Shown here piece by piece: positions 1-64,000 of a DNA stretch of 64,000 bases. Every line of letters starts with the position of its first letter. Position 1 is the stretch's first letter. The notes under the pieces are model-generated. The model had not been told where the DNA came from. It saw only the letters and a list, made by a program, of their open reading frames with translations, and ran no database searches. The position numbers and the translations under genes were made by a program. Origin of the DNA: a virus; the IMG/VR virus record IMGVR_UViG_3300042887_005324, positions 32,001-96,000 of that record. One strand, 5' to 3'.

Positions 1-369
1 CTCATATCTAGATATTTTCTTATCCTTATTCAAGTCTGCCTTTTCTGGATTTTTAAGACCTGATTTTTTATAAGAAGTATTTTTAGCTTCGAAACTCATA
101 TCTTTACCAGTCATGTCTTTCTCTTTATCATTTTCATCTTCATCATTACAAGGAACACATTCTTCTTCCTCTTCTTCCATAGGCATTCTTCCTGCTACAA
201 CTTTTCTTAATTCATCTGAATATTCATCTGATAATTCAGAAGGAGTATAATCAATTTCTGAATCTCTTTCTAATCCATCTGCTCTTCCAGCAACTATTGA
301 TCTTAAATCATTTGAGTAATCATATTCTTGATCATCTCTAAAACTTTCAAACTTTTTTAAGTATTTCAT
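1..369 (-). CDS. Hypothetical acidic protein (partial, runs off window), CTS-like N-terminus, possible EF-hand-like loop
   Basis: Manual translation from ATG at 369: MKYLKKFESFRDDQEYDYSNDLRSIVAGR...YSDELRKVVAGR...ADLNKDKKISRYE; open to position 1. Not in the ORF track. Confidence 0.75.
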   Translation of the reverse strand, partial: MKYLKKFESFRDDQEYDYSNDLRSIVAGRADGLERDSEIDYTPSELSDEYSDELRKVVAGRMPMEEEEEECVPCNDEDENDKEKDMTGKDMSFEAKNTSYKKSGLKNPEKADLNKDKKISRYE

Positions 370-386
370 ACTATTTACTTATTTTT

Positions 387-560
387 TTATTTTAATATTC
401 GATCACAAGATGGACAGTAAATAACTGGTTCACCATTTTTTATAAAGAATTTTCTATCACACATACCAATACATCTTTTAAGATCTTTTGGAGGCTTTGG
501 CTTTTTCTCTGGTTTATCAGACTCAGTGATAAAGTTTGTAAATTTGTGTAAGTGATTCAT
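387..560 (-). CDS. Small 57-aa Zn-ribbon-like protein
   Basis: Manual translation MNHLHKFTNFITES...RCIGMCDRK...YCPSCDRILK*. Two Cys pairs; downstream of the TATATATTAA motif. Confidence 0.7.
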   Translation of the reverse strand: MNHLHKFTNFITESDKPEKKPKPPKDLKRCIGMCDRKFFIKNGEPVIYCPSCDRILK

Positions 561-580
561 ATAAAAATATCAAACTATTT

Positions 581-594
581 TTAATATATATTAA
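581..594. promoter_or_regulatory. Bidirectional putative late promoter TTAATATATATTAA
   Basis: Palindromic overlap of the recurrent TAATATATA motif between divergent ATGs at 560(-) and 596(+). Confidence 0.65.
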
Positions 595-595
595 T

Positions 596-745
596 ATGAA
601 ATTATATGAATTTTGCGATTTTATAGTTGAAAAAGAAGTTTTGAAGTTTCCAATTAAATTATCTGATAAATTACTAAGTGTTTTACAACAAATAGACAGT
701 AAAATATCAAAAAAACTTATCGATGTAGTTACATACACAGAGTGA
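596..745 (+). CDS. 49-aa hypothetical protein (possibly a truncated remnant)
   Basis: MKLYEFCDFIVEKEVLKFPIKLSDKLLSVLQQIDSKISKKLIDVVTYTE*; follows the late motif. Confidence 0.5.
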   Translation: MKLYEFCDFIVEKEVLKFPIKLSDKLLSVLQQIDSKISKKLIDVVTYTE

Positions 746-772
746 TTTTTATAAAAGAATATATAGAGATAT

Positions 773-1693
773 ATGAAAAGAATTTTGAAGTATAAAGATC
801 ATCAAAAAAGTATTTTAATAGCTGAAGAATTAATTGAACTAATTTTGAATCCTCAACTTAATGAGTCTAAATTAGATGATAGTCATATAAAAAATATATT
901 AAAGTCATTAGCTGGAGACTTGAAATTCAACTATAGTTTAATATTTACTTTTGGTGCTGGTATTGGAGCAATGATTCCTATTGTTTCGAACCTACTTAAA
1001 AATGCTAGTTTAAATGTTGAATTAACTGATGAAAACATTGTTTTATTGTGTATCACGGCACTTGCAATAACTTACTTAGAAGAACAAAAGAATAAAACAG
1101 GTGAACATGAAATTGAATGTCAAGATTGTAAAGGTCAAGGACATAATATAGATTGTGAACTTTGTGATGGAGAAGGGTGTGATGATTGTGAAAAAGACTG
1201 TGAAACTTGTAAAGGTAGTGGTTTAGTAAAAAGTTTAGTCACTAAAGAAGATGCTAAAACTTTATTAGAAGAATTAAAATTAAGAGGTATCGGTAATGGT
1301 ATTGTGAAAAAACTTGTTAACTGTTTCAAATCAATAGGTAATGTATTAAAAGTAATTTTCAGAAATACTCCGTATATAGTTACAGGATTTTTAGATATGT
1401 TCGGATATACATCATTGTTGTTACCAACTATGAATGCAATTTCAACTCTAATTGGCAAATATGATTTCAATTTAGATAATCTTCCGATTAATTTATTAAC
1501 AGTTGGTGTTGGTGTTACTTCATTGTTAGCAAAAAACAGTCTGAATTATTTAATAACAAGATTAAAAGATAAATTCAACTTAAAAGTTAATCCAGATTTA
1601 GATAAACCTACAGTTGTGAGACCTTATAGTGGAGAAATCAAAGATGGTGAAGAAAGAGATTTAGGTAAAAATCAATTAATTAAAGAACAGTAA
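773..1693 (+). CDS. Hypothetical protein with hydrophobic segments and a DnaJ-type CxxCxGxG zinc-finger insert
   Basis: CQDCKGQG, CELCDGEG, CETCKGSG repeats flanked by hydrophobic helices. Confidence 0.7.
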   Translation: MKRILKYKDHQKSILIAEELIELILNPQLNESKLDDSHIKNILKSLAGDLKFNYSLIFTFGAGIGAMIPIVSNLLKNASLNVELTDENIVLLCITALAITYLEEQKNKTGEHEIECQDCKGQGHNIDCELCDGEGCDDCEKDCETCKGSGLVKSLVTKEDAKTLLEELKLRGIGNGIVKKLVNCFKSIGNVLKVIFRNTPYIVTGFLDMFGYTSLLLPTMNAISTLIGKYDFNLDNLPINLLTVGVGVTSLLAKNSLNYLITRLKDKFNLKVNPDLDKPTVVRPYSGEIKDGEERDLGKNQLIKEQ

Positions 1694-1694
1694 T

Positions 1695-3950
1695 ATGAGT
1701 TTGAGTAAAAAATACAGTGATTTTTTATTGATGAGATTATTTGAATCTGTCTTCGTTACAAGTAGAGAGTTCAAACAGATTATTAATGATATGCCAAATA
1801 CTGATAAAATTGCAGATATTTTGTATAGTATTATTGATGAAAGAACAGATATTAAAACTAATTATAATTTAGTTGATATTCAGAAAGACAAAAATGATGA
1901 AATTTCATTTTTGCCAGATACTCAGTATCAAAGATTCATCACTAAAGGTGAGGATGTATCTACTAAGACTAAGAGTAATTCAAAAATTGGTAGAATGATT
2001 GGGCAAATTTTGAGAGACAATGGTCACACTAAATTTACTGATTCGGATATTGAGAAATTCGTAAATTCATTCAAATCTCAGTGGAATAAGAAACATGGAA
2101 TTATTAACCGTAAAACTGAAGTAGTCAAAGGTGATCAAATTTTAAAGTGGTATAACAGTAAGAATTATAATTCCGATAAAGGAACCTTAGGTAGCTCTTG
2201 TATGAGATATGATAAAGTGAATCACTTTATGAATATCTATGCTAAAAATCCAGATAAAATATCTATGGTTATTATTACTGAAGAAGGTAAATTAGTAGCA
2301 AGAGCTTTATTCTGGGTACTAGATGAAACAACTGCTGGATCAAGTAAAAAGTTCTATTTAGATAGAATTTATACTGAACAGGATTCTGATTTTCAGTTTG
2401 TTTATGATTGGGTTGTTGAGAATCTATGTGCCAATGATCCAAAAATTCTAACGTCACATAAAAATGGTGATAATCAATATGAGATGAAAGTTTTCTTAAA
2501 AAACACTAAATTTGATCATTATCCTTATGCTGACACATTTAATTATTTATATGAAAGATTAAACAAAGATGGTCAAGTTACTGGAAGTGGATTTGTTTCT
2601 AACCTACATGATGAATCTATGGCTGAGCAGACAAAAGATGGTCAGAGTTTTCTTATTTCTGAAATAAGAAATCACAGTGAAGGTACTCCGAGTAATTTAA
2701 GTCATGTATATTCAGAATATTTTGATAGTTATATACTGAAAAGTGAGGCAGTGAAAGATCATAGATTAGGTTGGATTCCAAAATCCAAATGTAAAAGATG
2801 TGAGTTTGATGGTGAATGGATTTATGAAGAAAATGCTATCTGGTCTGATGCAATGCAAGATTGGATTCATAAAGATTTTGCACGCGATTCAGACTTTGGA
2901 GTTGTTCATAAAGATGCTGTGAAAAAAGTGGCGACCAAATATATTGGTAAATATACTAACCCTATAGATTTTATAAACGGATTAGGAAAAGGTGAAGAAT
3001 TGTTTGAGATCAAAGATATGATTAAGTCATCATCTTCAGAATTTGAGATACCAGAAAATCGATATGGAGGTCCTCGATATTATATAAAAGAATTACTAGT
3101 GAAAGATATTTGGGGTGATTACCAAGTAAAACAATCATCATTTGAATTACACGAATGTGATGATGTTGAATTAACAAAAAAAGTTGAGTTTTCAAATCTG
3201 ATTATAAGATCTAAGTATATGATGTTAGATGATGCAGTTTTATTTGATGTAAATTACACAGATACTACAATATGGATAGGTTTTAGTGATCTAAAGGATT
3301 TTTATGATCAAGCGTATTATACAAAATTCATGGAATTTTTAAAATCATCAAATATTGATGAATCTACTAAAAAGAGAATTAGTGAAGTCAAAACGAAGTT
3401 TCATGAATATTGGTTCGCTGAGTCTAGTGCTTATCGTACAGCCTTTAACTTACAGGAAAAAATGAAGAATGTCACTCCTGAAGAAGTTGTTTTAGAACTT
3501 TATGAGTCGGTTTGTTCAAAACTTGCAAAAAAAGGTTTTTTTGAAGAACGTGTTATAGAGGCTCTTGAAAATGAATATTATGACTATATGAGTATGAGTC
3601 CCGAAAATAAAGACGAAGTAATAAAATTTAGCTTAAAATTAATTGAGGTCATGATCCTACCATATCTTATCACAGAAGATAGTTACGATTCTAAAATTGA
3701 ACTACAAAAATGGTGTTCAAATAGTTCATCAATTCGAAGTGAAATGAGTAAGATTGCGTTAGATATCGCACAGCTCAAAGACCGTTACTTCAGTTATTTA
3801 AGATCTGTCTTTAGGGAATTTCTAAATGAAATTAGAATTGAAAAAAGACAAGGTCTTGAAGAATTGTTAAGAAATTATAGTCTGACTAGTCGTGAGTTAG
3901 AAATGTTTATTTCAAAAATCAATTTGGAAAAAATGAGTCCATTTAAATAA
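1695..3950 (+). CDS. Large phage protein with an SCMRY/ARA-W/DRIY/YPYxDTF domain (paralog of 58082..59059)
   Basis: Motifs GSSCMRY, ARALFW, YLDRIY and YPYADTF match the 325-aa ORF at 58082. Confidence 0.75.
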   Translation: MSLSKKYSDFLLMRLFESVFVTSREFKQIINDMPNTDKIADILYSIIDERTDIKTNYNLVDIQKDKNDEISFLPDTQYQRFITKGEDVSTKTKSNSKIGRMIGQILRDNGHTKFTDSDIEKFVNSFKSQWNKKHGIINRKTEVVKGDQILKWYNSKNYNSDKGTLGSSCMRYDKVNHFMNIYAKNPDKISMVIITEEGKLVARALFWVLDETTAGSSKKFYLDRIYTEQDSDFQFVYDWVVENLCANDPKILTSHKNGDNQYEMKVFLKNTKFDHYPYADTFNYLYERLNKDGQVTGSGFVSNLHDESMAEQTKDGQSFLISEIRNHSEGTPSNLSHVYSEYFDSYILKSEAVKDHRLGWIPKSKCKRCEFDGEWIYEENAIWSDAMQDWIHKDFARDSDFGVVHKDAVKKVATKYIGKYTNPIDFINGLGKGEELFEIKDMIKSSSSEFEIPENRYGGPRYYIKELLVKDIWGDYQVKQSSFELHECDDVELTKKVEFSNLIIRSKYMMLDDAVLFDVNYTDTTIWIGFSDLKDFYDQAYYTKFMEFLKSSNIDESTKKRISEVKTKFHEYWFAESSAYRTAFNLQEKMKNVTPEEVVLELYESVCSKLAKKGFFEERVIEALENEYYDYMSMSPENKDEVIKFSLKLIEVMILPYLITEDSYDSKIELQKWCSNSSSIRSEMSKIALDIAQLKDRYFSYLRSVFREFLNEIRIEKRQGLEELLRNYSLTSRELEMFISKINLEKMSPFK

Positions 3951-4062
3951 AAATTAACTCTATTCTAAAAATTAATGTTTTAAAATTATTAATAATTTAT
4001 AGAAGAATATATATTAAACTTAAATCTCTCCATTCACTATAAATAAAAAATAATTTTGAAAA

Positions 4063-4782
4063 ATGACAATATCTTTAGAAAAGATATTTTTCGGATATAT
4101 TATTAAGAATAAAAGATACTTTGAAATTGTAGAACCCTTCTTCTTCAAAAATTCTGAAATTCAATTCGTGTATTCTATTATTAGAAGTTACATGATTAAG
4201 AATATTGAAGCAGAAGTACCTCATCCAAAACAAATTCTTGAAATGGTATCTCTCGAAGATCGAGATGGTGTTATTACCAAAGAAGTTCTTAAATCAATGT
4301 TGACCGTAAACTTTGGTGAATATGATGAAACAAATTTCATTATTCCTAAATTTAACGCTTGGATTCTTTCAAACAGATTAAAAAGTGGTACAGTAGATAT
4401 TATTGATGAAACAAGAAATCTAGACTCTGTTAATGATTTTGAAGAAGCTGTAATCGCAGCTAATAGAATCAAAAGCATCGTAGATCAAATGTCTAAAACA
4501 GATTTTGTTAATGATGATGATTTGGGTTCTGATTTTGATGATCCAGAACACCATGTGCAAGATTCTTCAAGATTCAAAATCAGATCAGGACTTGATACTG
4601 TTGATCATATGTTAGGTGGAGGATGGGATATTTCTACACTTAATGTAATAATGGCTCAAACTAATGGAGGTAAGTGTAGTTTTTCTGATACTTACATTGA
4701 AGTTCGTGATAAAAATACTAATGTTATTGAGAAGTTAAAATTAGTTGATTTTTTTATTCGTCATAGGGGTACTAACATTTAA
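4063..4782 (+). CDS. Replicative helicase (T4 gp41/DnaB-like), N-terminal half plus 35-aa split-intein N fragment
   Basis: SGLDTVDHMLGGG...MAQTNGGK (Walker A truncated at K), then CSFSDTYIEV (intein block A, from nt 4675) and a stop 35 aa later. Confidence 0.9.
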   Translation: MTISLEKIFFGYIIKNKRYFEIVEPFFFKNSEIQFVYSIIRSYMIKNIEAEVPHPKQILEMVSLEDRDGVITKEVLKSMLTVNFGEYDETNFIIPKFNAWILSNRLKSGTVDIIDETRNLDSVNDFEEAVIAANRIKSIVDQMSKTDFVNDDDLGSDFDDPEHHVQDSSRFKIRSGLDTVDHMLGGGWDISTLNVIMAQTNGGKCSFSDTYIEVRDKNTNVIEKLKLVDFFIRHRGTNI

Positions 4783-4788
4783 TATATA
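4779..4788 (+). promoter_or_regulatory. Putative late promoter for the embedded endonuclease
   Basis: TTAATATATA overlaps the helicase-N stop codon, 19 nt before the endonuclease ATG. Confidence 0.5.
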
Positions 4789-4807
4789 ATGAAAAATAGG
4801 TGTAGAA

Positions 4808-5989
4808 ATGAACGCTGACTCGAAAAGAAAATATAAAAATATAGATTTACCATTTATTTGTCCTTTGACAGGAAGAACATTTAATTCAGTCAAGGGATTA
4901 GCTATTTATATAACTAAAAGTTTAAAATTAGATCATAAGTATTACTATGATAATTATATAAATCACAGAAGTATTGAGTGTTATTTCTGTGGTGGTATAG
5001 GAGAGTTTATTAGTGTGGGTAAGGGGTATCGAAATCTTTGCAATAATAAATTATGTATAGAGAAATCATTTAAGTCGAATTCAATTGATGGTATCAGATA
5101 TAGAGAAAATTGCTCTATGGAAGAAGCTAATCTGATATTTAGAAACACAAACAAAAAAAATCTTGAGAAGAGGACTAAAACTATATCAAGAATAAAGAAG
5201 GATAACCCAAATTTCTATAAAGAAAATAGTAGAAATTGTAAAGAGTATTGGGTCAAAAGGGGTTACTCGGAAAAAGAATCTATTCAGAAAAGTATTGATG
5301 TTATGAATGAAATACATAAAAAAACATCAACTAAAAGAAAAGAAGATAAGGAGAAGTATAAACATAGTTACAATACCTGTATAGAATATTATATAAAAAG
5401 AGGATACTCAGAAGAAGAAGGAAAAAGATTGATATCCGAGAGACAAAAGACTTTTTCATTAGAAATATGTATAAATAAATATGGTTCAGATAAGGGTTTA
5501 GAAATTTGGACAAATAGACAAAGTAATTGGTTAAATAAATTGAATACAAAACCAAATTCCGAAAAAATAAAAATAAACAGAAAAAAAATATCTAATAAAA
5601 CTGGATATTCGAAATCTTCTCAAGTTCTTTTTTGGAAAATTTATGATTTATTTAGAGATAATAATATAGAATTCGGAGAGTTAAATTCAGAATTCATAAA
5701 ATATGACGAAATTAATAGTAGGTTTTATAAGTATGATTATGTTGACCATACACTTAAAAAAGTCATAGAATTTAATGGTGACTACTGGCATTGTAATCCA
5801 AATGAGTATAGTTATGATTATTTTCATCAAGTATTAGAGAAAACAGCTGAACAAGTGTGGATAGACGATAAGTTTAAAAATAAACTACTAATGAATGATG
5901 GATATGACATTTTCATCATATGGGAGAGTGACTTTATGAGTAATCCTAAACAAGCATTGGACGCATGTATAGAATTTATAAAAAAATAA
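4808..5989 (+). mobile_element. Free-standing homing endonuclease, Vsr/DUF559-like (PD-(D/E)xK-type), inside the fractured helicase gene
   Basis: C-terminal YDYVD...VIEFNGDYWHCNP...GYDIFIIWE; N-terminal Cys motifs and YW/YYxKRGYSE repeats; lies between the two intein halves. Confidence 0.8.
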
Positions 5990-5993
5990 AAGT

Positions 5994-7151
5994 ATGATAT
6001 TAGAATATGTAAATGGTGATTCCTTATTACAGGGCAAATATGATAGACCTTTGTATGATAAATTTATTGAAGCTTATGAGGTCGATCGATACGAAGTATT
6101 GACTTCAAATGGATTTGTAAATGTAGAGGGTATAGGAAAGACGATAGAATATGAAGAGTGGTACTTAGTTACTTCAGGTAAAAAAGATATAATATGTGCT
6201 GACAAACATATATTATATCGATGTGATAATATAGATTTTGATAATAAAAAGTGTGAATTAACAGAGATATACTGCTTTAATTTGCTAGTAGGTGATTGGA
6301 TTATGACAAAAGATGGACCTGAAAAAATAATACACTTAGGATTGACTGGAAAAATGTCTAATATGTATGATCTTCAATTATCTGATGGATCTAAAAAACA
6401 GTATTATACAAATGATATATTAAGTCATAATTCATTATGGATGCAAAATTTCGCAGTAAGATCTGCTGATATGGGATATAATGTGCTGTATATTACATTA
6501 GAAATGAGTGAGAGAAAAGTAATGAAGAGATTAGGTGCAATGAGGTTGAAAATTCCTATTAATGATTATGATAATGTTAGTAAGGATGTTGAATTAATCA
6601 AAAGAAAAATAAGTAATTTAAAAAATACTAATAATAGTGATTTGTTTGAGAAGAAAGTAGGAAAAATTATTACAAAATTCTGGGCAGCTGGTACGGCAAC
6701 AATTAATGATTTCGATAATTATATTCAGAAACTAAAAGAAAAGAAAAATATTAAAATTGATTTAGTGGTTGTTGATTACATAACACTAATTGCGCCAGTA
6801 AAAGGAATAGCAGGTGATAATTTATACACAAAAGGTAAATCTTTAGCAGAAGGACTAAGAGCAATTGGTGCCAAATTCAAAGTTCCAATTATTACTGGCG
6901 TTCAAGTTGCTAAAGATGCTTGGAATTCTAATGATATAACATTAGAACAAGTTCCAGAATCTAAAGCAATCGCGGAAACAGCAGACACTTTTTTTGCTAT
7001 AATAAGAACTGAAGAGATGAAAAGACAAAATATTTATCGATTCAAGTTGTTAAAACAAAGAGATGGTGATTTTTTGAAATCTCAAATAAAATTAAATCTA
7101 AATTCAACATATCTCACTTTAGAGAATGATGTATTTTTAGATTCAATTTAA
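5994..7151 (+). CDS. 146-aa split-intein C fragment plus helicase C-terminal half
   Basis: ICADKH (block B), MYDLQL...YYTNDILSHN/S (blocks F and G, ending nt 6431), then SLWMQN, YITLEMSE, VVVDYITLI (Walker B), KQRDG. Confidence 0.9.
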   Translation: MILEYVNGDSLLQGKYDRPLYDKFIEAYEVDRYEVLTSNGFVNVEGIGKTIEYEEWYLVTSGKKDIICADKHILYRCDNIDFDNKKCELTEIYCFNLLVGDWIMTKDGPEKIIHLGLTGKMSNMYDLQLSDGSKKQYYTNDILSHNSLWMQNFAVRSADMGYNVLYITLEMSERKVMKRLGAMRLKIPINDYDNVSKDVELIKRKISNLKNTNNSDLFEKKVGKIITKFWAAGTATINDFDNYIQKLKEKKNIKIDLVVVDYITLIAPVKGIAGDNLYTKGKSLAEGLRAIGAKFKVPIITGVQVAKDAWNSNDITLEQVPESKAIAETADTFFAIIRTEEMKRQNIYRFKLLKQRDGDFLKSQIKLNLNSTYLTLENDVFLDSI

Positions 7152-7168
7152 AAAATTAAATACATTCA

Positions 7169-8104
7169 ATGAGTGCTAAAAGAAAAAAAGACATTGATTT
7201 AGAAGTTGATGAAGATTATAATGAGGATTTAGTAACAGAAGAATCTAAAGATGTATCTGTTGAAGAAGAGTCAGAAGTCGAGGAAGAATCTATCGAAATT
7301 GATAGTGACGAATTCACAGATGATGTAATTGAAATTGATGAGGATGATCTAAGCTTAGAGGTTGAAGAAAAAACCGATGATGTTGTTTTATCTAAACATA
7401 AAATTCAAGGTAAACACAGTTTGAAGTATGATTCGATCTTCAAAGGTAAAAAAGAAGATCCTTTGAGTGAAGATTCATATGAAATGGGTACTAGTTTTAA
7501 TGATACATTTGAAGTAGATAAGTCCTCTCATTACTGGTTCGAATCAATTGATAACGAGAATTACATCAAAGATAAAAGAATCAAAGAAAGAGTCTATCAG
7601 GTTTTGTCAGAACATACTGATATAAACTTTTTGAATAATAGAAGAAAACCGTCTAGAGTGGATTTTAATCAATATTATTATTTATTAAAAACAAATCTTC
7701 AACAAGAAAGTTTCACAAATATTGAGCTTTTCAATGAATTAGCTGTCTATTTTTCTGATAACTTATTTAACATGTTTAAGTTATTAGATAATAAGTGGAG
7801 AAATCTAATAATCGTTGAACTACAAGATCATATTGGTAAACAAAATTATTCACACGAAATCAGAAATAGAAATATTTATGAAGGAACTGAAATAGAATTC
7901 TTAGCAGAAGATCCTAACTTAATGAACAAAGAACTAATTCATGTAACAGGAGTTGTTGTAGAAACTGATTATGAAAATTCTGTTTATATGGTCAATTCTT
8001 ACGAAAAAATATATGAAGTTGAGATTAATAAAATAACAAAAATATTAAATAATACGAAATTCAAGTATAACCTGAATAAACTAAATAACATAGATTTTCT
8101 ATAA
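7169..8104 (+). CDS. Hypothetical protein with a highly acidic N-terminal region
   Basis: 311-aa ORF, co-oriented after the helicase; first ~70 aa are D/E-rich. Confidence 0.75.
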   Translation: MSAKRKKDIDLEVDEDYNEDLVTEESKDVSVEEESEVEEESIEIDSDEFTDDVIEIDEDDLSLEVEEKTDDVVLSKHKIQGKHSLKYDSIFKGKKEDPLSEDSYEMGTSFNDTFEVDKSSHYWFESIDNENYIKDKRIKERVYQVLSEHTDINFLNNRRKPSRVDFNQYYYLLKTNLQQESFTNIELFNELAVYFSDNLFNMFKLLDNKWRNLIIVELQDHIGKQNYSHEIRNRNIYEGTEIEFLAEDPNLMNKELIHVTGVVVETDYENSVYMVNSYEKIYEVEINKITKILNNTKFKYNLNKLNNIDFL

Positions 8105-8207
8105 AAAATAATTTTTTTAATAGAATAAAAAATCCAAAAAAAATTAAGATTAGAAATAAAAGTTGAAAATATAGGCGATATATATCAATACAAAAAAAAT
8201 TAAAAAG

Positions 8208-9830
8208 ATGATTAATATAAAAGTTACGAAAAGAAACGGTAAAAAAGAGCCAGTAATGTTAGACAAAGTTCTAGACAGAATTAACCAACAAACATATGGT
8301 CTTGACTCAAAATGGATACAACCCTTTGAAGTTGCTCAAAAAGTAATTGAAGGAATTACACCAGACATTGAAACAAGAATTCTCGACCAATTAGCAATGG
8401 AAACTGCTGCTAGTTTAACAACAAAACATCCAGATTATGCGACTTTAGCAGCTAGAATTGCTATTACTTCTTTGCACAAAGATACTAAGAAGAGTTTTAG
8501 TGAGACTGTTAAAGATCTTTATGATTATGTTGATCCAAATACTAGAAAACACTCACCAATTGTTTCTAAATCTTTTTATGATATCGTAATGAGAAATGCT
8601 GATGAATTAGATTCGGCGATTGTTCACTCTAAGGATCATAATTTTGATTACTTTGGATTTAAGGTTTTGGAAAGAAGTTACTTATTGAAACTAAATGGCA
8701 AAGTTGCTGAGAGACCTCAGTACATGTATATGAGAACAGCTATTCAAATTTGGGGTGAGAATCTACCAAAAGTTATTGAAACTTATAATCTTTTATCTGA
8801 AGGTTTTTACACACACGCCACGCCAACTCTTTTCAACTCTGGTACAACTCGTCCACAATTATCATCTTGTTTTTTATTAGATGTTGAAGATGATTCTATT
8901 GAAGGTATTTTCAATACTCTAAAAGAATCTGCACAAATATCTAAAAATGCAGGAGGTATTGGTATAGCTTTCAACAAAATTAGAGCTAAAGGTACTTATA
9001 TCGCTGGTACTAATGGTACATCAAATGGTATCATTCCTTTCTTGAAGATTTACAATGAAACAGCAAGAGCTGTAGACCAAGGTGGTGGAAAAAGAAAAGG
9101 ATCAATTGCTATTTATATGGAACCCTGGCACGCTGATATCTTTGATTTCTTGGATTTAAGGAAAAACCAAGGTAAAGAAGAATTAAGAGCTCGTGATTTA
9201 TTCTTAGCACTTTGGACTAATGACCTATTCATGGAAAGAGTAGACTTAGATGAAGATTGGACTTTGATGTGTCCTCATGAGTGTCCAGGTTTGACAGAAG
9301 CTTATGGTGATGATTTTAGAAAAATGTATATTGACTATGAAACAAAAGGGTATGGTAAGAAAACCGTTAAAGCTCGTGAATTATGGAATAAAGTTTTAGA
9401 ATCACAAGTTGAAACCGGTACTCCATACATTCTTTACAAAGATTCAATTAATGAAAAATCTAATCAGGCTAACATTGGTGTGATTAAGAGCTCTAATCTC
9501 TGTTTGGATGGTGATACAATTGTGAAATGTAGAATAGATGGAGTTGAGAAAGAATTCGACATGGTCACATTAGATGTTCTTTTTAAGAATGGTGAGAGAA
9601 TAGAGGTTTTAAGTAGAGATTTAGAATCTGGTATTGATGAATGGTGTTTAGTTGAGAATTCTGGGATGACAAATCATAATGCTGAAACAATAAAGATTAC
9701 TGATGAGAATGGAAACTATATAATATGTACAGAAGATCATCAAGTTTGGACACAAAATAGAGGTTATGTCAGAGCAGGTGATTTAGAAGAAAAGGATATT
9801 CTATTATTAAATGAAAAGGAACTTATATAA
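8208..9830 (+). CDS. nrdA: Ribonucleotide reductase class Ia alpha, N-terminal part plus 109-aa split-intein N fragment
   Basis: ATP cone VTKRNG, ATPTLFNSG, QLSSCFL, DQGGGKRKG, IKSSNL, then CLDGDT (nt 9501)...CTEDHQVWT and a stop. Confidence 0.93.
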   Translation: MINIKVTKRNGKKEPVMLDKVLDRINQQTYGLDSKWIQPFEVAQKVIEGITPDIETRILDQLAMETAASLTTKHPDYATLAARIAITSLHKDTKKSFSETVKDLYDYVDPNTRKHSPIVSKSFYDIVMRNADELDSAIVHSKDHNFDYFGFKVLERSYLLKLNGKVAERPQYMYMRTAIQIWGENLPKVIETYNLLSEGFYTHATPTLFNSGTTRPQLSSCFLLDVEDDSIEGIFNTLKESAQISKNAGGIGIAFNKIRAKGTYIAGTNGTSNGIIPFLKIYNETARAVDQGGGKRKGSIAIYMEPWHADIFDFLDLRKNQGKEELRARDLFLALWTNDLFMERVDLDEDWTLMCPHECPGLTEAYGDDFRKMYIDYETKGYGKKTVKARELWNKVLESQVETGTPYILYKDSINEKSNQANIGVIKSSNLCLDGDTIVKCRIDGVEKEFDMVTLDVLFKNGERIEVLSRDLESGIDEWCLVENSGMTNHNAETIKITDENGNYIICTEDHQVWTQNRGYVRAGDLEEKDILLLNEKELI

Positions 9831-10707
9831 ATATATTGAATTTAGTCTAGAAAACATAGATAATAGTTCATTTGTCTATGTTTATCTAGATCCTAGAAAG
9901 AAAGGTGAGTATAATTACGGTGAGTATAGTTTTGATTATGAGCCTTTTTATGTTGGTGTTTCTAGTGGTAAAACAATACATGATAGAAAAGTTAGACATC
10001 TACAATATGCAAAAAAGGATAAGGATATCACAAATAATAACTATAAAAAAAATATAATTAAAAGTATATTATCCGATAACTTAGAACCCATCGTATTAAA
10101 ATATATTGATTTGATGAGTTTATCAGATGCTTTTTTAAAAGAAAAGGATATGATATCATGTATTGGCAATAGATATGATAGGTCAGGCCCACTAGTTAAT
10201 ATATCAAAAGGAGGAGATGGTGGTGATAACTTTACTAATAATCCAAGGAAAGAGGAAATAAGAGAAATACATAGAAAAAATGCTTTAGGATCAAATAATA
10301 ATATGTATGGACTCCCATTAGAACAATATCCTTCACATAAAGCAAAATTAAGAGGTGATCATTGGAATTTAGGAAGAACAGCATCCTCTTCTACTAGAGA
10401 TACTTTATCTAACCAAAGATCAGGTTCTGGTAACAGCAGAGCTAAAAAAACTTTACTTTTTGATAAAGATTTTAATTTAGTCAAAGAGTTTGACTATTGT
10501 TTTGATATCGCTAATTATTTGAACACATCAAATAGATCAGTTGCAAAAACTGCTAGAACCAATTCAACAAAGGATATACCTTATCATACAACTAAGAGTT
10601 ATTATATAATTTATAAAGATGATTGGGAAAATAAATTTAAAAATAAAGAAAATGAAATTAGAGAATTCCTAAAAACATTTAAGAAAAATAAAAATCAATT
10701 TTCATAA
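9811..10707 (+). mobile_element. Free-standing GIY-YIG-like homing endonuclease with NUMOD-like tail inside fractured nrdA
   Basis: FVYVYLDPR...FYVG...R...E...PLVNISKGGDGG; GSNNNMYG and GSGNSRAK NUMOD-like motifs; overlaps the nrdA-N stop by 20 nt. Confidence 0.75.
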
Positions 10708-10722
10708 AAAATAAAAAATACT

Positions 10723-12075
10723 ATGATTAAAATAGAAAAAGTAAAGAATAGACCGGTTTACGATATAACCGTTAATAAAAACCATAATTTCTATGCAAAT
10801 GACATATTAGTACATAATTGTGCTGAAATCGTAGAAGCAACTGGTGTTACAAAAATTCAAAAAGAATTACTTCAAAACAAAGAACTATTAGATTCTTTAT
10901 GTTTAAGTGACTTCTATGGTCAAGAATCGGTAAATGAAACAGCTGTTTGTAATTTGGCATCTTTGTCGTTGACAAAATTTGTTAACAAGAACAAAACTTA
11001 TAATTATAACAAATTATATGATGTAGCTTATCAAGCAACAATCAATTTGAATAATGTAATTGATGTAAATTACTATCCGTCAGATTCAGCAAGATTCTCA
11101 AATTTATTACATCGACCTATTGGTCTTGGCGTACAAGGATTGGCTGATGTTTTCTTTTTAATGAGTTTATCTTATGATTCACAAGAAGCTAGAAATGTTA
11201 ATAAGCAAATATTTGAAACTATTTATTTTGCATCTATGAGAGCATCTTGTGATTTGGCTAAAGAACACGGACATTATGCTTCATATCAAGGTTCTCCAGT
11301 TTCACAAGGTAAATTTCAATTTGATCTATGGGGAGCTACTACAACTGATAGATGGGATTGGAAAAAACTTAGAGAAGATATTGCAAAATGGGGAGTTAGA
11401 AATTCTTTGACTACTTGTATTATGCCAACTGCTTCAACTGCATCAATTTTAGGTAATGAAGCTTCATGTGAGGCACAAACATCTAACCTATATGTTAGAA
11501 GAGTTATTTCTGGTGAATTTATTATTGTTAATAAATATTTAGTTAAAGAACTTGTTAAACTTGGTATTTGGAATGAATCAGTCAAGAATAAAATTATTCA
11601 ACAGAATGGTTCTATTCAGAATGTACCAGAAATTCCAGTAAATATTAAAGAAGTGTTCAAAACAGTTTGGGAAATTAAGCAAAAAGATGTTATTGATTTG
11701 GCAGCCGATAGAGGAGCGTTCATTGATCAAACACAATCTATGAATGTGTTTATGGAGAATGTAAACTTTGGTAAGTTAACTGCAATGCATTTCTATGGTT
11801 GGGGTAGAAGATCATTCTTAAATGATTCTAATGGTCAGCCAATTATACCATCAAATGATGAAAACATTCAAGTTGTTTGTGATAAAGATGGTACTCCTAA
11901 GTTTTACAGAGATAAAAGAAGTAATCTTAAAACAGGTATGTATTATTTAAGAACAAAATCTGCAGCTGATGCTGTCAAGTTCACTGTTCAAGAACAAAAG
12001 AGTGTTGAAGATCAAATGGCTGAAATATCCTGCTCACTTGATGATCCGGATTCATGCATTGCATGTGGATCGTGA
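10723..12075 (+). CDS. nrdA: 32-aa split-intein C fragment plus NrdA C-terminal part
   Basis: VYDITV...NFYANDILVHN (ends nt 10818), then CAEI (catalytic Cys at +1), AVCNLAS, RPIGLGVQG, MPTAS, KTGMYYLR, C-terminal CxxCGS. Confidence 0.93.
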   Translation: MIKIEKVKNRPVYDITVNKNHNFYANDILVHNCAEIVEATGVTKIQKELLQNKELLDSLCLSDFYGQESVNETAVCNLASLSLTKFVNKNKTYNYNKLYDVAYQATINLNNVIDVNYYPSDSARFSNLLHRPIGLGVQGLADVFFLMSLSYDSQEARNVNKQIFETIYFASMRASCDLAKEHGHYASYQGSPVSQGKFQFDLWGATTTDRWDWKKLREDIAKWGVRNSLTTCIMPTASTASILGNEASCEAQTSNLYVRRVISGEFIIVNKYLVKELVKLGIWNESVKNKIIQQNGSIQNVPEIPVNIKEVFKTVWEIKQKDVIDLAADRGAFIDQTQSMNVFMENVNFGKLTAMHFYGWGRRSFLNDSNGQPIIPSNDENIQVVCDKDGTPKFYRDKRSNLKTGMYYLRTKSAADAVKFTVQEQKSVEDQMAEISCSLDDPDSCIACGS

Positions 12076-12094
12076 TTTATCACCTTGAAAAAGT

Positions 12095-12123
12095 AAAACC
12101 TGTCTGAAAAGACAGGTTTTTTT
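12095..12123. terminator. Bidirectional intrinsic terminator
   Basis: AAAACCTGTCT-gaaa-AGACAGGTTTTTTT between convergent genes. Confidence 0.8.
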
Positions 12124-12126
12124 ATT

Positions 12127-12945
12127 TTATAGAGATGCTAAAAACATCTTAGCTTCTTTTTGTCTCCTTGTCTCGAGACCAGGAAATTTTTTATTTAAGT
12201 TGTAGTCTTTGATTGAGTCACCTGCTAATTTCATATCACCTTTCTTGATGTGTTGAATTATATCAGATTGTCTTAAACTACTTATACCAGAATTGAATGC
12301 TAAAGAAACAAGTGCATCAAACATACTTTGATTAATATTTACATCTATTCCTTTTGCTTCCCACTCCTTGAATATCCTTCTAACACCATCAGCCGCTTCT
12401 TTAAGATCTTCTTTTAGATATTTATCAGCCTGTGCTTGCGTAATTTTCTGACCCTTTCTAAGTTTTGTTTTTCCAACATCCTCAGCGTGTCCATATCCGA
12501 CAGTTACTTTTCCATCACCTAGTGTATATGCAGTTAAAACACAAGACTCTTCTTGTTTAATATGATTCCATCCAGCGTCAGATAATCTAAATTCGTAACC
12601 TGGTTTGAAGTCGTCTGATTCAGATGTTATTTGTTTTTTTGTACCAGACTCATTTTCTTTTTCTTGAGTCATCTCAATTGCAATTTGTTTATCTTCAGGA
12701 GATGCATCTGAGGAATTGATAATCTGTACAACATTTGTTATTGTGTTGAAAGCTAAAAGAGCACCAATCGCATATTTGATGAGTTTTCTTCTACCTGATT
12801 CTGATAGTCCTTTAAGTTTCTTGACTATATTGTTCCAAATGGATTTATAGTCGGCTGATTCGTTGATTGAAAAATCAATATATTCAATTGCTTTTTGAAT
12901 TATTAATTCTTCATTGTAATTTGAATAATTAGACAAGTATTTCAT
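12127..12945 (-). CDS. GH24 (phage lysozyme family) muramidase with N-terminal extension
   Basis: EESCVLTAYTLGDGKVTVGYGH (E-x8-D-x5-T), FDALVSLAFNSG, GLETRRQKE. Confidence 0.85.
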   Translation of the reverse strand: MKYLSNYSNYNEELIIQKAIEYIDFSINESADYKSIWNNIVKKLKGLSESGRRKLIKYAIGALLAFNTITNVVQIINSSDASPEDKQIAIEMTQEKENESGTKKQITSESDDFKPGYEFRLSDAGWNHIKQEESCVLTAYTLGDGKVTVGYGHAEDVGKTKLRKGQKITQAQADKYLKEDLKEAADGVRRIFKEWEAKGIDVNINQSMFDALVSLAFNSGISSLRQSDIIQHIKKGDMKLAGDSIKDYNLNKKFPGLETRRQKEAKMFLASL

Positions 12946-13100
12946 AAATCTATATATTAATTTATTAATCGACTTTTTACCAGTCTATAAATAATCCACC
13001 CTTGAAAAATTGTAAATTTCCCATGTCATATATATCAATACATTATTTTATTTTAGAAAATTTAAAACTTTTAAGCCAACTAAAATAAAAGAATGACACT

Positions 13101-13168
13101 CCAGTAGTGAACAAATAAGTTACTTCGAAATTGCTTATGAAAAAACACTTATTTGTAATTTACTCTGG
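13101..13168 (+). ncRNA. Y-RNA-like small RNA 1
   Basis: CCAG/CTGG, bulged U, AGTGA/TTACT, perfect 10-bp ACAAATAAGT/ACTTATTTGT; loop starts TACTTCGAAA; upstream of a Ro60 gene. Confidence 0.6.
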
Positions 13169-13180
13169 TCGACATATATA

Positions 13181-13475
13181 TGAGGACATGGTCATAGGAT
13201 GAGATACTTCGAAAATTAACGATCAATTATCAATCTATGATTAAAAAACTGAATGGCTGGTCAAGCCTGATGTATCCACTTGTGGTTAAAAAGACCGGTT
13301 AGTTACCAAAAACTGTTCTGACCAAATGAACTAAAAGATTGGGGTTGAAACTAAAGACCTAAACAAAAGTTGGATGAAGATGGACACCCTAAAGAAAACA
13401 TCGACAAACTTTCAAAGTTAGTTAAGTACTAATAGAAAGCTCTTGTGACAGCTCAACTAGCTTTTCCTGTCCTCA
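13181..13475 (+). ncRNA. Y-RNA-like RNA 2 with a large (~230 nt) internal domain
   Basis: TGAGGACA(13181-88)/TGTCCTCA(13468-75), bulged U, GG/CC, TAGGATGAG/CTCAACTA, the same TACTTCGAAA at 13205-14; followed by a terminator. Confidence 0.55.
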
Positions 13476-13484
13476 AAAACTATG

Positions 13485-13518
13485 AAAGACCAGATTTACT
13501 TTGTGAATCTGGTTTTTT
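13485..13518 (+). terminator. Intrinsic terminator after the Y-RNA-like locus
   Basis: ACCAGATTTAC-ttt-GTGAATCTGGT followed by a U-tract. Confidence 0.75.
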
Positions 13519-13555
13519 CATTTTTAAAAACGAAACTATAAATAAAGACAAAAAT

Positions 13556-15007
13556 ATGGCAAAATTCAATCAAACAGTTGTCAAGTCAAAGACAAAAACA
13601 ACAAACCAAGCAGGCGGACAAGCTTACAAAGAGTCTAACGAATTAGCTCTTGTATCTCTTTTATTAACATCATTTGTTAATGATCAATTTTATCGATCAT
13701 CAGATGAGTCTTTATCTGAGTTGAAAAAGCTTATTAAGACAATTCCTAACAAAGAATTTATCGCAAAGTCTGCTATTTTTGCTCGTGATGAATTTGGAAT
13801 GAGAAGTATTACTCACGCACTAGCCGGTGAGTTGGCATCTGAAATTTCTGGAAAAGAATGGGGTAAGAACTTCTACGATAAAGTTGTAAGTAGAGTAGAT
13901 GATATGACCGAAATTATGTCGTATTATCTATCAAATAAAACTGATAAAAATCATCCAAAGTTCCCTAATTCTCTGAAAAAAGGGTTTGCATCAGCTTTTG
14001 ATAAATTTGATGAATACCAGTTGGCAAAGTATAAAGGTGAAAACAAAGAAGTTAAATTAGTTGATATTGTAAACTTAGTTCACCCAGTTCCAAACGATAG
14101 AAATAAAATAGCACTTAATGCTTTAGTTAATGACAATTTGAAGAATACAAAAACTTGGGAATCTATGCTTTCACAAGCTGGACAAAAAGCACAAAGTGAA
14201 GAAGAGTTGTCTCAATTAAAATCAGAAGCTTGGGTCGAACTATTATCTACAAGGAAAATAGGATATTTTGCCTTATTAAGAAACTTGAGAAATATAATTA
14301 ATCAAGCTCCACAAGCAGTTCCTTTAGCTTGTGATTTATTAGTTGATGAGAACATGATTTCAAAGTCTAAAGTTTTACCTTTTAGATTCGCAACTGCATA
14401 TGAAGAAATTTCTAAACTCGGAACATCATCTGATGTTAGAAAGGTTTTAGTGGCTATCAATAAGGCTTTAGACATATCTTGTTGTAATGTTCCAAAATTT
14501 GATGGTGATACTTTAGTAGTAATCGATGTCTCTGGATCAATGGGTGGTAGACCATCTGAAATTGCTTCACTTTTTGGATCTATGATATCAAAAGCCAACA
14601 ATTGTGATGTGATGACATTTGCTAATACCGCCAGTTATAAGGCTTATAATCCTATGGATTCAATATTAACTATTAGAGATAGTTTTAGATTTAGTGGTGG
14701 TGGTACAAACTTTCAAGATATTTTTATCAAGGCAAACAAGGCTTACAAAAGAATAATTATTTTGAGTGACATGCAAGGATGGCTTGGTTATACAACACCA
14801 ACCAAAGAATTTAATTCATATAAGAAAAAATTCAATTGTGAACCATTTGTTTATTCATGTGATTTAGCTGGATTGGGAACATTACAGTTACCAGAAAAGA
14901 ATGTATTTGCACTCGCTGGTTTTTCTGAAAAGGTTTTCGATATAATCAAGTTGATGGAAGAAGACAAGAATGCTCTTTATAATAAAATAAACAAAATACA
15001 AATTTGA
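13556..15007 (+). CDS. Ro60/Rsr-like TROVE domain protein with C-terminal vWA domain
   Basis: MAKFN...TTNQAGGQAY, FDEYQLAKY, TWE, YFALLRNLRNI, LPFRF, MIDAS motif DVSGSM, GGTN, ILSDMQ. ATG 13556 is preferred over the track's GTG 13445, which lies in the RNA/terminator. Confidence 0.9.
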   Translation: MAKFNQTVVKSKTKTTNQAGGQAYKESNELALVSLLLTSFVNDQFYRSSDESLSELKKLIKTIPNKEFIAKSAIFARDEFGMRSITHALAGELASEISGKEWGKNFYDKVVSRVDDMTEIMSYYLSNKTDKNHPKFPNSLKKGFASAFDKFDEYQLAKYKGENKEVKLVDIVNLVHPVPNDRNKIALNALVNDNLKNTKTWESMLSQAGQKAQSEEELSQLKSEAWVELLSTRKIGYFALLRNLRNIINQAPQAVPLACDLLVDENMISKSKVLPFRFATAYEEISKLGTSSDVRKVLVAINKALDISCCNVPKFDGDTLVVIDVSGSMGGRPSEIASLFGSMISKANNCDVMTFANTASYKAYNPMDSILTIRDSFRFSGGGTNFQDIFIKANKAYKRIIILSDMQGWLGYTTPTKEFNSYKKKFNCEPFVYSCDLAGLGTLQLPEKNVFALAGFSEKVFDIIKLMEEDKNALYNKINKIQI

Positions 15008-15038
15008 AAATAAGTCAGATTATTCTGACTTATTTTTT
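15007..15038 (+). terminator. Intrinsic terminator
   Basis: AAAATAAGTCAGA-ttat-TCTGACTTATTTTTT. Confidence 0.8.
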
Positions 15039-15093
15039 ATTCTGAATAGAACATTGAGTAAAAGATATATAAAATTAAATATAATTAAAGAAA

Positions 15094-15855
15094 ATGGGAT
15101 TAATCGAACTTATTAAAGGACTACTTTCACAGTCTAAAAAGATTGAACTTTCAACACTTCCATCACAAGGTATCTTTTATTTACCTGATTTTGAAATCAG
15201 TATTAGAAAAGCTGATCAAGAAGATATAATCGATTATGAGTACAACTTTGACAAAGAAAACTTCTTCTCGGTAATTGACTTAATTAAGAAAATAGTTAGA
15301 AAAAATACAATTCTAAGTAAAAATTACAAATTTGATGATATCAAAAGTTTAGACTTGGTTTATTTGTTCTTAGAGATAGTTAAACATACAATGAACAAAG
15401 AAATTAAAATTCCTTTTTTCAATGAAAGAACGGGTAAGCCTGATGAAATCGAATTTGGTAATAAAACCTTTAACTACTTCGATTTTAGTAATTACTTGAT
15501 TGATGAGAGCACTGGTGAAATTTTGATTGATGATTATAGATTCTCGATGCCATCTGTTGGTTCTGAAAATTGTTTAAGTAATTTTCTAATAAAAAAATCG
15601 AAGAATAAGAAAAATGATAAGTGGAAAGAGTATAATTATGACTTTTTATTTTTTATTAAAAATAAGTCTTATTTATCATTTGAAGAGATTGAAAATTTGG
15701 TAACAATATTTAATGAAGATCTTAGTCAAGACGAACAAAACAAAATAAAAAGTATTGTAGATATATTCTCAGAATTAATAGGATACTCATTACAAATTGA
15801 TGGAAGAGTAATTGAAATAAAGTCTAAATTAGATTTAGAAACTATTTGGCAATAA
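15094..15855 (+). CDS. T4 gp26-like baseplate hub assembly protein (putative)
   Basis: LPSQGIFY...SIR...D-LVYLFL pattern typical of gp26-like proteins; ~250 aa. Confidence 0.5.
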   Translation: MGLIELIKGLLSQSKKIELSTLPSQGIFYLPDFEISIRKADQEDIIDYEYNFDKENFFSVIDLIKKIVRKNTILSKNYKFDDIKSLDLVYLFLEIVKHTMNKEIKIPFFNERTGKPDEIEFGNKTFNYFDFSNYLIDESTGEILIDDYRFSMPSVGSENCLSNFLIKKSKNKKNDKWKEYNYDFLFFIKNKSYLSFEEIENLVTIFNEDLSQDEQNKIKSIVDIFSELIGYSLQIDGRVIEIKSKLDLETIWQ

Positions 15856-15869
15856 TAATTTAGGAGAAC

Positions 15870-16601
15870 ATGTTTGTCATATATATAAAATGTATGACAA
15901 ATAAGGTGCTATTTGGTGACTGCTTTGAGATGTTAGGAACAATACCTAAAAACTCAGTTGATTTGATATTGACCGATCCACCCTATTTAATTTCAAGAAA
16001 GTCTAATTTTACTAAAAATTCAGACAATACAAAATTTAATAAAATTAGTATTGACTTTGGGGATTGGGACAAAGAAGAAATAAACTTCGATTTATTATTC
16101 AAAGAGTATAAAAGAATTTTAAGAAACGGTGGTACTTTAATCATTTTCTTTGATGTTTGGAAATCAAATCAACTAAAAGAATTAGGTGAGAAATGGGGAT
16201 TCAAACAACCAAGAGTTTGTCAATGGGTTAAAAATAACCCAACTCCTATAAATTCTAAAAGTAATTATTTGTCAAATGCTATAGAGTTTTTCTTTACTTT
16301 CACTAAAGACAAAAATCCAACTTTTAATTCAAAGTATGACAAAGGTATCTATAACTTTCCACTTTGTCACGGTAAAGAAAGAACCAATCATCCTACACAG
16401 AAACCACTTGAGTTATTTAAATCACTGATTGAAAAACATTCAAAGTCTGGTGATTTGGTATTAGATACATTTGGTGGAAGTGGAACAACCGCAATAGCTG
16501 CAATTGAAACTAATAGGAATTTTATTTTAGTTGAAAGAGATGAGAACTATTATAAAATTTGTCTTGATAGGATTAAACAAATTGAGGAAAAAGAGATATA
16601 A
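15870..16601 (+). CDS. DNA amino-methyltransferase (N4-C/N6-A, beta class), orphan
   Basis: ILTDPPY (motif IV) precedes HPTQKP and VLDTFGGSGTT (motif I). Alternative start at 15894. Confidence 0.9.
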   Translation: MFVIYIKCMTNKVLFGDCFEMLGTIPKNSVDLILTDPPYLISRKSNFTKNSDNTKFNKISIDFGDWDKEEINFDLLFKEYKRILRNGGTLIIFFDVWKSNQLKELGEKWGFKQPRVCQWVKNNPTPINSKSNYLSNAIEFFFTFTKDKNPTFNSKYDKGIYNFPLCHGKERTNHPTQKPLELFKSLIEKHSKSGDLVLDTFGGSGTTAIAAIETNRNFILVERDENYYKICLDRIKQIEEKEI

Positions 16602-16634
16602 TGATATATATCAAAAAAAAATAATTTTTGTAAA

Positions 16635-17033
16635 ATGATCATAGTAAAAAATGGACAATTAAACAATGAGACTGTTTCATCACTTAATAGTCTAATCGAA
16701 CTTGATATAAATGCTAAATTAGCATTTAGATTAATGAGAATTATCAAGGAAATATCATCATTAGTTGATGATAAAATCAAATTAGAAAAAAAGATCTTTG
16801 ATAAATATGTTGAGAAAGATGAAGAAGGTAATCCAATCATGGCAAAAGATGAAGCTGGAAATATAATTAACGGTGCAGTAAAAATCAAGAATATGGAGGC
16901 ATTCAATCAAGAAATGATGGATCTTCAATCAATTGAAAATAAAATTGATTATGAGCCAGTTAATTTTGATGAATTGAATCTTAACACTGCTAAGATTAAA
17001 GACTTATTCAAAATCGAGTTTTTATTTTCTTAA
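16635..17033 (+). CDS. Hypothetical phage protein
   Basis: 132-aa ORF followed by a terminator at 17053-17080. Confidence 0.7.
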   Translation: MIIVKNGQLNNETVSSLNSLIELDINAKLAFRLMRIIKEISSLVDDKIKLEKKIFDKYVEKDEEGNPIMAKDEAGNIINGAVKIKNMEAFNQEMMDLQSIENKIDYEPVNFDELNLNTAKIKDLFKIEFLFS

Positions 17034-17052
17034 TCTATAAGATTTATATGAT

Positions 17053-17080
17053 AAAAAAATCCTCTAATAGAGGATTTTTT
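17053..17080. terminator. Bidirectional intrinsic terminator
   Basis: AAAAAAATCCTCT-aat-AGAGGATTTTTT. Confidence 0.75.
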
Positions 17081-18023
17081 ATTTTAAAATAATAGTTAGT
17101 AAGTAATCTCCTATATCTGTTGAGTCTTCAAATCTTCTAGTGTTAGGATAATATGGGTATTCAACTTTCTCGACATTATACAATTGTTGAAATCTTTTAC
17201 CGATCTTAAATCCAATTGGTTCTACTTCAGAAAGTTTTTTATAAATTCTATTTTCAGAACGATTTAGCTCTATGTATATACAGGGTCTACACATTGAAAG
17301 GAATTCTTCGAATTTTGAATTTTCATACGGTTTATTCATTTCATACCAAGCATCAGATATAAATCTACATGTTTGGTCATTTATATCATAATCTGCTTGT
17401 AGTCCATGCCAAGACTTTTTATAGTTCCAAGCAAACATTATTCTTGGTTCCCAACCACTCAGTTCATCGGTGAATTCAACTAATCGATCTTCGATTTCTT
17501 CGATGCTGTATTTTGAGATAGTTTTCATTATGTATTCAACTTGTGACTTACATTTATTCCAAACATTATCGATTTCAAATATTTTATCAATTAATTTCTT
17601 GTCATCTTCGTTTGGTTCAAATTGTTTCTTACTTGGATCTGATAATACTATAGAACGAAGAAGACTTGTTTTCATGTCTTTTAGTGCTGTTTCTAAGTTT
17701 TTTACTTTAGGTTTTTTCCAAGTATCATCAAATTCATAGTCACCTTTCTCATAACTATATTTCACATGCCAGGTATAGTAATCAAGAATATCAAAAACTA
17801 CTTTATCAACTGGTGGAATCTCACCGTTTGGCCCTTCTTGTGTGTATGCAATAATGAACTTTTCTCTACCATTATCATCATCAATCAAATCAAAATTACT
17901 AAAGAATAATCCATATTTTCTTTCTTGTGAAATTAAAAATTGTGTAATTATTTCTTTTACTGATTCAGATGGTTCTACCTTTTTATCCTCAAGAAAAAGT
18001 TGATATGATTTAATTTTTCCCAT
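17079..18023 (-). CDS. Hypothetical protein, CTS-like N-terminus
   Basis: MGKIKSYQLFLED; late motif at 18030-18039. Confidence 0.75.
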   Translation of the reverse strand: MGKIKSYQLFLEDKKVEPSESVKEIITQFLISQERKYGLFFSNFDLIDDDNGREKFIIAYTQEGPNGEIPPVDKVVFDILDYYTWHVKYSYEKGDYEFDDTWKKPKVKNLETALKDMKTSLLRSIVLSDPSKKQFEPNEDDKKLIDKIFEIDNVWNKCKSQVEYIMKTISKYSIEEIEDRLVEFTDELSGWEPRIMFAWNYKKSWHGLQADYDINDQTCRFISDAWYEMNKPYENSKFEEFLSMCRPCIYIELNRSENRIYKKLSEVEPIGFKIGKRFQQLYNVEKVEYPYYPNTRRFEDSTDIGDYLLTIILK

Positions 18024-18085
18024 ATTGTTTATATATTAAATCAGCAAATAGGATTTTAATATATAAGAAAAAGTAATAAGTCTTA

Positions 18086-19696
18086 ATGGCAACTTATAGT
18101 ACAGGTACACCTCCAACTAACGCACTTAAATTAAATACTCTTCAGGATATATTTAATAGTCTAGCTGATAATACATCAGGTTCTATTGTACCTAAAAATT
18201 TTAGAGATGGATTTTACACAGTTTGGGAAAATATTATGTTCAAACCAACAACTGCTGGTGGAACCGAATATATTGGTATCGATAAGTCGGATTTTAGAGA
18301 AAAGATTTTTTTAGGTAAAAAAACTGTTAATAATCAGTTTATAATGAATAACAATTTGTTGTCATCAGATGTTGATATTTTTTTCTATAACACAAAAACT
18401 GAACCTCAATTAAACTACAATACAAAAATAGCTTTTCTTGCCGGTACTGGTTCTCATATAGTAAATGGTAATATTGTGGCTCCGTATATTGAGTCACAAA
18501 GAACTACTGGATTCTCATTAGACTTCAATATAGTCAACCCATCATACTACACATCTGGCTCTATGAGTTTAGGAGGTAATATCAACATAAATAGTCAGAA
18601 TGGTAATATAGTTCTTAATAATGTAGTTTGGCCAACATCAAACAGTAATTTGAACTCATCTCAAGATGGATATGTTCTAAAGTACAAATGGATTGGTGGT
18701 ACTCCTTACGCAATTTGGGAAACTATGGCCTCTCAGTCTGTCACATCAATAACTTCAGCTGGTACTGTTTCAATTTCTGGTGGTAGTGTTTTGATTAGTG
18801 GTATCAATTATAATTTCTCATCAAATGTTCCAATGCCTAATGCGGTTGGTGGTATACCAGCAGGTACAACTTTCAGTAACATGCCACTTGCTCAGATAAT
18901 AAACTTGATGTTATATCCATACATCAGACCAACTTTAACTACAAATATTACGCCTGAGAATATAGAGGCTGGTGATACATCAAGTATCAGCAGTGTTAAA
19001 CTTAATTATACAATTACTAGAAGTTCAACATATTCAATAACAAGTTTGGCAGTTAGTCCATCATATACCGGAACAATTGTTAACCCATCAACTATTGGAA
19101 TTAGCAGTCCATTTACTGGATTTGTTACACCACAAATGACGAGTTTAATAAATCTATCATCTACACAATCTCATAAGTCCTTAACTTGGTCTATGTCGTT
19201 GGTAGATTCAAGAGGTTCAACAGCATCATCACAATCTATAATAAATGTCGTTACACCTTGGTATTATGGTACGGCAACTGTTTCTTGTACACAATCATCT
19301 GGAATAGGTAATATAAACAACATACTAGGAACATCGAGTACACCGATTCAATTTAGATTGACTCCTCTTTTAACTACGCCTGCTTTAACAGCATCTTCAA
19401 TTTATAATAAAACCGTTACACTACAAGGAAATGGTGTTTATATTTATTTTGGATATCCATCAACTTTCCCTGACTTGACATCAATTATCGACCAGACAGG
19501 TAATAATATTATTAGTTCATTCTACAAGTATACAATAAGTGGAATAACATCACCACATTCACCAAGTAGGTGGTCGAATAAAACATATAAATTCTATGTT
19601 TATGTCGGTTCAACGCCAGGAGCTACGGCTCCGTTACTAACTACTCTTGGAAGTTTTCCAAGTTATAGTTCTACTTACCAATTTAAATTTGTATAA
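18086..19696 (+). CDS. Putative virion structural protein (S/T/G-rich, beta-rich)
   Basis: Composition, GGIPAGTTFS and YIYFGYP motifs, late motif at 18056-18065. Confidence 0.65.
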   Translation: MATYSTGTPPTNALKLNTLQDIFNSLADNTSGSIVPKNFRDGFYTVWENIMFKPTTAGGTEYIGIDKSDFREKIFLGKKTVNNQFIMNNNLLSSDVDIFFYNTKTEPQLNYNTKIAFLAGTGSHIVNGNIVAPYIESQRTTGFSLDFNIVNPSYYTSGSMSLGGNININSQNGNIVLNNVVWPTSNSNLNSSQDGYVLKYKWIGGTPYAIWETMASQSVTSITSAGTVSISGGSVLISGINYNFSSNVPMPNAVGGIPAGTTFSNMPLAQIINLMLYPYIRPTLTTNITPENIEAGDTSSISSVKLNYTITRSSTYSITSLAVSPSYTGTIVNPSTIGISSPFTGFVTPQMTSLINLSSTQSHKSLTWSMSLVDSRGSTASSQSIINVVTPWYYGTATVSCTQSSGIGNINNILGTSSTPIQFRLTPLLTTPALTASSIYNKTVTLQGNGVYIYFGYPSTFPDLTSIIDQTGNNIISSFYKYTISGITSPHSPSRWSNKTYKFYVYVGSTPGATAPLLTTLGSFPSYSSTYQFKFV

Positions 19697-19713
19697 AAAA
19701 ATAAAAAGATATA

Positions 19714-21657
19714 ATGGCTGGCATTTCTATAATAAGTAACTTTGATCTTAATCAATCTGTACCATTAGACTCAAGACAAGTTGTAAATGACACTTCGGCA
19801 AGACTGTCTATACAATATCCTTATGAAGGATTAAAAGTTTATCAACTCAGTAATCAACTTACTTATCTCTATGAGAATGGTACATGGAGTGTTGATCAAG
19901 GTGGTATCTTCGGTGGTAGTGGTAGTCTTATTGGTAATACAGAAATTAGTTATGGGAATATTGGTGTTACTGTATCTGAATCCTCATATACATTAAAACA
20001 TGTTGCTACATCCTCAGATACTAAACTTAGTTTGTCATCATATTACAATAGATTTGATTTCGGAACAACTGATATTGAATATGTGAATCAATTTAACTAT
20101 ACTGAAGACGGAGTTGAATACTCAGGACCTTACATTAAATTTAACTCGTTTGATACTAGTGGAAAAGGAAGTATAATATTTGGAGCAGGTGACTCACAGA
20201 CTAATACACTAAATGAAAGATTGAGAATATCATCTGATGGTAACATTGGTGTGTCATCGACAAATCCATATTCAATTTTTCAAATAAGTGATACAAATCC
20301 ATTATCTATATCAAAAGAGCTAACAAAAAATGTAATTTCGAGTAACTGGTATGGCAGTAGTGGAGTAGATTATGTTTTTGATCCATCTTTAGGTTCGAGT
20401 AAGATTGTAATGAACACTAACGGTGATATAGATATTTTCACAAGAGCTAATAGTGTAGTCGCAACTGCTTTTACACAGTCACTAAATATTTCGAAAAACT
20501 CAATTAGTTTTTTGGCAGATGTATCATCTAATGCTTGGTCTGGTGAAAATAAAGCTGTGACTTTGATAACACCTGAGAATTTGATCAACAATGTTGAACA
20601 CAGATACACAAAAATCCAAAATAATAATTGGGTATCTTTAGACTCATCATATATTGACACTACTAATAATTATTTGTTAATAAGTGATGCTGGTAATTCA
20701 TTTGATATTACAGTTGACCCGGGATATCTACTTACAGTCGGTACAATATCGACTGATGTATTCAGATATGCTACTGATATCAAAATTAGAAGAGGTATAA
20801 CACTTTATGATGTGCCAGATGGTACAGATATAAAGCTGAGAATTAAACACTCAACTTCACCTACACAATCACAATACAGATATTATTTGAAATTGAAGTC
20901 TGGATCATCTGATACTTCTACAAACATAGAGTCTGATTTTGATGAGTATAAAGTATTTGGTACAACATACTCACATAATCTATACATCGAGCATGTCCCA
21001 AATTCTACAACAAAGTACAATGGAGATATTATTAGCTTAACTAAATTTAACGGTGTTTGGCAAGTAACTAATGTTAATCGTGACAAGACCATAGTTGATT
21101 ATGTTACAAATTATAGTATTAATTATACCAACTCTTATACTAAGGCTAGTTGGGAAACTTCTTTCAATCCGAGTTTGACTGATAATATTTGGATAATTGA
21201 TCAAAGTACACCTAATTTGACAAACGGTGTTGGATCACAGAATCAAACATCTGCTACAAACTCAGTAACGATTACGGCAACCTCCTCTACGAGTAATAGT
21301 ATTAATTTAAATTTTAATGTTAGAAGTTACTCACCCGGAACTGCTTCCTTCAGAGCATTCATAAATTCAGCAGTTTCGTATGATAGACAATTTTATTTTT
21401 ATAACTTTGGTGCTAACGCTCTTGTACATGAAATTCGATGGTATTTGAAGTATCAAACTTCAAGCACTTGGGTTCAAATTGGTAGTCATAGAAATGGTTC
21501 AGCCGCTAATGGAAGTACAACTGTACCTTTTTACTCACAATCAGTATTTGTACCGGGTGGATACGATTTCAAGATCTTTATAAATGTTCCTTATGCTTTC
21601 GCAGCTTCTAATTCTAATCATAACATTAGTGTGAAAGTACTAGCTAGATTACATTAA
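19714..21657 (+). CDS. Putative tail fibre/virion protein
   Basis: PLDSRQV...YEGLKVY N-terminal module; ERLRISSDGNIGV fibre-type motif. Confidence 0.65.
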   Translation: MAGISIISNFDLNQSVPLDSRQVVNDTSARLSIQYPYEGLKVYQLSNQLTYLYENGTWSVDQGGIFGGSGSLIGNTEISYGNIGVTVSESSYTLKHVATSSDTKLSLSSYYNRFDFGTTDIEYVNQFNYTEDGVEYSGPYIKFNSFDTSGKGSIIFGAGDSQTNTLNERLRISSDGNIGVSSTNPYSIFQISDTNPLSISKELTKNVISSNWYGSSGVDYVFDPSLGSSKIVMNTNGDIDIFTRANSVVATAFTQSLNISKNSISFLADVSSNAWSGENKAVTLITPENLINNVEHRYTKIQNNNWVSLDSSYIDTTNNYLLISDAGNSFDITVDPGYLLTVGTISTDVFRYATDIKIRRGITLYDVPDGTDIKLRIKHSTSPTQSQYRYYLKLKSGSSDTSTNIESDFDEYKVFGTTYSHNLYIEHVPNSTTKYNGDIISLTKFNGVWQVTNVNRDKTIVDYVTNYSINYTNSYTKASWETSFNPSLTDNIWIIDQSTPNLTNGVGSQNQTSATNSVTITATSSTSNSINLNFNVRSYSPGTASFRAFINSAVSYDRQFYFYNFGANALVHEIRWYLKYQTSSTWVQIGSHRNGSAANGSTTVPFYSQSVFVPGGYDFKIFINVPYAFAASNSNHNISVKVLARLH

Positions 21658-22331
21658 TTGATCTTCTCAAACCAATAATTGAAGTAAATAAAGTTATTGT
21701 TTACTAGGTTGAAATATTCGTTTTTGAATTTGATTACAATTTTGTTATCGTAGGCTCTTACTAATTCAACCTCTGAATCTTTTTCTAATCTTAATGCTCT
21801 GCCAGTTTCAGTTGAATAACAGTTGACATAATCATTGACTAGTTTATATTTACCTTCTTCTGGTAAAAGCCAAGATTTTATTGTCTTGATTATAAGACCT
21901 TTTGTTCTGATTATCCATTCTTTGCTTTGTACTAAATCAAAGTCTTTGAAAACTTCTGATTTGAAAATTGGATTTCTATCTAATATATTTTGAATTACTC
22001 CAAAATATTCTTCGTCATCAATTTTGAAACTTATAAAAACATCAAAATTAATATTATTTGCATTTACTATTCTTAATATTTTAAGTGATTGTAATTTTTG
22101 ATCTTCTAATGACAATTTAGATTTTAGAGTTCTAAAGGATGAACTATTTGAAAGAGAATGTAGAATATTATTGATTCTAGACATACCAGCTCTTATTCCA
22201 TCTTCGTGCTTATCAAACGCATTTACTGATAATTGTGGGTTATCAACATGTACCGCCATTTGTGCTGAATCTGGATTCAATCTTTGTGCGTTGAACTCAG
22301 TAAACTCTAAAATTAATTTATTATGTTTCAT
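21654..22331 (-). CDS. Hypothetical protein, CTS-like N-terminus
   Basis: MKHNKLILEFTEFN; bidirectional late motif at 22334-22347. Confidence 0.75.
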   Translation of the reverse strand: MKHNKLILEFTEFNAQRLNPDSAQMAVHVDNPQLSVNAFDKHEDGIRAGMSRINNILHSLSNSSSFRTLKSKLSLEDQKLQSLKILRIVNANNINFDVFISFKIDDEEYFGVIQNILDRNPIFKSEVFKDFDLVQSKEWIIRTKGLIIKTIKSWLLPEEGKYKLVNDYVNCYSTETGRALRLEKDSEVELVRAYDNKIVIKFKNEYFNLVNNNFIYFNYWFEKIN

Positions 22332-22363
22332 TATTAATATATATTAAAAAATAAATCTTGAAT

Positions 22364-22672
22364 ATGAAGATTCGTAAGTTCTATGAAGCAGAAGAAACAG
22401 TTGATATATCAAATGAAAGAGTAAAAGAGTTGATTGATCAATTATCTGGTATAAATACTCTCATAGATTCAAAGAAAACAGAATTAATGTCAATATTGAG
22501 CGAATTGTCAAATTTCAGAAGTAAATCAACTAAATCAAATGATCAAATTGATGACTCGGTATCTAATTTAGAAACTATAGAAACTAAAATTTCTGATATA
22601 TCTACATCTTTAGACACAGTGGTAAACAATCTAAAAGACTATAACGATTCTGGTAGAAAATATCTTTATTAA
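22364..22672 (+). CDS. Hypothetical coiled-coil protein, CTS-like N-terminus
   Basis: MKIRKFYEAEE; heptad-like pattern; ATG two codons after the track's TTG. Confidence 0.7.
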   Translation: MKIRKFYEAEETVDISNERVKELIDQLSGINTLIDSKKTELMSILSELSNFRSKSTKSNDQIDDSVSNLETIETKISDISTSLDTVVNNLKDYNDSGRKYLY

Positions 22673-22701
22673 TCTTTTTCATAATCTCGTATATAACTAA
22701 A

Positions 22702-23115
22702 ATGAAAAAGGAAAGAGATGAGTATAAGTATATTGTTTATTTTTATTCAGAGCCTAACTTTATGGTATTAGAAAATGAATCAATTATAGATATTTCACTT
22801 CATGAAGATCTTAAAAGGGTAGATATTAATTATTCTGATTATTTTTTTGATTTTAACTTAAAAAACTGCAAAGATTCAGAATTTACAGTCGTTACTCAAT
22901 GTTATAACAGAGTTGGTCAATTTTTAGAACAACTTGAGATTAGTGGCGATACTATATCATTTGATAATAATATTCTCACTCTTAATTATGAACAATTGAC
23001 TTCAAATAAAGCTTGGGCTTCAATAAATCAACTCTGGGAAAAAGCATCTGATGTCTACAATAGAGAAAGAATTTCTTACTATAGGCAAAGTAAAATTGAA
23101 AGAATTTTAAAATAA
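22702..23115 (+). CDS. Hypothetical protein
   Basis: 137-aa ORF ending RQSKIERILK; terminator at 23115-23139. Confidence 0.7.
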   Translation: MKKERDEYKYIVYFYSEPNFMVLENESIIDISLHEDLKRVDINYSDYFFDFNLKNCKDSEFTVVTQCYNRVGQFLEQLEISGDTISFDNNILTLNYEQLTSNKAWASINQLWEKASDVYNRERISYYRQSKIERILK

Positions 23116-23158
23116 AAAAATCCACATTAAGTGGATTTTCAGTTTTTTAGAATTAGTA

Positions 23159-23656
23159 TTATTTATTATAAGTTAATTTATAAATTGTTTTATACATTAA
23201 AGCAATAACTTCATCAATAATATTATGCATATGTGTATCTTCAGCCTTAATACACTTTCTTTCCGTCTTAGTAAATTCAACTACTTCTTTGAAGTAATCT
23301 AATTTATCTTTTGATTTAGAATCAGCTGTATCTATTACATCATATTCTTCGATTAATTCATACTGACCTTGATAGATTTCAACGATGTCATCAATAAATT
23401 CAATAACTTCATTATAATAAGTTTCTAAAGCTAAATGTGCAGCGTGAGAACCCATATCTCCTTTAACAGTCCAGTGATAAACTTGAGCCATTTCTCTACT
23501 TTCTAATAACTTAGAAATAAATTTAGCTACATCAGATTTAGTAGATTCAACTTTTGTTTCTGTATTTGTATCTGGTGTTTCTGTTTTTTGTGAATCAAGA
23601 GTAACTTCTTGCTCGTTTATTCTTCTAACAGGTTTGAAGTCTGAAAACTTTTTCAT
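23159..23656 (-). CDS. Ferritin/Dps-like four-helix-bundle protein
   Basis: QVYHWTVKG...AAHLALETYY...IDDIVEIYQG...NIIDE...YKL. Confidence 0.7.
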   Translation of the reverse strand: MKKFSDFKPVRRINEQEVTLDSQKTETPDTNTETKVESTKSDVAKFISKLLESREMAQVYHWTVKGDMGSHAAHLALETYYNEVIEFIDDIVEIYQGQYELIEEYDVIDTADSKSKDKLDYFKEVVEFTKTERKCIKAEDTHMHNIIDEVIALMYKTIYKLTYNK

Positions 23657-23664
23657 AAATAAAT

Positions 23665-23895
23665 TTATTTTTTATTAGATTCGTTCAACATTATTTTGTT
23701 GTATTCATCTTTTGTAATTTCTACAATATCGGAAATTCGAAATTCGGATTGGCTTTTAATAGAACCTAATTCAGAATCAGCTAAATAACCAGCTTCTCCT
23801 TCATTTCCTGCTTTTAGAACTAATTCTACTTCAGATTGAATCTTATAATATTTTTCTGATTCAACATTTTCAACAATTTTAGTAAATCTTTTCAT
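23665..23895 (-). CDS. Small hypothetical protein, CTS-like N-terminus
   Basis: MKRFTKIVEN; late motif at 23901-23910. Confidence 0.7.
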   Translation of the reverse strand: MKRFTKIVENVESEKYYKIQSEVELVLKAGNEGEAGYLADSELGSIKSQSEFRISDIVEITKDEYNKIMLNESNKK

Positions 23896-23941
23896 AGAAA
23901 TATATATTAAAAATAATTTTTACTTTTTTATATATACAGTG

Positions 23942-25030
23942 ATGAAAGAACTTTCTTTAATTAGCGAAGCATTAGGTGTTGCTAAGTCAACAACATTCTA
24001 TACAAAAAGGCTTACTAAAATGGTAATCGACGAATTCTATGATTTTGTTGATGATGCAAAGACACTTGGTAAAGGAGCAAGTGAGCCATATGTTGGTGAT
24101 AAAGCTTTAAGTTATTACCAAATTAAAAATTTAATACCATCAACAGATAGAGATGTTTATCTAGACTTTCCGGTAAGTGAAATTCTAGTATCAGTCATCA
24201 TTGAAAAGAAAGATAGAGAAGAAATGCTTGACTCAGATGGATTTGAAGTACCATATTTAATTGGTGGTTATGCTTCACCTTTTGCAAAAGGTAGAGAAAA
24301 ATATGCAACACGATTCAAACCATCAATAAGACAAAAAGTAGACCATAGCTTATCAATTCATTTGACTATAGAAATAAACTACGGTAATAAATTTAGAAAG
24401 ATATCAACATCTCACCCACAATTTGAGAACACACATTTATTTAAAAAAGTAGAAAGTGTTATTTTACACGAACTAAATCATTTATATGAATTCTATAAAA
24501 GGAGACTATCTGGATCATCATCAATAGGTACTTCACTTACCTGGGCTTCTATAGGTGAGGATATTTATAAAGACTTACCAAAAGATGTTATCAAATACTG
24601 GCAAGATGAGTTTACAACATATATTTATGCTGCTGAAAAACATGAGTTGAATGCTCAAGTTCAAGAGATGAAAGCTTACTCAGATAAGATGAATTTCGAT
24701 AAATTCAGAAGATTATTTCAGTACAAACAAGCGAAAGACATGCAGTCTTGGAATTATGAAGAATTCTTAAATGAAATGACTAATAGACTTGATAAACATA
24801 AATTAACTATCTCAATTGTTGATATTATGAAAGAACAGTTTATTCTTGAATATGAGAAAAATCTAAAAGAATTAGATGAAATACCAAAAATTGATCCAGT
24901 AAAACTAAGAAAAATGTCTACTGAAAAGTTTTTCAAATTCTTTGAAAAAATAATCAAAGAGGCTGGAGAAACTCTTATTAGAGGATACTGTAGATTATAC
25001 GCATTAAAAGAAATAAAAAAAGAGTACTAA
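23942..25030 (+). CDS. Putative zinc-dependent metalloprotease-like protein (HExxH)
   Basis: VILHELNHLYE with a downstream HELNAQ glutamate. Confidence 0.5.
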   Translation: MKELSLISEALGVAKSTTFYTKRLTKMVIDEFYDFVDDAKTLGKGASEPYVGDKALSYYQIKNLIPSTDRDVYLDFPVSEILVSVIIEKKDREEMLDSDGFEVPYLIGGYASPFAKGREKYATRFKPSIRQKVDHSLSIHLTIEINYGNKFRKISTSHPQFENTHLFKKVESVILHELNHLYEFYKRRLSGSSSIGTSLTWASIGEDIYKDLPKDVIKYWQDEFTTYIYAAEKHELNAQVQEMKAYSDKMNFDKFRRLFQYKQAKDMQSWNYEEFLNEMTNRLDKHKLTISIVDIMKEQFILEYEKNLKELDEIPKIDPVKLRKMSTEKFFKFFEKIIKEAGETLIRGYCRLYALKEIKKEY

Positions 25031-25045
25031 AAAGTACTCTTTTTT
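25016..25045. terminator. Bidirectional intrinsic terminator
   Basis: AAAAAAGAGTACT-aaaa-AGTACTCTTTTTT. Confidence 0.8.
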
Positions 25046-25090
25046 ATTAGAAGGGATATTTGTTTATGTCAAAACCGTAAGGTACCCTTC

Positions 25091-25816
25091 TTAAAATTTC
25101 TTTAGAACTTCTCGATTATAGTAATCTTCGAATCCTTCAAGTTGTTTATCAATACTGTCAGACTTATCTAAACCAATAATCTCATCAATCAATCCAAATT
25201 CTAAAGCTTCATGTGAATTAAACCATTTATCTCTTCTTGAAGAATCTAACATTTCTTCAAATGTTTTTCCACAATTCTTTGCGAGAAGTTTGAAAAGAAT
25301 GTAGTTGTACTTTTCAGCTTCGATTTGATTAATTCTCGTATCTTCGATTACACCGCTAGTTCCGTGACTTACTTGGTGAGTCATAACTTTAGAGTAAATC
25401 AAAGAAGAACGCTTTCCTTTTGTTCCTGAAGAAAGTAAAACTGAACCCATACTTGCACACATTCCTAAATTGACAGTTGCTACATCAGATGAAATATAGT
25501 TCATCAAATCGACAATACCTAGTCCACACATAACTGATCCACCTGGTGAATTGATATAAAGAGTAATATCTTTCTTTTCTACTGAATCTAAAAATAACAA
25601 CTGTGCTTGAACAATATCTGACATGTGTTGATCTACTGGACCAGAAAGCCAAATGATTCGTTCTCTCATTAATCTTGAGAATACATCAATCTGTGTCATA
25701 TTCAGTTGTCTTTCCTCTAAGATGTATGGGGTTAGACCATTTTCAAATTGATCAAGAGAAGTTGAAGATATTCCTTGACTTTTTGCAAATTTTTTAAATT
25801 CTTTTCCTAAGTTCAT
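25091..25816 (-). CDS. clpP: ATP-dependent Clp protease proteolytic subunit
   Basis: DVFSRLMRERII, YINSPGGSV, GMCASMGS (catalytic Ser), MTHQ, RDKWF...EALEFGLID. Confidence 0.95.
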   Translation of the reverse strand: MNLGKEFKKFAKSQGISSTSLDQFENGLTPYILEERQLNMTQIDVFSRLMRERIIWLSGPVDQHMSDIVQAQLLFLDSVEKKDITLYINSPGGSVMCGLGIVDLMNYISSDVATVNLGMCASMGSVLLSSGTKGKRSSLIYSKVMTHQVSHGTSGVIEDTRINQIEAEKYNYILFKLLAKNCGKTFEEMLDSSRRDKWFNSHEALEFGLIDEIIGLDKSDSIDKQLEGFEDYYNREVLKKF

Positions 25817-25862
25817 AATTTTAATATTTAAGTAATTGTTGTATAAAAAAAAGTTATAAAGT

Positions 25863-26348
25863 TTACTTTACATAAGATAACCACTTATTGATTTGATGTT
25901 CAGTCATTTCAACGATTTGTTGTTTTGTGAATCCAAGTTGTATCATCATACCAAAGATCATGATCATAACATCACAAGATTCTAATAGAGCTTTCTGAAT
26001 AACTTCTTTTTCAGAGTCATTAGTGAATTTATATCCAGACATTTTAAGTATCTCAGCAGAAAGTTCACCAACTTCTTCTGTTAATTTCAAACATTTTTCT
26101 GGGAGTGTTACTCTTTTTTCTAACTCACATGCATTTTTTACTAAATTGTATAGATAATCAAATGAGTAGTCGGCTTCTTGTGGTAATTCTATAGGATAAT
26201 TCTTTCTTTCATAATCATCAATCAATATAGAAAGTATTTCAGCTTTGTCACCATCTTTTGAACCTAATTCAGCATGAAAAATTGATTCAAGTTCATGAAG
26301 AGCAGTTTGATAATCGTCTTCATTTCTTATAGGTTTTAAATTCATCAT
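25863..26348 (-). CDS. HigA-antitoxin-like N-terminal domain fused to a MazG-like NTP pyrophosphohydrolase
   Basis: MMNLKPIRNEDDYQTAL...EILSILIDDYERKNYPIELP, then KLTEEVGELS...ESCDV. Start moved to ATG 26348, right after TATATTTGCA. Confidence 0.7.
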   Translation of the reverse strand: MMNLKPIRNEDDYQTALHELESIFHAELGSKDGDKAEILSILIDDYERKNYPIELPQEADYSFDYLYNLVKNACELEKRVTLPEKCLKLTEEVGELSAEILKMSGYKFTNDSEKEVIQKALLESCDVMIMIFGMMIQLGFTKQQIVEMTEHQINKWLSYVK

Positions 26349-26350
26349 AT

Positions 26351-26360
26351 TGCAAATATA
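26351..26360 (-). promoter_or_regulatory. Bacteroidota-type housekeeping-sigma -7 element (TAnnTTTG)
   Basis: TATATTTGCA on the minus strand with TTG upstream; the same element occurs at 60412-60421 and 61481-61490. Confidence 0.6.
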
Positions 26361-26410
26361 TGGAAATTGAGTTAAACAAATTAATATATACAGAAAAACA
26401 TACCTTTTAT

Positions 26411-26659
26411 ATGAAATTTGTAAAAAAGTTTGATTCATTTATAAAAGAATCCACTGAGACGAAAGAAAGTCCAGTAATTACTCCACCATTAACTGAACCA
26501 AAAAGACCAGTTGCGCCAGATAAAGAAAAGATTGAAAGACCAAGTGTAGATCCTGATCCAAAAGCAGAAAAAAAGGTTGATGAATTAGATGTTGTTAAGA
26601 GATTTATTGCTGAGGTAAATGCAAAAGGTGAATCAGTAAAAAAATATTTAAATAAATAA
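26411..26659 (+). CDS. Small Pro/Glu-rich protein, CTS-like N-terminus
   Basis: MKFVKKFDSFIKES; late motif at 26381-26390. Confidence 0.7.
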   Translation: MKFVKKFDSFIKESTETKESPVITPPLTEPKRPVAPDKEKIERPSVDPDPKAEKKVDELDVVKRFIAEVNAKGESVKKYLNK

Positions 26660-26660
26660 T

Positions 26661-28199
26661 ATGTCCATTAAAGATTTTGATAAATTCTTTGAAGAAGCTA
26701 CAGTAAAAGGTAATCCTGCTTTTCCGGGTGAAGGTGGTAAAAAAGAAGGAGAAAGTCAATATCTTTCGGATATTGAAAAAAGAGCTAAAGAAAGACTTGG
26801 TGTTAGACCTAGTGACATACGAACAGGTATGATGCCTACTCAGAAAGAAATGAGTTTAGGTAATAGACTTGGTAGTTTACTAGAAGAGTCATTAAAATAC
26901 ACTGAAGGAAAAGAAAAAGAATTATCAGATTTAGCAAATGTAGCTTTCATGAGTATCTATCAAGAACTAATCAACAGATATGATGTTGAAGTAGATATTA
27001 AGCTTGTTAAACCTGGTAAAGTAAAACAATTTATGGATGAGTGTGAAGATTGTCAAGATACACCACCTGCAAAATTTGCTAAGGTTGTTGAACAGGACAT
27101 TATTGATGAAGTACATAAAAGAAAATTTGCTAACCTAATTATTCAAGGTGAGGCAAAAAATACTAAGCACATACTACACAGTGATGAAGTAAAAGAAGGC
27201 TTAGAAAATATTTATGGAAAAGAAGATGCTGAAAAGATTTTCAAAATTTGGGATGAAATGACAAAAACTGCTGATCAATTAGATTGGGTTATGCCACCAC
27301 AAGTCAGAGCAGATATGATGAAAAAAATGCCAGACGGTTTAGCTGGTGCTTGTTTTGTTGACTGGAAAAAGAAAGAAAAGACAGAAGAAGAAAAAGTTGA
27401 AGAACCAGAACAAGAATATCAAGAATGGACTGGAGAAGAAGACGAAGAGTCTATGTATTCTGATATGCCAGAAGATGAACCAATGGAGGTGATAGAAAGT
27501 ACGCCAGTACTTAAAGCAAGAGGAATAGATTTTCCTATGTTGTTACATGAGTCTGTTAAAGGATTATTTGAGATTTTGTCTTTAGGTGGTATACCAGAAG
27601 ATAAAGAAATTGCTGATGTGGTTTTATCAAATACCGGTATTTCAGATGAACCTGAAGATTGGGCATATGGACCAGAAATCGCAGCTGATTTAAGAGACTT
27701 TGTTAATAAATCAACAAGAATTGATGACTTTCCTAATGTTAGAGAAGAACTATTCAAATTAATGATTGATAAAAAAACAATGCCAACTAGTGAATTCTTA
27801 GAACTTATGAGAGGTATTTTATCAAATACAAGTGAAGCTAGACTTAAAGTTGATAGTTTGGTATCAAAGATTTGTGATAAGCTAAGATCTAAAGAAGAAC
27901 AAAAAATTGCTTATCAGAAAGAATTAGAAGAATATGAGAGAAGAAAGAAAGAATGGGATGAATATCAAAAAAGAATGAGTGGTATTCAAATGTCGGAAGA
28001 AGAAGTTGAAAAAGAAGAAGAGATTGATTACTCAACATATTCAGAGAAAGAAATCATGGATGAGATTGATTCAGCTCTTGATTCTGGTGATTATTCAAGG
28101 GTAGAAATGTTATCAAAGTATCTAAAAAATGAGAGTTTGAACATAGTACTTAGAGAACTAAAGTTGATCAAAGAATCTGTAAATTTACATACAAAATAA
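26661..28199 (+). CDS. Hypothetical protein with C-terminal IDEAL-like motif
   Basis: MSIKDFDKFFEEA; FPMLLHESVKG; EIDSALDSGDYSRVEMLS. Confidence 0.7.
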   Translation: MSIKDFDKFFEEATVKGNPAFPGEGGKKEGESQYLSDIEKRAKERLGVRPSDIRTGMMPTQKEMSLGNRLGSLLEESLKYTEGKEKELSDLANVAFMSIYQELINRYDVEVDIKLVKPGKVKQFMDECEDCQDTPPAKFAKVVEQDIIDEVHKRKFANLIIQGEAKNTKHILHSDEVKEGLENIYGKEDAEKIFKIWDEMTKTADQLDWVMPPQVRADMMKKMPDGLAGACFVDWKKKEKTEEEKVEEPEQEYQEWTGEEDEESMYSDMPEDEPMEVIESTPVLKARGIDFPMLLHESVKGLFEILSLGGIPEDKEIADVVLSNTGISDEPEDWAYGPEIAADLRDFVNKSTRIDDFPNVREELFKLMIDKKTMPTSEFLELMRGILSNTSEARLKVDSLVSKICDKLRSKEEQKIAYQKELEEYERRKKEWDEYQKRMSGIQMSEEEVEKEEEIDYSTYSEKEIMDEIDSALDSGDYSRVEMLSKYLKNESLNIVLRELKLIKESVNLHTK

Positions 28200-28209
28200 A
28201 TATTACCAA

Positions 28210-30012
28210 ATGATATCAAATTATATTGACTTTAAATTAAATTTGAATGAAAATATTCAACAAGCTAAGACATTTCTAAAAAATAAAGCTTTAAGAGATA
28301 AAAAGGCTAAGATGGCTGAAGAAGGCGTTGATGTTGAGAAAGAAAAAGTTGGCTTAACACCGAACGAAGTTAGAGATGCTGAAAATGATCCTTATTTTTT
28401 AGAAATAAAGAAAATTTTAGGAGATGCTAGTAACTACGCATATGTTTTTACTAAGTTCTTTTTTGAAGATTTATCAGAACTCGAACCAGATCAAAGAATC
28501 ACAGACCTAAAGAATTTATTTAACACTCTAAGAGAACTTAGACAATCATTATCTTTGTTACCAATGCCTGTTGATAGATATTGTTCAGCTGCTGCTAATG
28601 AAGAAGAAAAGAAAATTGCTCAAGAAGAAAACAGACAGTATCGTAGTCCTTATGAAAGACTTGTAGACGATTTGGAAAAATTGAAAGGTAGTAGACTAAC
28701 TAATAAGTGGATTAGTCAGTTACTCTCTTGGCAAAAATCTTGGTTTGATAAGTTAACACCAGTAATGAAAGAAAAAATTGATGGTATAGCCTCAGCTTTT
28801 GATGAATTTGGCAAAGATTTAGATGGTAGCAAAGATGTTAAGAAAAACAAAGATCTTCAAGATTTGTTCTTCTTGAAAGTAAAGAAATATAAAACATTAG
28901 GTGAACTAGTCTCAGGAGCTGAAAATTATATTAAATCAGCATCTAATGCTAGTGCATCTAAATTTCTTCAAGCACTTTCAAAGGTAAATCAAAGGTATGG
29001 TGAAATTAATGGTGCAGAAGAAGTCTACAATCAAGATAATATCTTAATATTAGAGGTTAGATCATTTGTAGCAAACAGGGACTTAAATTCGAATACATCA
29101 CACTGTATTGCTGGTTCTCAGGGATCTTGGGATCACTATGTAGGTGATAATAAGTTTACAAAACAATATTATATCTATAACTTTAATTTACCACCATCTG
29201 ATGTTAAATCAGTAATTGGTATTACAATTGGTGAAGGTGGTAGAGTAACAGCTTGTCATACAAAAAATGATGGTGGATTTTCAAGTAATATCGAATCTTA
29301 CATGAAAGGTCTTGGTATACCTATGTCAGTATTGGCACCAATGACTAAAGAAGAAATTGAGAAGAAGAAGAAAAGAATGATTGCTAATCAAGAAATTGTT
29401 AAGCCTAAGTTAAGTTTAGAAGAAGTTAAGAAATATTTTGAAGAAGGAGCTGATCCAAATGCTAAAGGTGGTCTTCCACTTCAAAATGCAGTTAAAGAAG
29501 ATGATTATGAGAGAACAAAATATTTATTAGAAATAGGTGCTTATCCGAATGTCGGAAATGCTATCAAGTATGCAAAAAATCTTAATATGATAAAATTATT
29601 AGTTGATTTTGGTTCTCAAATAAATAATGAAGTATTTAATAGTATTATGACCGATTATGACGCAGTTGAATATGTTCTGAAAGCGGGTGTTGATCCTAAC
29701 TTTGAAAAGGGTTATCCAATCAGAACAGCTGCTAAACTAGGTGATACTAATATGATTAACTTACTTATTAAGTATGGTGCAGACATTAAAGAAAGAAGAT
29801 ATATGGTAGTTAAATGGGCTGTTGAGCACGGTAAGCTTGATGTGATAAAATTCTTATTTGAAAAAATGAGACAATTAGATGACCCAGCAGTTAAAGATCC
29901 ATCTACTAAAGATAAGTTCTTAAACGATTGGATCCATTGGTGTCAGACATCAGATAAAATAAATGATAATCAGAAAAAAGATACAGTTGAACTATTAAGT
30001 TCATACAAGTAA
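28210..30012 (+). CDS. Ankyrin-repeat protein
   Basis: GADPNAKGGLPLQNAV, GVDPNFEKGYPIRTAA, GADIKE...WAVEHGKLDVIKFL. Confidence 0.8.
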   Translation: MISNYIDFKLNLNENIQQAKTFLKNKALRDKKAKMAEEGVDVEKEKVGLTPNEVRDAENDPYFLEIKKILGDASNYAYVFTKFFFEDLSELEPDQRITDLKNLFNTLRELRQSLSLLPMPVDRYCSAAANEEEKKIAQEENRQYRSPYERLVDDLEKLKGSRLTNKWISQLLSWQKSWFDKLTPVMKEKIDGIASAFDEFGKDLDGSKDVKKNKDLQDLFFLKVKKYKTLGELVSGAENYIKSASNASASKFLQALSKVNQRYGEINGAEEVYNQDNILILEVRSFVANRDLNSNTSHCIAGSQGSWDHYVGDNKFTKQYYIYNFNLPPSDVKSVIGITIGEGGRVTACHTKNDGGFSSNIESYMKGLGIPMSVLAPMTKEEIEKKKKRMIANQEIVKPKLSLEEVKKYFEEGADPNAKGGLPLQNAVKEDDYERTKYLLEIGAYPNVGNAIKYAKNLNMIKLLVDFGSQINNEVFNSIMTDYDAVEYVLKAGVDPNFEKGYPIRTAAKLGDTNMINLLIKYGADIKERRYMVVKWAVEHGKLDVIKFLFEKMRQLDDPAVKDPSTKDKFLNDWIHWCQTSDKINDNQKKDTVELLSSYK

Positions 30013-30039
30013 CCCCTCTAAAAATAGTATTTTTAGACC

Positions 30040-30073
30040 GACACTCTCAAGAAATTGAGAGTGTTTCTTTTTT
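30040..30073 (+). terminator. Intrinsic terminator
   Basis: ACACTCTCAA-gaaa-TTGAGAGTGT followed by a U-rich tract. Confidence 0.75.
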
Positions 30074-30121
30074 AAAGAATATTCAATTTATTAATGTAAA
30101 TGAGAAAGAGTAATGTAGATT

Positions 30122-31519
30122 CTATAATTTGAAATCTGTTCCACCTAAAGCACCATAATTCTTATCAAGTTCATCTTGAAGCTTTTTAACATTGTCTTGC
30201 ATAGATTGAAAGTAATCTTTGTATCCGTGTTCAGGAGCTTCTTTTTCTTGTGGTTTTTCTTTATCGAGTTCCCACCAGTCAAAATCTGGATCATCGTAGT
30301 AACCAAGTGGTGTCCAAGTAATTGTACCTTTATCATCGGTTTTCATCAAACTTGGTTTAGTAATACTTAGTCTATCTTTTTTATTAGATCTTATAAATAC
30401 TAAAGCATCTTTAGTGTATTCACCACCTTTATCTGCCCAGAATCCAAGTAAATCGTACATATTATCTTTAATAGTATTCATGTCGGATTCAATTTCTCTA
30501 AATGCTCTGTTGAATAGTGATTGATGTTCGTTCCATATCTCTCTTAGGGTAATTCTTTTACCATTTGAACTAGCAATTTTTAATTGATTATGAGCAGAAT
30601 CTAACTTATCGCCCCAATATCCACCAAACATAACCTGATCAGATGAAAATTCTCTTGGCATTTGACCATATTCATCTCTACTTATATCATATAGTAGGTA
30701 TAAACGAGAACATTTATCTTCTGGTGGTAATTTCTTGAAAATAACAATATAGAGTAGATATCTTGGAAAGTCTTGAATAAGTTCTTTAGTTTGAACTTCT
30801 TTTTGCTTACCTGGTAAATTGAATAGTTTTTGCCACCAATTCTTTACTTCTCGAGTTGTTTTCTTAGTTCTATACCAATTATATCCACCATAATAAGATC
30901 CTTTAGTGATATATTTTTCAATCCAATCTAAATTCTTTTTAAGTGCCATCATCCAAGGCATATCAGATGAGTATTTTATTGCAGCTTTATATGTTTTAGG
31001 TTTAACAGCCATTATTTCATTATCGTCATAAATAACATCAAATTCAGACTTATCAACAATAACATCATCTTCAAATAGAATATCCCAACCACGAGTCTGA
31101 TCACCCATTGTGTTCAATTTTCTAACATTCTTTTCAACTTCTTTAATTTCTAATTTATTCCAATCTTCTTTTGTAAAAAAGATAACACTGCAATTTCTAT
31201 CAGTTTGATTTTTGTTAATTACAAGAAATTTTAGTCCTTCAACATTAGATCTGTGTCTGATATCAGATACTGCCTCATAAAAGTTATTTAATCCAATAAA
31301 TCCAACAATATAATATCTTAAATAATATTTCTTATCAGATTTATTATATTTAGTATATTCTTTTTCTGATAATATTTTTTTAGTATCAAAATTTGGTAAA
31401 ATCCATTTAGTTTCACATCCTCCAACTTGACCTGGTATATAGGCAGTAATATCTTCTACTTTTTGAATAGTCTCGAGAACTTTATCATTAAAATCTTCAA
31501 ATAGCTTAAGATATTTCAT
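30122..31519 (-). CDS. Hypothetical protein, CTS-like N-terminus
   Basis: Likely start ATG 31519 (MKYLKLFEDFN), overlapping the upstream stop; ends TAG. Confidence 0.75.
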   Translation of the reverse strand: MKYLKLFEDFNDKVLETIQKVEDITAYIPGQVGGCETKWILPNFDTKKILSEKEYTKYNKSDKKYYLRYYIVGFIGLNNFYEAVSDIRHRSNVEGLKFLVINKNQTDRNCSVIFFTKEDWNKLEIKEVEKNVRKLNTMGDQTRGWDILFEDDVIVDKSEFDVIYDDNEIMAVKPKTYKAAIKYSSDMPWMMALKKNLDWIEKYITKGSYYGGYNWYRTKKTTREVKNWWQKLFNLPGKQKEVQTKELIQDFPRYLLYIVIFKKLPPEDKCSRLYLLYDISRDEYGQMPREFSSDQVMFGGYWGDKLDSAHNQLKIASSNGKRITLREIWNEHQSLFNRAFREIESDMNTIKDNMYDLLGFWADKGGEYTKDALVFIRSNKKDRLSITKPSLMKTDDKGTITWTPLGYYDDPDFDWWELDKEKPQEKEAPEHGYKDYFQSMQDNVKKLQDELDKNYGALGGTDFKL

Positions 31520-32481
31520 TACTTTAATTTGATGTTCAAATATAACCAAAAATCATTAGATGTCACACTTATTTGAACTTTATCTGACCACTTGAATTGA
31601 ATCAAAAAGTTTCTAAAATTAGATTTAACATTCTCAATTTCATTTTCGTCAATTTTACCGTTGTCCCATTTTCCAATTCCATAATAGCCAAATGTTATAA
31701 CATCTTTGTTTATCATTGTAGACTTTTTATTATCAGATGAACCAATTGAAAAACTTTTCATAGATTCCTTGATTTTAGAAATCAAGATTAATTTGTTTAT
31801 ATCAAAATTAACTAAATTCATTTTCATGTTAACAAGTGAAGGCGAAGATAAAGTTAGTAAATAATTTACAACTCCTTTTGTTATCTTAATTTGACCAAAA
31901 GGAATTACTTGAGTATCATTCATTATACCATATTGAAAATCTAATTTAGAAGTTATACCATAATATAATTGACATTCATTTTGTGTATAATCCAAACTTG
32001 ATATGAATTGATCAAAATATTGGTATCTTGACATTACTGACTTAACATCATTTACTGGTAGTTCTATTGTTTTATATAGGAAAATAAAATGATCAGAATA
32101 AGACTTAAAATCTATATTTATATTTTTTTGACCTAAAGCCGTGATTACTTTCAGAAAACATTTGAATAGATTCTTACCACCTAATATTTGATTTGACTCT
32201 AAAAGATTCGCATCTACATAAGCTGTGATATCTGGATCTTCTTCTTTTTCAGTTCTGTTTCTATAATCTTCAATTAACTTTAATATAGTATTTTGAGTTT
32301 CTTTATCCAATAAGTTAATTGCATTTGAAATTCTAATTGTTGGATCAATGTCTTGTGTATAGTTAGAAATGATATTAAGAATGTATTCATCATTTTTAGA
32401 TAAAGATTCAATATACTCACCAATACTGTCAAAACCTTTATAATAAGATTCTTTAATATACTCTTTATACTTTTTAATCAT
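31519..32481 (-). CDS. Hypothetical protein, CTS-like N-terminus
   Basis: MIKKYKEYIKES; late motif at 32486-32495. Confidence 0.75.
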   Translation of the reverse strand: MIKKYKEYIKESYYKGFDSIGEYIESLSKNDEYILNIISNYTQDIDPTIRISNAINLLDKETQNTILKLIEDYRNRTEKEEDPDITAYVDANLLESNQILGGKNLFKCFLKVITALGQKNINIDFKSYSDHFIFLYKTIELPVNDVKSVMSRYQYFDQFISSLDYTQNECQLYYGITSKLDFQYGIMNDTQVIPFGQIKITKGVVNYLLTLSSPSLVNMKMNLVNFDINKLILISKIKESMKSFSIGSSDNKKSTMINKDVITFGYYGIGKWDNGKIDENEIENVKSNFRNFLIQFKWSDKVQISVTSNDFWLYLNIKLK

Positions 32482-32498
32482 AGTTTATATATTAAAAG

Positions 32499-34490
32499 CT
32501 ATAATCCGAATCTATCTTTAGTGGCATTGAAATTCTGTAATACTTCTGTAGAATTCAATACTTTATTATACATTCTAGATAGAGCGATGTTACCAGTTAA
32601 GTAATCATCCCATAAACCTAATACAAAATTTGATGTTTGGTTTTGACCAGTTCTAGTTAGACTAGCTGTGTTATTCTCAACACCATTTATATAAATTCTA
32701 GCAGTTGCTGAGGTATTATTAGAATCACCTTCATAAACACAAGTCACATGATACCAAGTATCTGAGGATAATGAATTAGTTGTTGTAAACGATGACCCTG
32801 AGTCAATTTCCCATCTAATATTATTACCTTGAGCTTGGACATTTATATAATTACTGTTCATTGGATCATTAAAAGCAAACAATCCTTCATAAGCAGAACC
32901 ACTAAATTTAGCAACACACTCAACTGTAAATCCATTACTGAAATTAATAGTATATGTAGAAACAGAATCAGCAGTGTGACTTCCATCAAAAATAATATAT
33001 CCACCATCATTAGGACTATATGATAAACTATTCATTGTTAAATTTCTTGAATTTCCAGAAATATCAAACCAAGTTGTGCCAGTGCCAGGATATGATTGAG
33101 GTAATCCAGCATCAACATAAAATTGTAAACTTTCTGTTACATAAGGAGGTGCAAAAGAAGGTAAACTACTTGTCCAACCAATATTAGAAGCAGTTACACT
33201 ATGTAATAAACCACTCACATCCACACTTGGTGTTGTTTGTTGGGAGTGTATTAAAAATTTAGTATTAGAATATGTTGCACTTAACTGAACTTCTGGAACA
33301 CTAAAAGTTCCAGTATATAAACCAGTTCCATTTATAAATCTAACATTACTAATAATACCATTAAAATAGTAATCACTATATGATGTATAATATCTACCAA
33401 CAACTAAACTGCTAATAGTATAATCTGTAGTATCAGCAACTTTATTAACTAAATTACCATTAATAAAGTAACTTGAAGTACCACCAGTTCTTGATATAGC
33501 AACATGATACCATTCATCATTACTAGCAGTATATGTTGATAGTCCGGTTCCTGCTGAAGAAAATTCAATTAAAGGTTCTGATGTATTTGCCGATTGAAGG
33601 TTTATAGATATATTATTGTTACCAACTTGTCTTTGGGAAACAATCCCGGTATAAGGATTACTTGCTGTTGATGCCTTAAAGAAAGCTTCTACTGTAAAAT
33701 CATTCGTGCCTAAAACATAATCATTTGATGTGCTTATTAAATAAGAATCAGTATCATTAAATGTCATACTACCAAAAACATATCCATGTACAACTTTATT
33801 AGAATTAAAATTAGACAATATTCTACTCACACTAAATGCTTTGTCACTAACTCTAACTTTAGAAATTTTACCATCAAAATAAGTATTATAAAAATGACCA
33901 ATTTTTAAAGTTGATGTATCAGAAACACTATGTGTTCCAGGAGTATCTGTTTCCTTTAACTCACCATTAAGATATAGTTTTCTATTAGTTCCATCAAAAG
34001 TAGCAACACCGTAATACCAGTTACCAACTATCATTGAAGATGTTCCTGACAAACTAAATGTAATATCATTATTCCACCAATAATTAGTAAGTCCATTAGC
34101 AGATAGTCTAAGAACATTTGACATATTATCATTACTAATTGTTCCCCATCCAATAATAGCACCTTGTTCTAGAACATCATATGAATTTGAGTTAAACCAA
34201 GCCTCAATTGTGTATTGTGAATTTCCAGCTGGAATACCCTCTGATTGTGTGAATGAAATATAAGAACTTGAACCATCAAAAGATAATGATGTACTAGGTA
34301 TTGAACCAGTAACAGATGAAACATTATTCAATATACCATTATTTTTTCTTATACTTAAATCCGACCAAGTTACTCCTGTGCCTGGATAACTCAATATATT
34401 ATTGGAGTCAAGTGATAAAACCAAACTTGGTGTCGCACTTCCTTGAAATAATCCTTTAGGTCCTAAAAATGTTGAAGCTCTTGATATCAT
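32499..34490 (-). CDS. Triple LamG/concanavalin-A-like domain protein (putative receptor-binding adhesin)
   Basis: Three repeats of (Y/F)TxExW/F...WYHV...YxNG...G.IS..R; SYPGTGxTW.D.S motifs. Confidence 0.8.
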   Translation of the reverse strand: MISRASTFLGPKGLFQGSATPSLVLSLDSNNILSYPGTGVTWSDLSIRKNNGILNNVSSVTGSIPSTSLSFDGSSSYISFTQSEGIPAGNSQYTIEAWFNSNSYDVLEQGAIIGWGTISNDNMSNVLRLSANGLTNYWWNNDITFSLSGTSSMIVGNWYYGVATFDGTNRKLYLNGELKETDTPGTHSVSDTSTLKIGHFYNTYFDGKISKVRVSDKAFSVSRILSNFNSNKVVHGYVFGSMTFNDTDSYLISTSNDYVLGTNDFTVEAFFKASTASNPYTGIVSQRQVGNNNISINLQSANTSEPLIEFSSAGTGLSTYTASNDEWYHVAISRTGGTSSYFINGNLVNKVADTTDYTISSLVVGRYYTSYSDYYFNGIISNVRFINGTGLYTGTFSVPEVQLSATYSNTKFLIHSQQTTPSVDVSGLLHSVTASNIGWTSSLPSFAPPYVTESLQFYVDAGLPQSYPGTGTTWFDISGNSRNLTMNSLSYSPNDGGYIIFDGSHTADSVSTYTINFSNGFTVECVAKFSGSAYEGLFAFNDPMNSNYINVQAQGNNIRWEIDSGSSFTTTNSLSSDTWYHVTCVYEGDSNNTSATARIYINGVENNTASLTRTGQNQTSNFVLGLWDDYLTGNIALSRMYNKVLNSTEVLQNFNATKDRFGL

Positions 34491-34506
34491 TATCTATTTT
34501 ATTTAT

Positions 34507-37500
34507 TTATGATGCGAATGTTCCCATTTGTCCTAATACTTGAGCAACTGTTCCAGAACTATTAATAATAAACATAAGTCCAATTATATCTACTTGATCT
34601 GCATTACCAGTTGGTGCTTCACCATTCGCCCATTTAATTGTATGAGATGTAGTATTGATTGTAAGACCCGTAATCATATATGCACTACCACCTTGATTTA
34701 GTATAAGTGTGTAAGTAACAGTTGTATTAGGGATCAAAGGTACACTTGTGAAGTCAACATCAAAGTCTGTTGTTAAAGAACCAATATATTTTACTGCACC
34801 ATCTGTGAAACTAATTGATACTGGAGTTGAAGTGATTGTACTTGTTGTATCAGAAACTTCGACTGTTTGTCTAAAGTTAGTTGTGCCGTTCATAAATATA
34901 GTATTATTAAAATTACAGACTGACAAACCAGTACCACCTATTATTACAGAGTTACTTGTACAACAAAGTGTGTTACAACATCCACCTATAATAGCTGAGT
35001 TGTAAACATTACCACTTTCGCTACCTATCATGTTACAATATCCACCAAGTATTGATGAGTTTTTAAGGTTTCCGACGTAAGTATACATACTATTACATCT
35101 ACCACCAATAACTGATGAATAACAATCTCCATAAGTACAATTCTGTTTTCCCGATAGTATTGATGAGTAACAAGAACCATAGGTTCCATTACTAGATCCT
35201 CCTAGAATTACAGAATAATCAGAATCTTGTAATTTGTTACAACAACCTGATAGTATACCTGAGTAACAAGACGAATTTACTCGAGCACAAGCTCCAGTAA
35301 TAACAGCTGAATAACGACTATTACTACACACACAGTTATAACAACCAGCAATAACAGCTGAATAACAACTACTATTACAAATTGAGTTATAACAACCTCC
35401 AAGAATAGCTGAATGCTGTGAGTTATTTCTGATAACATTAGAACATCCACCAATTATACTTGATTGATCTGAACTACAAATGCAGTTATCGACTCCACCA
35501 ACTATTGACGATTCATAGGAGTAGTTACAGACTCGATTGCTTCTTCCACCAGTTACTGAGGATTGTATTGAATAATTTGAAACTGTGTTTCTACAACCAG
35601 CTCCGATAAAGGATCTTATAGAGGCGATATTTATGCAGTTATAGTAACCACCAGCAATGACTGAATTACAAGTTGGGTCTGGAGAACCTTCAGTTCCAAT
35701 AGAGTTACAGAAACCACTAACCACAGCAGACAGTCTTGAATCACCCTGTATGGCATTTTGACAACCACCCACAATAGATGACATTCTAGCATCTTGTTGT
35801 ACCGTGTTTTGACAACCGCCTAAAATTGTCGAAGAATGAGCGTACCCACAAATTCTGTTACTGCGACCACCTAGTATACCTGAATAATAGTTACAATCAC
35901 CACCTAAATTAAAAATACAGTTGTTTTGTCCGGCGATAATAGCTCCTGCATAACCTCTACACATATCATTGTTATCACCACCACTAATTATTGATTTGCT
36001 TGATCTACAAAGTGTGTTATTTCTACCACCCGTTACGGATGAATGGTCACTGTTATCATCTATTACATTTTGTTGACCGCCAAGTATTGTTGAATTACCT
36101 GATCCGTTATAGATGCCATTCGAGTAACCACCAAGTATTGTTGAATAAGATGAGTTACTACAAATGTCGTTACATCTTCCACCAATAATTGATGAGAACC
36201 CAGAGTTGTCACATATTTTATTTATATTCCCACTTATTACTGAACTACCAACAGAACCATCTACTCTATTAAGAGTACCTCCAATAATACTTGCTCCAGC
36301 CGAAGCGGTAACACCATTATAAGAACCACCAATTACAGAACCATTACTTGAGTTATAAATATAGTTACTTGTACCAGTCATTGACTCAGTTGCACCGTTG
36401 ATTATACCCCCAAAATTTGGTTGTAAACTAACTAATGTTCTATAGTTAATGTTACCAAGGCCATCTTTTGTAAGAATCTTATCATCTGAAGGTGAGTTAG
36501 AAACTGAACAAACTCTCAACTTAGGTACAGCGACCATACTATTCACGCCATCTAATGTCATATTGACTCCACCAATTATAGCTGAGTTATATGAGTTATT
36601 TATAGTGTTATTTCTACCACCAATAATAGATGAACGATAACTATAATTTTGAATATTATTTGAACATCCACTCAAGATACCTGATTCGAAAACACACGAG
36701 TTGATAATATTTTGATAACCACCTACAATTGCATCATTCGAAGCTGCTGTACAAATTGTATTACAGTAACCACCAGAAATCACTGAATAGTCAGATCCAC
36801 TACATATTATATTACAATATCCGCCAGAAATTAATGAATAATCAGAACTACAAATTGTATTACATTTACCAGCCACAACACCACTACTGATTGAAGAGTC
36901 ATGAATACAGTTAAAATGACCACCAGCTATGATTGATCTATCACTTTGTCCACAAATTTGGTTTTCGTGTCCACCAAGTATAGCAGTTCTTTGTGATGAA
37001 TTAAGAATAGTATGATTTGATCCACCAACTATTACAGAGTTGTATGATTGACACAACTGTGAATTGCAATTCGATATTATCGAACTTCTACATGCTCCAT
37101 CAATTTTATTATTCTCACCACCAATTATATTCGAATTATTCGAACTAGTTGCGATAATATTAGCGCATCCTGCTAAAATTGCAGAACGATAAGTATTATT
37201 TAGAATTGAATTACATACTCCGGATATAATACTAGAATCAGTAATTTGATTAGATATTATATTACAATATCCATTGTCAATCGAAACACGATATGAATTA
37301 TTAATAATACCGTACCTACCACCCATAACAATTGATATACCAGAGTTACAAATTTTTGATCCTTCACCACCAATTATTGAAGAGTAATCACTATTAGAAC
37401 AAATGATGTTGTAACATCCACCTAAAATTGAAGATCCTTCTGATCCTCCACAAATATTATTAATATATCCTCCAATAATAGCTGACTGATGTGAGTTATT

Positions 37501-39393
37501 ACAAATGAAGTTATTCTCACCTCCTATAATTGTTGCATTATCTGAAGTAGTAATATTACTATTTTGACCACCTACAATTGCTGCATTAGATGAAGTAGCA
37601 ATAGTATTATTTTCACCGGATATTTCGCCACTACCAATAGTAGAAGCTTGTCTAAAAGTTATATTACCATTTGCATCAGCTACCAAGACTTTTGTATTAT
37701 TATTACACTCATCTAAGTTATTAATCTTCAAATAAGGAACCAATACAGTATTACTTTGTGTAGCTAATGTTAAGTTTGAACCACCCAATATAACTGAGTT
37801 TTCAGAGTTAACAATACTATTTGTAAGACCTCCTATAATTGAGTTACCCCCAAGTTTAACGGTATAAATATCACCAAATTCATCACTAGCAGTAAGACCG
37901 CTTGTTATAATTAAATTTGATTCACCACCAATAATTGATGATTTAGTTGAATAACAATCTATTCTATTACAACACCCACCTAAAATACCAGAATTATTAG
38001 AGTAGCAATTTAAAGTATTATAACCACCTCCTAAAATAACACCATAGCCATTATCATTATTACCACCAATACATATTGTATTACAACAACCACCAATTAT
38101 AGCAGAGTATTGTGTTTCACAAATCAAACCACGAGAACCCCCAACTATAACAGAATAATCAGATTCTCCATAAATTTTGTTAACTTGACCACCAATAATT
38201 ACCGAGTGATCTGAAGAACAAATTATGTTATCACATCCAGCTATAATCGAGTTAACTCCAGAACCATAATCTCCAATAACTTTATTACAAGCTCCACCAA
38301 TAATTGATGAGTTACAAGAATTGGATACTATTTGATTATAATATCCACCAATAATAGATGAGTTATTTGAACCAGTCCCACCATAATAACCACCACCAGC
38401 GGTAGAACCAAAAATTTGGTTACAAACTCCACCAATAATTGATGAGTTACAAGATGCTAAATATATAACACTTCTATAACCACCTATTATAGATGAATAA
38501 GAACTTTGACAAACAATTGTGTTACAACATCCACCCAAGATAGATGAATTGCAACTTTGACAAACAATTTTGTTACGAGAACCACCCAAGATAGATGACT
38601 CCCTTGATTCATCACAAATACTATTGCAACATCCACCAATAACTGATGAATTACAAGAACCAAAACAGTAACCATTAGATTCGGTAATTCCATATTTGCC
38701 ACAAATACTATTACAACATCCACCCATTATAGATGATTCACAAGAGTATCCACAAATTACATTATATTGCCCACCAACTATTGAAGAGTTTTTTGAATTA
38801 TCACACACACAGTTATAATAACCACCTATTACAGAAGAACAACTTGATGAATCGTTCATACGGTTACCATAACCCCCAACTATAGATGAATCATTTGTAC
38901 CAGTACAAATTTCATTACATCTACCACCTATTACAGAAGAACCGCAACTATCTTCCATGCAGTTACGACATCCACCCAATATAGATGACCGACAACTATA
39001 GTCATTAATACAGTTTTCATATCCACCTATGATTGAAGATGAGTTAGATTCATAACAGATTTTATTAAGAGTACCTCCAATAATTGATGAATTAAATAAA
39101 CCCTCACCACCACCATCTAAGGAGTTTGTAAGACCACCTAAAATAACACCATTATCAGTGTTGTTTTTGGTGTGACCATTTCCTACAATAAGATTTTTGT
39201 CGGCGTCAAATGTGAAATTTTGTGATCCAGTTGCTGGATTACCAAGACCACCTCCAATTGAAACAAAATCTTCATTTAAAGTACCACCACCCGAAAGTGA
39301 AATTTCTTCAAGATATTGAAAGTTTCCATCCATTTCAGCGATGGTTAGTCTTCTACCGATTTGACCTCTTAATACTAACGAGTAAGTTGACAT
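34507..39393 (-). CDS. Cys-rich repeat tail fibre (SSIIGGxxNxI ~15-aa repeats, probable beta-roll)
   Basis: N-terminal RxxIGRRLTIAEMDGNF anchor; three repeat blocks separated by paralogous VP-L...NI-F/YR linkers; C-terminal KWANGEAP domain. Confidence 0.75.
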   Translation of the reverse strand: MSTYSLVLRGQIGRRLTIAEMDGNFQYLEEISLSGGGTLNEDFVSIGGGLGNPATGSQNFTFDADKNLIVGNGHTKNNTDNGVILGGLTNSLDGGGEGLFNSSIIGGTLNKICYESNSSSIIGGYENCINDYSCRSSILGGCRNCMEDSCGSSVIGGRCNEICTGTNDSSIVGGYGNRMNDSSSCSSVIGGYYNCVCDNSKNSSIVGGQYNVICGYSCESSIMGGCCNSICGKYGITESNGYCFGSCNSSVIGGCCNSICDESRESSILGGSRNKIVCQSCNSSILGGCCNTIVCQSSYSSIIGGYRSVIYLASCNSSIIGGVCNQIFGSTAGGGYYGGTGSNNSSIIGGYYNQIVSNSCNSSIIGGACNKVIGDYGSGVNSIIAGCDNIICSSDHSVIIGGQVNKIYGESDYSVIVGGSRGLICETQYSAIIGGCCNTICIGGNNDNGYGVILGGGYNTLNCYSNNSGILGGCCNRIDCYSTKSSIIGGESNLIITSGLTASDEFGDIYTVKLGGNSIIGGLTNSIVNSENSVILGGSNLTLATQSNTVLVPYLKINNLDECNNNTKVLVADANGNITFRQASTIGSGEISGENNTIATSSNAAIVGGQNSNITTSDNATIIGGENNFICNNSHQSAIIGGYINNICGGSEGSSILGGCYNIICSNSDYSSIIGGEGSKICNSGISIVMGGRYGIINNSYRVSIDNGYCNIISNQITDSSIISGVCNSILNNTYRSAILAGCANIIATSSNNSNIIGGENNKIDGACRSSIISNCNSQLCQSYNSVIVGGSNHTILNSSQRTAILGGHENQICGQSDRSIIAGGHFNCIHDSSISSGVVAGKCNTICSSDYSLISGGYCNIICSGSDYSVISGGYCNTICTAASNDAIVGGYQNIINSCVFESGILSGCSNNIQNYSYRSSIIGGRNNTINNSYNSAIIGGVNMTLDGVNSMVAVPKLRVCSVSNSPSDDKILTKDGLGNINYRTLVSLQPNFGGIINGATESMTGTSNYIYNSSNGSVIGGSYNGVTASAGASIIGGTLNRVDGSVGSSVISGNINKICDNSGFSSIIGGRCNDICSNSSYSTILGGYSNGIYNGSGNSTILGGQQNVIDDNSDHSSVTGGRNNTLCRSSKSIISGGDNNDMCRGYAGAIIAGQNNCIFNLGGDCNYYSGILGGRSNRICGYAHSSTILGGCQNTVQQDARMSSIVGGCQNAIQGDSRLSAVVSGFCNSIGTEGSPDPTCNSVIAGGYYNCINIASIRSFIGAGCRNTVSNYSIQSSVTGGRSNRVCNYSYESSIVGGVDNCICSSDQSSIIGGCSNVIRNNSQHSAILGGCYNSICNSSCYSAVIAGCYNCVCSNSRYSAVITGACARVNSSCYSGILSGCCNKLQDSDYSVILGGSSNGTYGSCYSSILSGKQNCTYGDCYSSVIGGRCNSMYTYVGNLKNSSILGGYCNMIGSESGNVYNSAIIGGCCNTLCCTSNSVIIGGTGLSVCNFNNTIFMNGTTNFRQTVEVSDTTSTITSTPVSISFTDGAVKYIGSLTTDFDVDFTSVPLIPNTTVTYTLILNQGGSAYMITGLTINTTSHTIKWANGEAPTGNADQVDIIGLMFIINSSGTVAQVLGQMGTFAS

Positions 39394-39487
39394 AATTCTA
39401 TTATTATTTTATTAGTTTATTGGATTATATATTAAAAAAAGAAAACTAAAAAAGTCAAACAATAAATTTTTTTTTCATATAAGCTCT

Positions 39488-40069
39488 ATGAATATTGTAA
39501 AACATGAATTTAAAATCTCTAAAGGTGACAGAGAAAAAATCAAAGACCAAAAATCAATGACTATTTGGATGTCTGGTCTATCTGGTTCAGGAAAATCAAC
39601 TATTGCAAACAATGTTGAGTTTTCACTCAACTCATTAGGATATCATACCTATATTTTAGACGGTGACAATACTAGACTTGGATTGAATAAAAACCTAGGA
39701 TTCTCTGAAGAAGATAGAATTGAGAATATTCGTAGAGTATCAGAAGTATGTAAATTGATGAACGATGCTGGTATAATTGTAATTTGTTCATTTATATCAC
39801 CTTTTCAGAAAAATAGAACTCAGGCTCAAGAAATAATCGGAGATAACTTCTTTGAAGTATTTGTTGATGCTGATTTATCAACTTGTGAAGAGCGAGATCC
39901 AAAAGGTCTTTATAAAAAAGCAAGAGCTGGTGAAATTAAAGACTTCACTGGGATATCATCACCATTTGAAGCACCGGAGAATTGTTTAGTATTAAAAAAC
40001 AATACACTCGAAGATTTAGAGAATAATACTAAAACTCTTGTAGAACTAGTAGTAAAAAATCAAAAATAA
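39488..40069 (+). CDS. cysC: Adenylyl-sulfate (APS) kinase
   Basis: [66 protein letters not shown]. Confidence 0.95.
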
Positions 40070-40074
40070 AATAT

Positions 40075-40536
40075 ATGTGGAGTAAAGTAAATCATGGTGG
40101 AGAACCAACTACTAACCCCGATAAAAAATACGCCATCTTTATTGGTCGTTATCAACCTTATCACTCGGGCCATATTGAATTAATTCAACAAAAACTAAAT
40201 CAAGGTATACCTGCTTTAATCATGGTCAGAGATATTGCACCTGATGAAAAAAATCCATTTACTACTGGCCAAACAGTTGAAATGATTCAAAAATACCACG
40301 CTGCTAAAGGTGATGATGTTAAGGTTGTTATAATTCCAGATATTGAATCAGTAAACTATGGTAGAGGTGTAGGTTATGAAATTAATGAGTTTACACCACC
40401 AGATAATATTGGCTTTATTTCAGCTACAAAGATTAGAGATTCTATCAAGAATGGTGATGACTCTTGGAGATCTATGGTTGATGAATCAATACAAGAAGAT
40501 ATAGTAAATTATTTAACTAAGTATGCAAAAAGCTAA
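40075..40536 (+). CDS. HxGH nucleotidyltransferase (cytidylyltransferase-like; candidate minimal ATP sulfurylase)
   Basis: FIGRYQPYHSGH, NPF, YGRGVGY, ISATKIR. Confidence 0.7.
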   Translation: MWSKVNHGGEPTTNPDKKYAIFIGRYQPYHSGHIELIQQKLNQGIPALIMVRDIAPDEKNPFTTGQTVEMIQKYHAAKGDDVKVVIIPDIESVNYGRGVGYEINEFTPPDNIGFISATKIRDSIKNGDDSWRSMVDESIQEDIVNYLTKYAKS

Positions 40537-40960
40537 AGTTTTTCAGATTAGATTCAACACACATTCAAAATCTGAAGTAGATAGATGGAGACTTATTGAA
40601 AATGGTAACGAAATATTAGTTTCTGACATAATGATTGATGGTCATACATACACCACTAAAGATTGGATGGAAGAAATAAATGATTGGAAATGGCATATCA
40701 GTTGTAAAGGACACTGTGAAGTAAAAAACAATATAGCTTTCATTACTACTGTTAAAGAACAATCTGTCTTATTAAGACACTTTTTGAAAACTATAAGTTA
40801 TCGTTTTTTAGGAACTCTAACCACTGTTATCACAGCTTATTGTCTTGGTGCACCTATTGCATTAGCTTCAATGTTAGGTGTTGGTGAAATATTAATTAAA
40901 CCCGTTATTTACTTTCTACACGAAAGAATGTGGTATAAATTTGTAAAAGTTAAAAAATAA
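40523..40960 (+). CDS. Protein with C-terminal DUF2061-like membrane hairpin
   Basis: RHFLKTISYRFLGT...YFLHERMW. Confidence 0.7.
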   Translation: MQKAKVFQIRFNTHSKSEVDRWRLIENGNEILVSDIMIDGHTYTTKDWMEEINDWKWHISCKGHCEVKNNIAFITTVKEQSVLLRHFLKTISYRFLGTLTTVITAYCLGAPIALASMLGVGEILIKPVIYFLHERMWYKFVKVKK

Positions 40961-40988
40961 AAAACCTCTCAATTCGAGAGGTTTTTTT
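40959..40988. terminator. Bidirectional intrinsic terminator
   Basis: AAAAACCTCTC-aattc-GAGAGGTTTTTTT. Confidence 0.8.
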
Positions 40989-40995
40989 ATATCAA

Positions 40996-41802
40996 CTATT
41001 TCTTATTTTTTACTTTCCAAAACTCTGTATTATGTAGCTTTTTTGCCCAACTATCACCTATAATGTCTTTAGCGTCTGAAGTAGCAGGTAGAAGTTTTCC
41101 TTTTTTAATTTCGTGTAAATCACTACCCCACCCATATCCAGCATCATTTTCTCTAATTACTTGTTCAATACTATTGAAATCATGCTGGTAAAAATCCTCA
41201 CCAATGAAATCATATAGTTTCTTAAACCAAGTTTCAGGATCTGATGTCCATGCTTCATATGGGAAGAAAAGAATTCTATCACCTAAACCTCTCTGAATAG
41301 TATCTAAAAGTGAAACATAAGGTCTACCAATAACACCTTCATCAGAAGTCCAGACACCGACTCTGCCGTCAATTGTTTTCATTTGTGTATTGGAAAATTC
41401 TCCATGAATTTCACCTTCTGCTCTGTTTTTTCTAAATAACTTTTCAAAGCTAGAGCAAATATCTTCTAAGTTTCTAACACAGGCAATAATTCTTGCTTGT
41501 TTACCAGTCACTTTTTCAACAAACTCAATATGTGAAGACCAACCTCTATTTTTATCAAAGATAATTTCTTTATCGGTATTATGATAAGATTGCATAATAG
41601 CTCTGATTACACCCCACTTATCTTGGCCATCCGGAAAAGAACGATGTGATTCTAGTTTATCCCAATTGTCTCTCATTTGTAACATCAATTCTAGAAAAGA
41701 AGAAGTTGTTGTGGAATGAAATCTTGGATTTTGAAGAATTATATTTGTCAATAAGGTAGAACCACTTCTTGGTAGTCCACCAATAAAATAGTGTTTTCTC
41801 AT
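40996..41802 (-). CDS. Sulfotransferase family protein
   Basis: PAPS 5'-PSB loop GLPRSGSTLL, DKNRGW, 3'-PB-like VRN...S, YE motif. Confidence 0.85.
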   Translation of the reverse strand: MRKHYFIGGLPRSGSTLLTNIILQNPRFHSTTTSSFLELMLQMRDNWDKLESHRSFPDGQDKWGVIRAIMQSYHNTDKEIIFDKNRGWSSHIEFVEKVTGKQARIIACVRNLEDICSSFEKLFRKNRAEGEIHGEFSNTQMKTIDGRVGVWTSDEGVIGRPYVSLLDTIQRGLGDRILFFPYEAWTSDPETWFKKLYDFIGEDFYQHDFNSIEQVIRENDAGYGWGSDLHEIKKGKLLPATSDAKDIIGDSWAKKLHNTEFWKVKNKK

Positions 41803-42692
41803 TATAGTTTAATTAGTTTGTTTATTATTTCGTTTGAATCGAATAATTTTAGTTTATCGTATGGAAATTGAATTGGATTACCACCAATATCGAAATCCTC
41901 TAAGTAGGAAGAGTGATATGTATCAAAAGATGTTCCAACATTTGGTGTAACATTATTATGAAAATCATATCCAAGAACATCTGGTTTGTTTCCAATCCAA
42001 CAAACTACTGATACTTGATTTAGAGCCATAGCAGCGTGTTGTGAGAAAGAATCGATAAACAATCTTTTTCTAGAAAATAAAGGAGCTGCTAAGATTTCTC
42101 TTGTTTCCAATGTTAATTTGTTTGCTCCTTCAATAAGTCTTTGACCTTCGTATCCGATTTGATAGATATGATAATCATTTTTGAAGTAGTCAACTATCTC
42201 TTTTGCATTTTGGTGTGGTAAATCTCTGTACCAAGAATAAGGTCTTGAGTTCTGACCACCACCTCCGCCACTTGTATGAATTAAGAATATCGGTTTTGTA
42301 ACATTGTTCAACATCTTAATTTTTATGAATTCTAATTCAAGAGGCGAAAAATACAATTTTGGACCTGATTGATTATTTTTAATTCCGTAAAGATCACACC
42401 AAACATCGATTAGATGTTTTTTATTTAGAATATAATTCTCTGAATGATAAGGATCAATTCTAAAAACTTTTGTGTCTTTATCTTTTATAAAATTTTTATA
42501 AAAGTTTGCTATTTGTCCTAAAGGATAGACTTGATAAATATCTGGATTATTGAACCAAACTTGAGGCCAAGCAGTTACTAAAATAATATTTCTTTCGGGG
42601 TCACTTTCTTTAAGAGATGAAACTACAGCTGTGGCTAAGATATTTTTACCGATTCCTCCTTCAATGTGGAAAACACTGAATTTTTCTTTCAT
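41802..42692 (-). CDS. Putative glycosyltransferase (GT-B, GT9-like)
   Basis: IEGGIGKNI...VWFNNPDI...IDSFSQHAAMAL...VVCW pattern. Confidence 0.6.
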   Translation of the reverse strand: MKEKFSVFHIEGGIGKNILATAVVSSLKESDPERNIILVTAWPQVWFNNPDIYQVYPLGQIANFYKNFIKDKDTKVFRIDPYHSENYILNKKHLIDVWCDLYGIKNNQSGPKLYFSPLELEFIKIKMLNNVTKPIFLIHTSGGGGGQNSRPYSWYRDLPHQNAKEIVDYFKNDYHIYQIGYEGQRLIEGANKLTLETREILAAPLFSRKRLFIDSFSQHAAMALNQVSVVCWIGNKPDVLGYDFHNNVTPNVGTSFDTYHSSYLEDFDIGGNPIQFPYDKLKLFDSNEIINKLIKL

Positions 42693-42807
42693 ATTTTGAC
42701 TTTTTCTTTTCTAATTATATCAAATTAATGAGAAAAGTTAGTATAAAAAAAAAGAGTTAACTCAACTATTTGAGTTAACTCATTTAAAGATTATATTGAA
42801 AGATGAA

Positions 42808-43044
42808 TTAAGCGCTGTATAGAGCAGTAAGTCTTGTGATGACATCAGCATCTGTCCACTGTCCAGCTGCATCATAATCTGCTCCTTCCCACAAAACAAC
42901 TGGCTCATCCAATTCTTCAACAAAACATCTTACAACTTTTTGCTTTGGTAAATCAACAACTCTAATTACTGTTAATGAGTCAATAGTCTTACTTTTTTCT
43001 TCTTGTAAAACAATCTTTTTAGGATTTGTAAGTGTAATATTCAT
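42808..43044 (-). CDS. Small hypothetical protein (possible fibre chaperone)
   Basis: 78 aa, LWEGADYDAAGQWTD; late motif at 43063-43072; terminator at 42745-42781. Confidence 0.65.
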   Translation of the reverse strand: MNITLTNPKKIVLQEEKSKTIDSLTVIRVVDLPKQKVVRCFVEELDEPVVLWEGADYDAAGQWTDADVITRLTALYSA

Positions 43045-43098
43045 ATTTTCATTTCTTTTTTTTATATATTAAAAAATTAAATCGTTTTTTTATTAAAA

Positions 43099-44424
43099 TT
43101 AACCAAAAGGTGATAAAGAACTCCAAGTAGAACCAAAAATACTCACGGGTCTACTAAAACCACTTGTATCTATTATTGAACCACTTTCCTTGAATTTCAA
43201 AAGTAATTTAGTACCAGATACTGCTGTTAATTCAGATGTTGGGACATTGATAGTTAAATCATTGACATTATAAACAGATGTTCCAGTGACTAATCTAAAA
43301 TTAGTCAAGTAACCATTCCAAACATTATTTGTTCCAGATCCTATCCACAGGTCATTACTGTTATTACTAATATTTGTATTAACAGTTCCTGTCCAAATTC
43401 TAGTTCCGTCTTTATAAACCGAAACTACACCAGATGTTCTCGAGATAGCAAAATGAACCCATTTATTTAAATAATTTGTAAGTGTTATATTTACATAATA
43501 TGTCATTCCATTATTCAACCAGAGTAAAAATAAACCATTTTCAATACTTACAGCTAAGGAATGTGTTGGCCAACTACCAACCTCAAAAAGTCTACTGTAA
43601 CTAGGTGGAGATGCTTGGGTTTGATACTGAAACCACTCTACCGTAAAGTCATTGGTATTAAATGCGAAATCGTTACTAGCAGGTAGTGTGATATACCTTT
43701 CTGTAGTATCATTCTGACCAAATCTGAAACTACCTCCAATAAATGGAAGACTCGATGTGAATCCAACAAGTTGATTTGTTATTTCATGATTGTAGATACT
43801 GTTATCAAATATGGCAGTATTTTGACTTCCAACATTGATTAAGAATTTGGTATCAAGTGTATTACTGTAAGTGAAACTTGCGGTAAAATTAGAAGTGTAA
43901 ATAGCCGTGCCAACAATTAATCTTGATTGACTAATTAATCCATCAAAATAATATCCATCATAGTTATTATAGTATCTACCAATGGCTAAGGAATTACCGG
44001 TGTAATTATTGCTATCACTGAATTCAAAAACTAAATTACCATTTAGATAACAACTCGCTGTTCCTCCTGTTCTTGAGATAGCAGCATGATACCAAACACC
44101 AGTATTGATTGGTGTCTCATTATATCCACCAATCGTGTAAAACTCGACATTTCCATCGTGTGTGTTTATCGAAAATCCATCTACACCTCCAAACTCTCTA
44201 TTAGTTAAAATACCCTTATATCCATTAGTATTATTGGACTTAAACCAACTTTCAACAGTAAAAGAACTAGTGCCAACTATATAGTCAGATGAATCTGATC
44301 GAAGATATGAAGAACTGGCTGATACTATCAATAATGACCCGTAATATATTGTATCCAACAAAGGTATTTGCACAGAAATCATTGATGAAAGTGGTCCAGA
44401 AAAGTTTGAGAATTTACCTATCAT
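43099..44424 (-). CDS. Double LamG-like domain protein (putative adhesin)
   Basis: FTVESWF...WYHAAISR...YLNG and FTVEWF...WVHFAISR; first domain strongly resembles the middle domain of 32499..34490. Confidence 0.8.
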   Translation of the reverse strand: MIGKFSNFSGPLSSMISVQIPLLDTIYYGSLLIVSASSSYLRSDSSDYIVGTSSFTVESWFKSNNTNGYKGILTNREFGGVDGFSINTHDGNVEFYTIGGYNETPINTGVWYHAAISRTGGTASCYLNGNLVFEFSDSNNYTGNSLAIGRYYNNYDGYYFDGLISQSRLIVGTAIYTSNFTASFTYSNTLDTKFLINVGSQNTAIFDNSIYNHEITNQLVGFTSSLPFIGGSFRFGQNDTTERYITLPASNDFAFNTNDFTVEWFQYQTQASPPSYSRLFEVGSWPTHSLAVSIENGLFLLWLNNGMTYYVNITLTNYLNKWVHFAISRTSGVVSVYKDGTRIWTGTVNTNISNNSNDLWIGSGTNNVWNGYLTNFRLVTGTSVYNVNDLTINVPTSELTAVSGTKLLLKFKESGSIIDTSGFSRPVSIFGSTWSSLSPFG

Positions 44425-44457
44425 AACTTATATATTATAAAATAAAAGTTATAAGTA

Positions 44458-46143
44458 TTATCCAAATGTACTTACTTGAGCCAAAACTGACCAATCATTG
44501 TTTCTTCTTATGAATGAAAACCCAACAACATCTGTTTGGTTAACACTTCCGGAAGGTGTACTAGCGCCAACCCATTTTACACTATAAGTATTTCCATTTA
44601 TTAAAATTGGCGATGTAGGTAGATAAGCTGTTCCTTGTTGTTCAATAATAATCGTAGAGGTGATAACTTTCATTTCAATCTCTGGAACATTCTGGAAGTC
44701 TGGCTGAAAGTCTTCAGCCAAATCATCGTGTGTCCAGATTGAACCTAAATTGAAGTCATAAATAATTGTTGCACCTGCGGTTGAAGTATTTAGTTCTTCT
44801 ATTGTTTGTTGAAACTGAGTTGTTGCTTGAATTGAAAAAGTTGATCCATCGAATGTTAAATTATTTTGAGCAACTAACCCAGTTGACCCATCCGAAGTGA
44901 CTAAAGAGTTGTTTGATGCATTTGTTATAGTTAAGGTAGATGAGAAATTTGATGGACTTATTTCTATGTTCCAAAAACTATAAGTAGGAACCACACCATC
45001 ATTGTTTGTTGCTCCGAATTTCGGAGAATAGTTTACCACTAGTTCAAGTAAACCAGTCTCAAAGTTATATCCAGTTACTTCACCGACGAAATAAATACCA
45101 GCATCATCAACATAGTCATCAATTGCATAGTTATTATCAATAATATTGTAAACGATTAAACTATGTGCTTGTTTAAATCCGAGTCTATCTTGAGTTTGTA
45201 ATTCTATAATAAACCCTTCTTCAGGTAGTTGAAGATGTGAACTTGAGGTGCCAGAGTACCTGTATAATACAGATTGATTGTCTCTAATAATATCTCCAAC
45301 TGTTGGTAGTATAATATTACCATTTTTGAATTGTAAGTCAAAGTTTGAAGCAGATCCAATTGTTTGTATAGAAATATAACCATTATTATTTTCATCGATA
45401 TTGGATGAGATAATAGAACTTGGAGTTATGCCAGAAATAAAATTAACTGAAGATTCGACTATACTTAAAGAAGAATTAAATTGGACTGAATTATCAGTAG
45501 AAATTGTTGCAGTATCAATAAATGTAAAAGGAATGCCTTGTAAATTATTGTAAGAAATCGGTAGACTCTGAGTACTGTTGTAAAGTAGTGTATCTCCATC
45601 AGTCGAAAGCACAAATGGATTATCAACAGAACCTATGTTAACACTATTAACTACTAAGCTATTATTATGTGATGAAAGAGTTAAACCACCAATATAAATA
45701 GAACTTGTGCCAACATACAAACTCCTCCATTGTAACTGAGGTGATCCCAAGTTATAAGTACTGTTAGTGCCTGGTAAAAAGTCACCATTAAGTGTTAATT
45801 CACCACTACCTGGACTAATTGTATTAATATCTAAGTCTGAAAGTAATCCAGTAATGTAATTCTCTACATCTTTAGCAATGACAATAGGTGTATTTTGAGT
45901 TAACGTGTCAATTTGTGTTTGTAGTTGAGTTATTGCTGACTTAGCTTCATTTGAATTATAAAAATTCAGAAATATTATCTTATCATTTTTAAGATTAATT
46001 TTTACCAAATTATTATTCACCATCGTATTGACGATAGAAAATGGGTTCACAGTGTACTTAATCACACCAGTGCTATCTAAAATTTGGATATTTCTATCTC
46101 CCGTTCCTAACGGTCTTAAAAAATAATTTACATTATAAGTCAT
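44458..46143 (-). CDS. Tail fibre-like protein sharing its C-terminal domain with 34507..39393
   Basis: YNLGSPQLQWRSLYV fibre motif; C-terminal TTQFQQTIE...VKWVGASTPSG...DVVGF. Confidence 0.7.
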   Translation of the reverse strand: MTYNVNYFLRPLGTGDRNIQILDSTGVIKYTVNPFSIVNTMVNNNLVKINLKNDKIIFLNFYNSNEAKSAITQLQTQIDTLTQNTPIVIAKDVENYITGLLSDLDINTISPGSGELTLNGDFLPGTNSTYNLGSPQLQWRSLYVGTSSIYIGGLTLSSHNNSLVVNSVNIGSVDNPFVLSTDGDTLLYNSTQSLPISYNNLQGIPFTFIDTATISTDNSVQFNSSLSIVESSVNFISGITPSSIISSNIDENNNGYISIQTIGSASNFDLQFKNGNIILPTVGDIIRDNQSVLYRYSGTSSSHLQLPEEGFIIELQTQDRLGFKQAHSLIVYNIIDNNYAIDDYVDDAGIYFVGEVTGYNFETGLLELVVNYSPKFGATNNDGVVPTYSFWNIEISPSNFSSTLTITNASNNSLVTSDGSTGLVAQNNLTFDGSTFSIQATTQFQQTIEELNTSTAGATIIYDFNLGSIWTHDDLAEDFQPDFQNVPEIEMKVITSTIIIEQQGTAYLPTSPILINGNTYSVKWVGASTPSGSVNQTDVVGFSFIRRNNDWSVLAQVSTFG

Positions 46144-46158
46144 TGTTATTCATCCTTT

Positions 46159-47301
46159 TTATGCAGTTATATCAAGATTAATTTTCAATACATTTAAATA
46201 ATTTAATGCTATATCAGAAAAATCAAAATTTACAGAGTAAGTTCCTACTTCAAGTATTGTAGTTACTGTCCCAGAAGTTGAACCTAATATTAAATTAGAT
46301 CCAGTAATACCCATTACACCATCTCTGTTATCGGTAACTGAGTTAATAAGTAAGTCAACTATTTTATTTTTATCAATTACATTGCTTACTCCAAAAGTAG
46401 ACAATGAGATTGAAGTCGAGAATGTATTACCAATTGTAGTATCAGGGTTAATACCAGTTAATCCTAAATAATCATAGATATAATCTCCTGTATTTCCAAC
46501 TTGAGTATTAAATACTATTACTGGTTTCTCCGTATCCGATAGAGGACTAAGTGTATCAATATTAACATTTGGATTTTCCATAACATAGTTAAATATTGAA
46601 AATGCTTGTGATGCATCATTTACAGTTAAGAACTTTAAGAATATTGTTCCAAAGCTTTGATCATCAACTATTAATATATCGTCTGATCTTTCGATTGAGT
46701 TAATATTTGCTATTTTGATATAGACTAGTGGTTTAGGTGGAGCACTTTTGTCCTTAATAACAATTGATTCATTTATAACATAAGTGTGTATATCTGTATA
46801 TTCCAAGCCAGTGAAAGATAATCCTGATTGATTTAGTGTATCATTAAAGAACGAATAAGTATCATCTATAACCGCAACCATTATATCCAAGTTTACTGGA
46901 TAGTTTGAATTTGGATTCGTCAAATATAACTGTGGTATTCTATATGCTGAGTTGCCAGTTAATATCATCAATTGTGCCATATAATGATTCTTGGATAAGT
47001 CATCAGCAAAATTATATTGAATGTAATTATCTTCCTCTATTTTAGATTTCGGATCATAAGTTGCTGCAATTGATAAAAATGTTGCGTTGTCTCCTAATCC
47101 TAAATGATTCATTAAATAATCAACTTGACCAGCTTTTAATACAACTCTTCCTCTTAATAATTGAGTATAAGGAATTCTTAAATCTTTTAAAAATTGTCTG
47201 TCAACAGTATTTACACCTTCTACTGCTACTAAATCACCATTAAGAAATTTTATATATTTGTCAGAAGTGCCGAATAATGAACTCTGATTATTACAAGCCA
47301 T
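46159..47301 (-). CDS. Putative virion structural protein
   Basis: 380 aa in the structural block; late motif at 47323-47332. Confidence 0.6.
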   Translation of the reverse strand: MACNNQSSLFGTSDKYIKFLNGDLVAVEGVNTVDRQFLKDLRIPYTQLLRGRVVLKAGQVDYLMNHLGLGDNATFLSIAATYDPKSKIEEDNYIQYNFADDLSKNHYMAQLMILTGNSAYRIPQLYLTNPNSNYPVNLDIMVAVIDDTYSFFNDTLNQSGLSFTGLEYTDIHTYVINESIVIKDKSAPPKPLVYIKIANINSIERSDDILIVDDQSFGTIFLKFLTVNDASQAFSIFNYVMENPNVNIDTLSPLSDTEKPVIVFNTQVGNTGDYIYDYLGLTGINPDTTIGNTFSTSISLSTFGVSNVIDKNKIVDLLINSVTDNRDGVMGITGSNLILGSTSGTVTTILEVGTYSVNFDFSDIALNYLNVLKINLDITA

Positions 47302-47359
47302 ATTTTGAACCTTATTTTTGATTATATATTAAATTTATATAATCATTAATTCAAAAACA

Positions 47360-50047
47360 TCATCTAACTTCTCTCTCAATAAGGTATCTTTCTTCAATTG
47401 AGTCACCAACTGCATCAGAAATTCTGGTAATCTTGTACTTTATTCCTTTGTTTAACTTCAAATAAGGTTTATTAGATAATAAATAATTTGTACTTGAATT
47501 GAATGTTATTGGTAAACTGTTACTCGCTCCATAAGAAATAAGTGTTGCATTATTGTTAACATTTAGAGTTAGAATAGAATTAGTTGCTCCAACTGAATCA
47601 ACTACATATTGTCCTGAAAAATCAATTTTACTTATTGTACCAATTGTGAAATCCTTAATCTGATATGTATCACCAGCTTTAAATGAGTTGTTAACTAATT
47701 GTCCATTTTCGTTTATCGGTAAAGTTAGTAGACCACCAGAAGTCAATTGAAAGTCTTTTGTTAGATCTATATCGAAATTCACCGAGTTCCAACTTTTGGC
47801 ACTATTCGAGACTTGTGTTACGGTATTATAATAAACAGGTAAGTCAACTGTTTCAACTATTTGTGTTTCTACTGGAGTTGCTGTATCAAGACCTAATTTA
47901 TAATTTATGAAAATTTCAAGTTTCTTATTCTGTGTTGCAGTTAGATTTGAATCGATGATAATATCACAACTTTGTTTATAATCTAAGTCTCTATCAATTA
48001 AGATAGTAAGTTTATCATCATTCGGTAGTGTGAAATCATTTATATCATCATTAGTTACATAAATTAGAAAATTCTTGTTCTCAGGAACAGTAGCAATATA
48101 TGGAACTGCACCATTGATGTTATAAAGTTGAGAAGTGAATACTTCATAGATAACATTATAAGTAGCATCTTTGTTTCTTAACTTAATTCTCGGTGGTGAA
48201 ACAGTAGAGTCTAAGTCTACCGCAATTGTATCTGAATTTATTATTTGATTTGTTGAATAAAGTCTTAATAGATTATCTAAATTAGAAATTCTTGCATTGA
48301 TTGTTTGAAAATCTGTCTGTGAATATAAGAGTTGTCTCATATCAGAAACCTGTTGTTCAAGATCGCCTTGAGTTGCTAAAATTTCTAAAAATGATTGATT
48401 TACATTAGCCAATCTTCTCATCGCTTCATTAAACAGATTGAAACTAAATAATGAATTGATTGCTTGAGGATTATAGGTATCCTGTGGATTCTCATTGATG
48501 ATATTGAAACTAAGATTAAGTGAAAAAGCATAAGATGTACCGTCTTGTAAATCATTTGTAGCTAACTTTTTGAAAGTAGGTACTCTTAATGATACCTCAC
48601 TAGGCAAAGGATTGTTATCTGGATTATCGACAAACGAGATGCCATATAGGTTCGTCGTTTGATTACCATTAATATCTTCAACAGTATAATACCATAAAAT
48701 TGAGTTAAATTCGAAATCCTGAGGAACTTGATTATTTACTTCTAAAGCATTAAATTGATCAAAATTAGTAAGTTCTCTACCAATAATATTCATTTTAACA
48801 TAGTGTGCTGGGTCAAAATCTAAAGTAAGACCATCAACAGTTGAACCATTTACTACTGGAATATTAATATCACCAGAAATACCAAAATAATCACCACTCC
48901 TTCTAAGTGAATCACCACTTGCTGTCTCGTATGTAAAATCTTCAGTGTCGAACTGACCATAGTGATTACCTGGATAATTAACAGGAGTACTAACGATTGG
49001 ACTAGAAAACAATTCAGCTCCTATAATTTCAGGTTGATACTGACTTGGTAAAATCGGAAAAGTCATGTTTGGTTTGTAATTAACATCAAATTTAGTTCTG
49101 AATAATATGTCTGGTGTACGTCCTGTATGATCAGGTATATGTGCATATACTTCAGTATAGGATCTGTTAGCCTCTTGTACATTATTTACACCATTAACTT
49201 CTCCTATATACTGAACTAATCTTTGATATACTAATTTGACAAACGCCCCAGTTTCGTTAAATTCAGCATTTGTGTAATTCACATCAAAAACTATTTTCTG
49301 TCCAGTAGTAGAGGTTGCTGGTATAATTTTTTGAATTTTAGTTCTAAAACCTGACTCACCAAATAAACTAACTAAGATTGGATCAGTTATATTACCGAAC
49401 TCAACTAAATCATTAACTCTAAAATTCGTAGTTGATTGAAACTCTATTTCTAATTTATTAGAGTATCCAGCTTCACCAGACTCATAAAAACTTACAGTAG
49501 ACCACTCAACTACTTCTCTTTCTTTCCAAAGTAACTCTGGAAAATATTCATCATCATTTAAGTTATTCCTTTGAAATTCAGGTAAATTACCAAAGTATTC
49601 ATCTCCATCAACTGCTTGATCAAAATCAATTAGTCCTAGTTTTTTACACCATTTCCAGAATATTTTCTCAGTTGGTGTTTCTATTATTGTATTATCGTAA
49701 TAGTACTCTGTATTATTTAATCTTGACTCTTTAATTACAACTTCTTGGTTTGCTACATAGTTTCTCAAGGATTCAACCATTTGGTCTTGGTAGTTAGTTG
49801 CTGGTGTTGAGAAGTTTGATCTCTTAAATCCATATCCTAAGTTTGCAGTATTTTCAAAGTCCCAATAAATTGATGCAGTGCTACCACTCAGTTTTTGTAT
49901 AGGCAAATTTAATAAAACATATTTAGAAAAATACATTTTGTAATTCTCATTCTGATATGCAGCTGAAATATCTTCAGCAGCTCCAGGAAAAGCGTAAAAT
50001 GAGGTTCCGTTTGCTTTAAGTCTCTTATATAATGGGGTAGCAGCCAT
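47360..50047 (-). CDS. Large putative virion (baseplate/tail) protein
   Basis: 895 aa, beta-rich; late motif at 50072-50081. Confidence 0.6.
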   Translation of the reverse strand: MAATPLYKRLKANGTSFYAFPGAAEDISAAYQNENYKMYFSKYVLLNLPIQKLSGSTASIYWDFENTANLGYGFKRSNFSTPATNYQDQMVESLRNYVANQEVVIKESRLNNTEYYYDNTIIETPTEKIFWKWCKKLGLIDFDQAVDGDEYFGNLPEFQRNNLNDDEYFPELLWKEREVVEWSTVSFYESGEAGYSNKLEIEFQSTTNFRVNDLVEFGNITDPILVSLFGESGFRTKIQKIIPATSTTGQKIVFDVNYTNAEFNETGAFVKLVYQRLVQYIGEVNGVNNVQEANRSYTEVYAHIPDHTGRTPDILFRTKFDVNYKPNMTFPILPSQYQPEIIGAELFSSPIVSTPVNYPGNHYGQFDTEDFTYETASGDSLRRSGDYFGISGDINIPVVNGSTVDGLTLDFDPAHYVKMNIIGRELTNFDQFNALEVNNQVPQDFEFNSILWYYTVEDINGNQTTNLYGISFVDNPDNNPLPSEVSLRVPTFKKLATNDLQDGTSYAFSLNLSFNIINENPQDTYNPQAINSLFSFNLFNEAMRRLANVNQSFLEILATQGDLEQQVSDMRQLLYSQTDFQTINARISNLDNLLRLYSTNQIINSDTIAVDLDSTVSPPRIKLRNKDATYNVIYEVFTSQLYNINGAVPYIATVPENKNFLIYVTNDDINDFTLPNDDKLTILIDRDLDYKQSCDIIIDSNLTATQNKKLEIFINYKLGLDTATPVETQIVETVDLPVYYNTVTQVSNSAKSWNSVNFDIDLTKDFQLTSGGLLTLPINENGQLVNNSFKAGDTYQIKDFTIGTISKIDFSGQYVVDSVGATNSILTLNVNNNATLISYGASNSLPITFNSSTNYLLSNKPYLKLNKGIKYKITRISDAVGDSIEERYLIEREVR

Positions 50048-50147
50048 GTAATTAAAATTATTAATTTTATTTATATATTAAATAAGATTAGCTCTTTTGT
50101 AAAACAATCGTAACGAATAAGAGTATAAAATAAAAATATTGATTTTT

Positions 50148-50588
50148 ATGTTAGGTGATATATTTTATTTCTTTGGTCTAATTCTTTTTATTTTGAACCT
50201 AAGTACACTACTAAATTTTCAAAACTACAATAGGATTTACGATTGGTATTATAAATTTAAAAAAGTTACAAAAAAGGAACCAACACGCAGTGATTTTAAG
50301 TCAAAAGACTTCGAATACTTCAGTTTCTACTTAGCACTTGAAATATTAAATATTTGTTGGGTTTTATTAGGACTTGTTACAAAAAGTTGGTTAATCTTCA
50401 TTACAATATTTATCTTTAATATTCTAATGAATTCGATTCTCAAGAAACTACACAACTATTTTGTAATTGTTAGATTTCTAAGACTTTTCAAGGTAACAAT
50501 AGTTACTATGATTTTCGGTTTTTTATTCCTTAATCATTTTCACTTACATAAAGATCCTTTAACTCTATTGAGCTTCTTTCTCAGATGA
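50148..50588 (+). CDS. Multi-pass membrane protein
   Basis: Three to four hydrophobic segments. Confidence 0.7.
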   Translation: MLGDIFYFFGLILFILNLSTLLNFQNYNRIYDWYYKFKKVTKKEPTRSDFKSKDFEYFSFYLALEILNICWVLLGLVTKSWLIFITIFIFNILMNSILKKLHNYFVIVRFLRLFKVTIVTMIFGFLFLNHFHLHKDPLTLLSFFLR

Positions 50589-50960
50589 ACCACTTTCTGA
50601 TAAGTCAGATATTATTTCTGATACTGCTCTTTTAGTACCTTTAATTATATAATCATATAAACTAAAAGTAGACATTTCTGAAGGTACTTCATCATAGAAG
50701 TTTACTTTTGATAAAAGTTCATCTATATCATTTCTATATTTCAAATAAAACTCATATACATCTGAATCATTAATTAATCCCTGTATTTGAGATTCTTCTG
50801 GATTTCTTATGAATGACTTTAGAAATTTATTAAAGGTTTCTTCATCCTCTGTATTTAAGGATTTTTTAATCATTTCAGAAATGTCATTTTTCAAATCTGT
50901 ATTTACTTCTGATGTTGTCTCAGCTTCTTCGAAAAGTCTGTAGTTCTTTAAAAATTTCAT
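50565..50960 (-). CDS. Hypothetical protein, CTS-like N-terminus
   Basis: MKFLKNYRLFEEAE. Confidence 0.7.
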   Translation of the reverse strand: MKFLKNYRLFEEAETTSEVNTDLKNDISEMIKKSLNTEDEETFNKFLKSFIRNPEESQIQGLINDSDVYEFYLKYRNDIDELLSKVNFYDEVPSEMSTFSLYDYIIKGTKRAVSEIISDLSESGSSEKEAQ

Positions 50961-50963
50961 AGG

Positions 50964-51293
50964 TTATTTGAATTTATTTGGGTATAGATGTCTTAATTCG
51001 TGTCCTTGTGGTATATCACTTGTTCTGATTCCAAAAACTTTTTTTTCAGGACAAGTATCTTTTCCATCCATGTAGAAATTATTATTACAAGCCCATACTT
51101 CAACATTTCTTGAAAGTAATTGACCTTCAGAAAAAGGAAATCTCACACCAGCTTCATTATCAATAGATATTATTCTACCATTTTCAGTAACCACAGTGAT
51201 CACAAGATTAGAATTTCTCTTACTGACAAAAGTAATTGTTTTATTTCTAAATGATTCATACTCTTCCAAATGCATTAATAATTTTCTTTTCAT
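50964..51293 (-). CDS. Hypothetical protein
   Basis: MKRKLLMHLEEYESF; late motif at 51300-51309. Confidence 0.7.
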   Translation of the reverse strand: MKRKLLMHLEEYESFRNKTITFVSKRNSNLVITVVTENGRIISIDNEAGVRFPFSEGQLLSRNVEVWACNNNFYMDGKDTCPEKKVFGIRTSDIPQGHELRHLYPNKFK

Positions 51294-51319
51294 ATTATCT
51301 ATATATTAATTCTTAATAT

Positions 51320-54300
51320 TTAATTACCCCACGAACCACTTTTGAATACACCATTATACCAAATTCCAGAATCAAATTGATCACCATCGAATATTCCATT
51401 AGTCCAAATACCACTATACCAATGAGCTCCTTTGAAGTGACTGACTACTCTTAATCCAGTTTCATATCCAACATTATCAATTGATCCTATTGTGTTATCA
51501 ACACCTAGTTGACTCAAATCATAATTTAAATACAAAGTTGTTCTTTCGAGAACTGAATCTTCAAGTATTTGTATGATTCTATAGCTAAGTGGATTTTCAT
51601 TATTACCAAGATTTGCGTATGCTTGATCTGTATAATCATCAATAATCCAAATTATATCACCGGTATTAAATTTGAAAATACCATTCAATACAATCGAATT
51701 AGTTGACGATGTATTGGGATAAATTTGATTTACACCAATTACTTGTATCTCTTCTAAAATTCCACCAAGCCAATCACCACTTCTAAAGTCGACGTTATAA
51801 GCTATACCACCATAGAATTTTCCTTTAAGCCAAATTCCAGTTCTCCAAATTGAATATTTGTGTATATCAGATACAAGTGTTTCACCACTTTCACTATCAA
51901 CATTTAGAAAAGAGTGAAACTCACCATCAACCCAACGACCACCATGCCAGTTTGCTGTTCTGCTATTACTTGCTTTTGTTCCAAATCTTGTTAGGATTTG
52001 CTGGTCATTACCAAATAAACCATTATACCAGATACCGTTTTCGAAGTCACCAGACTTAAAGGTTCCGTAAAGCCAATAAGCAGGTTTTGAATTACAATTA
52101 AAAATTCCTTTTTCCCAAGTTCCTTGTACCCAGACTCCACCTTCAAAATTACCATCTTTCCAAAGTCCATCGTTCCAAATACCATTATACCAGTTACCAG
52201 TGTTCCAGTCACCAGCATATCTTCTACCATTATACCAAGTACCTCCTTCCCAAGTACCATCAAACCACCTACCGTTAAACCATCTTGAAGCAGTATTGTC
52301 TATGTAAGAGGTATCTACTTCAACAGAAATTACTTTATATTTTGTGTTATAAGATTTCCAAGTTCCTTCATACCAATCACCACTTACCCATCTACCAGAA
52401 TACCATGTCCCTCCAAACCACCTACCACACCTCCAAATACCTGAGTACCAAACTAAACCATTCTTATCTCTACCAATTACAGCATTTGAAATCTCAGCCT
52501 CTAACAGCCAAGAAAAGTTTTGATTTACTTCATCTAATGAAAGACCATCAACAAACTCAAATTTGTATTTAGTCAAGTCCAAATCAACTAAACTATAAGT
52601 TGAACCAGTAAGTTTGAAATTTTCTGGCATTATTTCAATTGACCTAGTGACATTTTTATCAACGCCTAAGTTAAATAAATCAATATTTTGATAGTTGAAA
52701 AACGGATCTTTCTTAATAAATTTAACTTGAACATTATCGACTTCACCTAAATAATCAAAAGAGTAATAGTATTTTGATGTAGATATTTTTGTCGGTCCCT
52801 CATTGGATATAACTGTCTGTAGTCCTAAAACATTACTCAAATTAAATACTGAGCTTGTTCCGGATATAAGATATATCAAGTCACCAGGTTGTAATTCATT
52901 TTCCCCTATATTCAAAATTAATCTATTGGGTTCACCTTTTATTGGCTCATCATATCCATTCCAGTATGAAGAAGAAGAGTCTACACTAGTTACGTTATAA
53001 ACTAATTCCTTTTCGAGATTCAAAATATTCATTGATAGTTGATAGTCATAATCAACATATATTATTGAACTAATATATTTTCTTATTGAATAATCAGATA
53101 CCAAAGCCTTAAAATATGAGTCAGTACTAAACTTAGTTTTTAATTCATTCTCTAGTGTTGAAAAAGTATTTAAATATTGAACTGTTTTATTTTTCTGTGT
53201 TCTTTGAATATTATTCAATAGCTGAAGATCCTGACTTATTTCTAACAGTTCATTTCTACTTCTGATATCTAATTCAAAAACAGAAAAACTACCAGGTAGT
53301 TCAAACTTTCTATGAAACTCCATGACATATCCACCTAAGTTAGAGTCATAATATTTATTCGTTATTAGTAATCGTGTGTTAATAACATCACCATCTGTTG
53401 TGGATCTAAAAGTTATATCAACAAATGTATGTAACAACAATGAATCCCAATGGTTTTTATAATCAGACCCAAATATTAGTTGATTAGTTCCATTTCTATA
53501 CCAACTATAAGTACCTGTTTGAACTCCTACACTAGGATCAACAAATATGTTGGAATCAGTAAATGTGTTACTGTCATTTCCTACTAAATTTGTAAACTCT
53601 GGTAAGATTGAAAAAATCTTATCTGATGTGAAAATATCAGGATCTACCTTATTTAGATAATCAAAGATGTTATATGTAGGACTATAACCAAAATCTAAGA
53701 AGCTCTCCTTATAACTCAAATCACTGGTGAAATTACTTGATTGACTAATTAGATTAAATCTAGCTTGTAAATTATAATAAGCAGTCTTGTTGTTAAATCT
53801 TGGAGTTATGATTAAATCGTTATCTGATATTTCAAACTTATATGCTAATCCCAAAAAGTGATTGTCCAAATTCGATATTAGTGTATCAGAAGATGTATAT
53901 CTATTTAAATAAGTCAAACTAATAACGGCTGTAGATTTAGTGAGATTTTTAATTATTGTCTCATTAAATTCCGAATAGCAATACATATAAACATCATATC
54001 TCTTAGTTGTGTTAATTGTTACTGGTGGAAACTGACCAGCTGACATTCTTAACCTTGTTGTACTATTAGATGTTGTATATTCAAAAACTTCGATTCTATT
54101 AATAAGTAAGTTACAATCTATCACATCAGATGTTAATCTAACTATATCACCAACTTGTGGTAAAGTATCAATATTGTTAGAAGTTATATCAAAAGTCTGA
54201 CTGAATACTAAGATATCTCGATATGCCCAGATTTTATATGGCTGAGATGATGAGTTATTAGTGGGTAGAAAATTAGATGCAATTGGCGTTGAATTCTGAA

Positions 54301-57022
54301 AATATCTAGATGCGGTTGAACTTAATATTGAAGGTACCAATTTAATTATCTCTGAAACTTCGGTATTAACTTCTATGTTTGAATAAGTAACTATGTCGGT
54401 TCGATGTAGTGAATCAGAACTCGTTGTTAAATCATAAAATTTAAAAGTAGTACTAAATTCAACTTTATTTGCATCATTCATTGATGTATAATAAGCAAAG
54501 GTTTTCTCAGAGTCTTTATAATAATCCATCCAACTAAGTTCACCCGTCTTACTTGTGAAAGTAAAAGATGAAGTACCTGAGTTCAATAGGTTTACTTGTG
54601 ATTGAGTTAGAGTAATTGAATCAGGAACTCTATAGTTACCATTATCATCAAAAAAGTTAAGTTTTGAAGCGATATCATAATCTAAAAATACCATTCTAGA
54701 CTTGATTCTTTCGTTGAAAGTTGGATCTAATTCATAAAAATTAGATGATAAATAATCATTTGTTTTTAACAAAGCGTTATTTCCAGCTAAATATAAATTG
54801 GTGTCAGAAGACAGTAAAATATTTGGATATAAATCAACGACTTCACTTACACTCACTGATATCATATTACTTACTGTACTTGTTAATTTAGTAAAATCAC
54901 TTAGATTGAATTGATAGACCTTGTCTGACGCAAAATACCCATACTGTGTATTTTTATTTCTTTCAACTACTCTTAGATCACTATAATTTTGTGAGAATGA
55001 AGCATATACAAACTGTTGTTGACTTGGTGTGAAAATACTATTCACATCATAACAAACTAAATTATTATAATTACTCGCTAAAAGAATTAAACTTCCTTCA
55101 ACTGGTTGCATTTTAAATTCTTTATTCGATTGAATAATACCTGGGTTAATACCATCAGTCAAACCATCATAGTCATAAAAAATTTGTGCTGAAACGGTAA
55201 AACTATCGATTGAGATATTTCCATTAGTTAAAGGTAATGAACATGTGAAAACTAATTTCTCATAAGTTGTTGATGCCTGTATATAATGATAAAAGTCATA
55301 TGTTGTATCCTGAGCAGGTGCTATGTTGAAATTAGAATTTGTATATACAATTGATCCACTCTGTTCAATCTCTAAAGCTATCATAAGTTGAGATTGATTA
55401 CTAAATGTTGAATTACTAAAATATTTGTTATCAATTGTGATTTGTAAAGTCTCACCCATCAAACTATAATTGAAATACAAATTATTTGCAAAATCCACAG
55501 AAGTCAGATCATCAACATAAGAAGAAGACTTAATATTTGTCCAATTTGTTAGTGTCATTGAATTGATATCTTCAAATAACACAACTTCATCTATTTCATC
55601 TATTTTTTTGATTATTTTTCTCTTATATGCAATCCAATTATTTAGTGAATATGAAAGCTCTAAGAACACACCATTATCACCAGCAACATAAGCTTGATTA
55701 TAATTTGCATATATAACCTTATTATAAGAGTAATTATCAAATTGGCTAAAAGTTAACTTTGACCAGTTTAATCCTCCATCATTTGTATAGTAGATAGTAT
55801 TGTAGTCACCAACTGCTAAACCATTCAAGTCTTGATAGAAAGAAATGGATGTAAAATTAGAAGTTTCATCAATTAAAATTCTTTTAATTGAATAGTCGAC
55901 TTTAGAAATTCTCAAAATTGTACCTTCATCACCACAAGACCAATAATATTTAGTAGTTTCAGTAATTGATCTTAAATTGACTTTATATTTATTTGAAATA
56001 ACACTTGAATTACTATAAGTAAAGGATGAATTTAATTTATCTTGGTTATTTATAATTATTCCAAACTCACCAACTGCGATTGTTCTCTGAGGGACTGAAA
56101 ATGTAAATCCAGTGTTTACATCATAAAAACTTTGAGTTGCATGATTGATTATATCATAATAATTAATGTCATAGACATTATTATAATCTACCCTATTTCT
56201 TAAAACCCAGTTATGATTTTCTTTAAATTCAATGTTTTGATTTTCAGAAATTAATGGATAATAACCATTCTTCAGTCTAGATAGATGAAATTGTTTTTCA
56301 CGATTTGTAGTACCTAGTTTTACAGCTACACTATATCTGTATGCATCTTCATATAAGTCTAAATCTGCGGTTTTGACTAAAGTGTTATTTGTATATTCAT
56401 AAATACCATTTTGGTTATTATAATAAAAATATGTTATGTTTGTGCCATCATTATCAACCTCATAGTAATTTGAAGTCAAAATAGTGTTAGTAAAATACTC
56501 TTCTGCATCTACTGAAACAGATAAAACAATCTCAGTTGTCTGATTTTTAACAAGTACTCTATGACCTTCTAATAATACAACATCGTCAATTTGAAGTCCT
56601 ACTACTTGTTGTCCTAAATTTGTTAAAGAAACTGTTGTAGCAGCGTCTACATATAAATAGTTTTTAAGCTGGTCTTTAATTAATTTTGTAGGAGTGAATA
56701 GGTTTTTAATTGTAAAGGCATTCTCTTTTAGATATTTAGTATAAATTTCATCTGAATTGCTAGAATCTATTTGAAGTTGAGGACCAAGTGCAGGAGGATT
56801 TAATATTGAACCAGGAAAATTTGGATAATAACCAATTTTTGTAAATTTCATTACATCATAGATATCATCTAAGTTGTTGATTGGTAGATATGTTGAACCA
56901 CTCAAACATTTAGAATAAAGCTTAACTTTGTCTAAATCTTGTTTTAGACTATCATAGTAATCTTTATTTAAGGTCTCTTTTTGGTTTGACCATTTACCGG
57001 TGTCAACATTTCTTGTAAACAT
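51320..57022 (-). CDS. 1900-aa putative virion protein with BNR/Asp-box propeller segment and C-terminal GxWxx pentapeptide repeats
   Basis: GHRVLVKNQT fibre-base motif, YTNDGGLNWS, long WYSGIWRCGRWFGGTWYSG-type repeats. Confidence 0.65.
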   Translation of the reverse strand: MFTRNVDTGKWSNQKETLNKDYYDSLKQDLDKVKLYSKCLSGSTYLPINNLDDIYDVMKFTKIGYYPNFPGSILNPPALGPQLQIDSSNSDEIYTKYLKENAFTIKNLFTPTKLIKDQLKNYLYVDAATTVSLTNLGQQVVGLQIDDVVLLEGHRVLVKNQTTEIVLSVSVDAEEYFTNTILTSNYYEVDNDGTNITYFYYNNQNGIYEYTNNTLVKTADLDLYEDAYRYSVAVKLGTTNREKQFHLSRLKNGYYPLISENQNIEFKENHNWVLRNRVDYNNVYDINYYDIINHATQSFYDVNTGFTFSVPQRTIAVGEFGIIINNQDKLNSSFTYSNSSVISNKYKVNLRSITETTKYYWSCGDEGTILRISKVDYSIKRILIDETSNFTSISFYQDLNGLAVGDYNTIYYTNDGGLNWSKLTFSQFDNYSYNKVIYANYNQAYVAGDNGVFLELSYSLNNWIAYKRKIIKKIDEIDEVVLFEDINSMTLTNWTNIKSSSYVDDLTSVDFANNLYFNYSLMGETLQITIDNKYFSNSTFSNQSQLMIALEIEQSGSIVYTNSNFNIAPAQDTTYDFYHYIQASTTYEKLVFTCSLPLTNGNISIDSFTVSAQIFYDYDGLTDGINPGIIQSNKEFKMQPVEGSLILLASNYNNLVCYDVNSIFTPSQQQFVYASFSQNYSDLRVVERNKNTQYGYFASDKVYQFNLSDFTKLTSTVSNMISVSVSEVVDLYPNILLSSDTNLYLAGNNALLKTNDYLSSNFYELDPTFNERIKSRMVFLDYDIASKLNFFDDNGNYRVPDSITLTQSQVNLLNSGTSSFTFTSKTGELSWMDYYKDSEKTFAYYTSMNDANKVEFSTTFKFYDLTTSSDSLHRTDIVTYSNIEVNTEVSEIIKLVPSILSSTASRYFQNSTPIASNFLPTNNSSSQPYKIWAYRDILVFSQTFDITSNNIDTLPQVGDIVRLTSDVIDCNLLINRIEVFEYTTSNSTTRLRMSAGQFPPVTINTTKRYDVYMYCYSEFNETIIKNLTKSTAVISLTYLNRYTSSDTLISNLDNHFLGLAYKFEISDNDLIITPRFNNKTAYYNLQARFNLISQSSNFTSDLSYKESFLDFGYSPTYNIFDYLNKVDPDIFTSDKIFSILPEFTNLVGNDSNTFTDSNIFVDPSVGVQTGTYSWYRNGTNQLIFGSDYKNHWDSLLLHTFVDITFRSTTDGDVINTRLLITNKYYDSNLGGYVMEFHRKFELPGSFSVFELDIRSRNELLEISQDLQLLNNIQRTQKNKTVQYLNTFSTLENELKTKFSTDSYFKALVSDYSIRKYISSIIYVDYDYQLSMNILNLEKELVYNVTSVDSSSSYWNGYDEPIKGEPNRLILNIGENELQPGDLIYLISGTSSVFNLSNVLGLQTVISNEGPTKISTSKYYYSFDYLGEVDNVQVKFIKKDPFFNYQNIDLFNLGVDKNVTRSIEIMPENFKLTGSTYSLVDLDLTKYKFEFVDGLSLDEVNQNFSWLLEAEISNAVIGRDKNGLVWYSGIWRCGRWFGGTWYSGRWVSGDWYEGTWKSYNTKYKVISVEVDTSYIDNTASRWFNGRWFDGTWEGGTWYNGRRYAGDWNTGNWYNGIWNDGLWKDGNFEGGVWVQGTWEKGIFNCNSKPAYWLYGTFKSGDFENGIWYNGLFGNDQQILTRFGTKASNSRTANWHGGRWVDGEFHSFLNVDSESGETLVSDIHKYSIWRTGIWLKGKFYGGIAYNVDFRSGDWLGGILEEIQVIGVNQIYPNTSSTNSIVLNGIFKFNTGDIIWIIDDYTDQAYANLGNNENPLSYRIIQILEDSVLERTTLYLNYDLSQLGVDNTIGSIDNVGYETGLRVVSHFKGAHWYSGIWTNGIFDGDQFDSGIWYNGVFKSGSWGN

Positions 57023-57025
57023 AAA

Positions 57026-57241
57026 TTACTTTTTTACTTTTAAATTCCAAATAGCACTCTTTGAATCTAAGTCTACTTTTTCTCTAATTATAGAAACTTT
57101 AGACTTTTTTAGAACTTCTTTAATCTCATCTATGAACTTATCATATTTATAAATGTTTTCAATATACTCAGCAATATCAATTCTAAACTCTGAATCTTCA
57201 GAGAATATCAAATCATATATTAGTTGTTCTTTAGTTTTCAT
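57026..57241 (-). CDS. Small hypothetical protein
   Basis: Likely start ATG 57241 (MKTKEQ) after the late motif at 57253-57262; the track's longer start overlaps phoH. Confidence 0.65.
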   Translation of the reverse strand: MKTKEQLIYDLIFSEDSEFRIDIAEYIENIYKYDKFIDEIKEVLKKSKVSIIREKVDLDSKSAIWNLKVKK

Positions 57242-57313
57242 ACCTAATGTATTATATATTAAAAAGAACAATTCCATCATAAGGGAAAAATAATTTATTA
57301 ATAAATAAATCCG

Positions 57314-58081
57314 ATGGGAACAACAAATAAACAAAAACAAACTGGAAGAAAAGAACTCGAAATCGAAGCTCTTGAACTTCTCAAACAAAGAGAACTAAAC
57401 TCTCAGAAAAAAGGTAGACTAACTAAACAAGAGCTTGATTCAAAAAGAATTGAATTAACTCCTAAGCAATTAGAACTATACAAAGGTATTAGACACAACA
57501 CTTTAACTGTTTGTCAAGGACCGGCTGGTTCTTCAAAAACTTTCACAGCTTGTTACACAGCTTTAGCACTTTTAGCTGATAAAAAAGTAGACCAAATTAT
57601 TTTAACTAAGCCAATTCAAGAAAGTGGTGAGAATTTAGGTTTTTTACCTGGAACTAAAGAAGAAAAAGTAGATCCATTTATGAAATCTTATAGTTCTAAC
57701 TTTGAAAAAATAATCGGTAAGCCTACATTTCAATGGATGGTATCAAATAACGAGATAGTAGTTGAGCCATTAGCTTATATGAGAGGTACAACTTACGATA
57801 ACGCAATTATGATTTTAGATGAAGCTCAAAACTGTACTATGACACAACTAATGCTTTGGGTAACAAGATTAGGTAAAGATTCTAAGGCAATAATGATGGG
57901 TGATGTTTCTCAATATGATATTAAGAAAAAAGACTCAAGATTTTTAGAATTTATAAATCTTATTAGTGATGTAGAACAAGTTCATAACTTTAGATTTGGT
58001 GTTGAGGATATAGTAAGAAATAAATTTCTTATTGATATTGTTAACAAGTATGAGAAATGGAAATTTGATAATAATATTTAA
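57314..58081 (+). CDS. phoH: PhoH family ATPase
   Basis: GPAGSSKT, LGFLPG, PLAYMRGTT, ILDEAQN, TRLG, GDVSQYD, DIVRN. Confidence 0.93.
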   Translation: MGTTNKQKQTGRKELEIEALELLKQRELNSQKKGRLTKQELDSKRIELTPKQLELYKGIRHNTLTVCQGPAGSSKTFTACYTALALLADKKVDQIILTKPIQESGENLGFLPGTKEEKVDPFMKSYSSNFEKIIGKPTFQWMVSNNEIVVEPLAYMRGTTYDNAIMILDEAQNCTMTQLMLWVTRLGKDSKAIMMGDVSQYDIKKKDSRFLEFINLISDVEQVHNFRFGVEDIVRNKFLIDIVNKYEKWKFDNNI

Positions 58082-59059
58082 TTACCAATTATCTTCTTCT
58101 ACTGATTCATTATCTTCTACTGACTCTAAACTACCATTAGCTTGAACTAAAGTGAATTGATAATTAGGTGAATTTATATCATTTCTAAGAAATCCTTTGT
58201 TTAGATCAAAATAAGGAAAGGTGTCTAAGTAAGGATAGTAATTGAAGTTATACTGTTGAAGCTTTATCTTACATTTTATTACTGTTCTTTCATTATCAAC
58301 ATCGAAAAATTGGTGTGATTTGGCTGATTGCTCCCATTTAGTGATATAACCATTTTCTTTTGCCCATTTTTTAAACAAATGAACATCAGAATCAAAAACA
58401 CTGTAGATTCTATCCATTACTTTTATATTAGATAAACCTTTAGATTGGAATCTATCATCAGACGAAATAACACTAACATCATCCCAAAGTAGAGCTCTTG
58501 ATCTAACTTTTTCTTCTCCATTTTGTTTAGTAATCAAACAAAGCATTTTGATTGGATTGTTAGAATACATTTGTAGATAACTTTGTCTTTTGGCGTATCG
58601 CATACAAGAATTCCAAAGTGTGCCAATATAATTTCCATCTGGAGCAAAATAGTTTTCATCTAAATACCACTTCTTAATTTCTTCTCCTTCTACAATTCTG
58701 AATTCTAATTCACTTGTATCAAACCAAGCTTTGTATTTATTTACAAAGTTCTCAATAGCACGGCTATCAATATTGTGTTCTAATATTAGTTTATCTGGAA
58801 TAAGTTTTTGAACAAGTCGGCCAATCTTCATTTGAGCTCTTCCTTTTGCTGTGAAAGGATCTAACTCACCATCTTTTAATTTATTTTCTGGTAAATAAGA
58901 AATTAAATCAGCCTTATCTGTTGGTGCAAGAAAGTCAATGCCTGGTTCGGTATTAATATTTAGCAATATCAAACAAATAATGTTGTGATTCATACTTAAA
59001 AAATCATAGAAACTTTTCTCTACTGTTAAGTTTCGATTTATTCTTACCATGTCTGTCAT
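58082..59059 (-). CDS. SCMRY/DRIY/YPYxDTF-domain phage protein (paralog of 1695..3950)
   Basis: WNSCMRY, SRALLW, MDRIYS, YPYLDTF. Confidence 0.75.
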   Translation of the reverse strand: MTDMVRINRNLTVEKSFYDFLSMNHNIICLILLNINTEPGIDFLAPTDKADLISYLPENKLKDGELDPFTAKGRAQMKIGRLVQKLIPDKLILEHNIDSRAIENFVNKYKAWFDTSELEFRIVEGEEIKKWYLDENYFAPDGNYIGTLWNSCMRYAKRQSYLQMYSNNPIKMLCLITKQNGEEKVRSRALLWDDVSVISSDDRFQSKGLSNIKVMDRIYSVFDSDVHLFKKWAKENGYITKWEQSAKSHQFFDVDNERTVIKCKIKLQQYNFNYYPYLDTFPYFDLNKGFLRNDINSPNYQFTLVQANGSLESVEDNESVEEDNW

Positions 59060-59079
59060 AAAAAATTAATATATATTAG

Positions 59080-59292
59080 ATGAATTTTATTTTAGAGTTT
59101 AAAAGTTTTTATAAGCCAGGTGATTTAGTATTAATAAAATACTGGTATAACCGTATGGTAACACCAGTGAGAATTGTTGAAAAAAAAGGAAATAAGTTTT
59201 TAATTTCACACGATGTTGAATCTTCTAAAATTAGAAACGCTCCTGATGAATTAATCAAAAACTCTGAAATCATATCTCCGTATAGAAATTAA
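59080..59292 (+). CDS. Small SH3/Tudor-like hypothetical protein
   Basis: MNFILEFKSFYKPGDLVLIKYW; bidirectional late motif at 59066-59078. Confidence 0.6.
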   Translation: MNFILEFKSFYKPGDLVLIKYWYNRMVTPVRIVEKKGNKFLISHDVESSKIRNAPDELIKNSEIISPYRN

Positions 59293-60407
59293 GATAAATG
59301 AAAAATAATATCATCATAGAAGGCTTGATCTTTAGGATCATTCATATCTAAGTATTGTTCTTTAATAATCTCAAAGTCTTGAACAGTCAATTTATCATCG
59401 AACAACATCTGTTTTAAAGACTCATAATAAAACTTTGTTTCTCTTTGTGAAAAACTATCAGTAATATCGTTTTCGAGTGTATCTAAATAAATCTTTTGTG
59501 GTTTATTTTTTACAGTTTTCCACTTACTCTTAGGAGTTTCATCATACCAATCATCATAGTCACGAAAGGCTCTTGAAGAAAGCTTTCTACTTGTTCCACT
59601 TCTTGAAGAAAAACGACCAGTTGGATGATAACTATCATAAGTAGAATATTCACTTTTATAATAGTTTTTATATTCTTTATTCTTAGTATCTCTTTCAGTT
59701 GGTAGATTTTCCCAATCAATTTTAACAGAAGCATTACAAAGTTTCACTAAGTGTGCTAAATCTTGATGTTCTTCGTGTGTATGTTCTTTGTAATAACCAA
59801 CAGAGATATTTGTACATTCTGAAATAACACCAGTAAACTCAGCTGAGTCAGTATAAACACCAGTATCGTCTGGTGCCATCATCATACCATTACTATTATA
59901 CTGTTTTGCTAGTTCATTTGCAAATTTATCAGAACAACATCTTTGAGAAGATTGATAAGTAATAATAGAACCAGTACCTCTTCTATCAAAAGAAATCATT
60001 CTATTATAGTTCTTAAACAAATCATCTTTAGAAGCTGCACTTGAACCAATACATCCAACTTCTTCTCCGATGAAAAAACAATAAAGACCTGGAACATTTT
60101 TCTCTATCATATAAAGTAAGACTGTCATACCAGCTTTATCGTCAGCTCCTAAAATACTCTTACCATTTGTTCTGATATAATTTTTATCAAAAACATGAGT
60201 CACATTTACTTGAGCTTTACAAGCAGTATCTAAGTGACAAGTAAAAGCTGTTTTACTTTCGCCAATTTTATAGTAATAGTTTCCGTGTTCGTCTTTGAAA
60301 TATCCTTTTGGTAGAAAAATCTCTAATTCTTCTTCATAACCATAAGGAAAGGTTTTCATCGTAAGTGCCAGAAAAGTTTCTTTAATTTTCATTAGGTTAA
60401 TATTCAT
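59289..60407 (-). CDS. M28/M20-family zinc peptidase
   Basis: CHLDT, LGADDKAG, GEEVG, SFDRRG, YTDS, NISVGYYKEHT; host-type promoter at 60412-60421. Confidence 0.85.
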   Translation of the reverse strand: MNINLMKIKETFLALTMKTFPYGYEEELEIFLPKGYFKDEHGNYYYKIGESKTAFTCHLDTACKAQVNVTHVFDKNYIRTNGKSILGADDKAGMTVLLYMIEKNVPGLYCFFIGEEVGCIGSSAASKDDLFKNYNRMISFDRRGTGSIITYQSSQRCCSDKFANELAKQYNSNGMMMAPDDTGVYTDSAEFTGVISECTNISVGYYKEHTHEEHQDLAHLVKLCNASVKIDWENLPTERDTKNKEYKNYYKSEYSTYDSYHPTGRFSSRSGTSRKLSSRAFRDYDDWYDETPKSKWKTVKNKPQKIYLDTLENDITDSFSQRETKFYYESLKQMLFDDKLTVQDFEIIKEQYLDMNDPKDQAFYDDIIFHLS

Positions 60408-60498
60408 TATATACAAATATAAGGTAAAAATCTGAAATATCCAAATTTGTCAGTATTTATTGGTTTTTTTCAGAAATTCAAATATAAACAAAAAATAT

Positions 60499-61257
60499 TT
60501 ATTTTAATTTAAATTTTAATTTTAATTCTTTTATTAAATGTGGATGAGCCCATTTTTCATCTAAAATATCAACTTCTACGACCTGTTTGTTGGGTATTAG
60601 GTTGTGTTTCAATTGATAATGATCACCTATAGATGTTGGATCAGATGGTTTATTAACTCTAAAAATACTTCCATCTTCAAGTTGAATAAATAAGGTTCCT
60701 TTTTTATACTTAAATTTGTTGCCATTATTATATTCTATTTCAACATCTTCTTTAACTTTCCAGCCTTTTACTTCATATTTTTTGGAATCAGGGTTATTAT
60801 CACTAAATAATTTATCAAGTTTGAAACTTCTATATTCCATTTGATTCATTACATATAATGGTTTTATTCTCCACTCACAAACACTATTCTTAGACAAGTG
60901 ACATTTAAGAGCCGCCTCATTTGCTTGATGTATTGAATGATATATTTTGTGATTCCAATATGTAGTCCATCCATACCATTCACCTTTATTGTCTTTCCAT
61001 CTTACTTCTAAAGTATATCCATAAGGATTTATATCATCAGCGACAGCTTGACATTTAAAATGAATTGATTCTTCTATTGCCCAATTTTTACCATTAACTG
61101 TGTAATAGTGTTTTGGAGTTACTAATTTTTCTGTGGATGTTCCGGTGATCTCTTTGAAAGAGTTGAGATCTGTGTTTGAATGTGTTTGATAACCTGAGTT
61201 GATATCTTGTCTGGTTAAATTGACAAGTTGAGAATTTTGTGAATTAATCTACATCAT
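60499..61257 (-). CDS. 252-codon hypothetical gene with an in-frame amber codon at codon 3 (ATG ATG TAG ATT...)
   Basis: Frame read by hand: no stop from 61248 to the TAA at 60499; 117 open codons lie upstream of the track's TTG start. Late motif at 61276-61284 and an A-rich leader precede ATG 61257. Confidence 0.65.
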
Positions 61258-61293
61258 ATTTTTTATTTTTATTTTTATATATTATAAAATTTG

Positions 61294-61374
61294 TGCTTCC
61301 AGGAGGGCACGATCCCCTTTCCTCTGAGGTTAGAATTCAGATTATCCCCACGGATAATTTAAGGATCTGAAAGC
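61294..61374 (-). ncRNA. Atypical tRNA-like RNA with CUA anticodon (candidate amber suppressor)
   Basis: GCTTTCA/TGGAAGC acceptor stem plus A73; 7-bp ATTATCC-GTGG-GGATAAT arm; CTGAA-TTCTAAC-CTCAG anticodon arm; 5-nt variable region; degenerate T-arm AGGGG-ATCGTGC-CCTCC. Confidence 0.55.
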
Positions 61375-61381
61375 AATTTTG

Positions 61382-61454
61382 TGCGCCCTACTGGGATCGA
61401 ACCAGTGACCCGCTGATTATGAGTCAGCCGCTCTAACCTCTGAGCTAAAAGCGC
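61382..61454 (-). tRNA. tRNA with CAT anticodon (probably Ile2/lysidine type; elongator Met not excluded), no encoded CCA
   Basis: GCGCTTT TAGCTCAGAGGTTAGAGC GGCTGA CTCATAA TCAGC GGGTC ACTGG TTCGATC CCAGT AGGGCGC A; C4-G69 fits a TilS substrate. Confidence 0.9.
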
Positions 61455-61480
61455 TAATTTTTAACAGTTGAGTTTATATT

Positions 61481-61490
61481 TACAAATATA
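61481..61490 (-). promoter_or_regulatory. Bacteroidota-type -7 promoter driving the tRNA pair
   Basis: TATATTTGTA 26 nt upstream of the tRNA 5' end. Confidence 0.55.
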
Positions 61491-61564
61491 AAAAGAGTTT
61501 GTTAATTAACAAGTTTTTTTTCATATTTTGTTCAAAACAAAGAATTATCTAACCAATATATAAA

Positions 61565-62648
61565 TTAGCTGTTCGTCAATCTTATGTCGAGTGTTCAAAG
61601 TGACACTTTTAAGAGTTTGAAAAGACTCAAAGATATAGGACTAAAATAAAAGGAATAACTATGAAAGTTAAACAAAAAAAAGGCACTAATTTGCCTAGTG
61701 CCTTTATTGTAAATCCAAAAGATAAAGGCAGAAAATCAATCAAAGGAGATAAAATCTATCTCGATAATAATCAAGAATTTGAAATCGAAATCTTTAATCC
61801 TCTAAAAGAATCTGTCTTAGCAGATATTCGTTTGAACGGTAATTCAATTTCAAAGACTGGTCTTGTAATAAAACCAGGTCAACGAGTTTACTTAGATTGT
61901 TTTGTTGATGATAGAAAGAAATTCATATTTCAGACTTATCAAGTTGACGATAATCAAGAATCTATTGATGCTACTGCTGACAATGGCTTATTAGAAGTAT
62001 TTTTCTATAAAGAACAAGCAGTTACTCTCAAAGATTGGAATGATAGATTTCATAAGATCGTGGTTCATGAATACTATCCTGTCTATACAAGATGGTATTC
62101 AAATCCATATTATATCCCGTATTATGGAACAACGCTCACCACTACAAATGTAGTAAATAGTATATACACAACAAATGGTAGTAACACACTTACCGTTGGT
62201 AATTCAAATGTTTCATATTCATCAAACTTTAATGGAAGTTTGACCTCTGGGAGTTTATCATCAAACACTGCTTATTACAATTCACCTGTAGCTGGTTCTT
62301 TTGAAACCGGTAGAGTTGAAAAAGGTGAAAAATCTAATCAGAAATTTGTAGATGTCGATATGGAATTTGAAAAGAACTACATACACCATCTTGTATATCA
62401 AATTCTTCCGAGTTCAAGAAAACCAAAGGATATTAACGATATCTCAAAGTCTAAGAAGATTATGGAGAAACTAAAATCAAATAAGCCACAATTAAATGAT
62501 ATCTTAAAAAGAGAGTCAGAAGATGTAATCGAACTAATTAAAAAACTAGCTGACTTACACTCAGCAGGTATATTAACAGATGAAGAGTTTTCAGATAAAA
62601 AGTCTGAATTACTTAGTAAAATCTAAAGACAATAAAACGAACAGCTAA
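61565..62648 (+). repeat. Long-range 12-bp perfect inverted repeat enclosing the 61661..62626 gene
   Basis: TTAGCTGTTCGT (61565-76) / ACGAACAGCTAA (62637-48), extendable by TTATGTC / GACAATAA. Confidence 0.7.
61661..62626 (+). CDS. Hypothetical protein with C-terminal SHOCT-like domain
   Basis: Beta-sandwich-like N-domain (EFEIEIFNP...NGLLEVFFYKE); IKKLADLHSAGILTDEEFSDKKSELLSKI. Confidence 0.75.
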   Translation: MKVKQKKGTNLPSAFIVNPKDKGRKSIKGDKIYLDNNQEFEIEIFNPLKESVLADIRLNGNSISKTGLVIKPGQRVYLDCFVDDRKKFIFQTYQVDDNQESIDATADNGLLEVFFYKEQAVTLKDWNDRFHKIVVHEYYPVYTRWYSNPYYIPYYGTTLTTTNVVNSIYTTNGSNTLTVGNSNVSYSSNFNGSLTSGSLSSNTAYYNSPVAGSFETGRVEKGEKSNQKFVDVDMEFEKNYIHHLVYQILPSSRKPKDINDISKSKKIMEKLKSNKPQLNDILKRESEDVIELIKKLADLHSAGILTDEEFSDKKSELLSKI

Positions 62649-62649
62649 G

Positions 62650-62678
62650 AAAAGAGACTAAAATAGTCTCTTTTTTTT
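62650..62678 (+). terminator. Intrinsic terminator
   Basis: AAAAGAGACTA-aaa-TAGTCTCTTTTTTTT. Confidence 0.8.
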
Positions 62679-62689
62679 ATATATACTAT

Positions 62690-63253
62690 ATGATTAAAAA
62701 TTGGTCAAAATTTAATGAATCCACATCTGAAGATTTCACGGAAGAAATGGCTCAAGAAATTCTTTATTTTTTTGGTGAGGACTCACAAGTATCTAAAGAT
62801 GGAGAGTTAAATTTCAATGAGATTTATAAAAAGTACAATTTAGAACATATAGTCTTTTATGAGACTAGTTATGATGAAATGAAGGAATTCACACAATATC
62901 TACTTAATAAATCCAAAGAAGATACAAATCTTAAACAGGAGCTAATTGAATTATATAATAAAATTCGGCAAAAAATGAATATGTTTCCTGAAGTTTATCA
63001 AATTGAAGATATGTATTTGAGTATAATTGAAGAATTAAATTATGATTTCTATTTAAATGTCAATTCAATAAGAAAAGAGATTGAAATTAGACTAACAAGA
63101 TGGAATGAATCAGAATTGAGTGAGTTTATAGAAACTTGTAAAATAGTTGAAGGTACACTCAAAAGATTGGAAAGTGATAAATATAAGACTAAACTAAAAT
63201 CTTGTGAATTACATAGTAGTTATACTCAATTTAAAATTGAATTAAAAGCATGA
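62690..63253 (+). CDS. Hypothetical protein, CTS-like N-terminus
   Basis: MIKNWSKFNES. Confidence 0.7.
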   Translation: MIKNWSKFNESTSEDFTEEMAQEILYFFGEDSQVSKDGELNFNEIYKKYNLEHIVFYETSYDEMKEFTQYLLNKSKEDTNLKQELIELYNKIRQKMNMFPEVYQIEDMYLSIIEELNYDFYLNVNSIRKEIEIRLTRWNESELSEFIETCKIVEGTLKRLESDKYKTKLKSCELHSSYTQFKIELKA

Positions 63254-64000
63254 TTAAAAATTGGAAACAATTTAATGAGGAAAGACAATTAGATTTATTT
63301 GCTGGAACTTCATATGAAAAACCAGAGTTAATTCACAATAATCTTTATCCAATTGACGAAGATGATATTCGTGATTATTTAGCTGAAATTGAAGATGAGA
63401 AGTATATAATACAAGTCAATTTTGGATTCCTATCAAAATCAACTGGTGAATATACAGAATTAATTGATACTTATGATGTTAGACCTTGTATATCTGTTAA
63501 CATTATGAAAATGACTATAGATTATAAAGTAATAACTGGTAATGAGGATGTTACATCTTGTTTAACATCTTTTATTAAGAGAATTTCACATAAATTCAAA
63601 GAAATAAAAGTTCGAGATGATGAAGGATATCTGAATATTGAAGATATTAAATTAGAAGGTGGAATATTCCTAAAATCAGAGAGTGGAAATATTGAAGATG
63701 AGATAGAACTAATATCTCCACTGTGTATTCAATTAGTTTGGTTCGAAGATGTTCATTTAACAGATAAAATGATTTTTGATTACTATGGTATTCCAACAGA
63801 CGATTCGATGGAGTTTACCAAGAATGGATCATTACAAATTTCAGTACCTCGTGATAAAATAACAGGATGGCTCTTAAAAGCTTCTAAATATAGAGATATT
63901 TTAGACGATAATGATTATGATCCCTACGAATTTTATGACGAAAGTGATTGGTTTCCAGAACATGATTCTTTTTTCAAGTATGATTTAGAAGAAGAAACTA
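63250..64000 (+). CDS. Hypothetical protein (partial), CTS-like N-terminus
   Basis: ATGA overlap with the previous gene; MIKNWKQFNEERQLDLF...; apparently open to the window end. Confidence 0.7.
   Translation, partial: MIKNWKQFNEERQLDLFAGTSYEKPELIHNNLYPIDEDDIRDYLAEIEDEKYIIQVNFGFLSKSTGEYTELIDTYDVRPCISVNIMKMTIDYKVITGNEDVTSCLTSFIKRISHKFKEIKVRDDEGYLNIEDIKLEGGIFLKSESGNIEDEIELISPLCIQLVWFEDVHLTDKMIFDYYGIPTDDSMEFTKNGSLQISVPRDKITGWLLKASKYRDILDDNDYDPYEFYDESDWFPEHDSFFKYDLEEET

What the first reader, a model, noticed from the sequence alone, without database searches (positions are those of the whole stretch)
60499..61374. Atypical CUA-anticodon tRNA-like RNA directly upstream of a gene starting ATG-ATG-TAG: candidate amber-gated gene module
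Seen: the minus-strand gene begins ATG ATG TAG ATT AAT... at 61257. It has the phage's usual TAATATATA motif and an A-rich leader. After the TAG it runs 249 codons without a stop (INSQNSQLVNL...EVRWKDNKGEWYGWTTYWNHK...), merging with the 60499..60897 ORF. The 117 open codons after the TAG contain no ATG, GTG or TTG, so the ORF track misses them. An 81-nt RNA ends 37 nt upstream; it has a 7-bp acceptor stem and a hairpin centred on a CUA anticodon. TAG is an ordinary stop elsewhere here (30122, 32499, 40996, 50565), so this is not genome-wide recoding. Inference: a dedicated suppressor-like tRNA licenses translation of its own neighbour, acting as a translational switch or inserting a special residue at position 3. 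I know of no described cis-linked system like this in an otherwise standard-code phage.
Basis: partly seen in the sequence, partly recalled or inferred. Interest (0 to 1): 0.9.

Follow-up and report, generated by a model that had tools for sequence, protein, structure and literature searches.

The report
Amber-gated phage gene with own tRNA
A freshwater phage that otherwise uses the normal genetic code keeps a UAG stop as the third codon of one gene, directly behind an oddly built tRNA that reads UAG; over a hundred diverged phages share this pairing, so the gene is probably translated only when that tRNA overrides the stop.

Summary
ATG ATG TAG ATT starts at 61257 on the minus strand. 249 open codons follow, and the first 117 hold no ATG, GTG or TTG. 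An 81-nt CUA-anticodon RNA lies at 61374..61294. Nine contigs or runs carry the TAG, so it is not a sequencing error.

Comparison changes what the gene is. Its first 31 residues are the N-terminus of a phage PTH2-like peptidyl-tRNA hydrolase. The rest is the protein that normally follows PTH2 in the operon, here called X. A deletion fused the two in frame.

In 138 of 140 PTH2 relatives, down to 29% identity, an in-frame TAG sits 1-9 codons after the ATG. It is never TAA or TGA and is always followed by a purine. A CUA tRNA lies within 2 kb on the same strand in 58 of 108 distinct loci.

The window's RNA belongs to a covariation-supported class that tRNA finders miss. It has an 8-bp acceptor stem, a 4-bp T stem, and nucleotides 10-12 paired with the variable region.

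The genome is not recoded; this is its only such gene.

Suppression-gated translation is the best reading (about 0.6) but is untested. This scan has noted the PTH2 module on other DNA. I found no publication.

The parts
61483..61515 (-). Host-type (Bacteroidota-style) promoter-like box, TTG ... TATATTTG, about 30 nt upstream of tRNA-Met. It is the inferred promoter of the two-RNA unit.
   Evidence: A TAnnTTTG match at 61490 and the sequence itself. The same box precedes the CUA tRNA in relatives such as L013. Function is inferred, not shown.
61381..61454 (-). Canonical tRNA-Met(CAU), 7 nt upstream of the CUA RNA.
   Evidence: ARAGORN; Rfam RF00005 at 66.5 bits.
61294..61374 (-). 81-nt atypical tRNA(CUA)-like RNA. 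It has an 8-bp acceptor stem and a 4-bp T stem with loop AUCGUGC. A GG-containing hairpin stands in place of a D arm. The anticodon stem is 5 bp with an A.C mismatch at 31:39. Nucleotides 10-12 (UCC) pair with the variable region (GGA).
   Evidence: Fold. Alignment A3 and pair counts: 90% of cells paired against 64% in shuffles; acceptor and T stems 100% paired; the extra helix 85% paired, with changes on both sides in all 3 pairs. Model R1 scores it at 71.2 bits. Standard tRNA finders do not call it.
61331..61333 (-). Anticodon CUA, flanked by U33 and A37.
   Evidence: U33, C34, U35 and A36 are invariant and A37 nearly invariant across the 25 aligned relatives. CUA is kept in every architectural form of the tRNA.
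61276..61284 (-). TAATATATA, the phage's recurrent promoter-like motif, 26 nt before the ATG.
   Evidence: 54 of 71 AATATATA sites in the genome precede an ORF start, with peaks at 12-14 and 25-36 nt. The same motif lies between the tRNA and the ATG in many relatives.
61252..61257 (-). ATG ATG, the start and second codon.
   Evidence: An in-frame ATG lies 1-9 codons before the TAG in 108 of 108 distinct relatives, against 0 of 108 in the other frames.
61249..61251 (-). In-frame TAG at codon 3, followed by ATT.
   Evidence: Identical in L005-L010 and in runs X4, X6 and X15. The homologous TAG is present in 138 of 140 PTH2 loci.
61165..61248 (-). Codons 4-31, a remnant of the N-terminus of a PTH2-like peptidyl-tRNA hydrolase. 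The catalytic domain has been deleted.
   Evidence: BLASTP against P0088 residues 1-35: 54% identity, E 6e-8. P0088 matches Pfam PTH2 PF01981 at 26 bits, above the 23-bit cut-off. No full PTH2 gene is present in the 174-kb record.
60499..61164 (-). Protein X (residues 32-252) plus the TAA stop. X is the conserved partner normally encoded just downstream of PTH2; its function is unknown.
   Evidence: 67% identity to residues 10-233 of the gene after PTH2 in L004. An X homolog lies directly downstream of PTH2, with overlapping stop and start, in 51 of 140 loci. dN/dS is 0.06-0.2 among the fused variants. No Pfam, PHROG or clear fold match.

Best explanation
This is a derived copy of a widespread phage cassette: tRNA(CUA), then a PTH2-like gene with an early UAG, then protein X.

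Proposed mechanism (inferred throughout). The 81-nt RNA is made together with tRNA-Met from a host-type promoter and is processed like a tRNA. Despite its rewired core, it works as an amber suppressor. The gene behind it has its own phage-type promoter motif and starts AUG AUG UAG AUU. Without the suppressor, ribosomes release a dipeptide at codon 3 and nothing useful is made. With charged tRNA(CUA), the UAG is read, helped by the following A, and the full protein is made. The tRNA and UAG pair would therefore act as a translational gate.

What differs in this lineage. A deletion of about 284 nt removed the PTH2 catalytic domain. It joined PTH2's first 31 codons in frame to X. X was previously coupled to PTH2 through an overlapping stop and start. 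The gate therefore now controls X directly.

Shown here: the anatomy, the fusion, the conservation, the RNA covariation and the purifying selection. Inferred: transcription, charging, decoding, and the residue inserted.
For: 1. Conservation of the stop. 138 of 140 PTH2-like loci, at 29-99% identity, have an in-frame TAG 1-9 codons after an ATG. It is never TAA or TGA, which fits a CUA anticodon that reads only UAG.

2. Context. In 108 of 108 distinct loci an in-frame ATG precedes the TAG, against 0 of 108 in the other frames. The base after the TAG is A in 96 and G in 12, never a pyrimidine. From established E. coli work, a 3' purine favours amber suppression.

3. Linkage to the tRNA. A CUA tRNA or tRNA-like RNA lies within 2 kb in 58 of 108 loci. 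All are on the gene's strand, 55 are upstream and 30 are within 100 nt. The cultured Tenacibaculum phage pT24 has ATG AAA TAG ATA and a canonical tRNA(CUA) 2.5 kb upstream.

4. The RNA behaves like a decoder. U33, C34, U35 and A36 are invariant and A37 nearly so. The 8+4 bp acceptor/T domain is 100% paired, with compensatory changes in 7 of 8 acceptor pairs. The covariation score is 0.77 against 0.25 in shuffles.

5. Translation must begin upstream of codon 32. Codons 4-117 contain no canonical start, yet they are homologous to conserved X. They are intact in 7 variants, and their variable sites fall 7 at third positions against 3 elsewhere. dN/dS is 0.08-0.24.

6. A second amber-bearing element. 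Relatives carry a leader peptide, MM-UAG-I-N-T-Y...P-P-stop, that is conserved after its own UAG.

7. No genome-wide recoding. TAG ends 16 of 175 long ORFs, and this is the only gene of its type in the genome.
Against: There is no experimental evidence that the RNA is made, matured, charged or used by the ribosome.

ARAGORN and Rfam's tRNA model reject it. It lacks a canonical D stem. Its T loop is AUCGUGC rather than UUCRANY. A mismatch closes the anticodon loop.

The amino-acid identity and the charging enzyme are unknown.

An efficient suppressor would also extend the roughly 9% of the phage's own genes that end in TAG, as well as host genes.

About half of the relatives show no CUA tRNA within 2 kb, and none was found in one 83%-complete genome.

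ATT follows the TAG in 81% of loci, which also fits a non-AUG start.
Confidence: 0.6

Rival explanations
1. Start-stop minigene with downstream initiation. AUG AUG UAG would be a real two-codon mini-ORF, comparable to the lambda bar minigenes. The protein would start at the AUU of codon 4 or by re-initiation. The neighbouring tRNA-like RNA would have some other role.
For: ATT follows the TAG in 87 of 108 loci, and GTA, GTT or ATA in 15 more. AUU is a known rare bacterial start (infC; established knowledge). A two-codon ORF placed before a peptidyl-tRNA hydrolase gene recalls minigene-induced peptidyl-tRNA drop-off.
Against: Any stop codon would serve a start-stop ORF, yet the stop is TAG in 138 of 138 loci and never TAA or TGA. 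Six of 108 loci have AAC or ACA after the TAG, which are not start codons. The pre-TAG ORF varies from 1 to 9 codons with no conserved last sense codon. The model leaves unexplained both the invariant CUA anticodon and the same-strand linkage of the tRNA.
Confidence: 0.12
2. The RNA is a tRNA mimic, not a decoder. It would act as a regulator, as a substrate or decoy for the PTH2-like enzyme, or as a processing signal. The early UAG would be read through only when host RF1 is limiting, or by a host suppressor.
For: The architecture is non-canonical and standard tRNA models reject it. Two competing pairings exist for nucleotides 10-12, which could make it a switch. Phage T4 encodes small stable tRNA-like RNAs beside its tRNA genes (recalled knowledge, not tested here).
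Against: The most diverged relatives and cultured phage pT24 carry fully canonical tRNA(CUA) genes in the same position. The atypical forms keep U33, CUA and A37, a 12-bp acceptor/T domain and a GG loop. In the T loop, the A54...U58 combination replaces U54...A58 in several forms of the tRNA. All of these are features needed for ribosomal decoding.
Confidence: 0.13
3. Dead remnant. In this lineage the deletion that removed PTH2 also inactivated the locus. The fused frame, the TAG and the RNA would then be decaying leftovers without function.
For: The PTH2 catalytic domain is gone, and X has lost its own start codon.
Against: The 252-codon frame is intact in seven variants whose synonymous divergence reaches 0.13, with dN/dS of 0.06-0.2. 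Between those variants the 81-nt RNA differs at one loop base only, and the leader by one 2-nt indel. The same sequence recurs in lake metagenomes from at least three further studies, 2019-2024.
Confidence: 0.06
4. Genome-wide or block-wise stop-codon reassignment (TAG read as a sense codon, code 15), as in Lak and crAss-like phages.
For: The protein database's gene caller translated short contigs of this gene with TAG read as Q.
Against: TAG terminates 16 of 175 long ORFs. No other gene in the 174 kb needs TAG read-through. The same database called long contigs of close relatives with table 11.
Confidence: 0.03

Closest known systems
Stop-codon-recoded phages with phage-encoded suppressor tRNAs (TAG read as Gln, 'code 15'; Lak, crAss-like and others; the theme of the papers listed)
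   Same: A phage-encoded tRNA(CUA) is needed to translate phage genes that contain in-frame UAG. Expression is thereby tied to the presence of the tRNA.
   Different: In those phages dozens of mostly late genes are recoded. Here one gene in 174 kb carries one UAG, always within the first 10 codons and usually next to the tRNA. TAG remains a normal stop for the phage's other genes.
prfB (RF2) autoregulation through an early in-frame UGA, and infC autoregulation through an AUU start (established knowledge)
   Same: An early in-frame signal in a translation-factor gene makes its own synthesis depend on the state of the decoding machinery. In the ancestral cassette the gated gene is a peptidyl-tRNA hydrolase homolog.
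   Different: No frameshift is involved. The read-out depends on a dedicated tRNA gene in cis.
Allo-tRNAs and other 8/4 tRNAs (Mukai et al., Nucleic Acids Res 2017, PMC5389517)
   Same: The acceptor/T domain is 12 bp, divided 8+4 instead of 7+5. Such tRNAs occur in phages and can act as efficient amber suppressors in E. coli when given a CUA anticodon.
   Different: As described in PMC5389517, allo-tRNAs are tRNA-Sec-like and grouped with tRNA-Ser; a long variable arm is my recollection of that class. This RNA has no variable arm. Instead, its short variable region pairs with nucleotides 10-12, enclosing both the D-like hairpin and the anticodon arm.
Lambda bar minigenes (AUG AUA UAA/UGA) and peptidyl-tRNA drop-off (recalled knowledge)
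   Same: A very short ORF ending in a stop codon, with a functional connection to peptidyl-tRNA hydrolase.
   Different: Here the stop is exclusively UAG, the ORF continues in frame into a conserved protein, and a matching suppressor tRNA is linked to it.

Membership tests
tRNA (functional elongator tRNA) | Acceptor stem closed by the 5' and 3' ends, plus a discriminator base | tested here: met
   An 8-bp stem is 100% paired in 25 relatives, and 7 of its 8 pairs show changes on both sides. The discriminator is A.
tRNA (functional elongator tRNA) | 7-nt anticodon loop with U33 and a purine at 37 | tested here: met
   The loop is UUCUAAC. U33, C34, U35 and A36 are invariant and A37 nearly so. 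However, the 31:39 pair is mismatched in 18 of 25 sequences.
tRNA (functional elongator tRNA) | Cloverleaf with a D stem (10-13 paired with 22-25) and a T loop of the form UUCRANY | tested here: not met
   Nucleotides 10-12 pair best with the variable region: 85% paired, 23 cells with changes on both sides. The cloverleaf-like D stem is weaker: 73% paired, 6 such cells. The T loop in the window is AUCGUGC.
tRNA (functional elongator tRNA) | Recognised by general tRNA models | tested here: not met
   ARAGORN makes no call at default settings, and only a misfolded one at 60% threshold. Rfam RF00005 gives no hit even at E up to 10.
tRNA (functional elongator tRNA) | Aminoacylation and use by the ribosome | not testable with these tools
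   Needs acid-gel or charged-tRNA sequencing and reporter assays.
Allo-tRNA (8/4 or 9/3, tRNA-Sec-like) | 12-bp acceptor/T branch divided 8/4 | tested here: met
   Pair 8-75 is GC in 18, GU in 6 and AU in 1 sequence. The T stem is 4 bp and 100% paired.
Allo-tRNA (8/4 or 9/3, tRNA-Sec-like) | Long variable arm (the Ser-type identity element) | tested here: not met
   Only 5-6 nt lie between the anticodon stem and the T stem, and three of them pair with nucleotides 10-12.
PTH2 peptidyl-tRNA hydrolase (Pfam PF01981) | Full PTH2 domain | tested here: not met
   The window keeps only residues 1-31, homologous to PTH2 residues 1-35. The window protein has no Pfam hit. The intact relative P0088 passes Pfam's cut-off, 26 against 23 bits.
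Stop-codon-recoded (code 15) phage | Many genes interrupted by in-frame TAG, with TAG rare or absent as a terminator | tested here: not met
   One gene of this type in 174 kb. TAG ends 16 of 175 long ORFs.
Amber-gated tRNA(CUA)-PTH2 cassette (noted by this scan; no publication found) | An early in-frame TAG after an in-frame ATG, plus a same-strand CUA tRNA | tested here: met
   Window. Family.
Amber-gated tRNA(CUA)-PTH2 cassette (noted by this scan; no publication found) | The gated gene encodes the PTH2-like enzyme | tested here: not met
   The enzyme is deleted here, and the gate is fused to partner protein X.

The most novel reading that the evidence does not exclude
The tRNA(CUA) and early-UAG pair is a portable, self-contained translational switch. 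Its decoder is a working tRNA with a rewired core, in which the variable region supplies the partner strand for nucleotides 10-12. In this lineage the switch outlived the loss of PTH2 and now gates protein X on its own. If so, the gate is selected for what it does to expression, not merely as a feedback loop on the hydrolase.
Probability: 0.4. Interest if true: 0.85.

Novelty: new variant of a known kind. Interest (0 to 1): 0.8.

Why it matters
Phage suppressor tRNAs are currently discussed as tools for recoding whole gene blocks. This finding suggests a minimal form of the same idea: one stop codon, one tRNA and one gene, in phages that otherwise keep the standard code. The form is conserved across very diverged large phages of freshwater and marine bacteria, including a cultured Tenacibaculum phage in which it can be tested.

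This window adds a natural experiment. The enzyme usually gated is gone, but the gate and the tRNA are kept under purifying selection and now control the partner gene.

The tRNA class itself has an 8/4 acceptor branch and a helix between nucleotides 10-12 and the variable region, and standard tRNA finders miss it. If it decodes, it widens the range of known functional tRNA shapes and would be a candidate orthogonal suppressor scaffold.

There is also a practical consequence. Gene callers mis-annotate these genes: pT24's copy is annotated from an internal ATG, and this window's gene appears as a 132-aa fragment.

Tried and rejected
RNA detection
- Rfam at a permissive threshold and ARAGORN at several thresholds did not recognise the window's RNA. 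ARAGORN's 60%-threshold call gives a different, implausible anticodon loop.

Function of X
- No Pfam or PHROG family.
- The AlphaFold model has mean pLDDT 70 and pTM 0.37.
- Foldseek against the PDB found nothing below E 0.06.
- VIA-align's wide search gave a best Z of 5.7 over 58 residues, with generic alpha/beta and SH3-like matches.
- The ESM Atlas feature search gave no usable hit.
- X therefore remains of unknown function.

Expression
- The only clear RNA run (X20) gave two short contigs at 95-99% likeness, on 61130-61251 and 61187-61217, with unmatched ends. They probably come from a relative. This is not evidence of transcription here.

Other checks
- Whole-genome recoding was rejected.
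- No full PTH2 gene elsewhere in the 174-kb record. The record is estimated 68% complete, so absence from the whole phage is not proven.
- No CUA tRNA was found in one relative's 155-kb record, which is 83% complete. This is uninformative.
- A 10-nt pattern search for the anticodon loop in three phage records matched at the same rate as its control, so it told nothing.
- The amino-acid identity of the tRNA could not be inferred from sequence.
- Literature searches for a PTH2, amber and suppressor-tRNA module found nothing relevant.

Full report
WHAT IS IN THE WINDOW

On the minus strand the order is as follows:
- a host-type promoter-like box, TTG...TATATTTG, near 61490;
- a canonical tRNA-Met(CAU) at 61454..61381;
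- after 6 nt, an 81-nt RNA at 61374..61294;
- 36 nt holding TAATATATA and an A-rich leader;
- then ATG ATG TAG ATT AAT from 61257.

After the TAG, 249 codons run open to the TAA at 60501..60499. The first ATG, GTG or TTG is 117 codons in.

The window is part of a 174-kb IMG/VR virus record with 30% G+C, estimated 68% complete. Its distant kin are the 630-735-kb 'huge phages' LR745206 and LR756502.

NOT AN ERROR, NOT A RECODED GENOME

Six independent contigs from other samples, at 96.7-99.5% identity, carry the same ATG ATG TAG and the same RNA. Contigs of three further studies, dated 2019-2024, cover both without a difference.

A scan for ATG, 1-10 codons, TAG and at least 80 open codons returns this gene and one non-coding-looking frame.

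WHAT THE GENE REALLY IS

The read-through protein has 78 relatives. Most are about 233 aa and begin MRIL... or MKLF.... The nearest, P0001, begins MMQINS. Its contig encodes that Q with TAG.

A relative at 75% DNA identity, L004, resolves the anatomy. It has a CUA tRNA, the same TAATATATAAAAATAAAAA leader, and then ATG AAG TAG ATT AAC opening a 117-codon ORF. That ORF matches Pfam PTH2, peptidyl-tRNA hydrolase, at 26 bits against a cut-off of 23. Its TGA stop overlaps the ATG of the MRIL gene.

The window protein aligns as follows:
- residues 1-31 to PTH2 residues 1-35, at 54% identity, E 6e-8;
- residues 32-252 to residues 10-233 of the downstream protein, which I call X, at 67% identity.

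So a deletion of about 284 nt removed the hydrolase domain and fused PTH2's amber-bearing start to X in frame. No full PTH2 gene is present elsewhere in the record.

X lies directly behind PTH2, with overlapping stop and start, in all 51 loci that hold it. X was therefore probably already translationally coupled to the gated gene. Its function is unknown.

THE EARLY TAG IS A FAMILY TRAIT

I collected 140 loci encoding PTH2-like relatives, from 99% down to 29% identity. Walking each ORF upstream gave these results:
- 138 have an in-frame TAG 1-9 codons after an ATG and just before the conserved domain. Two have plain starts. None has TAA or TGA there.
- Among 108 distinct loci, an in-frame ATG without an intervening stop precedes the TAG in 108. 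The figure is 0 in each of the other two frames.
- The base after the TAG is A in 96 and G in 12.
- The next codon is ATT in 87, GTA, GTT or ATA in 15, and AAC or ACA in 6.

Cultured Tenacibaculum phage pT24 (NC_049383) reads ATG AAA TAG ATA. Its GenBank CDS starts at an inner ATG.

THE tRNA

A CUA-anticodon tRNA or tRNA-like RNA lies inside the +-2 kb locus in 58 of the 108 distinct loci. It is always on the gene's strand. It is upstream in 55 and within 100 nt in 30.

More distant positions also occur:
- pT24 has a canonical one 2.5 kb upstream.
- A 95%-complete 385-kb relative has one 127 kb away.
- None was found in an 83%-complete relative.

The most diverged loci hold ordinary 70-75-nt cloverleaf tRNAs. 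The window belongs to a class of 79-83 nt. Twenty-five distinct members were aligned (A3), and their structure was counted:
- Overall, 90.4% of cells are paired, against 63.7% in shuffles and 36-44% when partners are slid. The covariation score is 0.77 against 0.25.
- The acceptor stem is 8 bp and the T stem 4 bp, both 100% paired.
- The anticodon stem is 5 bp, with a mostly mismatched 31:39 pair.
- A GG-containing hairpin stands where the D arm should be.
- Nucleotides 10-12 pair with the three nucleotides that follow the anticodon stem. Examples are UCC/GGA in the window, GGU/ACC, AUC/GAU, AAC/GUU, ACC/GGU and GCA/UGC. This helix is 85% paired, and all three pairs show changes on both sides.

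A cloverleaf-like D stem, 10-12 with 28-30, is possible in the window and in part of the class. It is weaker: 73% paired, with 6 cells changed on both sides against 23.

U33, C34, U35 and A36 are invariant and A37 nearly so. In the window's subgroup the T loop has A54...U58 in place of U54...A58. The same combination appears in the reduced 65-66-nt forms.

The window's RNA scores 71 bits against the class model, inside the range of members that still sit beside an intact PTH2. Among the fused variants it differs at one loop base only.

IS THE FUSED GENE ALIVE?

Seven variants keep the 252-codon frame intact. Pairwise dS reaches 0.13, and dN/dS between the window and the other variants is 0.06-0.2. 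Codons 4-117 hold no canonical start. There, 7 of 10 variable sites are third positions, none is a first position, and dN/dS is 0.08-0.24.

This part is homologous to the conserved N-terminal half of X. Translation must therefore begin upstream of codon 32. That requires either read-through of the UAG or a non-canonical start.

HOW IT MOST LIKELY WORKS

The favoured reading is a suppression gate, at about 0.6. The phage tRNA(CUA), probably made from a host-type promoter, reads the UAG at codon 3. Without it, only a dipeptide is released.

Four points support this:
- the stop is exclusively TAG;
- the in-frame ATG is obligatory;
- a purine always follows the TAG;
- the CUA anticodon is invariant and the tRNA is linked on the same strand.

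About 25 distinct relatives add a fifth point. They include the published huge phage LR745206, at 338 kb in that genome. They have no tRNA nearby. Instead they carry a leader ORF, MM-UAG-I-(N/L)-T-Y...P-P-stop. Its last codons form the 5' arm of a hairpin that is followed by a U run, just ahead of the PTH2 start and its own UAG. The peptide is conserved after the UAG. This looks like attenuation that depends on amber read-through, but that is an inference only.

The rivals are a start-stop minigene with AUU initiation, a non-decoding tRNA mimic, a dead remnant, and genome-wide recoding. Their weights and the evidence for and against each are given in the rivals section.

RELATION TO WHAT IS KNOWN

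The principle is known from recoded phages: a phage suppressor tRNA allows translation of phage genes that contain UAG. The logic of an early in-frame signal in a translation-factor gene recalls prfB and infC. Splitting the acceptor/T branch 8/4 is known from allo-tRNAs, some of them from phages (PMC5389517).

Three things differ here:
- the scale, one codon in one gene of a standard-code phage;
- the cis linkage of tRNA and gene;
- the tRNA core, which has no long variable arm and pairs its variable region with nucleotides 10-12.

Three literature searches found no description of the module. This scan's own notes record the tRNA(CUA)-PTH2 pairing in many other genomes. Those notes are unchecked AI notes. 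I re-derived the pattern independently here, and I verified the cultured-phage and leader-peptide claims myself.

WHAT IS PARTICULAR TO THIS WINDOW

The hydrolase is gone, while the gate and the tRNA persist and control X.

Noticed in passing
L115, L134, L146, L148, L038, L028, L139, L040 (about 130 nt upstream of the PTH2 start); also L184:1341-1500 in LR745206: About 25 distinct relatives carry a conserved leader ORF, MM-TAG-I-(N/L)-T-Y...(R)-P-P-stop. Its final CCT CCN TAA lies in the 5' arm of a long hairpin (GACCUCC...GGAGGU) followed by a U run. This looks like a transcription attenuator that depends on amber read-through. L029 breaks the frame rule.
   Followed up: partly
L173:1448-1460 (Tenacibaculum phage pT24, NC_049383, about 194084): The cultured phage's PTH2-like gene starts ATG AAA TAG ATA, but GenBank annotates gp293 from an inner ATG about 45 codons downstream. 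A canonical tRNA(CUA) lies at 191520-191594.
   Followed up: yes
L041, L065, L049, L061, L123 (hits listed): 65-66-nt RNAs bearing CUA, with a strongly reduced D region and in some cases a GGGATCATTCCCC T arm. They may be a third architecture of the same suppressor, or they may be decaying copies.
   Followed up: no
L007:1464-2150, L008, L009: Close relatives at 97% identity carry an HNH-endonuclease-like gene of 225-228 aa between the SHOCT-domain gene and tRNA-Met. The window lacks it at about 61560-61660. This is a presence/absence polymorphism of a probable homing endonuclease beside the tRNA pair.
   Followed up: no
window 59000-62700 compared with L001 and L002: In the huge phages LR745206 and LR756502 the M28-peptidase and SHOCT-domain genes are adjacent. 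The 1.25-kb block of tRNA-Met, tRNA(CUA) and the gated gene is therefore an insertion at this site. LR745206 holds its own amber-gated PTH2 elsewhere, at 338 kb, so the cassette's position moves between genomes.
   Followed up: partly
whole genome G000 (window included): 54 of 71 AATATATA sites precede an ORF start, with sharp spacing peaks at 12-14 nt and 25-36 nt. The motif's count is not above a shuffled expectation. It is a positioned, promoter-like motif, possibly for middle or late genes.
   Followed up: partly
L168:700-1300 (G001, about 60.4-61.0 kb, minus strand): Beside a tRNA-Met lie two odd tRNA-like genes. One has a 6-nt anticodon loop (ARAGORN: anticodon 'tt'). The other has a tRNA-like start and end around a long insert of roughly 200 nt.
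   Followed up: no
window 58082-59059 (-), 59289-60416 (-), 57314-58081 (+): The neighbours are a PhoH-like ATPase, an M28-family peptidase homolog (Pfam E 4e-5) and a 325-aa protein with a weak BVU_2266-like hit. They are ordinary large-phage cargo and not part of the module.
   Followed up: no

What the first reader, a model, noticed from the sequence alone, without database searches (positions are those of the whole stretch)
61294..61454. Non-canonical architecture and alternative fold of the CUA tRNA-like RNA, co-transcribed with a normal tRNA(CAU)
Seen: the RNA lies 7 nt after the tRNA(CAU), and both end in discriminator A followed by CA. It has a 9-nt linker after the acceptor strand (normally 2), a 7-bp D-like stem with a 4-nt loop (reminiscent of tRNA-Sec D arms), an A31-C39 mismatch and a T-loop ATCGTGC lacking TTC. 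The linker GATCCTT can instead pair with GGGGATC of the T-arm, giving a mutually exclusive fold. Inference: a two-state or orthogonal tRNA, or a tRNA decoy against anticodon nucleases, which standard tRNA finders would probably miss.
Basis: partly seen in the sequence, partly recalled or inferred. Interest (0 to 1): 0.7.

Follow-up and report, generated by a model that had tools for sequence, protein, structure and literature searches.

The report
Rewired stop-reading tRNA in giant phage
This giant lake-phage RNA is a real, conserved transfer RNA of an unusual shape that standard finders miss; it reads the UAG stop codon and most likely unlocks the neighbouring gene, which begins ATG-ATG-TAG.

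Summary
The RNA is there as described, on the minus strand at 61294-61374, 7 nt after tRNA(CAU). ARAGORN and the Rfam tRNA model both miss it.

It is not decay. A covariance model found 35 relatives in other phage contigs: 93% of cells paired, and 20 of 22 pairs changed on both sides. A model built without the window's sequence scores it 54.6 bits, against 33 for tRNA-Met.

Shared plan:
- 8-bp acceptor and 4-bp T stem
- an 8-nt connector whose first 3-4 nt covary with the variable region
- a 5-7 bp D-like hairpin with GG in its loop
- a non-Watson-Crick 31:39
- anticodon CUA throughout

I found no published tRNA with this connector-variable helix.

Every relative of the downstream gene with upstream sequence (91 loci, plus Tenacibaculum phage pT24 and uncultured huge phages) starts ATG, 0-7 codons, then TAG. 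Ancestrally this gene has the PTH2 hydrolase fold. In the window only 28 residues of it survive, fused to the next gene.

TAG is otherwise a normal stop, so the best reading is a private amber suppressor gating one gene. No step is experimentally shown.

The scan has noted this tRNA-PTH2 cassette on other DNA before. The tRNA's architecture appears not to have been analysed.

The parts
61485..61512 (-). Promoter-like site upstream of the two tRNAs (TTGTTA, 16 nt, TATATT). It overlaps a TATATTTG motif at 61483-61490.
   Evidence: Consensus scan only. The TANNTTTG motif is not enriched in the window. Inferred, weak.
61382..61454 (-). Canonical tRNA with anticodon CAU. G1-C72 is paired and the anticodon stem lacks three G-C pairs, so it is not initiator-like.
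   Evidence: ARAGORN. Rfam RF00005 66.5 bits.
61375..61381 (-). 7-nt spacer (CAAAAUU) between the two tRNAs.
   Evidence: Read directly.
61294..61374 (-). 81-nt non-canonical tRNA(CUA). Acceptor 5' strand 61367-61374; connector 61359-61366 (UCCU at 61362-61365 pairs with AGGA at 61320-61323); D-like hairpin 61341-61358; anticodon arm 61324-61340 (anticodon 61331-61333); variable region 61318-61323; T arm 61303-61317; acceptor 3' strand 61295-61302; discriminator A 61294.
   Evidence: Minimum-free-energy fold. R1 81.1 bits. R2, built without this sequence, 54.6 bits, E 5e-12. Family covariation. Connector-variable covariation.
61249..61257 (-). Leader ATG ATG TAG. The in-frame amber is codon 3 and is followed by ATT.
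   Evidence: The same ATG + 0-7 codons + TAG leader is in all 91 related loci that include upstream sequence, in phage pT24 and in huge-phage records.
60499..61248 (-). 249-codon frame after the TAG, with no ATG/GTG/TTG in its first 117 codons. Residues 1-28 (about 61165-61248) are the remnant of a PTH2-like gene. From about residue 29 it is the homologue of the gene that follows PTH2 in relatives (function unknown).
   Evidence: the outlier among all long ORFs of the record. BLASTP: 67% identity to L002:3342-4040 over residues 29-249, and 53% identity over a 32-column alignment of residues 1-28 with residues 1-32 of the L002 PTH2-like protein. No Pfam or PHROG family.

Best explanation
The RNA at 61294-61374 (minus strand) belongs to a conserved family of structurally rewired phage tRNAs with anticodon CUA.

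**Shown**
- The fold has an 8-bp acceptor and a 4-bp T stem, giving the usual 12-bp branch.
- A 3-4 bp helix forms between connector nt 10-13 and the variable region. It is continuous on its 3' strand with the anticodon stem.
- A separate 5-7 bp hairpin carries GG in its loop.
- The anticodon stem has 4 pairs plus a non-Watson-Crick 31:39.
- The loop is U33-CUA-A37.

**Inferred**
- The connector-variable helix stands in for the D stem, and the hairpin presents GG to the T loop, so an L shape is kept.
- The RNA is transcribed together with tRNA(CAU), trimmed, and given CCA (only CA is encoded).
- A host synthetase charges it; which one is unknown.
- It competes with release factor 1 at the UAG that is codon 3 of the ORF starting 36 nt downstream. 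That ORF is then made only when the tRNA is present and charged.

Ancestrally the gated gene is a PTH2-fold peptidyl-tRNA hydrolase homologue. In this phage a deletion removed all but its first 28 residues and fused the amber-bearing leader in frame to the next gene. That gene has no start codon of its own.

TAG is otherwise an ordinary stop in these phages. The tRNA is therefore a private key for one or a few genes, not a genome-wide code change.
For: **The RNA family**
- R1 finds the RNA at 47-93 bits, against at most 32 for ordinary tRNAs. It lies on the same strand, upstream of the PTH2-like gene, in 11 of 13 distinct IMG/VR loci. Two further loci carry other CUA tRNAs at 36-41 bits.
- It is also found in 38 of 80 metagenome loci.
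- Among 57 distinct genes with at least 1 kb of upstream sequence, 31 have the non-canonical tRNA and 4 more have another CUA tRNA within 3.5 kb.

**Structure**
- 93.4% of cells pair; 20 of 22 pairs have changes on both sides; 0 of 500 shuffles reach the covariation score.
- RNAalifold on an independent MAFFT alignment gives the same helices.
- The connector-variable helix has at least 3 Watson-Crick pairs in 81% of 26 distinct combinations, against 9.9% when connectors and variable regions from different sequences are combined. Near-identical tRNAs differ by GU/AC versus GC/GC.
- R2, built without the window's sequence, scores the window RNA 54.6 bits.

**Anticodon**
- Every member has CUA.

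**The gated gene**
- All 13 IMG/VR loci and all 78 metagenome loci that include upstream sequence have ATG + 0-7 codons + TAG.
- The next codon is ATT in most, but GTA, ACA, AAC or ATA in others, always starting with a purine.
- Database gene calls reach the ATG only when TAG is read as Q.
- Distant relatives at 34-59% identity in cultured phage pT24 and in huge-phage records keep both the TAG and CUA tRNAs.
- The window ORF is the only long ORF of the 174-kb record that lacks a start codon for 117 codons, and it is preceded by ATG ATG TAG.
- In the complete 373-kb relative, only the PTH2-like gene shows this pattern among ORFs of 80 codons or more.
- The PTH2 fold of the ancestral gene is supported by Pfam at 26.1 bits and by an AlphaFold model (pLDDT 82) that matches PTH2 structures at probability 1.00, TM up to 0.71.
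- The TAG lies in the low-confidence N-terminal tail, ahead of strand 1, so any inserted residue should be tolerated.
Against: - Nothing is experimental.
- The window's T loop (AUCGUGC) departs from the family's UUCGAAU, and its original client gene is largely deleted. This particular copy could be losing function.
- TAG ends 8-12% of long ORFs in these phages. An efficient suppressor should carry a cost, and TAG-terminated genes show no special back-up stops.
- 22 of 57 well-covered loci have no CUA tRNA within 3.5 kb.
- ATT after the TAG in most loci is also compatible with a non-AUG start.
- No phage synthetase was found.
Confidence: 0.7

Rival explanations
1. Mini-ORF plus non-AUG start. 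ATG-NNN-TAG is a two- or three-codon upstream ORF. The real gene starts by re-initiation at the ATT after the stop. The CUA tRNA serves some other purpose.
For: ATT follows the TAG in most loci. The arrangement resembles minigenes, whose products are peptidyl-tRNA hydrolase substrates (my own knowledge of the lambda bar minigenes).
Against: Several loci have GTA, ACA, AAC or ATA after the TAG. In L060 no ATG, GTG, TTG, ATT, ATA or CTG lies between the TAG and the conserved KLVVITR strand. The ATG is in frame in all 91 loci. A tRNA whose anticodon matches that very stop codon sits beside the gene in 61% of well-covered loci.
Confidence: 0.1
2. Relic in this phage. The family is functional elsewhere, but here the PTH2 gene is deleted and the T loop has drifted, so the window's copy is on the way to being lost.
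For: The PTH2 domain is absent from the 174-kb record. The T loop AUCGUGC is unique among the members examined. R2 score is 54.6 bits, at the low end of the family.
Against: All helices are intact apart from the 31:39 position, which is non-Watson-Crick across the family. This holds although the sequence differs widely from the L002 copy, whose neighbouring protein is 67% identical. U55, C56 and G57 are kept, and positions 54 and 58 are swapped together (U/A to A/U). The downstream 249-codon frame is open and has no start of its own, so it still depends on the leader.
Confidence: 0.1
3. Non-decoding tRNA mimic: a decoy for host anticodon nucleases or another tRNA-binding factor, or a regulatory RNA that is never aminoacylated.
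For: The architecture is far from canonical. Phage tRNAs that counter host tRNA-cleaving defences are known (my own knowledge). PTH2 in jumbo phages has been linked to rescue after tRNA cleavage (PMC7824862).
Against: No standard-code host is expected to have an abundant tRNA(CUA) for a nuclease to target, so a CUA decoy would protect nothing. The acceptor stem, discriminator, 12-bp branch and U33/purine-37 loop are all conserved as in a working tRNA. The cognate codon is conserved in the neighbouring gene.
Confidence: 0.07
4. Two-state switch. The connector alternates between pairing with the variable region and pairing with the T-arm 5' strand, turning the tRNA on and off.
For: In the window 6-7 pairs can form between GAUCCUU and GGGGAUC. 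Most relatives can form 3-5 pairs.
Against: In several members these pairs are mostly G.U, and both segments are conserved for other reasons. When the T stem changes (CGUG, GGCG, CCGG) the connector does not follow. The competing connector-variable helix does covary.
Confidence: 0.03

Closest known systems
(8/4) tRNAs: allo-tRNAs and (8/4) tRNA-Ser and tRNA-His of bacteria and phages (Mukai et al., PMC5389517)
   Same: The 12-bp acceptor branch is split 8/4. The D stem is long, with a tetraloop in the window's copy. Such tRNAs occur in phages and were shown to be compatible with bacterial translation when converted to amber suppressors.
   Different: Those tRNAs have a long variable arm, a 2-nt connector and a longer anticodon stem. 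This family has a 6-nt variable region, an 8-nt connector that pairs with it, and a 4-bp anticodon stem with a mismatched 31:39. The natural anticodon here is always CUA.
Phage-encoded suppressor tRNAs of stop-codon-recoded phages (code 15; crAss-like, Lak; Borges et al., 10.1101/2021.08.26.457843)
   Same: A phage-borne tRNA(CUA) lets in-frame TAG be translated in a standard-code host. Read-through is proposed there as a regulatory gate. The authors expected undetected non-canonical suppressor tRNAs.
   Different: There, many late genes carry in-frame TAG. Here TAG remains a normal stop, and only one gene (a few in some relatives) carries it, always within the first 1-8 codons after the ATG.
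tRNA-Pyl and tRNA-Sec
   Same: Dedicated stop-codon-reading tRNAs with compact or elongated D arms and atypical cores. tRNA-Pyl shares the anticodon CUA, and ARAGORN labels relatives 'tRNA-Pyl' for that reason alone.
   Different: tRNA-Pyl has a 0-1 nt connector, a 6-bp anticodon stem and a 3-nt variable loop (PMC7609411). tRNA-Sec has a 13-bp branch and a long variable arm. No Pyl or Sec machinery was sought or seen.
Tenacibaculum phage pT24 (LC168164): annotated tRNA-Sup (BPT24_227) and BPT24_235
   Same: A cultured Bacteroidota jumbo phage with the same ATG AAA TAG leader on its PTH2-like gene and a CUA tRNA 2.5 kb upstream on the same strand.
   Different: Its CUA tRNA is an ordinary cloverleaf (R2 31.5 bits). 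Its PTH2-like domain is fused to an HD-like domain. The record annotates the CDS from an internal ATG.
Synthetic suppressor-tRNA feed-forward gates (PMC7969014); prfB autoregulation through an in-frame UGA (my own knowledge)
   Same: Expression of a gene is made conditional on decoding of an early in-frame stop codon.
   Different: Those are engineered, or rely on frameshifting sensed by RF2. Here a natural, co-encoded tRNA would supply the read-through.

Membership tests
Canonical tRNA (Rfam RF00005 cloverleaf) | Reaches the family's gathering score (29 bits) | tested here: not met
   No hit for 61294-61374 even at E<=10. Relatives score 17.6-26.6 bits.
Canonical tRNA (Rfam RF00005 cloverleaf) | 7-bp acceptor, 2-nt connector, 4-bp D stem closing the D loop, 5-bp T stem | tested here: not met
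   8-bp acceptor, 8-nt connector, 4-bp T stem. Nt 10-13 pair with the variable region, not with nt 22-25.
Canonical tRNA (Rfam RF00005 cloverleaf) | Anticodon loop with U33 and purine 37; 12-bp acceptor/T branch; unpaired discriminator | tested here: met
   U33-CUA-A37, an 8+4 branch and discriminator A. 31:39 is non-Watson-Crick in 28 of 34 members.
Canonical tRNA (Rfam RF00005 cloverleaf) | T loop UUCRANY and GG in the D loop for the elbow | tested here: inconclusive
   The window has AUCGUGC: U55, C56 and G57 are kept, and positions 54/58 are swapped. The hairpin loop is GUGG. Relatives have UUCGAAU and GG.
Canonical tRNA (Rfam RF00005 cloverleaf) | Processed, CCA-ended and aminoacylated in vivo | not testable with these tools
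(8/4) allo-tRNA group (PMC5389517) | 8/4 split of the 12-bp branch | tested here: met
   Acceptor pair 8 is paired in all 34 distinct members, and a 4-bp T stem is paired in 100% of cells.
(8/4) allo-tRNA group (PMC5389517) | Long variable arm and elongated anticodon stem, as in tRNA-Sec | tested here: not met
   The variable region is 5-7 nt and the anticodon stem has 4 pairs plus a mismatch.
Suppressor tRNA of a stop-codon-recoded (code 15) phage | Many phage genes interrupted by in-frame TAG | tested here: not met
   One ORF in the 174-kb record. In the complete 373-kb relative, one gene among ORFs of 80 codons or more; TAG ends 37 of 312 long ORFs there.
Suppressor tRNA of a stop-codon-recoded (code 15) phage | Anticodon complementary to the in-frame stop codon used by the phage | tested here: met
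   CUA in every member, with TAG in every leader.
tRNA-Pyl | 0-1 nt connector, 6-bp anticodon stem, 3-nt variable loop | tested here: not met
   8-nt connector and 6-nt variable region. Features taken from PMC7609411.
The family defined here (models R1 and R2) | High score with a model built without the window's sequence | tested here: met
   R2 54.6 bits, E 5e-12; the neighbouring tRNA-Met scores 33.1. R2's training set was collected with R1, which had the window as one of three seeds.
The family defined here (models R1 and R2) | Lies upstream, on the same strand, of a gene with an ATG(+0-7 codons)TAG leader | tested here: met
   36 nt upstream of ATG ATG TAG.
PTH2 (PF01981), for the gated gene | Pfam score over the cut-off and PTH2 fold | tested here: not met
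   Met in relatives (26.1 bits; fold match). The window ORF keeps only 28 residues of it, and the record has no PF01981 match.

The most novel reading that the evidence does not exclude
This is a new tRNA architecture that still works on the ribosome. The D stem is formed with the variable-region strand instead of nt 22-25. The freed D-loop segment folds into its own hairpin that reaches the T loop. Phages use this shape specifically for a private amber suppressor that unlocks one gene. The odd shape may serve to make the tRNA orthogonal, either to host enzymes and nucleases or as the specific substrate of the co-inherited PTH2-like hydrolase, which would close a feedback loop.
Probability: 0.45. 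Interest if true: 0.88.

Novelty: new variant of a known kind. Interest (0 to 1): 0.78.

Why it matters
- It adds a secondary-structure class to the short list of natural non-canonical tRNAs. The class comes with rich covariation and a built-in functional read-out, the amber in the next gene.
- It shows concretely why suppressor tRNAs go undetected in phage genomes. Only about 40% of TAG-recoded phages had a detectable one in Borges et al.
- Annotation pipelines truncate or mis-code the gated gene. Database calls either start at internal codons or read TAG as Q.
- It offers a natural example of single-gene translational gating by a co-encoded tRNA in standard-code phages. This could be a step on the way to stop-codon recoding.
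- It is a candidate orthogonal tRNA scaffold for genetic-code expansion.
- A cultured relative of the cassette, Tenacibaculum phage pT24, makes the gating idea directly testable.

Tried and rejected
- **Genome-wide TAG recoding: rejected.** Merging ORFs across TAG gives no split large genes in the 174-kb record or in the complete 373-kb relative. There, same-frame neighbours separated by TAG mostly restart at ATG two codons later.
- **tRNA-Arg(UCU) decay: rejected** by compensatory changes and by C before UCUAA in about half the members.
- **Initiator-type tRNA reading UAG as a start: rejected.** G1-C72 is paired and the anticodon stem has no three G-C pairs.
- **ATT as the start codon: unlikely** (see rivals).
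- **Back-up stops after TAG-terminated genes:** no signal.
- **Phage synthetase or release factor:** none found for PF00749, PF00152, PF00133 or PF00472 in three records. Other synthetase families were not searched.
- **Exact 17-mer of the anticodon arm in IMG/VR:** no match.
- **BLAST of the RNA against cultured phages:** only the tRNA-Met half matches.
- **First alignment-based protein search:** timed out.
- **The look-up of sequencing runs:** closed, so no RNA evidence could be sought.
- **Nearest ordinary tRNA in the complete relative,** as a clue to amino-acid identity: uninformative.
- **LR745208:** its PTH2-like gene has an ordinary GTG start although a UUA-anticodon tRNA lies beside it.

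Full report
**Setting.** The window is bases 32001-96000 of a 174-kb IMG/VR virus record. The record is 30% G+C, and CheckV estimates it at 68% complete. Genes are dense under the standard code.

**The observation.** The features lie on the minus strand. ARAGORN and Rfam find one tRNA in the window, tRNA-Met(CAU) at 61382-61454, scoring 66.5 bits.
- Neither ARAGORN nor the Rfam tRNA model reports it, even at E<=10 on a 321-nt stretch.
- Its minimum-free-energy fold has five elements:
  - an 8-bp acceptor
  - a 4-bp helix between connector UCCU and variable-region AGGA
  - a 7-bp hairpin with loop GUGG
  - an anticodon hairpin carrying CUA
  - a 4-bp T stem
- The single-sequence z-score is only -1.86, so the case for structure has to rest on comparison with relatives.

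**The neighbouring gene.**
- The ORF 36 nt downstream reads ATG ATG TAG ATT. It then stays open for 249 codons, with no ATG, GTG or TTG in the first 117.
- Among all ORFs of 80 codons or more in the record, it is the clear outlier.
- Its relatives show what it is. In a related contig (L002) the same leader, ATG AAG TAG ATT, opens a 114-residue gene.
  - That gene passes the Pfam PTH2 cut-off at 26.1 bits.
  - An AlphaFold model built from 30 homologues (pLDDT 82) matches the solved PTH2 hydrolases over their full length. These include 2zv3, 3erj (TM 0.71), 1q7s and 1xty, all at probability 1.00.
- The window's ORF keeps residues 1-28 of that protein. From about residue 29 it continues as the homologue of the next gene, at 67% identity.
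- A deletion therefore fused the amber-bearing leader to the following gene. The record holds no other PTH2 match.

**The in-frame TAG is conserved.**
- All 13 distinct IMG/VR relatives have ATG, 1-7 codons, then TAG just ahead of the first conserved strand.
- All 78 metagenome loci that include upstream sequence have ATG, 0-6 codons, then TAG.
- The codon after the TAG is ATT in most. In others it is GTA, ACA or AAC, and in Tenacibaculum phage pT24 it is ATA. It always starts with a purine.
- In L060 the leader reads MNRIEEFT*VQPKNKLVVITR, with no possible alternative start between the TAG and the domain.
- Full-length database calls of the family read M-x-Q-I. The look-up shows that this Q is TAG read as Gln by the gene caller. 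Other calls are truncated at internal starts.
- Distant relatives at 34-59% identity have the same leader. They occur in the cultured Tenacibaculum phage pT24 and in four uncultured huge-phage records of 460-735 kb.

**The RNA is a family.**
- In L002 a quite different sequence occupies the same place and can be drawn the same way. A third copy lies 2 kb upstream of the gene in another contig.
- All three are 81 nt long and align without gaps.
- Model R1, built from them, finds 47-93 bit matches upstream of the gene, on the same strand, in 11 of 13 IMG/VR loci. Ordinary tRNAs score at most 32 bits. Two further loci hold a cloverleaf-like or D-arm-reduced CUA tRNA at 36-41 bits.
- R1 also matches in 38 of 80 metagenome loci.
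- One ENA contig begins in the middle of a copy, 84 nt before the gene.
- On 34 distinct sequences:
  - 93.4% of cells pair, against 30-43% when partners are slid
  - 20 of 22 pairs have changes on both sides
  - no shuffle of 500 reaches the covariation score
- RNAalifold on an independent MAFFT alignment returns the same helices.
- Model R2, built from 35 relatives without the window's sequence, scores the window RNA 54.6 bits (E 5e-12). The adjacent tRNA-Met scores 33.1.
- Random decay of a tRNA-Arg(UCU) is thus excluded. About half the members have C before UCUAA, which fixes the reading as U33-CUA-A37.

**Architecture.** The constant features are:
- an 8-bp acceptor
- a connector of consensus A-N-N-(Y)UUAAW
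- a 5-7 bp hairpin with GG in its loop
- zero or one nucleotide before the anticodon stem
- a 31:39 position that is C.A, A.C or C.C in 28 of 34 members
- a 5-7 nt variable region
- a 4-bp T stem
- discriminator A (G in a few)

The connector's first 3-4 nt are complementary to the variable region, and they change with it. Examples are GU/AC, AAC/GUU, UCCU/AGGA, GCU/AGC, AAA/UUU, AUCU/AGAU, AGCA/UGCU, AGUC/GACU and ACC/GGU.
- Of 26 distinct combinations, 81% form at least 3 Watson-Crick pairs. Only 9.9% do so when connectors and variable regions from different sequences are combined.
- Near-identical tRNAs differ by the double change GU/AC to GC/GC.
- This helix is continuous on its 3' strand with the anticodon stem.

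My reading is inference. The helix takes the place of the D stem, and the hairpin offers GG to the T loop.

I found no such arrangement in the two papers on unusual tRNAs that I read. One describes 8/4 tRNAs with long variable arms (PMC5389517). The other reviews tRNA-Sec, tRNA-Pyl and mitochondrial forms (PMC7609411). Four other literature searches also found nothing.

**The alternative fold.**
- In the window the connector can pair with the T-arm 5' strand and loop over 6-7 positions.
- In relatives the best such pairing is 3-5 positions, largely G.U in several. It does not adjust when the T stem changes.
- I rate it unsupported, though not excluded.

**Scope of TAG read-through.**
- In the 174-kb record, TAG ends 23 of 190 ORFs of 100 codons or more. 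No large gene is split by TAG.
- In the complete 373-kb relative, TAG ends 37 of 312 long ORFs. In most cases where two ORFs are separated by TAG in the same frame, an ATG follows two codons later.
- Only the PTH2-like gene combines a nearby upstream ATG, a TAG, and no start for 75 codons.
- TAG-terminated genes show no special back-up stops.
- No synthetase of the three Pfam families searched and no release factor is encoded in this record or in two relatives. Charging would therefore fall to a host enzyme, and the inserted amino acid is unknown.
- The TAG lies in the low-confidence N-terminal tail of the model, so any residue should be tolerated.

**Linkage.**
- Among 57 distinct PTH2-like genes with at least 1 kb of upstream sequence, 31 have the non-canonical tRNA within 3.5 kb and 4 more have another CUA tRNA.
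- CUA is the commonest anticodon among the tRNAs that ARAGORN finds in these loci: 12 of 72.
- Some loci hold a cloverleaf and a non-canonical CUA tRNA side by side.
- Phage pT24 carries an annotated tRNA-Sup of ordinary shape 2.5 kb upstream.
- Mycobacterium phage Myrna has a CUA tRNA, annotated tRNA-Ser, 130 nt after its PTH2-like gp84. That gene's start region reads GTG TAG GTG.

**Conclusion.**
- Shown: a conserved, structurally constrained, non-canonical tRNA(CUA) family; a conserved early in-frame TAG in the adjacent gene family; and standard use of TAG elsewhere.
- Inferred: the tRNA is matured and charged, and it suppresses that TAG, so the gene is translated only in its presence.
- What the gate is for remains open. 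It could be a timer or AND gate. It could be a sensor coupling the hydrolase to suppressor activity. It could be a feedback loop in which the hydrolase acts on its own tRNA.
- PTH2 in jumbo phages has been discussed as a ribosome-rescue factor (PMC7824862), with no mention of the amber codon or the tRNA.
- Borges et al. anticipated undetected non-canonical suppressor tRNAs.
- Earlier notes of this scan describe the tRNA-PTH2 amber cassette on many other genomes. I reached it independently before looking. Three word and sequence look-ups found no earlier analysis of the tRNA's architecture.

Noticed in passing
L005:993-1122, 1268-1354, 1476-1541 (IMGVR_UViG_3300044640_002737); L016:1501-1583 minus strand: Repeated tRNA-like units share the same acceptor and T arms (AGUCAGGUGG ... 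CAGGUUCGAAUCCUGUCCUGAC) but carry different inserts of tens of nt or more where the anticodon arm should be. They lie between the CUA tRNA and the PTH2-like gene. ARAGORN calls them intron-bearing tRNAs. They could be natural tRNA-scaffolded RNAs.
   Followed up: no
L283 (Tenacibaculum phage pT24, LC168164) 2955-3909: A cultured phage has the leader ATG AAA TAG ATA on a PTH2-like domain fused to an HD-like domain (BPT24_235, phrog_14850). The record annotates the CDS from an internal ATG 30 codons into the conserved domain. In L002 the two domains are separate neighbouring genes.
   Followed up: partly
L285 (Mycobacterium phage Myrna, NC_011273) 1471-1479 and 1963-2034: gp84 (PTH2-like) starts in a GTG TAG GTG context, and the Shine-Dalgarno spacing fits the second GTG. 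The tRNA annotated tRNA-Ser (gene 86) just downstream has anticodon CUA and a reduced D arm.
   Followed up: partly
L289 (LR745208) 5402-5478: A tRNA with anticodon UUA (reads UAA) lies just after a PTH2-like gene. That gene has an ordinary GTG start and no in-frame stop.
   Followed up: partly
L286 (LR756500) and L287 (LR756501), around 5000-5400: In LR756500 the gene after the PTH2-like gene also starts ATG AAG TAG ATT. In LR756501 the PTH2-like gene has a second in-frame stop, and two CUA tRNAs lie 2.4 kb downstream.
   Followed up: no
L236:2472-2680; L282:2594-2755; L055:2828-2979; L219:3360-3898: A cloverleaf-type and a non-canonical CUA tRNA lie side by side in the same locus. The L282 non-canonical copy has A33 in place of U33.
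   Followed up: no
L002:4663-5577 compared with window 60417-60498: A GIY-YIG-like homing-endonuclease ORF and the HD-like gene lie between the gated gene and the M28-peptidase-like gene in the relative. Both are absent from the window, so the region is prone to insertions and deletions.
   Followed up: no
window 59289-60416 (-), 61661-62626 (+): Flanking genes: an M28-family peptidase-like protein (Pfam 23.9 bits) and a 321-residue protein ending in a SHOCT domain.
   Followed up: no
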